Shown: one piece after another, positions 1 to 64,000 of the stretch
Position numbering within the stretch: position 1 is the first letter of the stretch
Layout: the number at the start of each line of letters is the position of its first letter
From: Zygnema circumcarinatum SAG 698-1b
Lineage: Eukaryota; Plantae; Zygnematophyceae
DNA length: 64,000 nucleotides
Direction of reading: 5' to 3'
Assembly (NCBI GenBank): GCA_037447605.1
Contig: CM074808.1
Coordinates: 2,604,001-2,668,000 of the forward strand
The notes under the pieces: generated by a model
What the model was told of the DNA's origin: nothing
Seen by the model: the letters and a program-made list of their open reading frames with translations, nothing else
The model's database searches: none
Translations under genes and position numbers: made by a program

Positions 1-497
1 TAATTTCGTTTTCTTTCTATAACGAGCTTAATTCATTAACCAGGCTAGAAACAGGTCACACAAAGAGGCGGAGATTTTCTCAAAAACAGCTATTCATTCA
101 CATGGCCTGCGGCAAATCATGACAGGTTATAAACACGGAACTGCTTTCTTTCCCACTTTAGTCAGCATTAACAGAGATGCATTTCCCAGCTTGGTACTAG
201 GAGCACCAGGAGAAGCCATGCGGACTTCAGCGTGCATCAATTCCAAATCAAATCTCATACACATGGCTGACATGACCTATGAGGTGGGGCTGGAAAAATA
301 ATAAGAAGCTGAAGGATGGAACTGCTGAAGCTTCCCATATCCACAACAATATGACTAAAGAGCATGCACCACCTTGTGCCACTTTGATAAAAAGCCTTCC
401 AGACGTTGATCAGAACTTATCCTATGCTTGTAATAGTGCTGCTGCTGTGAGAGAAAGCAATCAAACATGGCACATGTCGATTGACAAACAAGCGTAC

Positions 498-2264
498 CGT
501 CATCGCCATCGTCCATCTCAGCATATTCTTCATCGTCATCGAAGCCATATGTCTGTCCATAAACGTCGGCCCAGCCATAGCAGGCCCGAAATATTTGTAA
601 GACAAGAATGAAGGGGCGCACTGACCAGTGCAAAGCCACACGACCCTCATCAGCAAATGGCCATTTAGAAGCAGATGATGAATATGGTGTGTAGCATAGC
701 CTGAGCATGTTCCACCTGTGCGTAGTCATCATCGTCAAATTCCTCTTCCTCCTCTATCACTTCCTCGTCCTCCTCCGCTTCACCCTCTCCTTTCTTCTTC
801 TCTTCCCCCTCTTCTCCCTCCTGCACACACGACCGCCCTATCCTCCTCAGCAGTTGGACTCATGTCCTAATTTCCACCAGGTTCCATATTTCATATAAGC
901 AACAAGCAACAACGAGCAATTGCCGATTGGCCTTGTCGGGGAAGGGTAACCAAAGTTGTTCGAGCCTTACCCCTGCTTGTTCCCTCTTCTTTTCCAGATT
1001 CGCCAACATGTCCAGTCTTTGGAGGTCTGCAAGACGCCAACCCAAAGTTCAGTTCAACGAGCAGACAGCACATACAAGTAACCTATAACTAGTTAGCCAT
1101 ACCTTAGACTTTACATCCAGCACAGTATGCACTTTCTGAGCTCATGTTTGCTTCAACATCCAGCCGCAAAGAATTCTCACCATTCCCTCCAGACTTTTGG
1201 ACCATCCATGGAGTGAGACCGCCAGGGTGCACAGCTTTGGGTTTTGCTGTAGAATCTGCAGAAAAGGAGGGAAAAAAATCCGTCAACTAATTCAGCTCAA
1301 GAATACAAACACACTATGGTGGCCTGCATTGTGAGGCTTTGACTAAATATACTTCACACGGCAGACTCATTGGCGACAAGACAAGCATTGAACGTCCGAA
1401 TGGCAGATTCTGACGTTGATTGTGAACAGAAAGGGGACAAGGCAGGAAGGGCGCACCAAGAAGTTCTCCTGGAAAATGGGCAAGACTAAGCTTGAGCACA
1501 GAACTCAAAGGAGCGCGTGCTATGGCTACAGCTTTCTTATAGCGGTCAGAATAACGCACTATGTCAGCCTCCAACCCCGCTGCAAAAGTGCCGGTCATAT
1601 CAGATCAGGCCAGAGTAAACCCTCGTAAGTTTTAATTACTGAGGCCTACGTATCTCAACTTGCTCACCAAGGTTCACGTTCAGCATTTCATATACTTGAT
1701 ACAACCACGCTTTGCAGTCTCCACTCCTAACTACATAGGTTTAAGAACTGAAAGAACCGCGGTCCTAATGTGCAAGCAAATGAAGATGACTGGTAATGAA
1801 GCTTCCTTTTTTTGAGTTTAGCTTTTATTTGAACGCCATCGTCAAATTGCATCAAGCGCACAGAAAGCATCGAAGGTGACAAAAACCAAAAAAACACCTG
1901 CTTTCTTCTTTGGCTTCTCGATGAAGTAGGGGGATCCCAGAAAAGCCTGTTCAAAGTGGCGGCGATATCCCAATAACTGAAGATCGCTGGGGGATACGTC
2001 GGGAAGTTCAGGAAGAGCCTCCAAAGGCTGCTCCATATGCAGAGCCACATCTCAGACTCTAGCAGGCTGATGGCCAGCCGGCCAGGCAGTGCAGTGCAGT
2101 GAAGTGCAGTGTGAGATGGTAGCAGAAGAGCTCACAGGAAGGAGGGGAGGCGGACCCTCAGGCTTCTCGGGCGCCAACACGAGGCCGTCATCGCCACGGG
2201 CTACGGCTCCTCCGCGTCCTCCGAAACCGCCCCTGCCCCTCCCCCCTCTCCCTCTCCAAGCCAT
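498..2264 (-). CDS. RPC7: DNA-directed RNA polymerase III subunit RPC7/RPC31-like (spliced; final exon unresolved)
   Basis: GT-AG exons 2264-2136, 2027-1898, 1579-1457, 1255-1181, 1026-971, 820-716 and 552-498 join in frame. Protein: MAWRGRGGRGRGGFGG..., YFIEKPKKK, IVRYSDRYKK, FPGELLG, DLQRLDMLANLEKK and an acidic E/D-rich tail, typical of RPC31. The last short exon lies somewhere near 250-330. Confidence 0.85.
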
Positions 2265-2619
2265 GGCGCTGCAGGTTCGGAAGCAGAAGCAGAGGAGCAG
2301 AAAAAATGCAGATACACTTGTCACGCCAGCATCTTTAGCAACCCTGCAGCTGGCCTGCGCGGAGAGGAGAGCAGAGCAATGGCGCATTCTTTTGGTTCAA
2401 CGACATGCAGACCGCAGCAGCAGCCATGCTTTGCAGCTGCACTGCTCGTAAAGCCGAACAGGTTGAGAAATTAACAAACGAGTGTACTTAGGTTCTCTCT
2501 TTGTTCTTCCCTCCCTGGCCTTCTTCAGGCTTCCCTCAGTTCCCTCCATGTGCCTTCCTGCCTGAGAGCGCCCCCGAGTTCACAAGTCGGATGACCAATA
2601 TATCGGCTAACGTGATCGT

Positions 2620-2875
2620 TAACAATATATCGTATCGTATTGTATTGTATCGTACCGTGCCATCATAACAATTTGCATCGTATCGTACTATCGTACCTTA
2701 CTGTGCGTATCGCGTGTATCTCACTCGATATCTTATCGTATCGCTGTATCGTATCTTAGGTATCGCATCGTATTGTACCGTCGCGTACTGTGTCGTATCG
2801 GTCTGTATCGTAACGTACTGTGTGAGGTAGAAGTGTACGATATATCGTATCGTATTGACCACGGGTGTTGCGATA
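2620..2875. repeat. Degenerate (TATCG)n pentamer satellite, probably within the BLOS2 5'UTR intron
   Basis: Many ATCGT/TATCG units, followed by acceptor-like tgtttgcag at 2880-2888. Confidence 0.8.
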
Positions 2876-3003
2876 CTGTGTGTTTGCAGGCGCCTAGGCG
2901 AGGTTGAAGGCGCAGTTGGAGACAGGAGGGGCGGGGGAAGCTGAGGGGCTCCGATGCAAAAGGTGGGGGCCAGGACGGGGGGATGTCAGTCTGTTCTATA
3001 AAG

Positions 3004-4305
3004 ATGAGTAGGTTTGTGACTTTTTTGGTTTCTTTGCTTGAAGAGCGCTTTAAGAGATCTTTATAGATCTTGCAAGGGTGGTTTATCTATTTGCTGATGT
3101 GTTACTAGTGCTCATGTTCTTCAGGAACATGAGTCTACTGAGGCCTTGGGAGACAACCGAGTAAGGTATAATTCTGATCAAATCCAGCACTCTATGGATC
3201 AATAGTTTACGCAATTGCTTTTGGGAATCGACACAAGAGCAACAAAAGCAATTTTCCTGATTCAGATTCGTATTTGTTTGCTTAAAATACACAATAATGC
3301 AGAATTTGAATCCTTCTTCAATCGCCGACCGAGCCTGTTTCTGAAATTATGTGAATTACGTAACCTCTAACAACGTCGAAACACGCAATATAGTGGCAGC
3401 ACATTGTCTCGGCGCTTTACCAAAATCTCAGGGAACTCTCAGGGCACTGCAACGGGAGCATGTGAGGGAATTCTACAAAAAATTGCATTACAATTAAAAA
3501 ATATTCATAAACCAACACGAGAAGAACTATTTTATGAAGTCAACGATAGTAACGCTGATATAAAGAATACTTACAAGATTAATTATAGCATCGCTTTTTT
3601 CCACAACGTCAACTTTTATGATACGATTTGGGCAAAATGGAATAACTATAGGCAGTAATATTAGCAGTTTGGCTTGCTGCTGCCTATTGTTCATGTCTCC
3701 TAAAACGTTTGATTTGTGAGGTGTGGCTGGCAGTGAGGATGAAGGACAAGGCTCCGCTGCAAGCACGGCCCATCCCCAACATGCCTCAATATCGTTCGAC
3801 GATCCTCTTGCTGTCGCCCTTCGCAAACTGTTTGTGGGAATCGCCACGAATGTGCAAGGGGAGCTTCAGGTGAGCATTCCAAAAATCACGAATTTAAGGG
3901 ACTCAAATTGCATTGCATGTGCCCATAGCTAAGGATTGTGAATTCACGATAAAAAGTAACGGAGTGCATATTGTGGAAGTAAACAGTGCTTTCCACGCTT
4001 CATTCTTGTGGCATTGATGCTTGTTTGTCCACTGCTGGATTTGTCAGGCCAGTTTTGGAGAATATGAGCTTTTGGAAAAGATGAACCTGCGTGCCGCTGC
4101 GGAATTCAAGAACTATGGTGACTTTGCATCAGGCATGTCTGTATTTTTGGAGAGGATGGAGACGAAGAGCGATCGATTGAAGGGCATGTTAAACCGTGTT
4201 AATGAGGTAGAAAAGGAGGTTAGCCAGCTGGAAGAAGTGGTGGCTGCCCTCGATAGCTCCACAAGGAGCTTGGACCTTCGCCTTAGATCAAGAACTTCTT
4301 CTTGA
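3004..4305 (+). CDS. BLOS2: Biogenesis of lysosome-related organelles complex 1 subunit 2
   Basis: join(3004-3011, 3734-3869, 4048-4305), all GT-AG and in frame. MSSEDEG...LAVALRKLFVGIATNVQGELQ|ASFGEYELLEKMNLRAAAEFKNYGDFASGM matches the plant BLOS2 motif ELQG..LLEKMNLR.A.EY..GD.A.G. Confidence 0.92.
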
Positions 4306-4929
4306 CGTGAGTGGCATAAGTGATGCTCTCACTTAGACGAGGAATGCAGACTTGTGAGTAGTGGACTTTTGCCAGTTGCCTTTTCAAACGCTTTTTGAGT
4401 AGCTCAATTTTCTGGCAACTGTTGAGACAGTTGCTTCTGGCTGTACATATTTAGATCGTGTAAAATCATATTTGGTTAAATCAGCGAGCAGATTAAGTGG
4501 TAGAGGAAGAATCTCTAATTTTCACTTGATCAGAGTCTCGATAGAAATGCGAGGAGTCCTAGTTCATTGTGTTCGTGTAACTGTTGATTGTCCTCAATTC
4601 ATGCAACATCTCCCTAAAAGCTTCCTTTTCTGTGTCAGTGAACTCGTCCCCATGACGTTTAACCTTTTCACTTTTTTAATGTTGGGAAACCGTCATTGGA
4701 TTGGAGCAGTATCTTCCACCTTCTTCCCCCCCACCGTCCCCACCTGCCCTCTCCTGAGATTGGTTTTGGGAAGGTGCTTGAAAGCTCGGTTCGAGGGAAC
4801 ATCATCGCCCCCTTTTCAGGACACGCCGAAGCGGTCACATCGACAAGAGAGAATTTTTTTTTCCACATCCAAAAACAGCCTGAATGGAGGCCGCGGTCGA
4901 CTGCCACAGAGCTGCCGGCGACATGTTTA

Positions 4930-5355
4930 GGCTGACACGTGGCGTGTGCCCATATGCCACCTCGGCGCCCTAATTCTTCGCCACTGTGCCATTCAAAGAC
5001 TGCCACGTGGCAGACGACAGCCCCTTCAGGCGTGCGAGTTGGCAGAGCTATGCGCCACGTGGCAGAACCCTTTTGTTCAGGCCTGTCAGCTGGCGCAGCA
5101 ACGCGCCACGTGGCAGCAGTCACGGCCTTGTTCGTGTCTGTCAACTGGCACAGCAATGGGCCACGTGGCAATGTCTCCTTGTTCATGTCTGCCAATTGGC
5201 ACGTCAGCGCGCTACGTGGCAGTATTCCCTCTTTCAGGTCTGCCAGCTGGCAAAGCAACGAGCCACGTGGCATGAGCCCCCCTTTCAGGTCTGTCAGCTG
5301 GCACTGTGATGACCCATGTGGCAGCTGGAGGATCACGAGGGCTGACACGTGTCAG
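4930..5355. repeat. About 7 x 51-bp tandem array of alternating GCCACGTGGC and TG(C/T)CAGCTGGCA palindromes
   Basis: GCCACGTGGC-type starts at 5002, 5054, 5105, 5160, 5211, 5262 and 5313. GCTGACACGTG occurs at both ends (4931, 5341). Confidence 0.9.
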
Positions 5356-5509
5356 AATTGGGGAGCGAGCGAGAGGGAGAGAGGGGGAAAGTGAGAGGGA
5401 GAGAGTAAGGGAGCGCACTAGCACTTGTCCACATTGCCGTCGATGACTTCAGGGCCGCGCGCTGTTGAGCCTGGGCGCACATTCCAGCTTGTATCGTTTT
5501 CCATTTGTC

Positions 5510-6075
5510 TTTAGGTCCTTCTTGAGCGGTTGGTTCTTCGTGGTTCCCCATGGCGACTTTGTCCATGTACCTTTTATGGCATCGTTTTCGTGAGATCAAT
5601 GCCATTCACCTCTCTCTATATATATCGCCGACCTTCCTCTCGCGCTCTCCCTCGCGTCTGACAGAGAGATATTGCAGTGGCTGCTATATCACATCGCCAA
5701 GGATACTGCACCGATCAAAGTCATTCCAGCATACTTATGCTCTGTTATGTGATGCCTCCTTGGCAATGAGCAAACAGACAGCTATGGATTCTGGTTGAAA
5801 CCATCCAACGTGGTCATCGAATCTGAAAGGGAAAGCAAGATCAATGCAAGCCAAGTTGTTGAAATGTGTATCCCTAAACCAGTTATCCCGCGCGGTCTTT
5901 TGGAAGGCTTGGGAAAAATTCGTGTGCTAGATAAACAAACTTCATCGGGTTCATATTTCACAACCCCTTGCTTTTTTCTTTCGTCCTTAAGTCCGTTGCG
6001 ACCAATTCTTCGTGGTTCCCCACGATGATTTTGTCCATGTACATTTAATGGCATCGCCATCGTGAGATCAATGCC
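5510..6075. repeat. Two direct copies of a ~90-105 bp dispersed repeat (third copy inverted at 59715-59822)
   Basis: Shared core cttcgtggttcccca...tttgtccatgtac...atggcatcg...cgtgagatcaatgcca at ~5525-5605 and ~5995-6075. Confidence 0.85.
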
Positions 6076-6379
6076 ACATATTTTCCTTGAAATTGGAAAG
6101 CGCCACTTTTATTTGTTGGAGTCTGTCTCAAGGAAGTCCATGGGTTGACTAGCGAAAAACATATATACGTATATTATGGCGCAAAATATGATGTTAAGTC
6201 ATGGCCACGAACATCATAGAAGGATTTTCTCCAAGCAACAAAGGGGCACAACATATCACAAAGAGGCTGCTTCTTTATTTCTTATTTCATTGCTTTCTGC
6301 CCAAGCTCCTACTCCCATCCGCAGAATCTACAACTCAGAGAAAGGATTGTGTCGGGATTGGTTGAAGCCCATAGCCATC

Positions 6380-9300
6380 TTACAATTCTGCAGTTTTTGA
6401 CTGCAACGGCTCAGTCGCCCTAATCAGCCACGCCCTCTCAGAATCGACAAGAAAGGGTAAGAGCTTCTCCCTGCACAGGGCGTGGTACTTGTCCACCCAC
6501 GTCTTCTCCACATCCGACAGGAGTGAAAGGTCCATTAGCTTCTCTTGAATTGGGACCTGAATGGAAACACAAAAACATCACAGTTCTCTAAATAAATCAG
6601 CGATGCGAATCTAAGGATCCTCAAAAGGGGAGCATCGAAGTGTGTGAACTAAAGACTACGTTGGCTGCCTTAGCTATTGCAATTCGATGGTTTTGGCTTT
6701 GCTTCAAAGGGCTGGAACAATATGGTAGGTGCAACTGCTGGCCCAAAGGAAGGTGAAGATCCCTTACGAGAGTGATCGGCTCAAAGCCAAGGTATCCTTT
6801 GTTGCCGAAGTTGTGAGAGCATGAAACGTCCTTCACCACCATCACATTCTCCACTCGAATGCCGAACGCACCGTCCTCATAGTATCCAGGCTCTGCATCA
6901 GGTTAACATAGGAGAATGAGGGCAACTGCAAAGATGGGAAGGAGAGCATAGTGATGACATCCAAGAGCATGGCATCAAAGAATTGCGAGATACATAGATG
7001 GATGCAGACACGAAAGAGCAACTGAACCGAGCAGAAATTCCCGATAACACCACAGGGAATTTGACATTATATCTAGCATTTTTGAAGTGGGAGAACGAAA
7101 GGATTTTCAAACTAGTTTGGATGGGCCTACTTCAGGACATTCCACGCTGTAAGTCCTTGTTTGAGGCCAAGGCCCCTATATTTTTCTTTGAACGGAAAGC
7201 TCGTTCCTTACTAGTCATTCCTTCTAAGACCCTCTGCTAATACTATCGCAAAAGAATCGACTAGAACAAGTTCTGGGCTGTGTGCCTGAGGGGCATAAAA
7301 ACTAACAGCCTAAACAACAACTCCCATGGACGTAGGATTCAGGCCACCTCCACAGCCGAGCAGCGGCATACTCACCGTTTGTAACTGTCATGTTTGCCTG
7401 TAGCGCTACATTCCTTGCCTGTGGCCGAAAGCTGATCAAATGTGGTCCTGTGAGAGCATTGACCACAAAGCTTAAGAATTGAAATAAATCAACAACGTCG
7501 CAGGCCTTCTCTCACAGCACCGGGCATCCAGGTATGGACCATTTACTAATGTCCCTCTAATAGAAAACGTGCTAAATGGTCTGTTCCAAAGAGATTTCTG
7601 GCTCACCCTCATGCACATTCAGATATGAGCCGACACCATGGCCTGTGCCATGGCGGTAGTCAAGTCCATCTCTCCATAGCGGTATTCGTGCCAATATATC
7701 CAGTACATGACCTGCTAGGCACATATGCACACATGACATTTCATGAGAAGCAAAGACTCGCCCCAAAGAACAGTGAAGTGGTGGAAGAAAACTGCGAAGG
7801 AGTTTAAACAACGCACGCTTCATGCGCAGAGTCAGTCCCGGCACATGAATATTCTGCTTGAGTTTCAAACAGGCAAATAGCCCGAACGGTCAAGTGCTTT
7901 CGAATGCAAGTTTGAAGTGGACGCTGAAAACAGTACACACCGTTCGTGCCATTAGGGAAAATGGCTGTGTCAAGCGTGATATGACCCTGCAGCACCTGTG
8001 GCCCAAAAAAAAAAAAAAAAAAAAAGGGGCTCCACGAGGGACCATCAAGCACTTGAAAGTTCTCGTTAGTGTATGGATGTGAACATGGGTTAGAAAAATA
8101 AACTAAAGCCATCTTGCTCTCCATGGCAGTATTAAACCCAGAGTCATCATTGCAGTTGAGAGAAGCGCAAGACGTGCTGTTCAGAAGTGATGATAAAACG
8201 TGACTCAGTGAGGTAGTGAGAGAACTCATACCCTGGTGAAACAAGCACGCTCGTGCTTACTGGGCTCTCCAAAATGCACCGTCCGAGTAACATCGGTTGT
8301 TCCATTCAAATACTGCAGCCCAACTCACCAACTGCTTGAGCTATTTGTATACATGGAATTAAAAAACAAAGGACAAGTAGGCAATCGCGGAATGACTCCA
8401 CAGTTGGACAAAACGAGACTGTAAATAGTGTCATTACAGCCTTGAACGTCTGGTAGTTATGCCTGCTTCGTTCATAGCAGCGATCACAACATCAAACCAT
8501 ATAGGATCGGACTCATTCCATGTAAGGAAGTGAGCCTCATCTAATTGGGTCAGCCCCAAAAGGAGATGCATGCACCTGTGCTCCCGAGTCGCAGAGATAA
8601 ATGAGGTCAGGATTCATGGGGGCACATGAGTCGACTTTAGGGCAATAGTGGATAATGGCCGCATTGGGGCCGACACCGGAAATGGTGGGAAAGCTGAGTC
8701 CAACATAATGCTGCAGAATCAGAAACAAATGGCGAGGATGGGTTGATGGGACTTTCAACCAGCATCAAACAATTTCAGCCCAGCCTTCACTTCTAGACAC
8801 TACCTAAGTTGCCAGACGCTTACCAGACGCCATAACATACTGCTGAAGAAGTGTGAAACTAAAGGATAAGACAAGTAGGGCTCTGAATGCACCTCCTGTT
8901 GTGCTCGTAGCTGCTCCAACTTGTAGGCTACTGAGACTTCCGTTAACTTCTCTTGGCCTTCGCTGCACCTCCATTAAATCCGAACACGAAGTCTGAGGCC
9001 CTCGTGCCCTAGCGCAGTCCGCAAGACAAAGCCTCAGCTCACAGGTATGCTTTGGAGAAACTGTACACCTTAAATTGAGTAAAACAAAGTTTGGATGCAG
9101 CATCGAATCAGCAGACGATGCGTCTGCCCCGAACCCTGGAATGCAAATGCAGCTTCTGATGGGACCATATTAACGACAACAGCACACTCAATTTTTACTA
9201 AGAGGATACCCTTGAATTTTTGGTGTCAACTGTATCCTCCTGAATATTTCCTAACCTTTTATTTGATTGCAGCTTTAAGTTTTTCCTCTTATTAAAAGAT

Positions 9301-12300
9301 GGATAATGAGATTCCCTGAAAGCTGAACACAGACGAGAGCTCTCGCCCAACCAATCACCACCCCAACTGTAAACGACCCAACACCTGCAGTATGCAATTA
9401 TTTCAGGTGTATACTACTCACCTATGCTTCCGCTTTAAGGTTTTTAAAGACTCTGAAAAATATCCTTTAGCTCCAAGCTGCACTTGCATCTGCATCCCAA
9501 AAATAGCGACGAGCAACTTTACCAATGAATCTGCCACATGATGTTTACAGCTTTCTATAAAAACAGGAATAAGGTCATACAAAGAGCAATCATTTGAAAC
9601 AGAGCAACAAAGGAACAGAGAAACGTAAGACTGAAAACAAGATTAACAGGAGGGTTAACAGGAGTAGCCAGTTTGACAGGGTCTAGCCACAAAACCCATC
9701 CTCTCTTTAAATCCGACTCACCTGCTCGTCTAGCCACGCTAAAAATGTCACTACAGCCACACCATCTCTGATGTGCGAATTTCGGAGACCTTCAAGCTCC
9801 ACAGGGTTCTGAGAAATAACCACAGATAACGATTATGATATTTCCAAGGAAAGCGAGGTTAACAGAATGACACGACGAGATTTCACCTCATGCAATTGAA
9901 TGGCCCAGGGATAGAAGCTTGCAGATGCGGATCTACTTTTCACAATGTTTGTGCATAGAACTGGCTGCAATCTTACAGTAAATGTATAGACTTAAGTGAT
10001 AGATTCATGAACTTCCCAGAAAACCTTGAGCCCTTCAACTAGACAAATGTCCGACATTAGCAGCGTCACACTGGCTTACTGCGTGAGATAAGCGAGCATT
10101 GGCCTGTGTAGTAAATTCCTAACGCAACATAAAACTGAAGGGTTCAAGGCTCAAGAAAGCGGACTGGACTCTACCCCAAGGCTGAAACACTCTACACTTG
10201 AGGCCATACAACCAGGCTAGATAGCATAGTAGTAAATTGACTCCAAAAACTCACTTTGAGAGCCTTAGCAAGGGCCAGTGGCGAAGACAGTAAAAGAATG
10301 TTGTCAGAAGGGAGATGTAGACTGAGACGCCGGAAGATGGCTAACGAGCAAGAAGCAGGGTCCAACCATACGCGGTTTTTGCTATTTCCATGTTCTTTGT
10401 TTCTTTTGACATCGTGAAGGTCCCCAGCATCACCGGTAGACTCCCTCTTTGTCTCCGAAGCTTCCATACTTGGAGGGGTGAGGTTGCCCGTCAAACTCCC
10501 TGCTCCCAGGGCTTCAACATCCTCCAAAATCTGATCGTAACCGCGTAAATCGATAAGATTTTTTTTCAAATATGCCGACACCTGCAAGAGGTACAGACCT
10601 ACCATGATTTGATTATGTTTGCACGCTCTAATGTGAGAGGCCCATGTGGCAAGGTCAACAGACTCAACTCATGTCCAGCCACGGAGTGTATTGACGCACA
10701 CAGCCCGTCACTAACAGGCGGACAACAGAAAACAGATTTGGAGGCATCTCTAGAAACTCTGTAATGGAATCAGAGGGTAAAAAAGTGAACAGCAAATGAA
10801 TGCACACTAAGAATAAAGAATAAGGTTTGTAAATAGCTGTATCAATGCACCCAGCTCGTCATCAGCAGCATGAGGAGAAGATAAAGCAAATGTCAAGACA
10901 TCACTTAAAACGCTAGAATAGTGAGAAAAGCTTATAAAATATGTCAAAACCGTACACGGTGATGAGAAAGGGCAAGCAAGTAAGGGGAACAATCACTTGC
11001 AGCAGAAAATGGTCAACCAGAATAACATCCAGGTGCAAACAGCAGTGCACGTTACTTTTGTCATTGTGACTGAGACATACTGTTGGGCTTTACCTCCTCT
11101 GTGATTTTGCGAGTGTCAACGTAAAGGAATGCACCGTCCAGTGTAATGATGGCAAAGCCTTGTACCACCGGATTGTATGGAACGTCGTGTCCGCGAATGT
11201 TATACACCCAGGCAACCTCGTCCAAAGTAGCAACAATTATTGCAAAAGCGTTGGACTCCACAAGCTTCGACCTCACATCCTTCAATTTCTCTTCAGCAGA
11301 TCGACCTGCAAATATCTCCGGATGCACTGAGACTTTTTCAAGTGGCCGGGCTGGACGATCATGCCATACCATATCGACCAGATTTGTTTCAACCAGTACA
11401 GTGACGAGCCCAGACTGCTGAAAAGCTACGTCGAAACGCTTTGCTGCATCTATAGAAATGCAGGTTGGGTCAAGTCCAACTCGCGATGCGTCCGGCAAAT
11501 TCTGTTTCCCGGGCCAAATTTGCCACAATATCCAGATCAGCAAACTTAAACTGGGCTCGAAGGATACTTAATGGAACCTCACCCAGAAAGCTAGTCCTCA
11601 AACTTGAAGTAGCGAGACAACACAGATGAAAAGCTTGTGAAACTGCTTGGTCCCGTGTACATGCTCAGTTACTTCCGGTCCAAACAAATAAAAGCGACAC
11701 AGACCTGCTACATCCTTAAACTCCACATGCTTCCTCTTTAGATGATTAGGATGAAAGTATCATGTCACCATCCGGGTGAGGTCTCCATTCCTTAGCACGT
11801 CAAACAGTCGAATGACTGCAACACAAATGGCCAGAAATCACCAGCGACGTAGGAAAAAAACCCACTCAATTTTCCTATGAAGTAATTGAAGGACCTGGCC
11901 GAACCTGCTACAGCCAAAAATAACACCGTCTACAAAATTCACATGGTACGTGAAGGGGCTAAACAATTTACAAGAGTAGGTGTAGTACTAGTACTTATTA
12001 AGAAGAACTCTTGCTTCGTCCAGCCACGAGTGCGGGAAATGCAATAGTACCTGGGCGAGCCAATCTTCTACAACGACGTCTTCGCCCGTCCGCATGAGCT
12101 TCCAGTCAGAGCTTAACTGCTTTGAAGCTTGCAAAAAGTATCGGCCATCTGTCCAAAGAAGGGCCACAGAGGGAGTGACGAGTGCCAGACCTGCATGTGA
12201 CAGTGCTTGAATTCTTAATACATGCGTGAGGTGACGACAATAATACTTCGAGGAATAAATAGGACGTTACTTTCAAATGAACGAGAAATTATTACTCAAC

Positions 12301-12993
12301 AATTTCCTTTGCGAAGACATGATCAAGCCTAACATTCTCCTCCTTCAAAATATGGCGAAAAACAAAAAATCACATAGGGCGTCTCTAGAACGAGCGATCC
12401 AGAAAACTTGAATGGACCAGAAATCGCTCAGCCATGGCTCCCAACTCTGAAAGAATGAACTTGCACTGATGAAAAGCTCCCTTGCTTCTCAGTAAACCTC
12501 AAAATATTTCAAATTTTCGGAACGGCATTAAACAACATTAGCTGCTGACCTGCAGAGCCGCTAAAACCAGAAATACATTCTCGCCGAAGGTCACAATCGG
12601 CCACATACTCGCTCTGTTCGGCGAAATTAGGCGACCAACCCCCCGTTATTGACTCTCGTTATTATTTGCAACAGCGTTATTACAAGCATGGTTCGCTTCA
12701 ATGGTCAAAATGCATAATTGTGTGGAAGTTGAGTCCCCCAAACAGAAAATGCATGTCGTGCAGTAATGTCAAGAGTAGACAGCCCATTAATTTCTGTAAA
12801 GCTTTTGAATTAAAATATCATTGCTTCCTATCAAGATCGTCTAGTTAAAACTAAATGCACGCCATGCCTGATGGGCATCTTCTGAAGGCACGACGTAAGC
12901 ATCGAGCGGCCCTCCCGGACACTGAGCCATGGCTTTTCGAAGGGCGGCGAGACGCCCACTCCTTTCAGGAGCCTCCATGGCCTGAGCCTCCAT
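6380..12993 (-). CDS. APP1: Xaa-Pro aminopeptidase (aminopeptidase P1, M24B family), 15 exons, ~679 aa
   Basis: Exons 12993-12868, 12613-12550, 12190-12051, 11501-11094, 10581-10255, 9808-9722, 9489-9422, 8962-8893, 8710-8576, 8312-8232, 7995-7941, 7711-7607, 7447-7376, 6892-6768 and 6556-6380 total 2040 nt. Motifs: [78 protein letters not shown]. Intron 1 needs a GC donor. Confidence 0.95.
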
Positions 12994-14648
12994 GGTTTCA
13001 CCAAGCTCCTCCTGATGACGAGCAGCGCCTTGGGCGGAAGCGGCGCCTCGCGGGGCAGCACTGAGCCAGCGCCAATAAAGCCGGGGCAGGTTTTTTTCTG
13101 AAAACCGAAACCCATTGTCCTAGTTTTGAGCGGGCGAGGTTGAAACCACGCGTGGCGGTTGTTTCAACAAAAAGGGTCGTCTTGGACTCTGCAAACCATG
13201 GGACAATGGGACATTGCCAACGGTAAAAAATCCTGAATCCACGCACATGGAAATCCAACGGTCATGTGGATAAGAGGTAGGCACACAGCGCATATCCAAC
13301 GGTTATTTTCGTGCATTCTCTCGCGCATGTACGTCGGTCGCACTATGGAAATATTGTCGCACCATTGAGAATTGGGTCGCACTATTGGAAACAGTGGTTT
13401 TTCTTGGAAACTAAGGACCAATACTCCAATGTACAATAATACGCACAAAATCATCAGGAAAGGTCTGCAGCTGAATTCGTCGGGGCTTGGCGAAATTCGC
13501 AAGTGCAGGCGGGCCATCATCCAGGCGTGAGGATGCAGGCCATGTTGGTGCCATCGGTGGGTGCACATTCACCTTCTGCATTTTCCTAGGGTATTTAGGA
13601 GCAATTTCTTATTTCTTCATTGAAAGGAGAACTCGTCAGGCAGGTGTGGACTATGAAGGATGGCCTCAACAGCTTGTTTTCATGCGGAGTCAATTCCAAC
13701 AAACCGTAAATTATAGCATCTGATGACCACGTGGCAAGTCGATCAGACTGATATTTAAACTAAAGCAAGATGCTGAGGTGTCGTTGCAGACTCTTAATAT
13801 GCCACGTGGAAGCACCCCAGTTGAAATAGGCCTCTGACTAGAACCGCAACGACGGCCACGTGGCCATTTCTATGAACTATGTATCCGTTGGTTCCACCCG
13901 AGAGGCGGAACGGCAATTGCAGATTCACAGTCTCAGGGCGCTGAATGAATGGTGCAGATCGCATGGAGGATTTGCAGCTTGTCATGGAGAGAGCGTGTCT
14001 GAAAGCCTGATATCTTTCACTACTGTCGTCACAAACAACCTTAGTCAAGTCAATCACGAGCCACTTGATTTGGCTTGGCTAGAACGATGACTTGCCTAGG
14101 ATTTACTTGGCTAACAGAAGGCCTGGCCTGGCTAAAGCTGTCATCGAAGGTGTGCTGGCGCGGGGAAATGTTGCATAGTCACAGAGTGTTCTGTCAACCG
14201 TAGGAGTCACAACATGCAGCCAACTGACAACGTCTACAGTCTCCCTTTCTGGTCGCCCCGCCAAACAGCCTCAAAGATCACATACATATTCATTTCTAGT
14301 GCTTCTTCTTTTTAACGCTGAACCATACACCAGCAAATGAACTCACTAGGTTGGCGTTGCCGACCGTACACCCGTACGACCTTTCGAAAATGCTTTATAG
14401 AACAGCCTGAATATTCAACTTTTTTAAATTTGAATTCTAAAACTTGAGTTTGCGTTTATAAAACCCATCTCTAATTACAAGCAAGCTTTGGCCAAAAAAG
14501 TAACGTCGATCGATACACTGCTGAAATGGCACAAAACTGAAAGCAATATCTCATTGTCCACAAAAAAAAATGAAAAAATGTTGTATTGCATTTGCACAGC
14601 TGCTCCAAAAATCGCAGTACAGAGCGCAGAGTCCCTCCCCCCTCCGCC

Positions 14649-17600
14649 CTACACAATGCGCTCGAGCTCCCGCGCGTACCCCAGCGTCTGCCGAATGAGC
14701 TGCAGGGAGGGGATCTCACTCCGCGGCACCTTCTCCCCTTCTCTCCGGAAATAAACACACCCATTTCGTATGTCCCAGGAGTGCTGCCATCCACGCCCCC
14801 TCCCAAAGACAAAGCATAAACCGCATGTTGCACAAATCGTCAAAGGAGCATTCACTGATAATAAGTTGATTGGATTTCATGGGAAAACAGAATTAACGAC
14901 AACTATCTCCCAAAAGCAAGAGGGTCTCTGCAAAGGAGATTCATGAAGGGGGCAAGGCAAATACGAGGCAAGACATTATAAAAGGAAGTTGACACTGAAA
15001 ACTGTAAGTTATTTTAGACTAGGTGAAGCCGAAATTTGCAGAAATAAAAAAATTCCAACGTGTCGTTCATCCACACTCAGGACACAGCGGAATCGACAAA
15101 GAGCAACAGATAAGGTAAAGGCTGTAGGTGCAGAGAAAGAGCGAAGAAAAAGGGCAGGAGAAAAAGGAAAAAAAAAAGAAAGCTGAAGAGGAAAGAGGGA
15201 ACGTGGGCATAAGCATGAAAAAAAAAGGAGAGCAAAGGGTAACAGAACGGCCTTTCTACGGACAAAAGCTTCAATAACTTGTGCGGAATATAGCTCGGTA
15301 GCTCATGCATTTTGGCCCAAGAGTTGAAGTCAACAAACACAGCATACTCCAATCTATTTTTGAGGACGACAAAATATTCAGCAACTTTACCAAAGTGAAT
15401 GCAATTGCCAATCCATCACAGAAACGGCAACTGCTTGACATCCAACAGCAGTTGCATCATAACCTCACCTGTTCTGCGTAGTCTCGAAAATCTTGATCAG
15501 TACTAATTGTCAGCAGCTTCTTCGCATCTGCTACCGTCAAAAACTCGTATGCTTTCGCACTGCAAGCCGCAATCTCATCCCTGCAGTTCATAACGGAAAG
15601 CGAGCTCAACACGAGTTTCTGTAGTCTTGTATCAGGACTCAGACAATAGATGCACAATCATAATGCCAGCAGGTTAAATCCCATGATGAGGGGATATGTT
15701 TGAATCACTGTGATTGAGCCCATTCTGTGACTGCAGCGGAAACTAAAACACACCAACGGCAGACATGCCAGAAGATGCAGAATCTTCATACAGACAGTTT
15801 CGTTGAAAACCCGACATAAAGTTTTTAAAGTTTTTTTAAAGTTTTTTCAAAGTTGGTGCAAACCTACTACCCTGTTGTTCGTCTGTGCCCAAAAAAAAAA
15901 CCTTTAAAGCAAGGAAACAACACGAGACGGAGCAATGGTTGAGCAAAATGGCAAGCTCACCTTGAGGCCAATAACATTCAAGTGCCAATGCTCTTCATAC
16001 AACAATAGGTTACTTACCGAACAGTGTGCACAAGCAAATCCATAAAGTAGAGGTAAGAGGGATCTGGGACACGTTGTCGCGCATTGAGAATACGGTTGTA
16101 TGCTCCTTCCATGAGGGCCTGCTCAAGCTCAATAGCATGGCGAATGCACGGATTTCCCTGCATCCCTGACGATAGTAGCTCAAGCTCTGTATGGAACTCT
16201 GCAATACGGTTTTGAACCAGGAGGCGGAGAAGGTTGAGCCCAAGGATGGGGGCCTCTTGTGGAGAAGGGGGCAGCAAGTGTCTGCATAACCACGCCATAT
16301 GATCGGGAATGAGTGAACCATCTGCAGATGACAAGCTCCATCCTGCAACTCTTACTCCCAAAAAACTTCTTACTTTCCAGCTTCACCACTAAACGACATG
16401 TTCCAGTCCATCTTAAAGTCAGTCACGACACAAAGCAAGAGTTGCTTCCTCAACGGCAATTAATCCGCAAGGAAGACAAGGAACAGGTGGATGTAACTCC
16501 ATCCCATCCATTAACCAATCAAACACAAGCATCTACCGACAATTCATTTTGCGGGATTTACTGTATATTCGGATGGGAAGTGAGCAGCCATCAAAGTTCT
16601 TCAACTAAAATGACAGCAGTAGCAAAGCAAACACTGAAAGGAAGGGACACGATAAGGATAAAATCCTATGTCAACAATACAACACAATCATGGCCCTCTT
16701 TAATAAGCAAAAGTCCCTTCAAACAGGCCAAGGTAAGGGTCGTGTCGTGTCCCATCTGATCGGATGGCTGAAGGCAAGAAGGGTGCGAAACTAACCGGGT
16801 ATCAGTGTAATAAGTCTTCAGCTGTAAAAAGTTGCGCTCAAAAGCAGATTCATCTTCTCTCTTTACACTTAGAATGACAGCACGCTCCAAAATCTCTCCT
16901 ACGCCCACCATCGTGCGGAGCAACCCAAATTAGCCCCAATTACCCGAAATCTCGGCCAAACGAAAGCTGCAAATTTTCAGCATTTTTTCCTGCAGATGCA
17001 ATTCAACGGCTTCAAGACTTTAGGTGGACATTGTCGACGCAGAAAGCCGAACTCATTAGTGCGCCTAACAAGGTATTTCCATCTTTTTTTGAAGACATCT
17101 CAAGGTTCTACAAACACGATCAGGAACAGAAAAGTCGTTCATGTAGGATGCCATACTTGCCAACAAAAGCTCCTGCTGTGCAGTCGGGGAGGGTTGGTAA
17201 AGTGGCGGAAGGGCAGGAAATTCTGTTAATTTAAGCTGCGAAATGAGACGGAAAATAGAAAAAAAAGTTGGAAAATGGCTTATTAAAAGGAGCAGACTCA
17301 TGCCATCTGTATGCAGTTAAGTTTGGAGCTAGCGAAAGAATAACGGAAATCCCGTCGGAAAATTCCGTCCGACAAGACGAAGCGTAAAGAACAACGAAAG
17401 AAAAAGAAATGCTCTACTCAACGTCATAGGCAACTGGAATGGGGAGTACAATCGCCACCCCATTTAGACAGGCAAAATTAGGTGCGACATGACCCTGAAC
17501 TCTGAACTCTGCTTTGGCCATCGCAACCCTCCAGGTAGCAGAGGACGCGCAGAGCACGGAGCTGTACCTTCAATTTTCCGAGAAGATCGTTGCACGTCTC

Positions 17601-17678
17601 CAGCTCTGCCTTCTCCAAGCTTCTCTTGAAACGGTCAAAAAGGTCTTGCGCCTCCTTCAAGCTCCCCGCCATAGCCAT
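14649..17678 (-). CDS. RPN12: 26S proteasome non-ATPase regulatory subunit 8 (RPN12), 6 exons, 267 aa
   Basis: Exons 17678-17568, 17235-17157, 16898-16796, 16281-16018, 15580-15469 and 14783-14649 total 804 nt. Motifs: FERNFLQLKTYYTD, ILGLNLLRLLVQNRIAEFHTELE, LEQALMEGAYN, EIPSLQLIRQTLGYARELERIV. Confidence 0.97.
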
Positions 17679-18299
17679 TGCAATTTTTTACACACTTCCA
17701 CCCTCCTGCCTGTAGAATGGAGCAGAGAGAGACGCACAAGCAAAATCTGCAGCACAAGGAGAGCAGAACGGCTCACAGAGGACCGGCAACCCTAAGTTTG
17801 AGAGAACCAGGAGTGCAGCAGAGGAGAGTAGAGCTCTGCAACTGAACCGTCGCTTCCAGCGCCAGCCGGCAACCCTAAATTTCCTCGTTTCTATGCACTT
17901 GACAGCCGTCCAGTTCCGTCGAACAGTCCCCGTCGCGCCTTGGCGCGTGGCCCAGCATGGAACGGTTCCGCCTCTCCGCCACCCCGCTGCGCAGTACCTA
18001 TGTCCAATCTGTCCAATCTGCCGGGCAGATTTAAAACATTTTTAGTTTCCCTTGCCCGTGCCCGCCGGGCTGCCCCGCGCCCATACCGAGCTCAGCATTC
18101 AGCAGTTACTTAGGCGAAAGTTGTTTCCAGTTTTGTTTATTAGCTGGAAACGAAATAGTTTCGGTTTCCACATTTTGCTTTGTTCATTGAGTTTCGCCAT
18201 CGCGAGTTCAATGAAAGTTTCTCCCAAAATTCCACCCACGCAACGAAACTATTGAACTCGCTGGACATGGCGAGGCCATCAAATTTACATGGATAAAGG

Positions 18300-21200
18300 C
18301 AAATGTGGAACCATCAAGGACCGGCCACAAAGGACCTAAAACACAATAAAACGGCTAGAGCGAAAACTACGCCAGGGAAGCACAACAACGCAGCCCTAGA
18401 AGCAGCCGCGCTAAGGTCACCGGCGTGAGGCACGTCATGAGGAGGGGAGCGCGAAGTCCACCAACACGGTCACCAACAACCGCGAACACGCCGAAGAGCT
18501 GCAGGTTGGTGCAACGCCGGCGGGCGACGGAAATACGCTTGTCGCATAAAAGGTGTAGCCAAGATCGCCGAGGAGGGCTTCCGGCCGCGGTATCCGAAGA
18601 GCCGGCGGGCGACCGGGCTGCTGAAGGTATCCAAACGCGCCGAGGCAAACAAAAATCTCAATACCATAGAACAAACCTGCCGTCGCATCACGGTGAGCAT
18701 ATGCACGCTTCCCGCGGCGGGGTCGCGATCGCTGAAGCAAAACGTACCACTTTCATGATGTGTCGTGACGCGACAATAAATCGCCACGGGTTGGATCGCC
18801 AACACAATATCCCCTAAAAATACGCCGGCACCATCCATAAGCAGTTTAAATCAGGCTTAACTCAAGGCCGCCAATGTAATAGTCGGGTCAGGGACACTGT
18901 GTGGTTTCTACCCTCGCCGCATAAGGTAGTTACTTTCTTGAGCCACCGCGCGACCGCGATCGCGCGACAACATTATGAGCTAAAATGCTGCTTCCGCCTC
19001 GCGCTACATCGGCGCAGATGAACGCTTCCCGCTGCATCAATCGAATCACCACAAACACACAACGAGGAGAACCCCGCAATGGCGGACGGGGAGCCCGAGA
19101 CGGTCGCTACCGCAGTCGAAATCGCCTCGGGTCAAACGAAGGGTGGAAAATATCGGGTAACAGCCCAACCAAGCCCCGTACTTCAGACTCCGCATTGAGC
19201 GGTTTCAGCACGCCGCAAATACCGCGAAAGAGCCGCATAGCGGTAGAGAACTCAACAAAGAACAACCTCATCACCAAAGAGCTGGATTAATGCGGAATGC
19301 ACTACCCGGCAAAGTTTAAACAAACGGGGCGCACGAAGCCCGGAAAGCACTAGCAGAAGCAAAACCACTGGGCGCCACGCATCTAACCCTAAACTAAGAT
19401 CACCATCATCAACATGAGCTTAATAACAGACAAGGCAAATCTGACGCATCACCACAATAAAACGCTAAGCCAAAATAGAGCAACGAGCCCAACTACCCAA
19501 AAACGCTGTATTTACACTAATTGTCGGATGAAAGTCCTAAACCGCCTGGCCAAATGGTTTGTGCTTGCGTGACGCAGTAAGCGACCCGTCGATCGAAAAT
19601 ACCGTGACCCAAAAAGGCGCATGACATACGTAAACAAACGCCATCTAAAGATTGCAATGACTAAGGAGCAGGGTTAGGAGGGAGAGTTCGCAAAAGGTAA
19701 TGACGCGACGCAAAGAAAAACAACGCAGTAAGCAAAGAAAAAGCCACCAGGATCCGAAGATGGAAGCTCATCGACCAGACGCATCCTCAACCAAAGCATC
19801 ATCAACAAAACGATCAACATAAGATGCAACGCCAAAGGGCGTACTTAAAACACGTAATACCACCCATCAAGACAAGTCCGATACCACAAGGGAGCCTAAA
19901 GGGTAGAAGGGATACCAACCGGTGACCAAGCAAAACACTTCACAAATTTACATCAATAAAACGCATAGCGCCAATCGAGTAGTAAATCAAGAACGCGCAA
20001 CGATTCGGTCAAGAAAGGCTAATGATATGAGTATCGCCGCCACCGGGATGGAAAAAAGGCGTTCCAGGCCGGAAGCTCGCTGATCAATGTGCCAAAGCTA
20101 ACAAAGGACCTCCTAGCGGTCGCCTTTGAAGTGGTCCCGTCGCAGACTCCAAGGTCGCCACTCCACCGCATTTATCGCCAAGAGGAAAAGGAGCGGCTCA
20201 ACGAGAATAAAATGTGCGCACAAAAGGAAAAAAGGGACGCATCGTGCAAAATTTCGTAACCGCTAAAATCTCTAAGGACGCATCCAATCGTATTAAAAGC
20301 GCTTGGTCACATCAACCCGCAAAACAACCCAATCGTGGTGAAGATCCAACGTCAGCATCTAATGCCATGAACTACGGGTTCTCAAGATTCCCTGTGGGTC
20401 GCTACACTAAAATCGTAAGGGGAAAATGATCCCGGAAGGCCCTCGTGAATCGAAAACACATAGCGCCGAAAGCAACTACATACAAAACCCTCCCTACGGC
20501 TAAGGGCTTAATCCCCCTGTGCTTGGCAAGGGCAACCAAACGAGCTGACGTAAGAATATGACTCACGGACGAGGGAACACGACCCTGCGATATGACACAA
20601 GCAAGCTGAAAAAGCAAACCAAACCCACTATCCCCGGTGTCTGGAGAAAACACATCACGAAGCAACTCACATAAACCATGCCCGGCGTCCCCCGCAGACA
20701 AATGAGGGAGCGAGTGTTACCAATGAAAGCGCACGACGCGCCAAACGAAGTCGACAGCTCAAAGTGTTTAGATGAAGGAAGGGATCCACAAAGCATCCGG
20801 ATGGAGAGTCCGGGCTACGCATCCAAAGTACGCGGTTGGCCGCCAAGCGAAGGGTCCGGCAAGAGCGCGAAAGTACAGACAACTCGCGACGTCGACCAAT
20901 CGCCGACGCATGTCGGCCGAAGCCCGGAAGGGAGGTATGGCGAAGAAGGCAGACGCCGGTTGCGGCGGCACGACACGCGCATCGGGCCGCGTTCGGCCCG
21001 CAAAAGCTCCCAATCCCCACCTAAAATCTAAGATATCGGCCGACGGTCTCGCTGAACGGCCGCCCACCAATGCAGGGGCAAAATTAAAACCCAAAGGGGA
21101 AAAAAGAAGAAGGACATGCTAAGCAAAAGAACACCGGATGGATCACACGAAGACGCAGCAAGAGGCAAACGAAGCATCACGTAACACAAACACGCAAAGC

Positions 21201-22260
21201 CCGTGGGATACGAGCGTAAAGACGAGGACGACGGGACCCAACAAAAAACGACCCAAGGACATCTAAAGACCGAGCATACGCCCAAGCAGCCGGACTAGGC
21301 CCAACATGCAAAGTAGACCCAGGGGTGGCAGTGACGGGTAGAGAAGAAGAGGAGTAGAAGAAGGGTCGACAATGGAGGAGGACTAAGAGGACACGCTACA
21401 AGATATGCCGGGGACAAACCCAAGACCCCCGACCAAAACACTTCCACAATGATCACAAGGAACCCGGGAGAGGCCTGGGCGAGCAAAGGGAGGGGAAGTG
21501 CTATGAAGAGGGAAGAACGGACAGAGGGGAAGAAGAATGGCCAGATGACAAGGTAAGGGGGTGGGAAGGGGAAGGGGAATGAGAGGAGCGACGAAGAGGC
21601 ATGACGAAGGAGAAGGGAATGGATGAGGGAAGGAAGCGGGTGGGCAGGAGGAGGAGGGAAAGGAGTAGGAAGAGAGAAAGGGAAGGGGCAGGGAAAGGGA
21701 GGGAGAGGAAAGAGGAGAAAGGAATGGCGAGAGGAATAGGGCGGAAAAAGAAGGGAAAGGGAAAGGATAGGGAAGGGGATGGAGGAAGGGGGGAGTACAG
21801 AGGAAGGGGAGGGAAAGAAAGGGAGAGAGAGGCGGGGAGGAAAAGGGGAAGGAAGAGGAGGAAGAAAGGCAGGGAAAAGAGAAGAAGAGGGGAGAAAGAA
21901 AAGGGGGAATACGGGAAAGGAGGAAGGGGATGGGAAGGAAGGGGAGGGAGGGAAAGAGGAAAGGAGAGGAGGAGAAGCAGGGAGGAAAGAGGGAAGGGAA
22001 AGGAAGGGAGAAAAGGAAGGGGAGGGAAATATAGAGAAGAGGGGGGGAGAAAGAGGAAAAAGGAAAGGACAAAGGAAGGGATTGGAAGGAAGGGATAGAG
22101 AAAGCAGAGAGGTGGAGGAATAAGTAAAGTAAGGGAAAGAAGGGACCAGGGAGGCGACGGGAAGGGAGAAGGGAAAGGAAGGAGAAAAACAGCAGAAAAA
22201 GGGTGGAAAGGGCATAAAAGGCGAGAGCAGCTCAAAACGAAGAAGCACAAGGACGAAGAA
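18300..22260 (-). mobile_element. Decayed CRE/SLACS-like non-LTR retrotransposon (RT plus restriction-like endonuclease remnants)
   Basis: Minus-strand remnants: ELLRDVF...VISQGRVPSSVSHILTSARLVALAKHRGIKPLAVG (20700-20490), a frameshifted DVT(N)AFNTI (~20310-20285), SRHD (~18775) and RPEALLGDLG (~18590). A long polypyrimidine tract lies on the sense strand upstream. Many frameshifts; boundaries are approximate. Confidence 0.75.
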
Positions 22261-22461
22261 TGCCTTCCTTTCCTTAAAATCCTAAAATTGGTTTTTAAAG
22301 TCAGTTTTAATTCTTCATACTTGTCACGTCATATGTTGCCGCGACCAATCGTCGCTCCGCGTTTTGCGCCCTTACACCTTGTAGACGCGCGCGCTTCGTA
22401 CTGTACTATACATTCAAATCACCATCCGTACATCCGACGAAAAAAGGTCTGTATAAGGCCC

Positions 22462-23561
22462 ACATCCCTATCCCTTCCCTTCCAATCCCTTCCTTTGTCC
22501 TGCCCCTTCCTTTTCCTTCTCCCCCCCCCCTTCTCATTTCCCCTCCCCTTCCTTTCTCCCTTCCCTTCCCTTCCCTCTTTCCTCCCCGTTTCTCCTCCTC
22601 TCCTTTCCTTTCCCTCCTCCCTTCCTTTCCCATCCCCTTCCTTTCCCGTATTCCCCCCATTCTTCCCCCTTCTCTCTTCTCTTTCCTGTCCCTTCTCTTC
22701 CCTCCTCTTCCCTTCCCTTTCCCCCCCCCCCGCCTCCTCTCCCTTTCTTTCCCTCCTCCCCCTCCCCCCTCCCCTCCCCCCCCCTCCCCTTTCCTTTCCC
22801 CCCTCCCTTCCTTTCCCTTCCCCTCTTCCCCTCCCCCTTCCTTTCCTTTCCCCCCCCCCCCCTTCCAGTCCCTTCCCTTCTCTTCCCTACCCTTCCCTCC
22901 CCTTTCTCCTCCCCGCCCACCCGCTTCCCTTCCCTCCTCCATTCCCTTCTCCTTCGTCATGCCTCTTAGGTAGCTCCTCCTGGTTCCTTCCCCCTTCCCA
23001 CCTTGCGCTTGTCATCTGGCTGTTGCTCTTCCCCTCTGTCCGTTCTTCCCCTCTTCCTTCTTCCCCTCCATTTTCCTTGAGGCCTCTCCCGGGTTCCTTG
23101 TGATCATTGTGGAAATTGTTTTGGTCAGGGTCGCGGGTTTGTCGGCATATCGCAGCGGCGTACCACTCTTAGTCCCTCCTCCATTGTCGACCCTTAGCTT
23201 CTACTCCCTCTTCTTCTACTGCGAATCCACTTTGCAGCCCCACGGGTCTACTTTGCATGTTGGGCCTAGTCCGGCTGCTTGGGCGTATGCTCGGTCTTTA
23301 GATGTCCTTGGGTCGTTTTTTGTTGGGTCCCGTCGTCCTCGTCTTTAAGCTCGTATACCACGGGCTTTTCGTGTTTGTGTTAGTGATTCTTTTCGTTTGC
23401 CTCTTGCTCGTCTTTCGTGTGATCCATCAGATATTCTTTGCTTGGCATGTCTTCTTCTTTCCCCACTTTGAGTTTAATTTGCCCGTGGTGGGGCCGGCGC
23501 CGTTAACGAGAGACCCGTGGCCCGATGTCTTCGTTTTTGGGTGGGGATTGGGAGCTTTGGT
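22462..23561 (+). mobile_element. Second, oppositely oriented copy of the 5' part of the same element, running into a 100-N gap
   Basis: Diverged reverse complement of ~20997-22095. Example: gacatgctaagcaaaagaac...ggatcacacgaagac at 21114 versus gtctttcgtgtgatcc...tctttgcttggcatgtc at 23410-23452. Confidence 0.85.
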
Positions 23562-24789
23562 NNNNNNNNNNNNNNNNNNNNNNNNNNNNNNNNNNNNNNN
23601 NNNNNNNNNNNNNNNNNNNNNNNNNNNNNNNNNNNNNNNNNNNNNNNNNNNNNNNNNNNNNTTGAAGATCGCCTCACCGCCCTCAATGCACACGTGACTA
23701 CGGCATCTCCTTCGCGTACCCTTCCGCCACGAGGTTGCTTTCTAAGTCTAAAACGGGCTGGAAGATATCAGCTTCAGCATGGGAGAATTCACCATTCACT
23801 GCCGTCTGCATGGACGACGCAGAGGCGCACTTTATACTTTAGGCTCATTCATCGACATCAGTACAACGCAATCGAGAAATAGGATAAGAGGAAGCAGAGT
23901 AATAGAAATGAGGATTCTACAAAACCCAGTGTCACTCAAACTTCATCAATATTGCAAGAAGCTTTGATTAGAGAGAGGGGCAAAAATAGTAAGGTATTAA
24001 GGCCAGCATGAACAAGCATTGCTGCGCCTAACGATTAAATATTCTGTTTTGTAAAGATTACTTCGTCTTGCTCGCCAAACCCAAAGATTCCAATAAGCAA
24101 GCACGTACCAGTCATAACACACACTTAAATGCTCATTTTGGAGCAGAGGGATTCCCAGCAAACTTTCTTATTTTATTTGAATAAACACTATTAGAGAAAG
24201 GCGGAGTGAATAAGCGTGCAAAAGAGGAAACGATAACGGGATAAAAACGGAGACGAAGGCCTCAAAGGACAATCAGACATCAAACGGTGAAAAAAGACGA
24301 AGTCAAAAAAAAAATAGCATAATATTACAACGTGATTCTGAAGGCATATACATAGTGATACTATGACTGTCTCTTTATCTCTGCACCTAATTGAGTAGGT
24401 AAGACGCTGCCGAAACCACAAGAGGTCACGGGCTTGACCCTTGCTTGCCTTGCCCTTGCAAGGGATCTCTTTTTGATTGAACCGGTCATCCGTCTTTTTG
24501 ATTGTAGCGAAAAGCGGACCAATTGACATACGGATCTTGCGTACGGACCAACTAAAATATGGATCTTGGCTAGATTGCCGCCACACGTCGACACGCCGCG
24601 TCGCGGCACAACATGTGAGATGCGGCGGACGACATGTGAAATGTAACGATACTTTAGACAGGTCTGGTCTTTACAGTACAAATTGTTAGAACTAACTCTG
24701 TCAGACCTAGTCGTACGCCACTATACAATGGCGCGCCGTGGGATACGACGAGACCACAAATTTATCCTTAGCCGATAACTCAAGACTCA

Positions 24790-25560
24790 TTTTGTTGTTG
24801 CTACTTTAGTTGTTGCTGTTACTCTTGTTACTGCTATTGTCTTGTTGTGTTGCTGTTGTTACTTTTACTTTTTCTACAATTATGTTGATTGTGACAAGAA
24901 TGGAGGACTGTTCTACATTTGAGTTACAAACAAGCAATGAAGTGAGACATAACAATTGTCTTATTATTGTTATTGGCTCTTGTTGTTGTTGTTGTTATTA
25001 TTATTGTGATTGCTTGTGCTGAAACCCACAAAACATTTAAGGTTTTAATGGTTTAAACGTTTTAGAGTGTTTTAAGGTTTTAAGGTTTTTGGCGTTAGGA
25101 TCAATTCACCCTCGCCCTCCGTACAAATGTCTAGCGAGTGAACTAACCCTAATGCCAAAAACCGTAAAACCCTTAAACACTTTAAAACCCTTAAACCACT
25201 AAAACCCTAAATACCCTATGGGTTCCAACACAAACAATCACAATAATAATAACAACAACAACAATGAGAACCAATAACAATAATAAAGCAATTGGTATGT
25301 CTCACTTTATTGCTTGTTTGTAACTCAAATGTAGAACAATCCTCTATTTTTGTCACAACTGGCACAATTGCTAAATGCGAATACAACATAATTGACAATT
25401 TATGAGCAAAAAAGTTACTAATTATAACAATCATACAATTCAGTATTACACATTACTATTGAGAAAACACCAACAACAAAAAAAGTAAAAGCAACAACAG
25501 CAACACAATAAGACAATAACAGCAAGAGGAACAACAACAACAACAAAACTAACAACAACA
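24790..25560. repeat. Fold-back inverted repeat centred at ~25125, with degenerate telomere-like repeats flanking the centre
   Basis: Arms ~24790-25115 and ~25134-25560. ggtttttggcgttagg (25084) pairs with cctaatgccaaaaacc (25148) at 15/16. Central loop is about 18 nt. Confidence 0.9.
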
Positions 25561-25779
25561 AAACAAAAAACAACTAAATAAACATTAAAAATAACAAAAA
25601 GGTTGTTATATCTCACCTCATGGTTAATTTGTAACACAAATGTCGTAAAATCCTCCATTATCGTCACAATAGGCACAATTGCTTACTATGAATACAACAT
25701 AGTTGACACTTTATAAACAAAAGAACCTGCAATCGTAATAATGATGCTAATAACTATTGAACACCACTATTGACAAAAC

Positions 25780-26400
25780 AGCAGCAGCAGAAAAACAACA
25801 TCAACAGCCTTACAAGCAACAACAACAACAACAACAGCAACAACAGTAGCAAAAACACAAAAACAATAGCAACACCAACACGAGTAGCAAAAAAAGAAAC
25901 AGCGACAACAACAACAAGAGAGCAATTACAACAACCCTAAAAAAAGCAACCGCTGCAACAAGAACAACAGCAAGAGTAGAAGCACAACAATAACAACAAC
26001 AACTGAAAAAAAAATAGTAGTAACAATGGAAAAGACAGGAGTAGCAGCAGCAAGAGCAGCAATAGCAGCAGAATAACAATAGCAACAACAACAAAAAAAC
26101 AAGCAGTAAACAAAGCAGCAGCAACAAGCAACAACAAAAAAAAAAGCAGCAAAAAAGGAAACAGAAAAAGAAGCAACAAAAGAAGCAACAAAAAAAAGAG
26201 CAGTAAAAAAAAAATAACAACAACAACAACAGAAAAAGAAGCAATGAGAAAAGCAACAACAACAAGAGGTACAACAACAAAGTAACAGCAAAAAAACCAT
26301 GAGCAACAGCAGCAACAGAAAGAGTAGCGAAGGAGACAAGGGAGGCATGGGCCAGGCCGAGGGAGGCATGGGCAAGGCCGAGGGAGGCAGAGGCAGAGTG
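25780..26400. repeat. (CAA/CAG/A)-rich low-complexity tract followed by ~3 x 21-bp tandem repeat
   Basis: aacaacagcaac runs; gagggaggcatgggc(c/a)aggcc repeated at ~26338-26395. Confidence 0.85.
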
Positions 26401-27035
26401 GGAAAGGCACGGAGAAAGTGCGAGAAACAACAGGGCGAGAGTGATAGAGGGAGAGAGCAAGAGAGAGAGTAAGGGGAGAGCAAAGAGGGAGAGACAAGGA
26501 GGGAGACAGCAACAGAGGGGAGTAGAGAGGGAGTACCTCTTCGCTTTGGCGTCTTCGCTCACCACTCTCTCCCGTGGTGCTCGCGGTTGCCGCAAAGAGA
26601 GCGCTGGTGTTGGGGGGAGCGAAACCCTAAAACTGTGCCAGTTCTGAAACGCTGCTCTGCGCGACGGCGGGTCGCGGCGTCCGGACGGCGGCGGTGAGGC
26701 GCTCGCACCTGCGTGACGCACATGGCGACAAGGCGGGGCACGATTCCTCATCGGCGGATTTGCTACCTTTTCAACAAAACCGAAACGCAGGGTCCGGAGG
26801 CATGGCGTTTCGGCGAGCGGATTTCGGAAATTTGGGGACATTTTTGTAACCTATTTCGTAGTACGGACGGGACATGACAGGTTCGGGGGAGCCGCGGTTT
26901 CCGATCCGAAACCTGGAAACGAAATCAATACCTTTCCGTATAGGGAATCATTGAATTTCGTAAGCGATTGTCAAGGTCTGACTCCCCCTAATTGTTCACA
27001 TCTTTTTGGAATCGATAAACGCTACTAGTCCTGAG

Positions 27036-27420
27036 TAGGGATGGCCCGCGTTATAAATTCCGAATATATTATATAATTTACAACGGGTTTAAAATTAGTA
27101 ATATATTACAAAGTAAAACACTTTATTACATATATTATACCCACTCGCTTTGAACAATTAACGACCGTACGACCGTACTCGTACGGTCGTGCGGTCGTAC
27201 CATACCAAAATTAGGTCGTTTTGGCGTTGGCGTTGCGAAATGCGTTCGCCTGGTTTTCTCTGTCTGCTCGTGCTCGGGCCGCATAATACCGTACAGTCGT
27301 ACGACCGTACGACCGTACATGTTGGAAAGGCGTTGTAAATTAATATATATCAGCCGTTATCTATTCGTCACAGTTGTATAATATAATATATAATATATAA
27401 TCGTAACTAATCCATCCCTA
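27036..27420. mobile_element. hAT-superfamily MITE (385 bp)
   Basis: TIRs TAGGGATGG...CCATCCCTA and a perfect 8-bp TSD GTCCTGAG (27028-27035, 27421-27428). Subterminal CGACCGTAC repeats occur in both orientations. Confidence 0.93.
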
Positions 27421-27439
27421 GTCCTGAGCGGCCGAGCGC

Positions 27440-28490
27440 CGTGAGCACCTTTTTCTGTCGGGCAGATTTTACTCCTTATCATTTATTTTCAGAGAGAAAA
27501 ATATCTGCCTGCCCGAATCCGCTCGGAGCGGAAAATCCGTACAAAAGGCGTAAGCCCGCAGCTACGAGGAAAGTCGAAAAACGTAATAATTATAAATTGA
27601 GTGCCTGAACCAATCACAGTTTGCCACGTCTAAAACGAGCACGCGGTAGATGGTGATTGGCAAGCTCTCAATGTAAGGAATCTAGACTTTCCTCGAAGCT
27701 GCGACCGTACGACTTGTGTACGGACATCGAGCCGGCTAAGGTGGGACACGTGGGCGTGTGCCATTCGCTGGGACCGAGCCCGGCTGCCGATCGAACGGTG
27801 ATCCGCCGTGGTGTGATCTGCGCTAGAATCGACGGTGCATAGTTTCTGCACGTGTGAAGGACGGCCACCCGCGAACGATCTCGTGGCGGACGGATCTTCT
27901 GCTCCGAGAGGATTCGGGCAGGCCGATATTTTTTTCTCTGAAAAAAACAAGAAGGGGTAAAATCTGCCCGATGGAGAAAGGTGTGTATCGATTTCAAAAA
28001 GGTCTGAAAACAAGGTGAAAAAAAAAAAGGAGAGAAGGTGTGAAAGGTGTGTTCTTTTTGGGTAGTGATATTTCCACCCCTTTTTTGGATCCAAACACCC
28101 CTTCCCGGCCGGGCAGATTTCAAAAGGGATTAAAAACGGAAAATGCTTTTTTCACACCTTTTTGGAATCGATACCCACCTTCTTCCGTCGGCTGATTTTA
28201 TTTTTGCTAACCAAGGAAAATGATACCTCGTCACCGCATTTTGAATACTGTGTCCCGCCTCCCTGATTTTTTATTTTGAGGGAAAGAAATATCTGCCTGC
28301 CCGAATCCGCTCTGAGCGGAAGATCCGTCTGCCACGAGATCGTTCGCGGGTGTCCGTCCTTCACACGTGCGTGTCAATCGCATCTGTCGATTTCCCTCGC
28401 AGATCGCACCACTGCAGATCACCGTTCGATCTGCAGCCGGGGCTCGATCTTAGCGAATGGAAAGCGCCCACGAGTCCCGCCAAAGCCGGA
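27440..28490. repeat. Non-coding element with ~230-bp inverted arms (27720-27950 / 28270-28490) and recurrent GGGCAGATTT/CTGCCCG motifs, probably DNA-transposon derived
   Basis: cgaacgatctcgtggcggacggatctt (27882) versus aagatccgtctgccacgagatcgttcg (28320). The same motif family appears at ~18020-18070. Confidence 0.7.
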
Positions 28491-28500
28491 NNNNNNNNNN

Positions 28501-30690
28501 CCGCACTGGCAGGATCCCTGGCCAGCTGCAACCCCTCACACCTCCTTTTCGGAAATGGGATAGTGTGGGTATGGACTTGATCACAGATCTTCCTGTGACA
28601 CCTCGGGGGCATGACTCCATCCTCGTCTTTGTCGATAGGCTCAGCAAGATGGTGCATTTTGCACCAACTACTAAGACCGCTGGGGCCGACGAGATTGCAC
28701 GGTTGTATGTTGACAAAGTGTGGAGCCAACATGTGATTAGAAATTGTGTGCGACGGCGATCCGCGATTACATTTGGTGGAGAGGAACTCCTCATTTCTTT
28801 GCCCGCCCGCTCATGCGCTTCCATGGGAGTTGGCGTTCCAATGCGATGATGACATTTCGATACTACCAGCGTTCGGCTGCATAGCCATTTACTACATGAG
28901 TGAACACCGAGAATATGCCTGTGGGAATACTTGAGAGAGAGAAAAGGATGGGAGAAAGCTCTGATACAAAACTCCTTAATAATAATCTTATCAACACAAA
29001 ATGAGACCCCCTCTCAAATAGCCCAATAAACTCAAAAGCCCACTCACCGCTAGAAGACAAGGCAAGTGTAATGTTCAAAGAACACGCAGCATCACCGAGT
29101 TCATAATAGCTACGCTTGATAATCGGTTAAAAAGATTAACAACCAAACAAAACAACACACTATATCTGATGTCACAACATCACGTGACACTACCATACTA
29201 GCAAGCTCATAACATGCAATTTAGCGGCATGAGGGAGGTATCCCGATCCTCATCTGTGGTCGGATCCTCATTAGGCTCACCACCACCACCACCTGCGGAT
29301 CCCGTCACGTTTCCTCGCGTCGGTCCAGGCTAGGCCTCCCAGGTAATCCGTCTTGCTGGCCGGTAGAAGTCGACCCGCCTCCAAGATTGATGGCCAGCGT
29401 CCAAGCTCCGGCGTCATTCGCCGCGCCACCGACATCGGCCTTACGCTCCATTTTAATGATGGTCAGCGGCGCCCGACATTTTGGCCGCCGCGCCAGCGTC
29501 AAGTCGGATAGTTCAATCAAAGGTTGGCGCCCGGCGGCGTCACTTCCGATTAGCGCTGGCCCGGTGTAGCGTCAGCGCCCATCTTCGAGTGGCGCTCGCG
29601 GCGGCGTAAGCGCCGTCACTCGATTAGTCGTGGCTCCTGCGTCGCCGACTCGCGCGCGCCTCTTCCAGGCAAATGTCCCAGTACGCCCAGCCTTACCTAC
29701 TAGCAAGCACGCCCGCCAAGGAAACACACAACACAAACACACAAAACTAATGTTCCAACAAAACATGCTAACTATCATACACTAACAGATTCACCGGCCA
29801 TTTTTGGACGGAAGTGCTCAAAATCGTGGGGACCAAGCAGGCGCTGAGTACAGCTTTCCACCCGCAAACCGATGGCCAGACGGAAAGGGTGAACAGGATC
29901 CTGGAGGATTACCTCACTGGAAGCATTATGTGAGACCTACGGATGGGTGGGACGAAAACGCTCCGATGGGCAGTATGCCATCAATAATGCTTGCAGTCCA
30001 TTGGTACCACCCCTTTCTTCTTGAACTTTGGCGGCATCCTCTAAATCCCACAGCCAAGGGATCAAAGCCCACGATCGGTGGGAACATGTAAGAAACGTCC
30101 CACACACAGAACCCCGATCATGAGGCGAGAGGACTAATGGGACTCAACACCATGATGAGATCTTTTGTCGGCTAATATGCGGCTATGAGAACGCGGCGGA
30201 CCACGCTAGCGGCCCGATCTGCGACAGAGCCTATCGCGACGTCGCAGTACCCAACTCACCTTCAACGAAGGCGATGAGGTGTTGCTAAGTACGGCGAACT
30301 TGAGACTCAAAGCTTATGGCGGAACACGTAAGCTGTGGCCCCGCTTCGTCGGACCTTTCCGGGTCGTGAAGCGAATCAATGATGTCGCTTACAGGTTGGA
30401 TTTACCAGCCCACATGAAGGTGCGTCCGATTCTTTCATGTGGAAACTGTGAGTCTGAAAGTAGCGATGGGAGGATCCGGCCACCTCTCCCACCGGTAGAA
30501 CTTAAGGTGAACGAGTATGAAGTTGAAACCATTCAAGCCCACCGTATTGTGAGAAAGGGTCGATCTTCCCGTCACGAATACCTCGTGAAATAGTTGGGCT
30601 ATGGGGTTGAGCATAGCACGTGGGAAGCCGAGGGCAACTTGACCAATTGCCAGGAGCTCATAAACTTGTCTTGGAGGCCTTGAGGAAGCT
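28501..30690 (+). mobile_element. Ty3/Gypsy chromovirus integrase and chromodomain remnant, interrupted at 28733-29787
   Basis: WDSVGMDLITDLPVT...ILVFVDRLSKMVHFAP; RFTGHFW...[23 protein letters not shown]; KLWPRFVGPFRVVKRINDVAYRLDLP; EYEVETI...EYLVK*LGY..EHSTWE. Contains stops and frameshifts. Confidence 0.93.
28733..29787 (-). mobile_element. Copia-type LTR plus truncated gag start, inserted antisense in the Gypsy integrase
   Basis: Begins TGTTAGTGTATGA (minus strand, 29787). Both ends are homologous to 31318-32250. Confidence 0.8.
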
Positions 30691-30850
30691 GAGGCGAGGC
30701 GGCTCGGGGGGTTCGGCGGAGTCAGCGCAGCTTCGGAAGGACTTAACGGGATTGCTCGGTGAGCCCTCCGGTTGTCACGTGAACTTCGGCGTGTAGTTGA
30801 AACTACAGTTGCCTTCTTACCTGCATTGAGCGGCGTTCACATTCTCCTGC

Positions 30851-31317
30851 GAGGGGGTAATGTGGCGAAATGCTCTGATCACCCAAGGGGAGGGATTACT
30901 TAAAGCGTGGCCTTACATGTTTCCATCGATGCATTACCTAATGGTTGGGGCATGGATGATATCTATGGGAACTGACGAGAGAGGTCCTAGGTTGAGCAAG
31001 TAGAATTGGTTCTGCGTGGGGGCACCACATAGTCACCCGGTCGCCCACATAACCACGCCAAGGTCCTCTTACATTAGGGAGGATTGGGGATTAGCGGCAC
31101 CCGGCGGGACCAATCGGTCCGCGGTGAATCTCGGGCGGCGGTCAGGATCCCCCACAGAGCTCGGCCGGTCGTCAGATGCGATTCACGATTCGTTGAATGA
31201 GACGGGCCGATAGTGAGACCCAGCGCGCGCCTTGGCGGAATCTTGTGGCGTATGCGTTGTACACCTCGACCCATTTGGGTGAGAGGAACGTGGCGATGCC
31301 AGCGGGCGGCCACTATT
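30851..31317 (+). mobile_element. Polypurine tract and start of the probable 3' LTR of the chromovirus
   Basis: GAGGGGGTAA immediately followed by TGTGGCG at 30861, downstream of the chromodomain. Confidence 0.6.
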
Positions 31318-33060
31318 TGTTAGTGTATGATAATTGCATGTTTTGTTGGAACATTAGTTTATGTAATGTTTATGTTATTAATGTTTCCTTAGCTGGCGGT
31401 CATAAGATTAATGTAGTAGTCTGGACATTTGTTGGTGGAAAAGCGCTTGGCCTTGGTGGAAATCCGAAGTAACCGGCGGCAGCGGCAAATGGAAAGTGGC
31501 GGTAAGCGCGAATAGCGGCCAGCAGGCGGAGTGAAAAGATAATGGTAGCGGCAGCGGAAATCTGCCTTGATCGGAAGTGGCAGCGTCAACCTTTGGATGA
31601 AACGGTCGGACTTGGCAGCGATCTTGACGTCAAAATGCTCAGCCTTAGCGATTCATCATTGTCTGGGCTGGCGTCCTAATACGGTGGCGTCACGGCAGCC
31701 TTGAGTTTAACCCGTCATCAATCTTAGGCCCGGGGTGAATCCTCTGGCGCAAGGCGTGGATTAGCAAGTGGATCGTGAGACGTCACGAGGATCACGTATG
31801 AACTGACGAGGATCCAGCGAGGATGGCCGGGGATAGGGCCCTTTAGAAGACCCGCTGGCGGAAATGTTGTGAGCCGTAACATAGTAGTATCCGGATGTTG
31901 TGACATAGTATATAGTGTGTTGTTTTGTTTGGTTATTAATCTTTTAACCCGATTATCAAGTAGCTATTGAACTTTCACAGTACGTGCTGCGTGTTCTTGA
32001 ACATTACACTTGCTTGTCTTTGCGAGGTAGTGAAGCTTTGAGTTTATTGGGCTATTTGAGAGGGTCTCTCATTTTTGTGTTGATAAAAGTTATTATTAAG
32101 GAGTTTTAGAGCCGAGAACTTTCTCTATCCTTTTCTCTCATTATTTCATTTGTACATATGCAGAGAGGTTCACTTTCGTAGTAAAATAGGCTAGTGAATG
32201 TGAGAGTTTGGGAAATGTCATCATCGATTGGAAGCAGCGAACTCCGATGGAAAAACAAATGGGCGGCGTGGAAAATCCCTCCTGTGGTGGCTATCAGGAA
32301 GCTCATGGTGGCAGGCGGGAGGCCCGTCAGGATTCGGTATACGGCGTTTGATGGGCGGGGATTACAAGGCATGGAGATGGAGGTTGGTGCCTTTTAGCAC
32401 ACGTAGACAGGGTTTGCTTAGATATGTTGATGGCGGCATCAAGGAGTTGCAGGAACCTCGGCCGGGCGGTAGAACGCGGCATTGGCGCTGCGATGGAAGG
32501 CCAGGACATGAAAAGCCTGGCATGAAATAGTTATGGCGTGAAGTCCATCTCTATGCTGGCATGATGCGAAACCTCTCATGTATGTGGAAGTGTCTAGAGG
32601 AGATGTATGATGTGAAAGACAATGTGACAATAGTCAGTCTTTACACACAGCTAGGCAAGATGAAGATGACTTCAGAGGAGAAACTAGAAGCTTATATGGT
32701 CAGATTTGATGCATTGATGGAGAGGTTCATAGCCTTGGGGAAACCGTTAGATGCAGACCATAAGATAAGCCAGTTTCTAGGGGGTTTGCCCGGGAGATTC
32801 GAAGTTTCAGTGGCAGCCTTGAGGACAGTTCTGACNNNNNNNNNNCCGCTGTGCATATTCTGAGAGGTTCACTCTGTGAGTAAAATGGGCTATGAGTGAA
32901 TGTGAGAGTTTGGGAAATGTCATCATCGATTGGAACGCGAACTCCGATGGAAGGTGATGCGAGTGGAGAAGCCGGCAGCAGTGGAGGAGTCCCTCCACCA
33001 ACACCTGCTTCCAATCCTCCATGCTGGTAGGAGGTTCGACGGGGGAAGCGTAAAGGGGCG
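31318..33060 (+). mobile_element. Ty1/Copia LTR (~0.9 kb) plus degenerate gag; a further LTR-end/gag start follows the gap at 32846
   Basis: LTR starts TGTTAG at 31318. Gag remnants FDGRDYKAW and MWKCLEEMYDVKDNVTIVSLYTQLGKMKM..EEKLEAYMVRFDALMERF..LG...KISQFLGGLPGRFE are Retrotran_gag_2-like. Confidence 0.85.
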
Positions 33061-33224
33061 TGGGTGACTGTCGTCACCCAACCAACGTACCGGCATACGG
33101 TTGCACCCCCACCCGGGGCTGCTCCCGCTTTGAAGCCCTCTCTTTCTCTCTCTCTCAACTCTGAGTGCTGGTTGAGTGCAATTCCGCGCAGGCTGAAGAA
33201 GGTAGATTTCAGCCGTGACAGTCC

Positions 33225-34805
33225 TACTCGCTTGCTTGCTATCACCCCCCTTTGTATTCTTTTCAGTCGCCCTTCTTTTTGCCTTAATGATGGCAATGCG
33301 GTCTACCCATTCTCGTTGTCCACCTTGGCTAGAAGAGTTGGATAGACATATTGATCATCCAAATTACCTAATCTGCAAAGATGAATCCAACTTATCAATA
33401 AAAGAGTTATTGAAAATTATTTCTCCTTGCCTCGACTGTACTACCCATCCCTAAGTACACAAAAGTGGACCTTGATGTCTAAATGCAAACGCATATTCAA
33501 CAACACTATAAGGATTCACTTTCCCCACTTTTGAAATCATGCATAAAACTCGACTATATGATGGACCAACAATAGTAGTTGGCATATCTTGAATAAATAA
33601 ATCACATAGACGTACACTTTTTTGGTCATCCCAACAAAGCATCATTTGCTTAGCAATAACTACCATACTGCCAATGCTTCAAATGTAGTTTATCATCAAA
33701 AGTAAGTATATGCTTTAAGATCCTCCTATTGAAGTGTGCAGGCTACGATTCCTTGCTAATGATCAATAAAGTTTTTGTAGACAAAAAAAATACTATTAAA
33801 AAAAAGGTTATTGATAAAAAAAAATGACTGAAACCCTAAAACTTTAAAACCTAAAACATAAAATCCTAACCCCAAAACATAAAAAGAGAAAAACAAACAA
33901 AAAGACGACAAAAAATAACTTACTCGTTTAGAGATTTTAGAGATTTTACAAATGAGTGCTTTAACAACTTTGTAATAGCTTAGTTGTTAAAGCGGTCGCT
34001 AATTTTTACACCTAATGACACATAATCATCTAAAATAGATTTCAAGTTTTTTTGAGCCAATTGCAATGAAAATATTGTATTTGTCCTAGTATGCTTTGTG
34101 AAACGCTTTGCTTGTAGAATACCATTATCTAATCTCCAAAATAAAAAGGATCCGCACTTTTTGCATCGGGGATTAGCTTACACTTAGCTAGATTACACCA
34201 AGCAATAAATTGGTTCACTATGCTACAATACGAGAAGAACGGTAGTGTGTGGATGCAATACAGTGATTTATGCTAGCAAACACTGAGCTTGTTACATATT
34301 TGCCTTGCAACACAACGAAAAACGAAAATACTTTAACCTGAGAAAGAGGAGGGGAGAAGGAGGCAGAGAAAGAGAAAAAAAAGTTCACAAAGAGGGAAAG
34401 GAAAACAAAGAAAGGGGAGAAAAAGAGACGCTTAACACCCTAAACCCAAATCCTAAAACATGAAAACCCCCCAAAAAGTATACATTACCTTTCTCGATTA
34501 TTTCATTCGAAAGAAATGTACATATCTATACATACCTTTGACTCATCGGTATGCTGCGACAATTTTCCATTGCAGTCACCAAGTCAGTCGCAATATTCTT
34601 TGGCCTTACAAAAATAATTTTCAATAACTCTTCTATCAATAAGATGGATCCATCTTTGCTGATTAGGTAATCTAGACAATCAATACGTCTATCCAACTCT
34701 TCCGGCTAAGGTGGACCACGAGAATGGGCAGATCGGATTGGTAAGGGCGAAAAGAGGGGCAAGTGGAAGGAATACAAAGGGGGCGCAGGCAGGGAGGCGG
34801 GCGAG
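33225..34805. mobile_element. Non-autonomous element with ~220-bp terminal inverted repeats
   Basis: cccattctcgttgtccacctt...gagttggatagac (33305-33347) versus gtctatccaactc...aaggtggaccacgagaatggg (34687-34727). AT-rich interior with AAACCCTAAA-like repeats. No TSD identified. Confidence 0.7.
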
Positions 34806-35213
34806 CCCCCCCCTCAGGCGATAACAAACGGCGGGAGGAAAGGACGGCGAGAGGGAAGGGCGTTCAGGAGAAACGATAAGTTTAGGTTCAAGAAACCACG
34901 AGGACGACTCGTGGTCCGCAGCGGCGAGTACAGTCCGGCAAATATCGTATCGTATCGTATCGCATTCCTACGTTTCCATGGCCGTCGCCCCCCATCCGCT
35001 GTTGGGTTACAAGCGACGCAACGGCGATGTCGCCGCTTGGAGAGGTAGCGGTCTTCGTGGTTTTTCAAATTTCGCCGCGAGGAGACGGCGCGCGGCTGTG
35101 CCTGGACGTCTGTCTAGAGGGGTCACCGCGGTGGTCACTGCGGGGCACCGTGACCCCGAACATCGTGACCGGGTATGAGTACTGTATTGACTTGAGCCCC
35201 GCGTCCGTACCTG

Positions 35214-38200
35214 CCCATAGCCGTACCACGCAACGCTCAACCATGCAACACCCGTACCACCGGTGCCCCCGGAGCTGCGCCGAACCGGCGGCGGGGCCGC
35301 GTGGGGCTGCGGCGCGTACGGCGGGCGGGGGCGCCCCGGGACTGCTTTCCCCCGATCGCGGGAGATCGACGGTCGCTCGCGGGCGCGCGGGGCAAGAGCG
35401 GTTATCATAGGGCGTCCTCGGACGAGGCATGTCCCGGACACGGATTGTCGTAAATGGGGGGCATGCCCCCCCCCCGGGGCATGCCCGTGCCCCCGTGCCC
35501 CCAACCCTACCCGTGACCCGTCGGGCCTGGGCGTGGGCCGGATCCCCTTGCGCTCTAGCGGGCCCTGAGGTCTGCCTCTGCGTTCCGGGCCGTGCAGGGA
35601 GCTTCCGTACTCCGCCACGTGGCGTCTCGCTCCCTCCCGCTCGTCCGCTGCTCTCCCTACCCTCGCCTCTCGCCCCCTCACCCGTGCCCCGGACAGGAGC
35701 CCTCCCTTCCCCTCAGCTCAGCATTGAGGCAGACCCTCACGGGAGGGGTCAGCATTGAGGCGAGCGAGAGGGGTCGATCAGAGAGGGGGCGGTGGCGGCA
35801 TGGAGCCATGGCGGCCGTGGGAGTGGTGGCGCGACGTGCACACGCGCACGTTCGTGCTGGTCAACGTGGCTGCCGTGCTAGAGCGCGCGGACGAGGCTCT
35901 CCTGCCGGCGGTGTACCGCGAGGTGGGCGCGGAGCTGCGCGTGTCGCCGGCCGGGCTGGGTGCGCTCACGCTCGTGCGCTCCCTCGCGCAGGCGCTGGCC
36001 TTCCCCCTCGCCGCGCTGCTCGCGCTGCGCTGCCCCCGCGTGCAGGTCGTTGCTGCCGGTGCGCTCACCTGGGCGCTGGCGACGTCGGCAGTCGGCTTCT
36101 CCTCCTCCTACATGCAGGTGAGTGGCTGCTTGAGGCAGCTGCTGGAGTGAGGGGAGGTAGCGGAAGGAAGAGGAAGGAGAGGAGGGCGGACGGAGTGGAA
36201 GGAGAGTAAGGAGGAGTGGGGAGGGGAGGGAGAGGAGGGAGGGGAGGGGAGGGGAGGGAGGTGGAGGAGTGGAGGGAGATGAAGAATAGGTGGGAGGAGG
36301 GGGAGAAGGAGGGAGATGAGCGAGGGGAGAGGAGGGAGTGGAGGAAGGAGGGAGGAAGGAGGGATGAGGGGGAGGAGGGAGAGGAGGGAGAGGAGGGGGA
36401 GGGAGGGAGGGGAGAGGAGAGGAGAGAGGGAGGAGGGGAGAGGAGAGAGGGAGGGGAAGGAGAGAAGAGGAGGGAAGAGAGAGAGTGCAAGGAGCGGGAA
36501 TCGCAGGAGACCGAAGGAGCGAGGCCTGCAGCTATAGGAGGGCTGCAGAGGTTTCCTTTGTATGGCGGATTTTTTGCTGAGTCAAATAGTCAAGTCTGAG
36601 TTTCAAGAGTCCGTGAAGCTCTGCTACTAGGGGTGTCCGGGCTCTAGGTCTTCTTGTTACTCTCCACTGTCCATCCTACCCCGGCTTGTCTCCCTTGTCT
36701 TGTCCCTCGCCATCGCCCTCTCCCTCTCCCTCTCCCTCTCCCTCTCCCTCTCCNNNNNNNNNNCCCATAGCCGTACCACGCAACGCTCAACCATGCAACA
36801 CCCGTACCACCGGTGCCCCCGGAGCTGCGCCGAACCGGCGGCGGGGCCGCGTGGGGCTGCGGCGCGTACGGCGGGCGGGGGCGCCCCGGGACTGCTTTCC
36901 CCCGATCGCGGGAGATCGACGGTCGCTCGCGGGCGCGCGGGGCAAGAGCGGTTATCATAGGGCGTCCTCGGACGAGGCATGTCCCGGACACGGATTGTCG
37001 TAAATGGGGGGCATGCCCCCCCCCCGGGGCATGCCCGTGCCCCCGTGCCCCCAACCCTACCCGTGACCCGTCGGGCCTGGGCGTGGGCCGGATCCCCTTG
37101 CGCTCTAGCGGGCCCTGAGGTCTGCCTCTGCGTTCCGGGCCGTGCAGGGAGCTTCCGTACTCCGCCACGTGGCGTCTCGCTCCCTCCCGCTCGTCCGCTG
37201 CTCTCCCTACCCTCGCCTCTCGCCCCCTCACCCGTGCCCCGGACAGGAGCCCTCCCTTCCCCTCAGCTCAGCATTGAGGCAGACCCTCACGGGAGGGGTC
37301 AGCATTGAGGCGAGCGAGAGGGGTCGATCAGAGAGGGGGCGGTGGCGGCATGGAGCCATGGCGGCCGTGGGAGTGGTGGCGCGACGTGCACACGCGCACG
37401 TTCGTGCTGGTCAACGTGGCTGCCGTGCTAGAGCGCGCGGACGAGGCTCTCCTGCCGGCGGTGTACCGCGAGGTGGGCGCGGAGCTGCGCGTGTCGCCGG
37501 CCGGGCTGGGTGCGCTCACGCTCGTGCGCTCCCTCGCGCAGGCGCTGGCCTTCCCCCTCGCCGCGCTGCTCGCGCTGCGCTGCCCCCGCGTGCAGGTCGT
37601 TGCTGCCGGTGCGCTCACCTGGGCGCTGGCGACGTCGGCAGTCGGCTTCTCCTCCTCCTACATGCAGGTGAGTGGCTGCTTGAGGCAGCTGCTGGAGTGA
37701 GGGGAGGTAGCGGAAGGAAGAGGAAGGAGAGGAGGGCGGACGGAGTGGAAGGAGAGTAAGGAGGAGTGGGGAGGGGAGGGAGAGGAGGGAGGGGAGGGGA
37801 GGGGAGGGAGGTGGAGGAGTGGAGGGAGATGAAGAATAGGTGGGAGGAGGGGGAGAAGGAGGGAGATGAGCGAGGGGAGAGGAGGGAGTGGAGGAAGGAG
37901 GGAGGAAGGAGGGATGAGGGGGAGGAGGGAGAGGAGGGAGAGGAGGGGGAGGGAGGGAGGGGAGAGGAGAGGAGAGAGGGAGGAGGGGAGAGGAGAGAGG
38001 GAGGGGAAGGAGAGAAGAGGAGGGAAGAGAGAGAGTGCAAGGAGCGGGAATCGCAGGAGACCGAAGGAGCGAGGCCTGCAGCTATAGGAGGGCTGCAGAG
38101 GTTTCCTTTGTATGGCGGATTTTTTGCTGAGTCAAATAGTCAAGTCTGAGTTTCAAGAGTCCGTGAAGCTCTGCTACTAGGGGTGTCCGGGCTCTAGGTC

Positions 38201-38303
38201 TTCTTGTTACTCTCCACTGTCCATCCTACCCCGGCTTGTCTCCCTTGTCTTGTCCCTCGCCATCGCCCTCTCCCTCTCCCTCTCCCTCTCCCTCTCCCTC
38301 TCC
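35214..38303. repeat. Apparently identical 1540-bp tandem duplication (35214-36753 / 36764-38303), each copy ending at a 10-N gap
   Basis: The ORF track is identical at offset 1550, and both copies end in the same (CTCTCC)n tract. Confidence 0.9.
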
Positions 38304-40638
38304 NNNNNNNNNNCCTCTCCCTCTCCCTCTCCCTCTCCCTCTCCCTCTCCCCTTCCCCCAACACTCAATGCGGTTCCGTGGGTGGCAGGTTGTGGGTGCC
38401 CGAGCCCTGAACGGCGTGGGATTAGCTCTTGTCATCCCCTCTCTTCAGTCGATAGTGGCCGATACTTCCTCAAGTGAGGAGAGGGGATGGGCCTTCGGCT
38501 GCCTCACTATGACGGGCAACCTCGGGAGCATTGTGGGCGGCCTCTTGGGGGTCCTCCTCGCGGGCGGCTCCCTTTGGGGCGTGGCGGGATGGCGGCTCGC
38601 CTTCCACCTCACAGCGGCCCTCAGCTACGCGTTGGCGTGGACCGTCTACCGCTTCGCCGCTGAGCCCGTCACACGTGCAAGGTGGGGCTTTCCCATGGGG
38701 AGGGTGTGGGTTGGAAAGTGGTCGTCTTGGGAAGGGAGGGGTGTAGTACGGGGGTACCCCTCTAGGATGGCAGTATCGGTAGGGAGGTACTGGCAAAATG
38801 TTGGTTTGACACCTTGGAGAGGTGGAAGTTAGAGAGGAGGGAACCGTGTGAATGCACGATTCATCCCTCCGCTCCGTATAATTTTTCGTAGGACAGAATT
38901 GAGCTACAGAAGGCCAATCCCGGCAAGGTAGGGAGGGAGCATTGTCTTAGAGGGGGGCATCTTAGATGGGTAATACTGTATGTGTGAAGTTGTTTGGTGG
39001 TCAGAGACAGTCGATTTGAGACTCGACTACCACGCACAATAGATCTAATGTCTGCACCGCTTTGGCAACAGCGTTCGAAGTAACCAACAGATTCAGTGCT
39101 GAAAGTTACACACTGTGATGGTTTCTTATTCGCATATATATATATTTGCACGTATGTCAAGAATGACGTGTTACCACGATTGACATCGCCCTTAGTGACA
39201 ACTAATTCGGGACCCAAACCAGTTCTGACATTTGGCGTAAAGTCGTCAGTGAAAAGTCCTTCATAGGAATTCCATTCCATGTTGAAATTTGCTCTTTTCT
39301 ATATGTTGATGGAACGAACTGAAGCATGTGCGACGCTGAATTCTGACTCTCCTTGCCTTGTTTTCGTGCCTTGATCGCTGTCCCTCCTTCAGAGAAGAGA
39401 GAGAGGCTCGCGGCGGAGTCGGCGTGAGAGAGAGTGTGAGGGAGCTTTTGGAGGGAGCCTCTCAGGTGGTCCGAGTGACGACCTTTCAGATAATTGTAGC
39501 GCAGGGAGTGGTCGGCTCCTTCCCCTGGGCAGCCATGGCCTTTGCAGCTATGTGGCTTGAACTCATGGGTTTCTCGAACACAACAGTTGCTGTTCTTCTC
39601 GGCACATTCGCAGTGTTCACATCTGTTGGGGCTCTCTTTGGTGGATACTTTGGGGACAAGATGGCCTCCATTTTTCCAAACGCAGGGCGAATCATATGCG
39701 CTCAGATTAGTGCAGGATTGGCTGTACCGCTTTCGGCTATTCTTCTTAGGTCCATTCCGCAGGAGACGGGTTATGCGTGGCTATATGCGGCAGTTTTTGC
39801 GGGGATGGGATTTCTCATATCGTGGAATGCTGCAGCCACCAATAAGTGCGTTGCTACTCCCTTTCGTTGCCCTTCCATCCCCTTCCCTCTCCATTTCCTC
39901 TAACACCTTGTTGCTATGCATGTGATGAAAGGTCACAAAGATGTGGATGGACAGATGTCTATTTTTCGGTTTCCGTCGCTGTTCTCTGCGACCTCACCTT
40001 GTTTTTTTCGAACATATCAGGACTTATAAGTCTCCGTCTATGCAAACAAGCTATTAGCTTCCTGCCCTGCCTGTTGCCCCAAACAATTGGGAGTCTATCT
40101 AACTGAACCCTTTGTTCCGCATGCTGTGGACAGCCCAATTTTTGCAGAGATCGTGCCCGAACATTTGCGAACGAGTATTTACGCCCTCGACCGGACATTT
40201 GAAATGGGAGTCTCAGCGTTTGCTCCGCCAACTGTGGGCTATCTCACCGAGCATCTTTACGGCTACAAGCCCATAGCAGCCGGCACAGATGCGTCCACAT
40301 CGGCAGTGGAAAATAGAGCGAACGCAGTGGCACTATCCAAAGGACTTTTCGCGACGGTTGCGGCTCCCTTTTTCCTATGCTGCTGCATATACACTCTCCT
40401 ATACTGGACGTATCCCCCAGACAGAGAACAGGCTCGAGCAGAAGCTGTGATGATGGGTGTGAGGCACGTAAAGCTGAGAGCCTTTGGAGTGGAGGAGGAG
40501 GAGGAGGAGGAGGAGGAGGAGGAGGAGGAGGAGGAGGCTGCGCTTTCAGACAAACGCGGATCAAAGGAAGCCGTAAATGGAGGGAAGCCTCCTTCCTATG
40601 GCACGGAGGACCCCTCTCAGCAGATCAGTTTCAGGTAG
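37350..40638 (+). CDS. Major facilitator superfamily transporter (plant UNE2/spinster-like group), ~522 aa
   Basis: join(37350-37667, 38389-38681, 39393-39845, 40134-40638) totals 1569 nt. Motifs: LVNVAAVLERADEALLPAVYREVG, RALNGVGLALVIP, TFQIIVAQGVVGSFPW, PIFAEIVPEHLRTSIYALDRTFE. A duplicate exon 1 lies at 35800-36117. Confidence 0.92.
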
Positions 40639-41716
40639 TGATCGCTCGCCTCATGTGTACATACGAAGGCCGAGATTTACAAGGGGGCCCTTTTTAAGGT
40701 GAGGCTGCCTCCTTGACGAGAGTGGTTGTGTGATAAGTAGAACAAAAAAGGGCTGGAAGTATTCTTCAGCCTCCTGGTGACGTAATTTGGGATTTTTTTT
40801 TTGGTTCAGGATCGAATTATAAGACTTGCCGCTTTTGTTGCCTATCACATGACAGGGAGAAGGCACTAAGTGCAGAATAATGCGCGCGGCCACATCTATA
40901 GGCTGATTTTAGAGTTTATGCAGGTACAGTAGCCCAATTTTTTTTTTTTTTTGTAGTTCTGTAGATGCCGGCAGCTTTGGGTAGGGCAGAGGGTTGTAGT
41001 GATAAGCTGTGAAAAAAGAAATTTCCAAAGCATCTTCATTTGCTGCTAGTTGTAGAGAACTTTGCGGCGTAAACTTGTCGTTAGATAACAAGGAGCAATC
41101 TTTAGAGATTTTTTTTTTAGCGTCACAGGTTGTATTCACAAGAAACTGGTCAACACGAAGCATATGCTTTGGGTCATGACATGTTCATATCCAATATCTA
41201 TTGCTGTTGTAACTTGTAAGGGGGGAATGTCACTCATTGTTTTGAAAGGTTCTTTCTATTTGTTTATGCTCAAACACCAGTTGTCGACCACTAGACCAGA
41301 ACGCACAAGTACTACAAAGGCAGCTCGAAAGGAAACGTGACATTGGTTCCTCTCCTGCACTCCTAGCAATTGCATTCACAGGGGAGCAGCAAGGACTTCG
41401 GAAGTTCTCAGGCGCAAGTAAAGATGAGACAACAATGTCGAACAAGGACAAGCAAAGCAAGTATCTCCGTGAATCTTTATGTCAACATGATTCCGAGTAT
41501 ATCGCCCCTCAGGCATTAACCGCCTTATGCCCCCCTAGTCCTGTCAGCTACCTGCTTCAGCACTTAGCCCCTGCGTGCGAATAGCACAGGCAGACCATCC
41601 ACGTGAGGAAAAAACCTACTCTTTCAAATACTGTGTATACATCTTCTTCAATGACAGTACTACCCCAACCATGTTCGACATATACTAGGCAACACCTTCT
41701 TCCCGCAAGGAATGCG

Positions 41717-44700
41717 CTACCTGTAGCTGCCAAACCCGGCTGACCCCTGTCCACCTCCTGGCCCACCCGGCCCACCCGGCCCACCCGGCCGCATGTTGGC
41801 AGGGCCAGGTCCAAATTGGCCATTTGGCGGTGGCGTTCCATGGTGGTGTGTTCCGGGGGGGGGTACTCCCGGTGGCCCAGAAGGTGGTCCTGACGGTCCG
41901 GAGGGACCCCCCCTCCCAGGTGAAGGCCCAGGAGCACCCCCTGGCCCTGGCCCTCCCGCACTCATATGCTGCCCCGATCCCATAGGAGGAGGTCCCCCAG
42001 GACCACCAGGAGGCCCAGAAGGACCCACATGACCCGGCCCCCTAGGACCCATGTGCATGTGATTCTGCTGCATTGGAACACCAGGGGGTCCCCCTAACGG
42101 CCCATGAGGACCCATCGGTCCCCGAGAATTGCTTGCATTCCCTGACCCAGATGAGCCCCCTTGCCCTCCAGGACTTATAGGAGGGCCTCCAGGAGGCCCC
42201 CCTTGCCCAGACCCCCCCCCTGCATTTGCCCCATGTGGGGGTCCGGATGGCATGCCATACCCACTTGGAGCAGCATTGTATGGTGCTCCCGGGGGTCCTG
42301 GCAGACCGGGTGGCATGCCGCCAGGTACACCCGGAGCCTTGGAAAGGTCGTAATCCCAAAGACCCATTTGGGCCTGTCCATCGGCAGGGGGAGGACCGGG
42401 TATGCCTCCAAACTGAGGGCCATAGCCCTGCTGGGGACGGCCCATGCCTGGTTGAGAGCCGGGGGTCCCTGGACTCGAAATTGCAGCCTGTGGGGGGAGC
42501 CCAGGGTTGGTGTAGTCTCTGCTGCGTTCGTTGTTTGCCTGCTAGACAACGGTCCAAACACTTTCAGTTGATGATGTTCAATGAGAGGCTTGGAAATTAC
42601 GCGAAGGCAGCAAGCTCAGCACTTGACAAGAGAGGAGAGAGAAGAGAGAAGAGAGAAGAGAGATGAGAGATGAGAGAAGGATGAAGAGAAGAGAGAGAAG
42701 AGAGAAGCGAGAAGAGAGAAGAGAGAAGAGAGAAGAGAGAAGAGAGAAGAGGGAAGAGAGAAGTGAGATGAGAGAGAGAACAGGACAAGAAGACAAACAA
42801 AACCAGAGAAAACATCGTGGACACCACTCGGAACTATGTGCTGGCAGGTGAACACCAAGAAATTCTGGCAAAACACGTCGATACTTTCCAGCGCGTGGAA
42901 ACGAACAGACAATTGAACAGAACAATTCAAACTATTCATTTCCAACCAATCCGTGGCAAAGATTGGTACCTTCACATTCAAATCGGTGTGTCGAGAATAA
43001 GAAAGCCGAAGTTTACAATAACCTCCATCATAAACACAATGACCTTCCAAAGCCTCCTTGGCTTGCACAGCAGTGGGAATGTCTGCATAGTCAATGCATG
43101 GGGAACTAGTGTCAGATGCCATTCAATTCTTTGAAATGGCACTTCAACATCATGCTTTAGTGCACAGCTTGCTTTACCCCCTGCAAGAAACTCGGCAACC
43201 AGGAATTCTTTCCGGTAGCTACAATGTACTAGTTTGAGACAGGTTGGAACCGAAAAAAATGCACGGTTACAACAAAAACACCTTGCCGAAGAAATCATTC
43301 TACTCCGTAAAGGTGGAGGTGTTGCAAAGTAACGAACCTGGGTATTGCACAAGCGCTTGAAAGCCCGCGGTTTTCTCAAATATAGCAATCTTTTGAACCG
43401 TTCCAAACGCAGAAAAGACCTGAAACATTAGCACACGAGGTCAGCCAAAACGTATCCAAGGACCTATGGAATCAGCTTCCCTGGATGGAAAATTGAAGAC
43501 GTTGCATTGAACTCGTGGCTCAGTAGAAATGAAGTCCGCTTAATAACCTTACGAAATGGGAAGAATGATGCAAGCATGTTCCAGAGGCGAAAAATGGCAG
43601 AACACAACATGATCAGAGTACACAATCAGTAGAGAAGGAAGATACCGTGTGAAGAACCTCAATGGTCACAGCATATTGCATATTCTCAATGGAGACCAAA
43701 AGCACATTGCTTTCCGGCTCCCGTTTCTTCCCGTCCGGACCGAGACCAAAAAGCTGAGGACGTTACCCACCCTTGCCCTTGCCCAGCCATCAGTGACGAA
43801 GCAAGGGAATCCAAATGCATAGAGGAAAATTGACTTTCTACAGGTCTAAACTTCATCACGCGCGTCAAAGAACAAAGTCTGTGACTAGATATTTCTTATT
43901 ACGAAAGCAATGTAGCTAACCAAAGTAGGGTACCTGGCCACTTGTGTCAGTTGCCGAAGGGGCGACAGGTAAATATGGATTCGTGTAATCTCTGCAAAGG
44001 CAGCAAATAAATTTTCATCTCAGAGGAAGTGACAGCATCCAAAATACAATGGCGAGTAGGCACTCCAGTTCTTTATGAAAGAGACAGAACAGAACAAAAA
44101 CAGCAAAAGACAGAGTTTCTGAAGTTCTTAAAAGACAGAGTCAACAATGGAGTAATGGATTTAGTCCAATCACTGAGGAACAGTATCTCGGCAATTGGAT
44201 TAACCTGCTCCGGTGACTTTGAAATTTCACATTGAGGTCATTGTGTGCTGAGAAAGAAATCCGCAGACTGCATGACGTCACATGCTCAGGTAGAAGATAT
44301 CTGGAAGAGGAAAGTGTCACAAGAAATAGCAACTTAGCAACCATCAAGCAGGATTGCCTTGGGTGAACAGACAAATGGGCCACAAAACCCTTTGCCATTA
44401 GGCAAGGTCAACTGGGAAATGAGAAGGCCAAATAGTTGGTTCAACCAAAATAAAATCAAGCCTCAGATCCCATACAAGGAATCGTAATAAAATAGTTACG
44501 AAAGCCAGCATATGGCTTCCAGGTGGGAATTTCGAGAGTTAAAATTTCACCTCGGAATGCTGCGACCTTCAAGTGCTGACTTGGCAGCAGAAGCTGTATT
44601 TGGATCACCAAATTGAACCAAGGCCTGCACATACATAAACTTGCGGCAGCTTAACACCACATCAAGCCGCCCTTAATATAATAACTGGAGACAAAGGACC

Positions 44701-46556
44701 CAATAAGAGTTCCACATGGCCGATGACTTGTCAAAAACAAGTACAAGAAACAGTTGGTAGATGATGGTAAATCCAGTTGGAACAAACCTGAAACCCTGCA
44801 CTCTTTTCAAACGTTGCTATCTTGTGAACGAACCCAAAAGCTGAGAATACCTGGAAATCAACAACCAATGAGAAGAAATTAGCTTTGATAAAGGTTGAGG
44901 CAACATTCCACCGAATGGTTCCACTGAAGAAACAACCATGGCGCGATGCACGTGGAAGTTGTCTCCAAGCTCAGAATAACAGCACACGTTGGGTGGCCGT
45001 CGAGTTACAACCACAATGGAGACGCAATATATACCATCGTACTTATAGGCGAACCATCACACAGCAATTCGTTCAACCTGACAATAAGTTTCACCATCTG
45101 GAGGAAAGGAGAAAGGCCACCAAAACATACATTGCATTCAACAGGCAAATAGATAAGTGAAAACTCATGGAACTTAGAAAAATCACGATATTTAGATGGT
45201 CCTCGAAAAACAGCGATAGAAAAATTATTAAAACATAGGACCCGATGGCTCGTATAGCTCAGTGGTGAGCAATATTATACGCCACAAAACGACGAGTCAA
45301 CTTATACAACAAACACGTATACACATATACCTATAAACTTATATACTCGTACACTTTCCTCGAACAGGAGCCAAACAATGACAGAGCCAAGCCCTCAAGC
45401 CATTTTCCTGAAAGGCTGCCTTGCTAGATACTCATTACAAATAGAGATTCAGCACTATTTAAGCCTTCAAAAAACGTTAAGTTGAAGGGGCTCGACGATT
45501 GTTAGCAAATATTGGGAAACCCAATCCGCATGTTACTATCCTGAAAGGTGGGGAGAGCGGGAGGAGGGAATGGGCTGGTTGAGGTGAGGAGTGCAAAAAA
45601 AATGGGGGGGGCAGAGCGAAAGGTGGGAAGAAGGTGAGTAAAAGGTGAGTTTTGAATTAGGCTAGGGGTAGATGAACACACACAAATCGCTCTCCCCAGG
45701 AAAATGCAGAAGTCTGCCATCATGAAGCCGGCAGGACCTGCTCATCGGAGCAACTTCGGTCACGCACAAAAAAGAAACGCATCACAGCTGGACCAGTGAG
45801 TACAAATTGCAAAACAACAGGTCGCGTTCAAAAACTACTGAGGGAAGCGCATCATAGACTTTGACCTTCGTCCTAACATGCCCCGAACTAAACTACTGCC
45901 CTGTGATTTTTCATCAAGACTGACCAGCTAATCCTACGGTGAAAGCCGCCAGCGAGACAGTGGTCAGTAATAATTCAAGCTTACCAAATGCAGGACATCA
46001 ATGCTGACATCCCCAGCTTCCACCCCCTCAATGGTGACCAGCAAAACGTTACTTGCGACATCCCCTGATTGCTTGGTCGTAACTATCTCCTGCCTGGTAG
46101 AGTACTGCAGGTATACAGCTTTTCCTCGAACTTGAGCAGGTTCAGAAGAGGATGCATAGTACGAAACCATGGAAATAGCTTGGTTTAGGTCTGCCTGTGA
46201 CCCAAGGAGCACAGAACAAAATAAGTTCTATATGAAGTGTCTTGAGTGTGCAATCAACCTTAGAACCTTCGGGACGAGCGTCAAGGATGCATCCACTTTA
46301 TTCACAAGAAAACAGCAGGCTCTGCATGAGAGTCGAAAAGGTTTTGAAGAATATGAGACAGCGCACTTACAAATTCGACAAATGCTTGATTGTGATTCGC
46401 CCCTACGTTAAGCTTCGTATTAACGACCTTCCCGAACGGCTTGCAGAGCTCAATGAGCTCTTCCTCTGTACATTCCCATGGCAGATTTCTGACATGCAAC
46501 ACCTTGGACGGAGGCTGGGTGTACCGAAACTGTGGCTGCCCTCCGGACCCGCTCAT
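41717..46556 (-). CDS. PTB: Polypyrimidine tract-binding protein homolog 1/2 (3 RRMs plus G/P-rich tail), ~603 aa
   Basis: Exons 46556-46371, 46194-45985, 44850-44788, 44624-44551, 44300-44205, 43991-43934, 43753-43646, 43419-43338, 43082-42970 and 42538-41717 total 1812 nt. Motifs: QPQFRYTQPPSKVLHVRNLPWEC, VFSAFGFVHKIATFEKSAGFQ, SYSRHTDLNVK. Confidence 0.95.
42625..42780. repeat. (AGAGA/GAGAA)n microsatellite in the last PTB intron
   Basis: Direct reading of the sequence. Confidence 0.9.
45545..45737 (-). promoter_or_regulatory. Candidate PTB poison cassette exon (45737-45684) with downstream CU-rich tract
   Basis: gagcag|GTCCTGCCGGCTTCATGA...GCGATTT|gtgtgt. In-frame TGA at 45722-45720, followed by a ~110-nt pyrimidine-rich stretch on the sense strand. 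Confidence 0.6.
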
Positions 46557-46643
46557 GATTGCTCGAAGGCAGGCAGTAGCAGCAGAGCGAGGAGGACGTC
46601 AAAGCAGAATGGCGCAGCACTCCACGCGAGCAGCAGCTGCAGA

Positions 46644-46652
46644 TTAGGGTTT
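46644..46652 (-). promoter_or_regulatory. Telo-box (AAACCCTAA) in the PTB 5' leader
   Basis: TTAGGGTTT on the plus strand, ~90 nt upstream of the ATG. Near-matches (AACCCTAA) occur upstream of RPN12 at ~17789 and ~17872. Confidence 0.5.
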
Positions 46653-47105
46653 CTGCGCTTCACTCCTCTGGTGCAGTGCAGGGCTGATCGACGGCTGGGA
46701 GCAGCCCAAATCAAATTTTTACACGTGCAAAATTGATCGGACGGTTGGAAATGAGCAAGTCTTGTGGCACTGCGAGACGTTGGGGAGGGCACTTCAGTCT
46801 CTCTCCTTCTGGACAGTGCCATGAGCCTGCCCTGCCTGCCTTCAGCGCTTGTAGGGGGAAATTGAAGGGGAAATGTATCCCTCTCCTGCGGGTGGTGCTG
46901 CTGGTGCCTCCTTTTCTCCCTGCTTTTATTCAGTGAGGACCGGGTTCGGGATGCGGTTATGCAGAGGCAGCCATGCGAGGTGGAGGAGCTGAGGAAAGAC
47001 GCGGCGGAGAAGGAGAGTTAGGAAGGTTCTGAATTTTGGGAAAGGGCGGAATTTTGAAACAATTGGAAGTGCGTTCGAGAGGCAGCAGCTGCAGGGGTGT
47101 CGGCG

Positions 47106-50100
47106 ATGATGGCTCCCTCAAAGGAGCAAGGGGAGGGGAAGACAGCTGCCCATGACAGTGGGAAAGAGGGCACCAAAGATAGCCACCATGTAAAGGGGGA
47201 AAAAGGGAAGAATAGCAATGGAGCCTCTGTGCATAGTGCAAGCAGCTCGACCGCCTTATCTCGCAGCGGAAGTTCAAAGACTAGCGCAGCTCCGAAAGGG
47301 GATGCCAGTCCCGGCATGGCCTTGACACGTCCTGAGGTTAGCCAAGAGCTCCCCCTGCCCCCCCTCCTCCCCTTTTTTTTTTTTTTTAAAGGAAGAGAGG
47401 GGAAAGCTTCCTTGCACGGATGATAGCTATTCACAACTAGCCTAGGATCAAACCAGTTTTTGCTGTCTCGGCTTACTTAATGGTTTTCTCATAGCTCCTT
47501 GCTGCATCTGCAACCAGACACTTTAGACATCCTTAAAGGTGACAAGGGTGCGAAATTCGAAATGTAAGGGCATGACATTCGGTCAATTTGAGTCAGGGCA
47601 AGCTGGCTGGGTGGCAACTGATGTCCAGCAACTACGTACACTACAAGTGTATTTTTTTTCCGTCCTCATCTCTTATGGCATTCTGTTTGGATATCGATGG
47701 CGCTAGGCTGTTGTTCCATAGACGTGGTACAGTACGTTATAATTTAGACTTGCCTTAGCTCGGAAAAACTATGAGTTCTTTTCCCATAGCTGAATTTTCC
47801 TGGTTTTGACCCAACAAGAAATTGCTAAAGTAGTCAATTGTGTTGCAGATTTCACGAGGGCCTGTGTGGTTAGAGACACTTGATGGGGACATTGAGGAAG
47901 TCGAGCGTGAAGTAGCACTCTTGTCTCCCTTGGTGCAACGTGAAGTGCTGCGGTTTGGGCATGGCGCCTCCCGGGAATCTCCTGTGGTGCTGCCGAAGCA
48001 AGTTAGCCCTGGAGTTTTGAAGCTCATTCTCGAGTATTGCCGTTTTCATCGAGTTCCGGGCCGTTCAGACAAGGTTTGGTTGAACCCTTGTCCGAGACAA
48101 ATGGTGCTATATTCAGGGAAACCGTCAGCATTCACCATGTAGTTTTGCTCGATGATTGTAGTCATGACAGGATGCTAATTCCCTTACTTGTCAAAGTGCG
48201 CATAAAGTCAAGATACTGATCGTTTATAAACACATAATGTGCAAGCTTCGTCAAAATTTCAAGTCTTCCTGCACTGTTCTTGAAGACCTTTAGAAGGATG
48301 GAGTTAAAGTAGGAGCAAAGCTGGCAAATCTTGCAAAGAGGCTGCTGTGAGAGAGCAACTCATAATTTCCAAAGCACGTTTTGTAAGTAGAGGAATAGGT
48401 TTTCTAGGGATCCTCTTAGAGCGCATCAGCTCTTTGTGTGGAAATTCCGGAGAACTGTCGTTTGCAGAATTTAGGGCTTACTTTGCAGAAGGGAAATCTG
48501 TGGTCGTATCAGGAACGAAAGCTATTTGATGAAAAATTTATACGACTTGATACCCGAAGGCTATGCGAGCTAACGTCTGCGGCAGACAGTTTAGATATGA
48601 AACCGTTGGTGGATTTGACAAGCAGAGCTCTTGCACGAATGATCGAGGGTAAAACACCTGAGGAGATTCGGGAAACATTTCACTTGCCAGACGACCTGAC
48701 GGAAGTACACACGGAAGGCTTGTGCCCCAGAAAAAGGCTTAACCATTTCATTTTGAGTTTGCTTGTTGTGGTCGGAAATTGGTGTGAAATAGCACATCCG
48801 AAATATTCTGTGGCTTTCAGTAAATGCGTTGATGGAAGCTTGATGTGTTTCTGTAGGGGGTATATGGGATCGAGGTTACTCGGTTGAACAGTCCTGCTTC
48901 ATGGCAGGATGATAGGTGCGAGAGAGAGGGAAGTTCGAATCGAAAGTTATTGTTTGCCTTTAAATTCTGACAGTTGAGCTGTTGCCATGTTATGTGACAG
49001 GAAGAGAAGCTGGAGCCTGTAAAGAACGCCACTGATGATCCCCGAATCAGACTTTTGAACAGACTGTATGCACGCAAACGAAAAGAGCTACAAGAAAAAA
49101 AGTTGCTCAAGGTAAGGATTTTGGAGATTTTCCAGGCAGAATTGCGCTAGGAACAGCATCATCAGCTGATCACCCTTTAGTTATGCAAGGACTATTCGAT
49201 TAGGTTTTATCGCGTCTACTCAATTTGTGATTGGTTCGTTTGTTTTATGCTTGTAGTAACTAAGGCGCTGGCATTGCAAGTTGGGATGCTCATTGAACAT
49301 TGAGGTGAGTTTTGCCACTGGATGATAAGTTGAATCATTTCTGAATATGGAGGGTCCAGAGCGTGTCGACTGAATCTGATGATAAACCTCGGGACGAACG
49401 ATCGGTGGATGACCTGCTTTCATTTATTGATGGCAACAATCATGGTGAGTTTGTTAATTTTTTTTGCAATGGTGATCAGGGGAATCACTTAGTGCCAGAT
49501 AGGTACTTGACAATGAACCAGTATAAGTTTTTAAGCTTTCTGATAGACATTAGTGGCTTTTTGAATGGAAGTTGCCGTCAATAGACTGACAGCATAGCAT
49601 CAGAAATCTCTATCATCAACCTCATAAAATAAAATTGGCGTTAATCTTCGGCACCCTTGAGAGACACCTGGGTTTGGATAAATGGTGTGTTCAGTATATT
49701 GGGGATGTTTGTGGTGAAGCTTCCTGAGAAGGGTGTTGAATTGTGCAGATTTACAATTCTAGTGTAAAGCAGTGAAGGAAGCAATGTGCAATGGCATCAA
49801 ACAGGTCATTTCATTTTTTTTTTAGTCGGGGATGCCTTTTGTTTGCGGCTATTTTGTTGAGCAGCTTTATTTTTTGAGCTAGCGATTTTGCAGTATAAGA
49901 GTAGCTTATGCATTAAAGGTATACGTTTGAATCCAGATAGTGATGACGACACAATTTCAGGTGATGGATTCCTGATGACTTCCGTACGGGTTTAGTGTCT
50001 TTCCACAGTCCATTCAAAAGAGAGAATGAGGAGGATTGCAAGTTCAATGAAGGCCAATAGATTTGATCTGCTCATGCAGTTTTTGTAAGCTCCTTCTGTT

Positions 50101-53100
50101 GTGACCATTTATCGTTGGTGGGTTTGAGTTCAATAATGCATTGGTTGTTATGTTCAGAAAACAAAGCCGGGAAATCGGGAAAGACTAAGAAGAAGAAAAA
50201 GCACAAGAAAAAGGAACTCGCGGAGGAGCATGCGGAGGACACTTCTTCTGCTGCATTGGAGGTTGTGTGTGCAAAGGCAGGAGCTGCTCCCTCGTTGATA
50301 TGATAGGATAGCAATCACTGACCATCTTATAAGGATTGATGCTCTTATTACCAATTTCATCCTTGTTCCATGTACTTAAATCTCCAAGCGTGCCGCTATT
50401 CTATTTTGAATGTCGTGCGCAGATGCTTTTGATATAGTTGTTTCAATGATTAATTGCGAAACCACATACTTGTCACAACATGGTAGTCAATTGTCCCGAA
50501 AGCACTGATCGGAACTTACCAAGTTTTTGAGAACAACTTGTTTGAGTTATAATGTATTACTTAGCTGAGTGCGGTGTGGTGCTGTGTGCAGGAGGACGTA
50601 TTAGGGGAAAAGAAACAGATGGCAACAGGGCTGGTGGGGCAGGTGGCGGATGTTCCTTCGATTGGCAAGGTATGCTGCGACTGTTTGCGGGTAGATATTG
50701 AACACTCTCCCCAGAGAGCTGCCTTCTGCTACAGATTCTGTTCGAAAATCTGTTGCTTCTCTTTTGTGGGATAGCAAGAATTTGAACCCTTATGTCATTG
50801 CACTTGTGCAAGGCGTCTATTTCGTCGTCAACGCTTGAGAATTGCAGCACAAACTCATGTGCTATTGGACAAAGAATTTGCAATGAATCATGTGACATAG
50901 ATGAATGACTTTTAGCGTATTGCATGAACTAAATTTTTTTACTGCAGATTGTGGAGATGTCTTTATTACGATTCTGTAGAAATAGAGTTGTGGGGACCAA
51001 TGCTCGTGCCGGATGGTTTGGAACTGTGGACTGTTTGAGATTTAGCGACTAGCTTTGGGCATTGACCGCAGTACTTGTTCTCCACTCTGTCCGTAATTGA
51101 AGCAGGTTAATGTCAACGTGGGTGATGACATCATCCGGGACTCCCTTCCTGCTCTAGTGTCCAGTTCAAGGAGGCAAAGGGAGATATTTGCCGAGACAGA
51201 GTTTGATGACGATGACGGAATTGATCCGGCCATGAGAGAGAAGTTGGACAGGTGCGTACTTTCCGTGTCCCTTAGATTTTTTGGACTCACTGTAATGCAC
51301 ATATGGGTCTGCTTAAAATGCAGACGCACGATGAGACATTGATCTTCTTCTCAAAGGGGAAGTATACCGAAGCGGACTTGCGTGGCCTGAAAATGTACAT
51401 GCTTTAAGTAGATAGCTGCAGGTTTGATTGAAGCTGTCACTATGCTGCTCTCAAGATTTCTCCCAAACTGCCACACTCGTTTAACTGGTGAGATTTGCTT
51501 GATATGATACCAAGGTGGCAATCTGGCTTGGTTCCATTTGGTACGGTGACCGTGTGATCCGTCTGACTTTGCAGGGCACACTTTTTAGCTATGCTTAGTG
51601 ATGTGAACTTGCTCAGGAGAAAGCCGGACATTCACTTGGATAATCCTTGTTACAGACTCAGACATTGATTCTTGCGTTTCTATTTTCCAACTGTAGCTTT
51701 TCATTGTTTCGACTGAAACCTGATTACATCGATGGTTGAAGCACACACCTGAATATCCATAGTTTCCTTTCACTTACTGAAAACAGCAAGTGAAGAGAAA
51801 CTGCATTGGAGGAGGCAGTAGAATTGGATGCCTCCACAGAGTGTGCTCTGCCTGGAAAACTGATGTGGAAGGACACTAAAAGCATGATGTCACCGACGTC
51901 TCTATGTGTATGCAAAGATTTTGTTTTGTAATGCTTCTAACCTGGCTGCCGCAACTTTGCCCGGAGGCTGTTTAATCTGTAGTTCATGCTAATGGTTAAG
52001 ACGAATTGCTTTAAGAAGTAAGATACTGAAGTAGATTGTGAGCGTCAATTGTAGATCTCCAACTCTGCAATTGGTGTTGGTCCTCTTGTCTATTCTTCCG
52101 TGCATTTGTAAGACAGCACAGGCTCTCAGATAGATTTCAAATGATCTTTCAGAGCATTGTCTGCATGGTGCTTGTACATGCTTGTGCTTGTCCCCTCGGA
52201 GGGTCTGATATGTCTGTCATGTTAGTTACTTCCTGCGCTTGCTTCAAGATCTGAAACTTTTGTGTTGAGACGAACGCATGCAATAGCCTTTCTCCTTCTT
52301 ACCTGGATAAATTTGGTCTGATGTGTGTTTTCTATTTCTTTGAACGACAGGGAGGTGGAAGACTTTGCTCGAAGGCTGAACGTTGACTGGCAGGATCGCA
52401 AAGAGGAAATTTTGGCTCTTGCTTCCAGCAGCAGAGAACACGAAATTCGAATAAGCAATGAGGGTCGAGGTTTACCTACCTCAGTGGTAGCCGTGGAAAC
52501 TTCTGACCTTGGACTTTCCCATGGAAATGGCATTGGGCATCCACGGGCCCTGCAAGAAACAGACGATGCTCCAAAGAAGAAGGGTAAGAGACCTCACCAG
52601 CAGTCGCAGAGCTTAGAAACCACACAAGCAGGAGAGCAGGCTAATGACGACTCTTTGCCCGCCGATGACTTCAGTGATGGGCTTGCCAGAGCCTTAGTCC
52701 AGGGGCTCCCCAATTGGCCCCCCCAAGTTGGGGTTTTGCCCGTTGACAGTGGGCAGGGCCCACAAAGTGGTGGGTCAATGGTAGTTGCAGCCCATACAGA
52801 ACATATATTGGCAGAGGCTTTAGCGGACAGGAGAGACGAGCCAGACTGCACTCTTGCCGGTGGCGTAGGGAGGGAGAATCAGGAGGTCAGCCTTTGGGAA
52901 AGAGGACCTGTAGGGAATAGTTTGTGGTCATATGAGAATGTAGAGGTCCATGCAAGGACGGGAGTCACCGGTAGCTTGCCGCAGACCTCGTCTTTGGGTT
53001 ATGGAAATAGGGTCGAACTTCTGCATTCATCTAATGCTCTGCAAAACAGCCAGACCAGCACAACGCAGCCTGGTAGCTTACAGGATGGAAGGAGTACTAT

Positions 53101-53704
53101 CAGTGTAAATGGCTCAGGGGTAGATGATGGGGGTTGGATTTATTCTATGAAGAATGGAAGCTGCTGTAGTCCAGCTTTGGTAGGAGGGTTAGGTGGTGGT
53201 GGTGTGGCCAGTACATGGGCCATGGAACCCGAGGAAGCCGACCTCATACCAGCCAACTTGTCGGACAGGGATTGGGAACCTCCGCTTGATCTGAGACATG
53301 GAGCAACTTGGGGAAGCACGGACGCACCTCCTCTTGACGCGGGAGAGCTTGCAGGCTTCTTGCAATCCCTGGTTCAGATTTTGCAGCTTGAGTCGCAGAT
53401 AGGGATAGTGTTAGGGAAGAGTTTGACAGAGAGGCCCTCAACTGATGGCTCAGAGCAGGTTCATGGCGGGTCACCAATGCCTGTACCTTTAGTGCCGCTT
53501 ATTCCCCACCTGCTGGAAGGGGGCCTGCAAGTGTCCCATCGGCTCTCATCAGGCGGCGTACTCTCCGTCTCATTGTCTGGATTCCATCCGTACAGTTCTC
53601 AACATTCTCCCGGCGCACCTTCTTTACAAGATTCTTTAACACCTCAGCCAGTTCCCAGCAACCTCCATAGAGTCAACAGGGCAGATATAGATTCAGTGTT
53701 TTAG
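47106..53704 (+). CDS. ASK21: SKP1-like protein of the ASK20/ASK21 type with long C-terminal extension, ~841 aa
   Basis: Exons 47106-47336, 47849-48073, 48513-48704, 49001-49111, 49360-49444, 50158-50261, 50592-50669, 51106-51251 and 52351-53704 total 2526 nt. Motifs: MALTRPE|, VWLETLDG, LCELTSAADSL.MKPLVDLTSRALARMIEGKTPEEIRETFHLPDDLTE, DPRIRLLNRLYARKRKEL, EVEDFARRLN. Exon 7 is the least certain. Confidence 0.9.
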
Positions 53705-55365
53705 GGATAGCTGCTGTGAATTTAGAGAGGATCATTATCGTTTCTTTGTGCAGTAATGGAGTTCGCCCTGTCTTCTGCAGCGGCCCCCAATGCTGGGCGT
53801 GCCTGCTCTTTCCAGTGTTCCTTTAATCACTGGAAGTGCAATGCAGTTGTGTGATCGTCTGCTGATAAGCTGAAGAAATGGCCCGTAGGCTCAATGCTGT
53901 CCTCCATCAATTCAAATCGCTGCTGTGCAATCAACAAAATATTTGATTCGTTTACATTAGTTTCATAAGGTGGATGCGGCGAAAATCGTGAGTGGGTACT
54001 GTGGGTGCTACGCATCGGGGATACACACGGAGACTGTATGGAGCCACACACGCAGCCCAAGTTTGATGCCCTGAGCCCCTGCATTTTTTGAATTTGGTTC
54101 GACATCGACACTTACATGCACGAACTCGACAACATGACATGCAAGCAGGCAGGCTTTAGGGCGTCGTAAAGATCGCAAACACAGCGAACGAACCCGCATG
54201 CAAAGGCACTCTCTTCGACTTCAAGAAAGTCACTGAAAGACCGGCACAGTTCATATCACTCAATTTGACATCCTTTATTTCTTCCAAGGTTGGATTTGGA
54301 ACATTTGCTGCGTCTGAACCCAGCCGACAACTCCAACCGCCTGCCCCTCCAGACTGAACGGTGCCTAGTTTGACCACTCTACCAACAACTACCTCCCCAA
54401 AATCTCCTCCTGCGCACCCTTCACGATCTGGACCCCGCCCGTTATGATGAGCCTTCTTTCTTCCACGACCGACATAAGGCAGATGTCCACATAGCGCTGC
54501 TTCCATGAACCTCTCTGCCTTCAGATGAGACCCTGAACCCCTTGGTGGGCTTGCAACCCTCCCCTTCTTCCATAAAACCGCCCTTTCCTCCATCGTGTGT
54601 AATCCTTCGAGCCATGTAGCCCATAGAGAAGAATTGCTACAGGCCAATCCACAAAAATGCTGCCGTTTCACGCCCGCAACTTGTGCGCTGTCAATGTCTC
54701 TCCACATTCCCTTCAGTGCTTCTTGAAAAATAATTTTCCCAGTATACACGCCTCATCACCTTGGCCTTCCCGAACCAGAATCAAACCGCATTCCACTTCT
54801 GTAGTTGAGAGTGTCAAAATCCAAGAGTCCTGTGAAGGCCTTCAGCCTTCCGCTGCTATCACAACTTGTGCGTACGCCTCCTGGTGTAGGGAAAAAAGGA
54901 GAATCCCTGACCGCTACACACCCTTGAAAGGGTATGACCGATATCAAATCTGCATTCTATCTTCATTTATGTCACTTCACATCTTCCAACCGAGCACATT
55001 CCCAGCTGGAGGCTGCCATTCGACAAAGCCCCCTGGACACGAATGCTAAAACCGCTTGGAAACTACTGGCTACTTCGCCACTTGATCCTGAAAACGATTG
55101 GCCAACTCCAACTCCACTGACTCAACCCGAGCCACCCTTCCTCTGCTTGCATTGCTAGCAAGCATTGCGCATCTAGTGATAGAAATAAACCACCAGAGCT
55201 GTACAGTGGGCGGTCTGAAAACCCAAAAACAGCCGACCCTTCCCCATGCTAAGCCTATAGAATGCCCTTACTGTAATATAGGGCCTGGCAGTGTCAAAGG
55301 TGCCAGGCCACGACAGCTCTCGCTCCAAAGCAGCCACAGCGCGAGCCACCTACGACAGCTACCGG

Positions 55366-58300
55366 CTATCGGCAGTATATTGCTCGGTCGATCTGAGGTG
55401 GAATTGGTTTGATCTCAGTTCCAAGTTCTTGTTCAATCCTGTACCTGCAGGTCAACAGAGCACCAACAATAATTACCCGTGTCATTATCTTATCATCCCA
55501 ACAAACTGTGTATCAGCCCATTATAAACCTGAACCATTCCAGAGCTAGAAGGTTCAATCGGTCAGAGTGAAATTAGAAGCAGTATAAGTACTCCAAGCGC
55601 AGCCGAAGGACTACAATCATTACGGATACATGAATGTGCAATCCTCACTCTTGCCACAATATGAACTGGTAATTGAATACTTACAAGTTGAACCGATCCT
55701 CATATGTGATGAGATTAACGGCTAAACCCAAGTGCCCAAATCGTCCTGAGCGTCCGACCTGCATAACATATAAATTTGGCGTCAGTACACCATTGATGTC
55801 CGAAGTTTCACCAGATATAGAAACAAAAGTACAATATCTTGACAGGATTCCCATTGCTTCTCGTCGTCTTACCCTATGTAGGTACGTTTCCGAGTTCTTG
55901 GGAAAGTCGAAATTGATTACAACATTCACGGCTTGGATATCAATACCCCTGGTGAATAAATCTGCACAACCCACAATCTACCAAGCTTCAACACATATTC
56001 TTAAAGATGAGATTGTGGCCTACAACGACAAACAGCACGATGAATTGCCACAAACATGCGTCGACAGTCCTTCAATCATCAGGAAAGTCGACTATGTCTT
56101 TTCAACTCCTCGAAGTCTGCTGGTCAATAGACCGGCATCGGCCCCGCAAATTGCTTAAACAGTTCAAGAAGTCAAGTTCATCACGAAATGACAACATTAT
56201 ACCTGATGACACCAAATTTCTGCAGGCCCCACTCCTGAAGTCGTGGAACACCCTGTTCCGATGAGACTGAAGCATCTTGGCGTGAATGTAGAAACAGGAA
56301 TAGCCTAGCTCAGTTATCTTCTTTGCTAGCAATTCCACGCGGTTGACTGAGTTGCAGAAAATTATGGATTGGTTGATTTGGAGCTGCGTAAGCACGAGAG
56401 TAAACACAATCAGTCTTCTTATCAGATTCTTAGCCTTGAGTTGCCTATAAACAAACTAAAACTCTGACCCATCATCACACGAACACAGTCACGACGGCTT
56501 TCTCTACTGAAAGCCTGACTAAGAAAATCCCGAACGTGATAACTTCTCAAGCAAAACCGGACTGTTCCAAACTATTCCAGAATGCATACCTTCGAAAACA
56601 GAGTGTTCAAACAGTGAACTTTCTGACGCTCCTCCACAAAGGCGTAGTACTGTGTGATACCCTTCAGCGTAAGCTCGTCCATAAGATTGATTACATATGG
56701 CTTCCTCAGGAACTTGTCTTTAAAGGATTTGACGGTCACTGGGAATGTGGCTGAAAAGAGCAAAACTTGCCGGTTTTGGGGAAGATAGCCAATTACTCGC
56801 TCAACTAGCGGCTGGAATTCAGGAGACAGCAATTTGTCCGCCTGACACAAAGACATCACATCAGAAACTTCAGTCATGGATCACAAAAAAGTTTACAGGA
56901 ATTGGACGATACATAGCGAGACCTCTGCAGAAATCCTGGAAGTAGATAAGTCGTAACCTACCAATATATGTACAAGCACTATTGAGCAATTGAACCATTT
57001 ATCCATAATTTTTTGCCTTCACTATCTTCTAAAAACGCTTGTATTCCAACCAAGCCAAGAGCTCACCTCATCCATGACGAGCATGGTGCACTGCTTGAGG
57101 TCACACACACCCTTATTTGTCAAATCCAAAACCCGACCTGGAGTACCAACTAAGAGATGTACAGGCTGATAGAGCCGCATAATGTCATCCTTTAAGGATG
57201 TACCGCCGGTAGTCACCATGACTTGTATGTTCAAATGTTTTGCAAGCTCCTTACAGACTTGGGACGTCTGGAGTGCAAGTTCTCGTGTTGGAACCAGCAG
57301 CAATACTGCGAAGAGAAATCGTCAGTCAGCACATGTATAAATCCCGGGGCATTTCAAAAAACTCGGCACAGCAGCCATAAAGCCAATAAGAAGCCAATTA
57401 AGCAACAACCACTAGCCTGCGATATCTGCAAACTCAAAACGTTCAAAATGCGGATGAGATAAACTTAAGAGAAAGAACTACACACAGCAAAAAATCAGCT
57501 TCTAGCAGGCAGAATAATCCATGAACCTACATACTCATGAGATGGCTTAATTGCTGCAACATCGCTTAACAGTTGCTGGGCTTGACAAACAAGTCCCTGC
57601 GGTGTCAAATGCTCTAGAAATGCAACACCTCTTCAGAACTCATAATACGAAAGGTCCGGTTGCTGAGCAGGCAGGGTGAAGGTCTGCTACTTTGACGTAA
57701 CACAACATACCTTGAATAGCATTCTTGTTCTGGTCAATTTTCTCAATAGCGGGAATGCAGAATGCAGCCGTTTTTCCAGTCCCATTCTTAGCCCTAGCAA
57801 GAATGTCCCTTCCAGTCAATGCAATTGGGATGCTTTCCTCCTGTATGGGAGATGGACGCTCGAAACCTTTCTCGTAAATGCCCATAAGCAATTCACGTTT
57901 CAAAAAATAGTCCTCGAATTCATTTCCTTTGGTAGCTGTGACATCCTGGAACAGACTTCATAAGTGTCATCAGAAAAACGAAGGGTCTTACATAGAACAA
58001 GAAAGCATCAAGAACGAAGAAAAGCTAATGCAGGGCGAGGCCAACGACGTACAAGAGCATATGTGAGATTTTCACTTGCCAAAACACGTCAGCAATCAAC
58101 AACACTACAGTTAAACTACCCTTCTAAGCACAGAACAAAACTATGAGCAAATTGAACAATTTGCCAGGATGCTATGCAGGAAACACGTGAAATAATAGGT
58201 ACCTCTGTTCTGTATCGCGTATCCGGCGGAGGCAGCTTCAACTGAGTCTTCCAGTCCTCAGAACTGCTCGGGGGGAAACAGATGGTCAGGATAACAGTCT

Positions 58301-58667
58301 TTCAGCAACAAGAGGATACTAACCAGCCATAAACATCTTCTCCAAACACAAAACAATTACACGTCGCGCAATCCTGCAGAAAAAATGGCCACAAGCTGAG
58401 ACCAGAACCCTAGCAAGAAACGTAAAAGTAACCAGGTTTGCTGAATAATGACCTTGAATTGCTTTGAGCAAGGGCTTGAGAAGGAGCTGTCTGCGGAGCG
58501 AGATGTTGAGTGGCAGGAGCAAGATGTTGCATAGGAGCTGACGTAGGCTGATTCACTTGCATGGGAGGCATGGCCTGCGGTCGCGGCTGCTGTGACAGCA
58601 ATGATCCAGAATAGGACCCCAGCTGTGGACCCCTGATGCCTGGCGCTGAAGGGCCCCTTGCCGCCAT
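55366..58667 (-). CDS. RH8: DEAD-box RNA helicase DDX6/Dhh1 (plant RH6/8/12 group), 474 aa
   Basis: Exons 58667-58453, 58263-58203, 57945-57711, 57305-57067, 56841-56590, 56383-56203, 55961-55873, 55758-55685 and 55444-55366 total 1425 nt. Motifs: [28 protein letters not shown] across an intron, [28 protein letters not shown]. Confidence 0.97.
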
Positions 58668-59714
58668 TATTGTTCGCGACTTGAGATGTGAACTGGAGAG
58701 GGAAGTATGCTCTGGACAGAAATTCAGAAGAAATTAAGCAAGAGACGATTGACGACGAGGGAACCTAAATTCAAAGTTGTTGGCTGAAAATTGAAACAGC
58801 TGTGTCTGCTGGTGCAGGGAAGCCCACTCTTGCGTCTCTCAGAGTCAAAATTACAGAGGAAGGAAAGGAAGCGATTATGAGAATAACTGAATGCGAATGG
58901 AGCGCAAACCTAAACTTTTCAAGTCAGGATTTCTTCCACCCCTTCTTCTTCAAGATCCTCGTCTGGAGGAATCCTGCAAGGCTCAAACTACTCTGCCAGA
59001 CGCTCGCCCTAAGAAAATTGACTCCAGAGTCCAGACGCACGGCCACGCCACACCGCGCCCCGCCCCTTCCCAACCAAAACTGGATTAAAAACTCTTTTTT
59101 CTTCGCGACCTTGTTCTGCCCGTGAATTCGGGCAGATCCCACACGCTTCAAATCATTTTTTTCAGGAGTTCTTGGCCGTTGGATGGCCCACCAGCTACAT
59201 CTGAGCCGTCCGATGGACACCGGGCAGTCCAAAGTGTTTCTCAGTTGGTAGTTGATCGATCTCAGCCGTCCGATTGCGCACAAACAGTTCCCTTGTATCT
59301 GCCCGAAACAGACGTCATGTGAATGCAAACTTTTATTTTTGCCCGAAGGCCCCTGAGACCGCCAGGAAAAAACGGGCAGGAAATAAAGTTTTCAATCGTG
59401 CGGCCACCGCAGCCCGAACGAACTGGCTGATGCAAAACTTTTGGCGCCGTTGGTCGGAAGGATAATGGCGACCCCCCTGTACCCCCTTTGTACCCGAACC
59501 TTCTGAAGCCATTCTCCACACGTGCGAAGCTGAAGCGCTGAGGAAAGGCTTACCCCATTCACAATGATGCTGCGCTTTTTTTAAGCCTCCCAAAGTACCT
59601 TTGGACATTCCAATTACTGTTCAGCGTGGGAATTGGAATTCCTTCAACATTGTTAGCATATAGCTGCCAAAAAGGAGGATCCGATGACAACTGAGCAACC
59701 AACAAAGGGGTGGC

Positions 59715-59822
59715 GTTGATCTCACGATGGCGATGATGGCACCAAATGTACATGGACAAAATCAACATGGGGAACCACGAGGAACTGGTCGCAAAGGACC
59801 TAAGAAGAAAAGAAAAAAGCTA
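59715..59822 (-). repeat. Third copy of the ~100-bp dispersed repeat seen at 5.5 and 6.0 kb
   Basis: Reverse complement reads gcttttttcttt...ttaggtcc...cgtggttcccca...ttttgtccatgtacattt...cgccatcgtgagatcaa. Confidence 0.85.
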
Positions 59823-60178
59823 GAAGCGGAAAGCTATGCCCAGGCTCAACAACGCAGCCCTCCCAAGAAGCAGCCGCGAAAGTCGGCAATGTTTTTCTTT
59901 TTTTTTGCAAATGGGTTTGGCTGAAGCTGTACTTTCACTAGCAACATGCCAACAATTCCGTAAAACGGAATGCTACATAGAACTGCGCGGATAATGAAGC
60001 CGCTCTCATGCATCTCATCTCATTCTCATCTCATTCGCTCGCTGTGCCAACCAACGCACACAAGGGGGGAGGGGAAGGAGGGAGGCGGGGACCTCCTCTG
60101 CTCAAAACTGGAGCCGTGGAATAACAATAGAACCCTAGGGACTGAGTCATCCGGGGAACAACCCACTGCTCACTGAAC

Positions 60179-62830
60179 TCAACTCTTTACCACTGCAATG
60201 CATTCGATCTCCACACGTGCATTCTTTGGCAGAGCCGCCACTTGATAAGTAGACCGAGCCGGGGCTGGCGAGGGGAAATCTGAGCCATCTCACACCCAAA
60301 CAAGCGGCGGAACGCTCTGCATCAAGGGAACTGCTCACGGAGGAGATCATCGTTGGTCCAAAAATACGATCACTTGTGAACAAGTCCAGACAGCAAGTAC
60401 ACAACGTTTCATGTTCAGCATCTTGCACGATTTGGAGAGAATTTGCTTCAATGTCAAGTTGGAAGAAGCTTCACTGCACAGTGAAGCACTCACATTTTGC
60501 ATAGATCCCATTCACTGTCGCAAAATCTGCCAAGTCTGCGAGCCTGAACCAACCGATAGCCTCGAAGAGGTGAAGTTAGAGATCGAGAGATGAAGTTACG
60601 CAGTAAAAGGTGAAAGTCAGATAGTGCAATAAGCACGCCGTATGTTCAACAGTTCGCAAGGGTCCTGGGCCTTTATAAAAGCAGAATTCAGGGGACTTTC
60701 CGAAGTTGACGAGTATGTCTGTGTCCAACTATGCAGCAAAGATACACTGCAGCAAATTCTAAAAAGAAATGTGTGGGTTCTCCAGAGCGGCAGTTCTGAA
60801 AAAAGTGAGCAACCCAGCATATTCCCTCCTCTCCCGTTTGAAAATTGGCATTAATTCAACGATGTCCGCTCATGCAACAATGCAGGCAGCACAGCAGAGC
60901 AGTGACTCCTAAGGCGAGCCGAATGCCTCTATGGGATCTTACGTTCCTCTAAACAGCAGCAATAAAAGATGTGGGTCAGGACCTTGACCATACGAATGAA
61001 TGAGTCTCCATCAACTTCCTCTCTCGAGCTTGGCATGCACCACTTACATGATGGTAGTTTTCACTACCGAGTCAAAGTCAGCGCCTCCTGCTTTCAGAAT
61101 TGCGCCCATGTTTGTCATCACCTAAACACCCGGCCATCTCACGCAATTGTGAGATGGGGCAGTCCAGGAAAGCAATATATATATTTATATTTTTTTAGTC
61201 CAGGAAAGCAATGGCACACAGACAGAGTCAGTTCACGAATGCGATTCATCTAAGTTGTTACGCAGTCTTCGCTGAGAACGACTATAGAAAACCCTGAAGC
61301 ATTAAAATGCTGGGCAAGCAGCCTCGCCAACGACAAATATTTAGAAACGCAAAGAAATGATATATTTTTGCTAGCTTCCTGTATTTCAAAAGACGTCGTC
61401 TTCAACAGGAGTACAACAATGGCCGAATGCTTACCTGCTCTACCTGTACCTCCACTGTTTCAGAATCAAAATTCATTGTCTGCAATCCAGCACCACCACC
61501 TCTAGCCAGAATCAGCTCAAGAGTAATCTCATCCCATAATGCAGCGAGATTGCTATTAATTTGTTCCAGACTTGTATGCTAAGAATCGCATCTCTGCTTG
61601 TCTTCACCGACATACCCAAACTGCCTTGCATTTTGGTCCATATCCAGAAGAAGGTTGGTTTTCATTGAGGACTACCACTGATCGAACGGACAGTGTACGT
61701 CTTTTGCACCTGTCTTCTTAAATACGGGGTAAAGCAGTAAAACATGGACGGCAACTAATGCTGTGTCTCTGTCCGAGAAAGACAGAGCATCAATAATTAA
61801 TGAATGAATGATAAACCATGAAAAAAAAATTAACTAGCTTGCACCTTGCACTTTACCAGAGGACGCTTGATTGACTCGTTTCCATAACGCCACAAACAAG
61901 AAGCATGATCGATTTGAGGTTGGTGATGACAGACTTAGAAGTAAACGTGTGCCAGAATGACTCTATGCAAAGCTCGAACCTTTGCAGAATATTACAGAGG
62001 GAACTTTGGGGAGGTTGCTCTTGCCAGCTATTTCATCTCTGGGCTAAGCAAACAGACATTTTGTTTCAGGTTTCTCTCGCCACTGTTCATTTGCAACCTA
62101 ACGAGCCATACACTATTGTTTTGTTCTGTGACGAAACGATAGTGAGCTGCAGCTGCAAATACACCTTGGCCTGGATTTTATTGAGAGTTACTGTCGGTGC
62201 AATGGAGTATACCTCAGGGTTCAGGCCTAGAACTCCAGATACAAAAAGCAGACCATTTGCTTTTATCGCCTGAGTGTAAGGCCCAAGTGCTGCGGGAGCT
62301 TTCTCGGTCTGCACGGCTTCCTTCAAAGCTGCACCCATTATAGCATCAGAATGTGGCAATGAGTTAGAAAAAGTCAGACTAATTTTGACAACAGGCGGGA
62401 ATTGCTTTTCCCAAGACGCAGCCCTCTGGTCCATGACGGGGGAAAGAAAGGGGAGGGCCCGGTTTAAAACGCCCAGGAATTACGACGCCATTGTATACCC
62501 TTCAATAACTACATGTCAAGTTGTACTAGATGATAAACATAAGTCATAAAACAGACAACACTTCATGTTGGAATCGAGAAGAGTTTCACCTGCGGAAGTT
62601 GAAGTTCTCCGAAAAGTAAGAGACGCCAATGGGAGTGAAGTAGCCGGAAAAGAGGAGTTTTTAGATAAGGAAACCGCCGCGGTCAAGCAGCCCAGACCCA
62701 CAACAGGAGTTATCATGTGAGAACGGCTCCTCAACGACGCACTCATAGCCTTGGCGGTTCGCATCATTGAAGCAGCTTTCCCTGCTGCCAACGATGCAGC
62801 TCCGCCGGCACAAGCAGCTTCGATTCCCAT
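60179..62830 (-). CDS. RIDA: Reactive intermediate/imine deaminase RidA (YjgF/YER057c/UK114), with probable plastid transit peptide, 208 aa
   Basis: Exons 62830-62590, 62328-62213, 61479-61435, 61121-61048, 60543-60494 and 60279-60179 total 627 nt. Motifs: APAALGPYTQAIKANGLLFVSG, VVKTTIMLADLADFATVNGIY, PARSTYQVAALPKNARVEIECIA. The N-terminus is A/S-rich. Confidence 0.95.
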
Positions 62831-63539
62831 CTTGGCTGTCACGCCGGTATGATCCGATTATCTGTACTGGAAGTGAAAGAAATAGTTCTGCACGCATGTG
62901 AGTTGTTCGGCTAGAATTTCAGTTGATTGAAAAAATATCGATTTCTATAAAAGGACTTCCCTTCCGTGTAGGCAGACAAAATGGACAACAATAGAGTGAG
63001 GTATGTATCATTACGCCACGCTTACGACAGACACCAACTGTGCAAAAGGAAGAAGATGAAGCGGACTGCATTGGCATTGAGGCAGAGGCTTCATAATGAT
63101 GGCCAGAAACAGGCGTACTCCACGGAAGCATTATGAAAGAGAGAAAATAAAGAAGTGCTTATTAGAGCAAGAAAACTGCTCTCAACTCTCAGGGAGTGCC
63201 TCTCCTCAGCTTCGGACAGCTGGTGGCATCATCTCTCCACTCATTCTTTCCAGCTTCTAGCATTGCTAGACAGGCTGCGCACATCAAACTATGAAAAGGA
63301 ATGCCGGCAAGTACCCAATTTAAAAGCGCTCCTTAGCCCGCCCCGCGCCTCGCAGCCGCTTGCAGGGACTCACTTACTCTCACACTCTTTCGCAGAGGGC
63401 CGCCTTCGTCTCCGGCACCCTCACCACTCCCACACTTGCCTCTCCTGCTGCCGTCACCCTCACTCAGGTATGACGCCATCCTCTGCTCCACTCCAACGGA
63501 TTCCGGCGGCCTGTCGCGAAACGGTCGCCTCCTCGACCG

Positions 63540-63765
63540 CGTCGACCGATATCGATCGAACCGATCCAAATCAAATCGATACGTGTAGATAATACGATAC
63601 GATACGATTTGATGTTCCAATCAGATGAGATATCCGGATACATATCGTATCGCCATACCGAATATGTGCAGTTCAGTAGCGTTTCAATATCGGGATACTG
63701 ATGAAACCGGCACGGAGATATCTCCATATTTCCATCGGGATATCCGTATATCATCGTATCGACCT
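63540..63765. repeat. ATCG/GATAC/GATATC-rich satellite-like tract upstream of RidA
   Basis: cgatatcgatcg, tacgatacgatacg and atcgtatcg units. Confidence 0.7.
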
Positions 63766-64000
63766 GTTTCTCTGTTTTATACGTTTTCTAGAGTTTGATG
63801 AGCGGCTGACGGAGTGGATAGCGGGGAGGGGCCGGGCGGGCGGGGGAGTGGGCGAGTGGGAGGGAGAGGGAGGAGCGGGAGGAGGAGAAGGAGAGTGGAC
63901 GAAAGAGAGGAGACGAGAGGAAAGGGTGCCAGGCAGCTCGGGTCAGGTGAGGGGGAGAGGGAGGCGGTAAAGTGCTGCTGTATTATCAGCTGCTGCGTTG

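What the first reader, a model, noticed from the sequence alone, without database searches (positions are those of the whole stretch)
45545..45737. Candidate autoregulatory poison exon in PTB intron 2
Seen: a 54-nt AG/GT-bounded segment (45737-45684) in the longest PTB intron. Because exon 2 ends in phase 0, inclusion reads VLPAS-stop, far upstream of many later junctions. The donor is weak (TTT|GTGTGT) and is followed by ~110 nt of CU-rich sequence, and a second acceptor-like ctttcag|GAT sits at ~45542. Established: Arabidopsis PTB1/PTB2 regulate themselves through PTC-introducing alternative splicing and NMD, including a cassette exon in PTB2. Inference: this circuit already exists in this alga-like lineage.
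Basis: partly seen in the sequence, partly recalled or inferred. Interest (0 to 1): 0.75.

Follow-up and report, generated by a model that had tools for sequence, protein, structure and literature searches.

The report
Conserved PTB poison exon in alga
A 54-base stretch inside an intron of this alga's PTB splicing-regulator gene matches, in sequence and position, the stop-codon-carrying "poison" exon that flowering plants use to limit their own PTB2 level, so the feedback element probably predates land plants, although its use in the alga's RNA has not yet been seen.

Summary
On the minus strand, intron 2 (45984-44851) of a PTB1/2-type gene holds an AG/GT-bounded 54-nt segment (45737-45684). 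It reads VLPAS-stop, has a GUGUGU donor, and is followed by about 140 nt of CU-rich sequence. On its own this is not above chance: the intron has 859 AG/GT segments of 20-250 nt, and 94% would be "poison".

Conservation decides it. Against relatives whose introns are otherwise unalignable, the only collinear non-exon match in the whole gene is 45772-45657. A profile built without the window hits the 64-kb window only there (E 2e-5). A profile from angiosperm PTB2 introns, including Actinidia rufa PTB2, hits those same relatives at E 1e-17 to 1e-20.

All homologues keep four features:
- the AGCAG|G acceptor;
- the GUGUGU donor published for the Arabidopsis PTB2 cassette motif;
- a pyrimidine tract downstream;
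- a premature stop, made either by an in-frame stop or by a frameshift.

RNA contigs from four studies confirm introns 1-4. They show intron 2 alone retained and no cassette junction, but contigs drop rare forms.

Verdict: this is an orthologue of the known plant PTB2 poison exon in a zygnematophyte-like alga. Its use, NMD coupling and PTB dependence here are inferred. I found no prior report outside Pentapetalae.

The parts
46371..46556 (-). PTB gene exon 1 (ATG at 46556-46554; 62 codons, start of RRM1)
   Evidence: Read. Pfam RRM_1 E 1.5e-9. Junction 46371>46194 is present in contigs of 4 runs.
45985..46194 (-). Exon 2 (70 codons, ends in phase 0 with ...SIDVLHL)
   Evidence: 97% identical to Spirogloea muscicola, 77-81% to angiosperm PTB1/2. 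The intron position after ...IDV(L/I)HL is conserved in all 40 genomic relatives.
44851..45984 (-). Intron 2 (1134 nt). Removed in the main mRNA, but also present unspliced as a contig joined to both flanking exons.
   Evidence: joint 45985>44850 in 4 runs. A contig spans 44822-46011 in X1, X3 and X7 (two pieces in X2). Introns 1 and 3 have no contig cover. Intron 2 is 1.0-1.3 kb in the alga-like and group-B relatives.
45657..45772 (-). Conserved block: the only collinear non-exon similarity to relatives in the whole gene
   Evidence: blastn (E 1e-6 to 3e-2 in 7 loci). Alignments A1 and A2 (25 invariant columns in 14 sequences). The group-B-only profile hits the window only here, E 1.9e-5.
45759..45763 (-). 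Putative branch point GUGAC (A at 45760, 22 nt upstream of the acceptor AG's G at 45738)
   Evidence: It aligns with the near-invariant UUGAC of relatives (A2). The assignment as branch point is inference from the plant YURAY consensus (own knowledge).
45738..45739 (-). Cassette acceptor AG (context AGCAG|G, invariant in all homologues)
45684..45737 (-). 54-nt cassette (poison) exon. It reads VLPAS then TGA (45722-45720), so the ORF would stop after 137 codons.
   Evidence: Sequence. Homologous cassettes are 54-62 nt and all generate a premature stop. Not seen spliced in the RNA contigs.
45676..45683 (-). Weak cassette donor GUGUGUGU
   Evidence: G/U positions are invariant in A2. It matches the 'GUGUGU' consensus of the published PTB2 motif (PMC12218528 section 16). 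A Gossypium hirsutum model uses the first GU (P0105).
45665..45697 (-). Possible hairpin: purine arm GGGGAGA (45697-45691) pairs with UCUACCCC (45672-45665), with the donor in the loop
   Evidence: MFE structures place the donor in or beside the loop in the 13 homologues with enough sequence; L002 is cut off 15 nt after its donor. alifold gives -4.3 kcal/mol. Cells paired 94% against 45-78% for slid controls. The window alone gives z 0.44. Suggestive only.
45541..45675 (-). CU-rich tract downstream of the cassette donor, ending in an acceptor-like cag (AG 45542-45541). Presumed PTB binding platform.
   Evidence: Pyrimidine fraction is 0.76 in the 120 nt after the donor against 0.59 upstream. 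The same asymmetry (0.68-0.79 against 0.48-0.53) holds in the 12 homologues with enough downstream sequence. PTB binding is inferred from Arabidopsis work cited in PMC12218528 and PMC13485355.
44788..44850 (-). Exon 3 (21 codons, VFSAFGFVHKIATFEKSAGFQ)
44551..44624 (-). Exon 4
   Evidence: Joint 44788>44624. The loose end at 44551 continues into exon 5, which starts at 44300.

Best explanation
The 54-nt segment 45737-45684 is this streptophyte alga's orthologue of the poison cassette exon of plant PTB2-type genes.

Proposed working:
- The gene's own product, a PTB1/2-type polypyrimidine tract-binding protein, binds the roughly 135-nt CU-rich tract that starts right after the weak GUGUGU donor.
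- The start of that tract can pair with the purine-rich end of the cassette and hide the donor. Protein binding would free or activate the donor, and the cassette would be spliced in between exons 2 and 3.
- The reading frame then stops at a TGA six codons into the cassette, after 137 codons. The stop lies 36 nt before the next junction and upstream of about eight junctions in all, so the mRNA is unproductive and expected to be removed by NMD. This closes a negative feedback loop.

Shown here: the gene is PTB1/2-type; the flanking splice junctions are real; the segment is the only conserved intronic block; it is homologous, through intermediate plants, to the angiosperm PTB2 cassette; the acceptor, the GUGUGU donor, the downstream pyrimidine tract and the stop-generating property are all conserved; intron 2 alone is found unspliced in RNA.

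Inferred: inclusion in this alga, NMD of the included form, binding and dependence on PTB, and the hairpin switch.
For: 1. Gene identity. Exon 1 hits RRM_1. The exon-2 peptide finds plant PTB1/PTB2 proteins, 97% identical to Spirogloea muscicola and 77% to Closterium. A tree puts the window next to Spirogloea.

2. Position. Angiosperm ORFs P0047 (Actinidia PTB2), P0105 (Gossypium) and P0098 carry this cassette directly after ...IDVLH(L/Q); P0049 and P0129 carry a cassette of a different sequence at the same junction. In P0105, P0049 and P0129 the cassette is followed by frame-shifted exon 3. So the angiosperm cassette lies in the same intron.

3. Conservation. blastn of intron 2 against the same intron of relatives gives one significant block, 45772-45657. 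With the whole 5.5-kb gene as query it is the only collinear non-exon hit in 7 loci.

4. Independent profiles. A group-B-only HMM hits the 128 kb searched (both strands of the window) only at 45761-45667, E 1.9e-5. An angiosperm-only HMM hits group B at E 1e-17 to 1e-20.

5. Exon-like conservation pattern. AGCAG|G and GUGUGU are invariant. Cassettes are 54-62 nt and all create a premature stop, by different means: an in-frame TGA here, an in-frame TAG in most angiosperm copies, a frameshift in group B. This is what selection on 'poison' rather than on a peptide predicts.

6. Pyrimidine content is 0.68-0.79 downstream against 0.48-0.59 upstream in all.

7. Literature. AtPTB1 and AtPTB2 keep a PTC-carrying cassette as an NMD target under auto- and cross-regulation (PMC3355609). 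The PTB2 motif is a hairpin with GUGUGU in the loop and a pyrimidine 3' arm, overlapping the cassette end (PMC12218528; PMC13485355).

8. No Rfam family matches in the intron.
Against: No cassette junction (45985>45737 or 45684>44850) appears in Logan contigs of four RNA runs from four studies. The intron contig is unbranched at the cassette in three of them.

No ORF with an algal or group-B cassette junction was found among 270 PTB fragments from public assemblies.

The angiosperm-only profile does not reach the window directly, so homology to the experimentally studied cassette is transitive.

The window copy is the most diverged, about 66% identical to group B. Closterium, another zygnematophyte, gives no significant match, so the element is not universal in the group.

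Hairpin support is weak.
Confidence: 0.7

Rival explanations
1. Decoy exon or detained intron. The conserved block assembles splicing factors (and PTB) but is rarely or never ligated into mRNA. Instead it stalls removal of intron 2, so that unspliced, stop-containing transcripts are held back or degraded. Feedback would then work through intron retention rather than cassette inclusion, at least in this alga.
For: In all four RNA runs a contig runs from exon 3 through the whole intron into exon 2 (44822-46011). Introns 1 and 3 have no contig at all, and intron 4 has almost none. That rules out DNA carry-over and shows retention specific to intron 2. By the tool's rough contig depths the unspliced form is about a fifth to two fifths of the spliced one plus itself. 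No cassette junction contig was seen. Reading into the intron stops after 6 codons (VSLNYY-stop).
Against: The homologous angiosperm element is spliced in as a cassette (P0105, which uses the first GU; PMC3355609; PMC12218528). Conservation of a stop-generating reading across copies is expected only if the segment is translated after inclusion. Intron 2 is also the longest intron, so slower removal is unsurprising. Contig depth is one figure per contig and is a poor measure.
Confidence: 0.2
2. A conserved intronic element with another role, such as a small RNA, a transcriptional enhancer or a binding site for a different factor, whose AG and GU edges are incidental.
For: Conservation alone does not name a function. 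The block extends about 35 nt upstream of the acceptor and about 25 nt past the donor.
Against: No Rfam match. The fold is not better than shuffles. The conserved upstream part fits a branch point plus acceptor and the downstream part a donor. The same element is a documented cassette exon in angiosperm PTB2.
Confidence: 0.07
3. Chance: an ordinary piece of intron that happens to be bounded by AG and GT and to contain a stop.
For: There are 859 such segments in this intron, and 94% would be 'poison'. CU-rich tracts are common in the window.
Against: Independent profile hit E 1.9e-5, unique in the window. The block is the only collinear non-exon similarity in 7 relatives. There are 25 invariant columns across 14 sequences.
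Confidence: 0.03

Closest known systems
Arabidopsis PTB2 (AT5G53180) poison cassette exon and the 'PTB2 motif' (Stauffer et al. 2010, as reviewed in PMC3355609; Sack et al. 2025, PMC12218528)
   Same: Same gene clade and same intron (after ...IDVLHL, phase 0). Alignable sequence through intermediates. AGCAG|G acceptor, GUGUGU donor, purine-rich exon end, long pyrimidine stretch just after the donor. Inclusion gives a premature stop.
   Different: The window copy is 54 nt with an in-frame TGA, whereas the angiosperm copies seen here are 56-58 nt with an in-frame TAG and/or a frameshift. It is much diverged in the exon body. The published motif was reported only in 93 Pentapetalae species. Inclusion, NMD and PTB dependence are shown in Arabidopsis and not here.
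Arabidopsis PTB1 (AT3G01150) NMD isoform
   Same: Paralogue with auto- and cross-regulated, stop-introducing alternative splicing (PMC3355609; PMC12652563).
   Different: PTB1-type introns sampled here (L013-L017, L020, L023/24, L026, L029, L030, L038) give no match to the cassette profile. The tree puts the PTB1/PTB2 split inside the sampled flowering-plant clade, so the alga's element resembles the PTB2 copy, which seems to keep the older form.
Mammalian PTBP1 exon 11 / PTBP2 exon 10 skipping coupled to NMD (PMC1940037)
   Same: A PTB protein limits its own level through unproductive splicing.
   Different: The polarity is opposite (repression and skipping of a coding exon, as in plant PTB3), the position in the gene differs, and there is no sequence homology of the element.
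Conserved poison exons of SR and other splicing-factor genes (Lareau and Brenner 2015, PMC4379411)
   Same: A non-coding, stop-carrying alternative region kept for hundreds of millions of years in a splicing regulator's own gene.
   Different: A different protein family. There, unproductive splicing is ancient but the elements themselves are often not homologous between kingdoms. Here the element itself is alignable from an alga to angiosperms.
Decoy exons in detained introns of animals (own knowledge, not checked here)
   Same: An exon-like intronic element associated with retention of its host intron.
   Different: Described in animals. Here it is only a rival reading suggested by the contig picture.

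Membership tests
Plant PTB1/2-clade protein gene | RRM-containing protein alignable to plant PTB1/PTB2 over the N-terminal exons | tested here: met
   RRM_1 E 1.5e-9. Exon 2 is 77-97% identical to plant and zygnematophyte PTBs. Tree.
PTB2-type poison cassette exon (AS-NMD autoregulatory module) | Lies in the intron that follows the exon ending ...IDV(L/I)HL, phase 0 | tested here: met
   Angiosperm cassette-bearing ORFs P0047, P0105, P0098, P0049 and P0129 show the same junction.
PTB2-type poison cassette exon (AS-NMD autoregulatory module) | Sequence homology to the angiosperm PTB2 cassette | tested here: met
   Met transitively. The angiosperm-only HMM hits group B at E 1e-17 to 1e-20. The group-B-only HMM hits the window at E 1.9e-5, a unique hit. 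The direct angiosperm-to-window search was not significant.
PTB2-type poison cassette exon (AS-NMD autoregulatory module) | Conserved AG acceptor and GUGUGU donor | tested here: met
   Invariant columns in A2. Boundaries. Published consensus in PMC12218528 section 16.
PTB2-type poison cassette exon (AS-NMD autoregulatory module) | Inclusion creates a premature stop upstream of later exon junctions | tested here: met
   TGA at 45722-45720, 36 nt before the next junction and about eight junctions upstream of the end. All homologues generate a premature stop.
PTB2-type poison cassette exon (AS-NMD autoregulatory module) | Long pyrimidine stretch immediately downstream of the cassette donor | tested here: met
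   0.76 pyrimidine over 120 nt, against 0.59 upstream. The same asymmetry holds in all homologues.
PTB2-type poison cassette exon (AS-NMD autoregulatory module) | Hairpin with the donor in the terminal loop (PTB2 motif) | tested here: inconclusive
   A hairpin is predicted in each copy with enough sequence. Consensus is weak at -4.3 kcal/mol. 94% of cells are paired against 45-78% when slid, and 3-5 of 500 shuffles reach the observed values. The window alone gives z 0.44. Purine and pyrimidine runs pair trivially, and the alignment shifts rows.
PTB2-type poison cassette exon (AS-NMD autoregulatory module) | Cassette-included mRNA exists in this organism | tested here: inconclusive
   No cassette joint in contigs of 4 RNA runs. 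Contigs drop rare variants.
PTB2-type poison cassette exon (AS-NMD autoregulatory module) | The included form is an NMD target, and inclusion rises with PTB level | not testable with these tools
   Needs NMD inhibition and PTB perturbation in the alga or a reporter.
Detained intron with decoy exon | Retention specific to the host intron in polyadenylated RNA | tested here: inconclusive
   The whole-intron-2 contig is joined to both exons in 4 runs, while introns 1 and 3 have none. Library type, polyadenylation and nuclear detention are unknown.

The most novel reading that the evidence does not exclude
The PTB feedback element (acceptor, roughly 55-nt stop-generating exon, GUGUGU donor, pyrimidine platform) arose before land plants and has stayed alignable for more than half a billion years. 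In the alga it may act mainly by holding intron 2 unspliced (a decoy-exon mode), with cassette inclusion plus NMD as a later or parallel output. That would make it one of the oldest sequence-conserved poison exons known in the plant lineage and a case where the mode of action shifted while the element stayed.
Probability: 0.2. Interest if true: 0.75.

Novelty: new member of a known kind. Interest (0 to 1): 0.6.

Why it matters
Self-limiting splicing of PTB genes is established in Arabidopsis and mammals. In the papers I could search, the plant cis-element has been traced only within core eudicots (Pentapetalae).

An alignable copy in a zygnematophyte-like alga, linked through a series of intermediate plants, would date the module to before the origin of land plants. 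It also shows which nucleotides have been held fixed: the AGCAG|G acceptor, GAUGGCAG, GGGAGA, the GUGUGU donor and the pyrimidine platform. That gives a compact, testable map of what PTB and the spliceosome read.

It further suggests that PTB2, not PTB1, keeps the ancestral arrangement. Finally, it offers an algal system in which to ask whether feedback runs through exon inclusion or intron detention.

Tried and rejected
1. Raw AG/GT-plus-stop statistics: not informative, because 94% of the 859 segments are 'poison'.

2. CU tract as evidence by itself: rejected, because there are 15 comparable tracts in the 64-kb window.

3. Rfam scan of 41500-47500: nothing in the intron, only sub-threshold hits upstream of the gene.

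4. Single-sequence folding: not better than shuffles.

5. RNA contigs: no cassette joint. The run search and read-laying caps (one each) are spent, so raw reads could not be examined.

6. Word search with exon 2 and tail analysis of 270 PTB fragments: no algal or group-B ORF crossing a cassette junction. The window's own fragments are not in the collection within the length limits.

7. Angiosperm-only profile against the window: no hit.

8. Closterium intron 2. The best profile hit is E 15, collinear but not significant. By eye there is an AG...TGA...GT segment followed by a (CCT)n tract. Left as a lead.

9. P0001 (Spirogloea): no DNA on record.

10. Papers not held: Stauffer 2010, Ruhl 2012, Burgardt 2024, and Burgess and Freeling 2014. 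Their content is cited only through papers that summarise them.

11. blastn at a strict E threshold missed the block because the gapped extension was not triggered. It was re-run at a loose threshold and filtered afterwards.

12. For the tree, per-exon tblastn pieces were set side by side in a local script only; nothing joined was sent to a search tool.

Full report
**What is in the sequence**

On the minus strand the window holds a gene whose first exons read as a plant PTB1/PTB2-type protein.
- Exon 1 (46556-46371) gives RRM_1 at E 1.5e-9.
- Exon 2 (46194-45985) ends in phase 0 with ...SIDVLHL.
- Intron 2 (45984-44851, 1134 nt) is the longest intron.
- Exon 3 starts at 44850.

It is cag|GTC CTG CCG GCT TCA TGA ... 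GCGATTT|gtgtgtgt, 45737-45684, 54 nt. It is followed to 45541 by sequence that is 76-80% pyrimidine and ends in ctttcag|GAT. Only that last coordinate is off, by one or two bases.

**Is the bare pattern more than chance? No**

The intron has 859 AG/GT-bounded segments of 20-250 nt, and 809 of them would introduce a stop or a frameshift. Pyrimidine tracts of this strength occur in 15 blocks of the 64-kb window. The local fold is no better than shuffles, z 0.44. Rfam finds nothing in the intron.

**RNA evidence**

Four of them, one per study, were laid on 44400-46650. All four are RNA in practice.
- Contigs join 46371>46194, 45985>44850 and 44788>44624.
- A loose end at 44551 continues into exon 5 at 44300.
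- Introns 1 and 3 have no contig at all.

No contig shows 45985>45737 or 45684>44850. Instead, every run has a contig that runs from exon 3 through the whole of intron 2 into exon 2: 44822-46011 in one piece in three runs and in two pieces in one.

So intron 2 alone is present unspliced, and this is not DNA carry-over. By the tool's rough per-contig depths it is about a fifth to two fifths of spliced plus unspliced. The tool warns that such depths are poor measures and that contigs drop rare variants. A low-abundance NMD substrate would therefore not be expected to survive assembly.

**Relatives**

A full-library search with the exon-2 peptide found plant PTB1/2 proteins.
- The best named hit is Spirogloea muscicola (97%). 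Closterium sp. is 77% in that search, and its genomic exon 2 (L003) is 86% identical by tblastn.
- Most short hits are ORFs that run from exon 2 into the following intron.
- Five angiosperm ORFs insert other residues directly after ...IDVLH(L/Q). P0047 (Actinidia rufa PTB2), P0105 (Gossypium hirsutum) and P0098 carry the cassette studied here; P0049 and P0129 carry a cassette of a different sequence. P0105, P0049 and P0129 then read exon 3 in a shifted frame.

The angiosperm cassette therefore sits in the same intron. Genomic DNA was fetched for Closterium (L003), Actinidia PTB2 (L039), 31 metagenome loci and several others. The intron after ...IDV(L/I)HL is in the same place and phase in all of them. 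It is 1.0-1.3 kb in the alga-like and 'group B' loci.

**Conservation**

blastn of the window's intron 2 against that intron in relatives gave one significant block, 45772-45657, in five loci. With the whole 5.5-kb gene as query, this block is the only collinear non-exon similarity in seven loci. Everything else that matches is exon or CT-repeat.

The alignment shows several shared features (25 invariant columns among 14 sequences):
- an invariant AGCAG|G acceptor;
- a near-invariant UGAC about 22 nt upstream, a likely branch point;
- shared body words (GAUGGCAG, GGGAGA..GCG);
- an invariant G/U pattern at the donor, followed by a pyrimidine run.

Profiles built without the sequence under test give the chain of homology.
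- An angiosperm-PTB2-only profile hits 'group B' loci (L004, L006, L007, L009-L012, L040-L042) at E 1e-17 to 1e-21.
- A group-B-only profile hits the 64-kb window on both strands only at 45761-45667, E 1.9e-5.
- The angiosperm profile alone does not reach the window.

A tree of the first three exons puts the window beside Spirogloea and L001. It puts group B with the flowering-plant sequences (SH-aLRT 81), so group B is probably non-seed land plants. Its exact identity is unknown.

**Exon-like behaviour of the conserved block**

Taking the first GU of the GUGUGU as donor, as the Gossypium model does, cassettes are 54-62 nt. Every copy yields a premature stop, but by different routes:
- an in-frame TGA in the window;
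- an in-frame TAG in most angiosperm copies;
- a frameshift that stops inside exon 3 in most of group B.

The peptide is not conserved but the 'poison' is, which fits a non-coding regulatory exon. In every copy with enough sequence the 120 nt after the donor are 68-79% pyrimidine, against 48-59% before the acceptor.

**Match to published knowledge**

AtPTB1 and AtPTB2 retain a stop-carrying cassette to give an NMD-targeted form under auto- and cross-regulation (PMC3355609). The 'PTB2 motif' is a hairpin overlapping the cassette end. It has a GUGUGU consensus in the loop and a long pyrimidine stretch in the 3' arm that can serve as a PTB1/2 site. It was reported in 93 Pentapetalae species and not in PTB1 or PTB3 homologues (PMC12218528 section 16; PMC13485355).

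The window has the same parts in the same order. My scans likewise find the block in PTB2-type but not PTB1-type angiosperm introns.

The hairpin is predicted in each copy with enough sequence. It has modest support: alifold -4.3 kcal/mol; 94% of cells paired against 45-78% when slid; 3-5 of 500 shuffles as good. However, purine and pyrimidine runs pair trivially and the alignment shifts rows, so I call it suggestive. The authors of the motif made the same reservation.

**Mechanism proposed**

PTB binds the CU platform after the weak donor, and possibly competes with the purine-pyrimidine stem that covers it. The cassette is then included, translation stops after 137 codons upstream of about eight junctions, and the mRNA is lost to NMD.

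The main rival is that, in this alga, the element works as a decoy exon that holds intron 2 unspliced. The contig picture fits that reading, but the conserved stop-generating property and the angiosperm usage fit it less well.

**Limits**
- Homology to the experimentally studied cassette is transitive.
- Closterium shows no significant match, although by eye it has an AG...TGA...GT segment followed by a long (CCT)n tract at the same place.
- Spirogloea DNA was not on record.
- Four key papers are not held and are cited only through others.

**Novelty**

In five full-text searches I found no report of this element outside angiosperms. Burgess and Freeling 2014, which might bear on this, could not be read.

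I class the finding as a new member of a known kind: the plant PTB2 poison exon, here in a streptophyte alga. Other agents' notes on this genome also call it a streptophyte or zygnematophyte-like alga, which agrees with my tree. The scan holds no earlier follow-up of this stretch.

Noticed in passing
window 42625-42810 (minus strand); L003 7765-7880: The last intron of the PTB gene holds a roughly 180-nt (CT)n-type microsatellite ending about 85 nt upstream of the last exon. Closterium has a CT-rich tract directly before its homologous last exon. This may be a second PTB-binding platform, or just a repeat.
   Followed up: no
L003 3650-3736 and 5834-5925 / 5994-6091: The Closterium PTB gene carries, inside intron 1, a partial copy of the first 29 codons of exon 2. 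It also carries two tandem copies of the exon-5-like segment. These may be duplicated or alternative exons.
   Followed up: no
L003 4060-4290: Closterium intron 2 has an AG|GAC ATG ... TGA ... cag|GT segment followed by about 180 nt of (CCT)n at the place where other species have the cassette. The profile match there is collinear but not significant, E 15.
   Followed up: partly
L013-L017, L020, L023, L024, L026, L029, L030, L038 (angiosperm PTB1-type loci): None of the PTB1-type introns matches the cassette profile, although AtPTB1 is reported to have its own stop-carrying alternative region. The tree places the PTB1/PTB2 split inside the sampled flowering-plant clade, so PTB2 seems to keep the ancestral element.
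   Followed up: partly
window 45540-45542; alignment A2 columns 220-235: The CU tract ends in an acceptor-like cag|GAT. Angiosperm copies have TTTAG|GAT-like sites about 125 nt after the cassette donor. This may be a second alternative acceptor. No RNA contig uses it.
   Followed up: partly
window 47350-47412: A run of about 15 A followed by a G-rich stretch lies about 800 nt upstream of the PTB start codon. There are only sub-threshold miRNA-family hits there.
   Followed up: no
proteins P0029, P0095: Annotated angiosperm PTB models show other events at the same junction. P0029 has exon 3 skipped, with exon 2 joined to exon 4. P0095 has an in-frame 28-residue insert between exons 2 and 3.
   Followed up: no
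window 41720-42542: The last exon encodes a Pro/Gly-rich tail of about 270 residues, absent from typical angiosperm PTB1/2 proteins (about 400-545 aa here). A long C-terminal extension is also present in the 682-aa Closterium protein.
   Followed up: no
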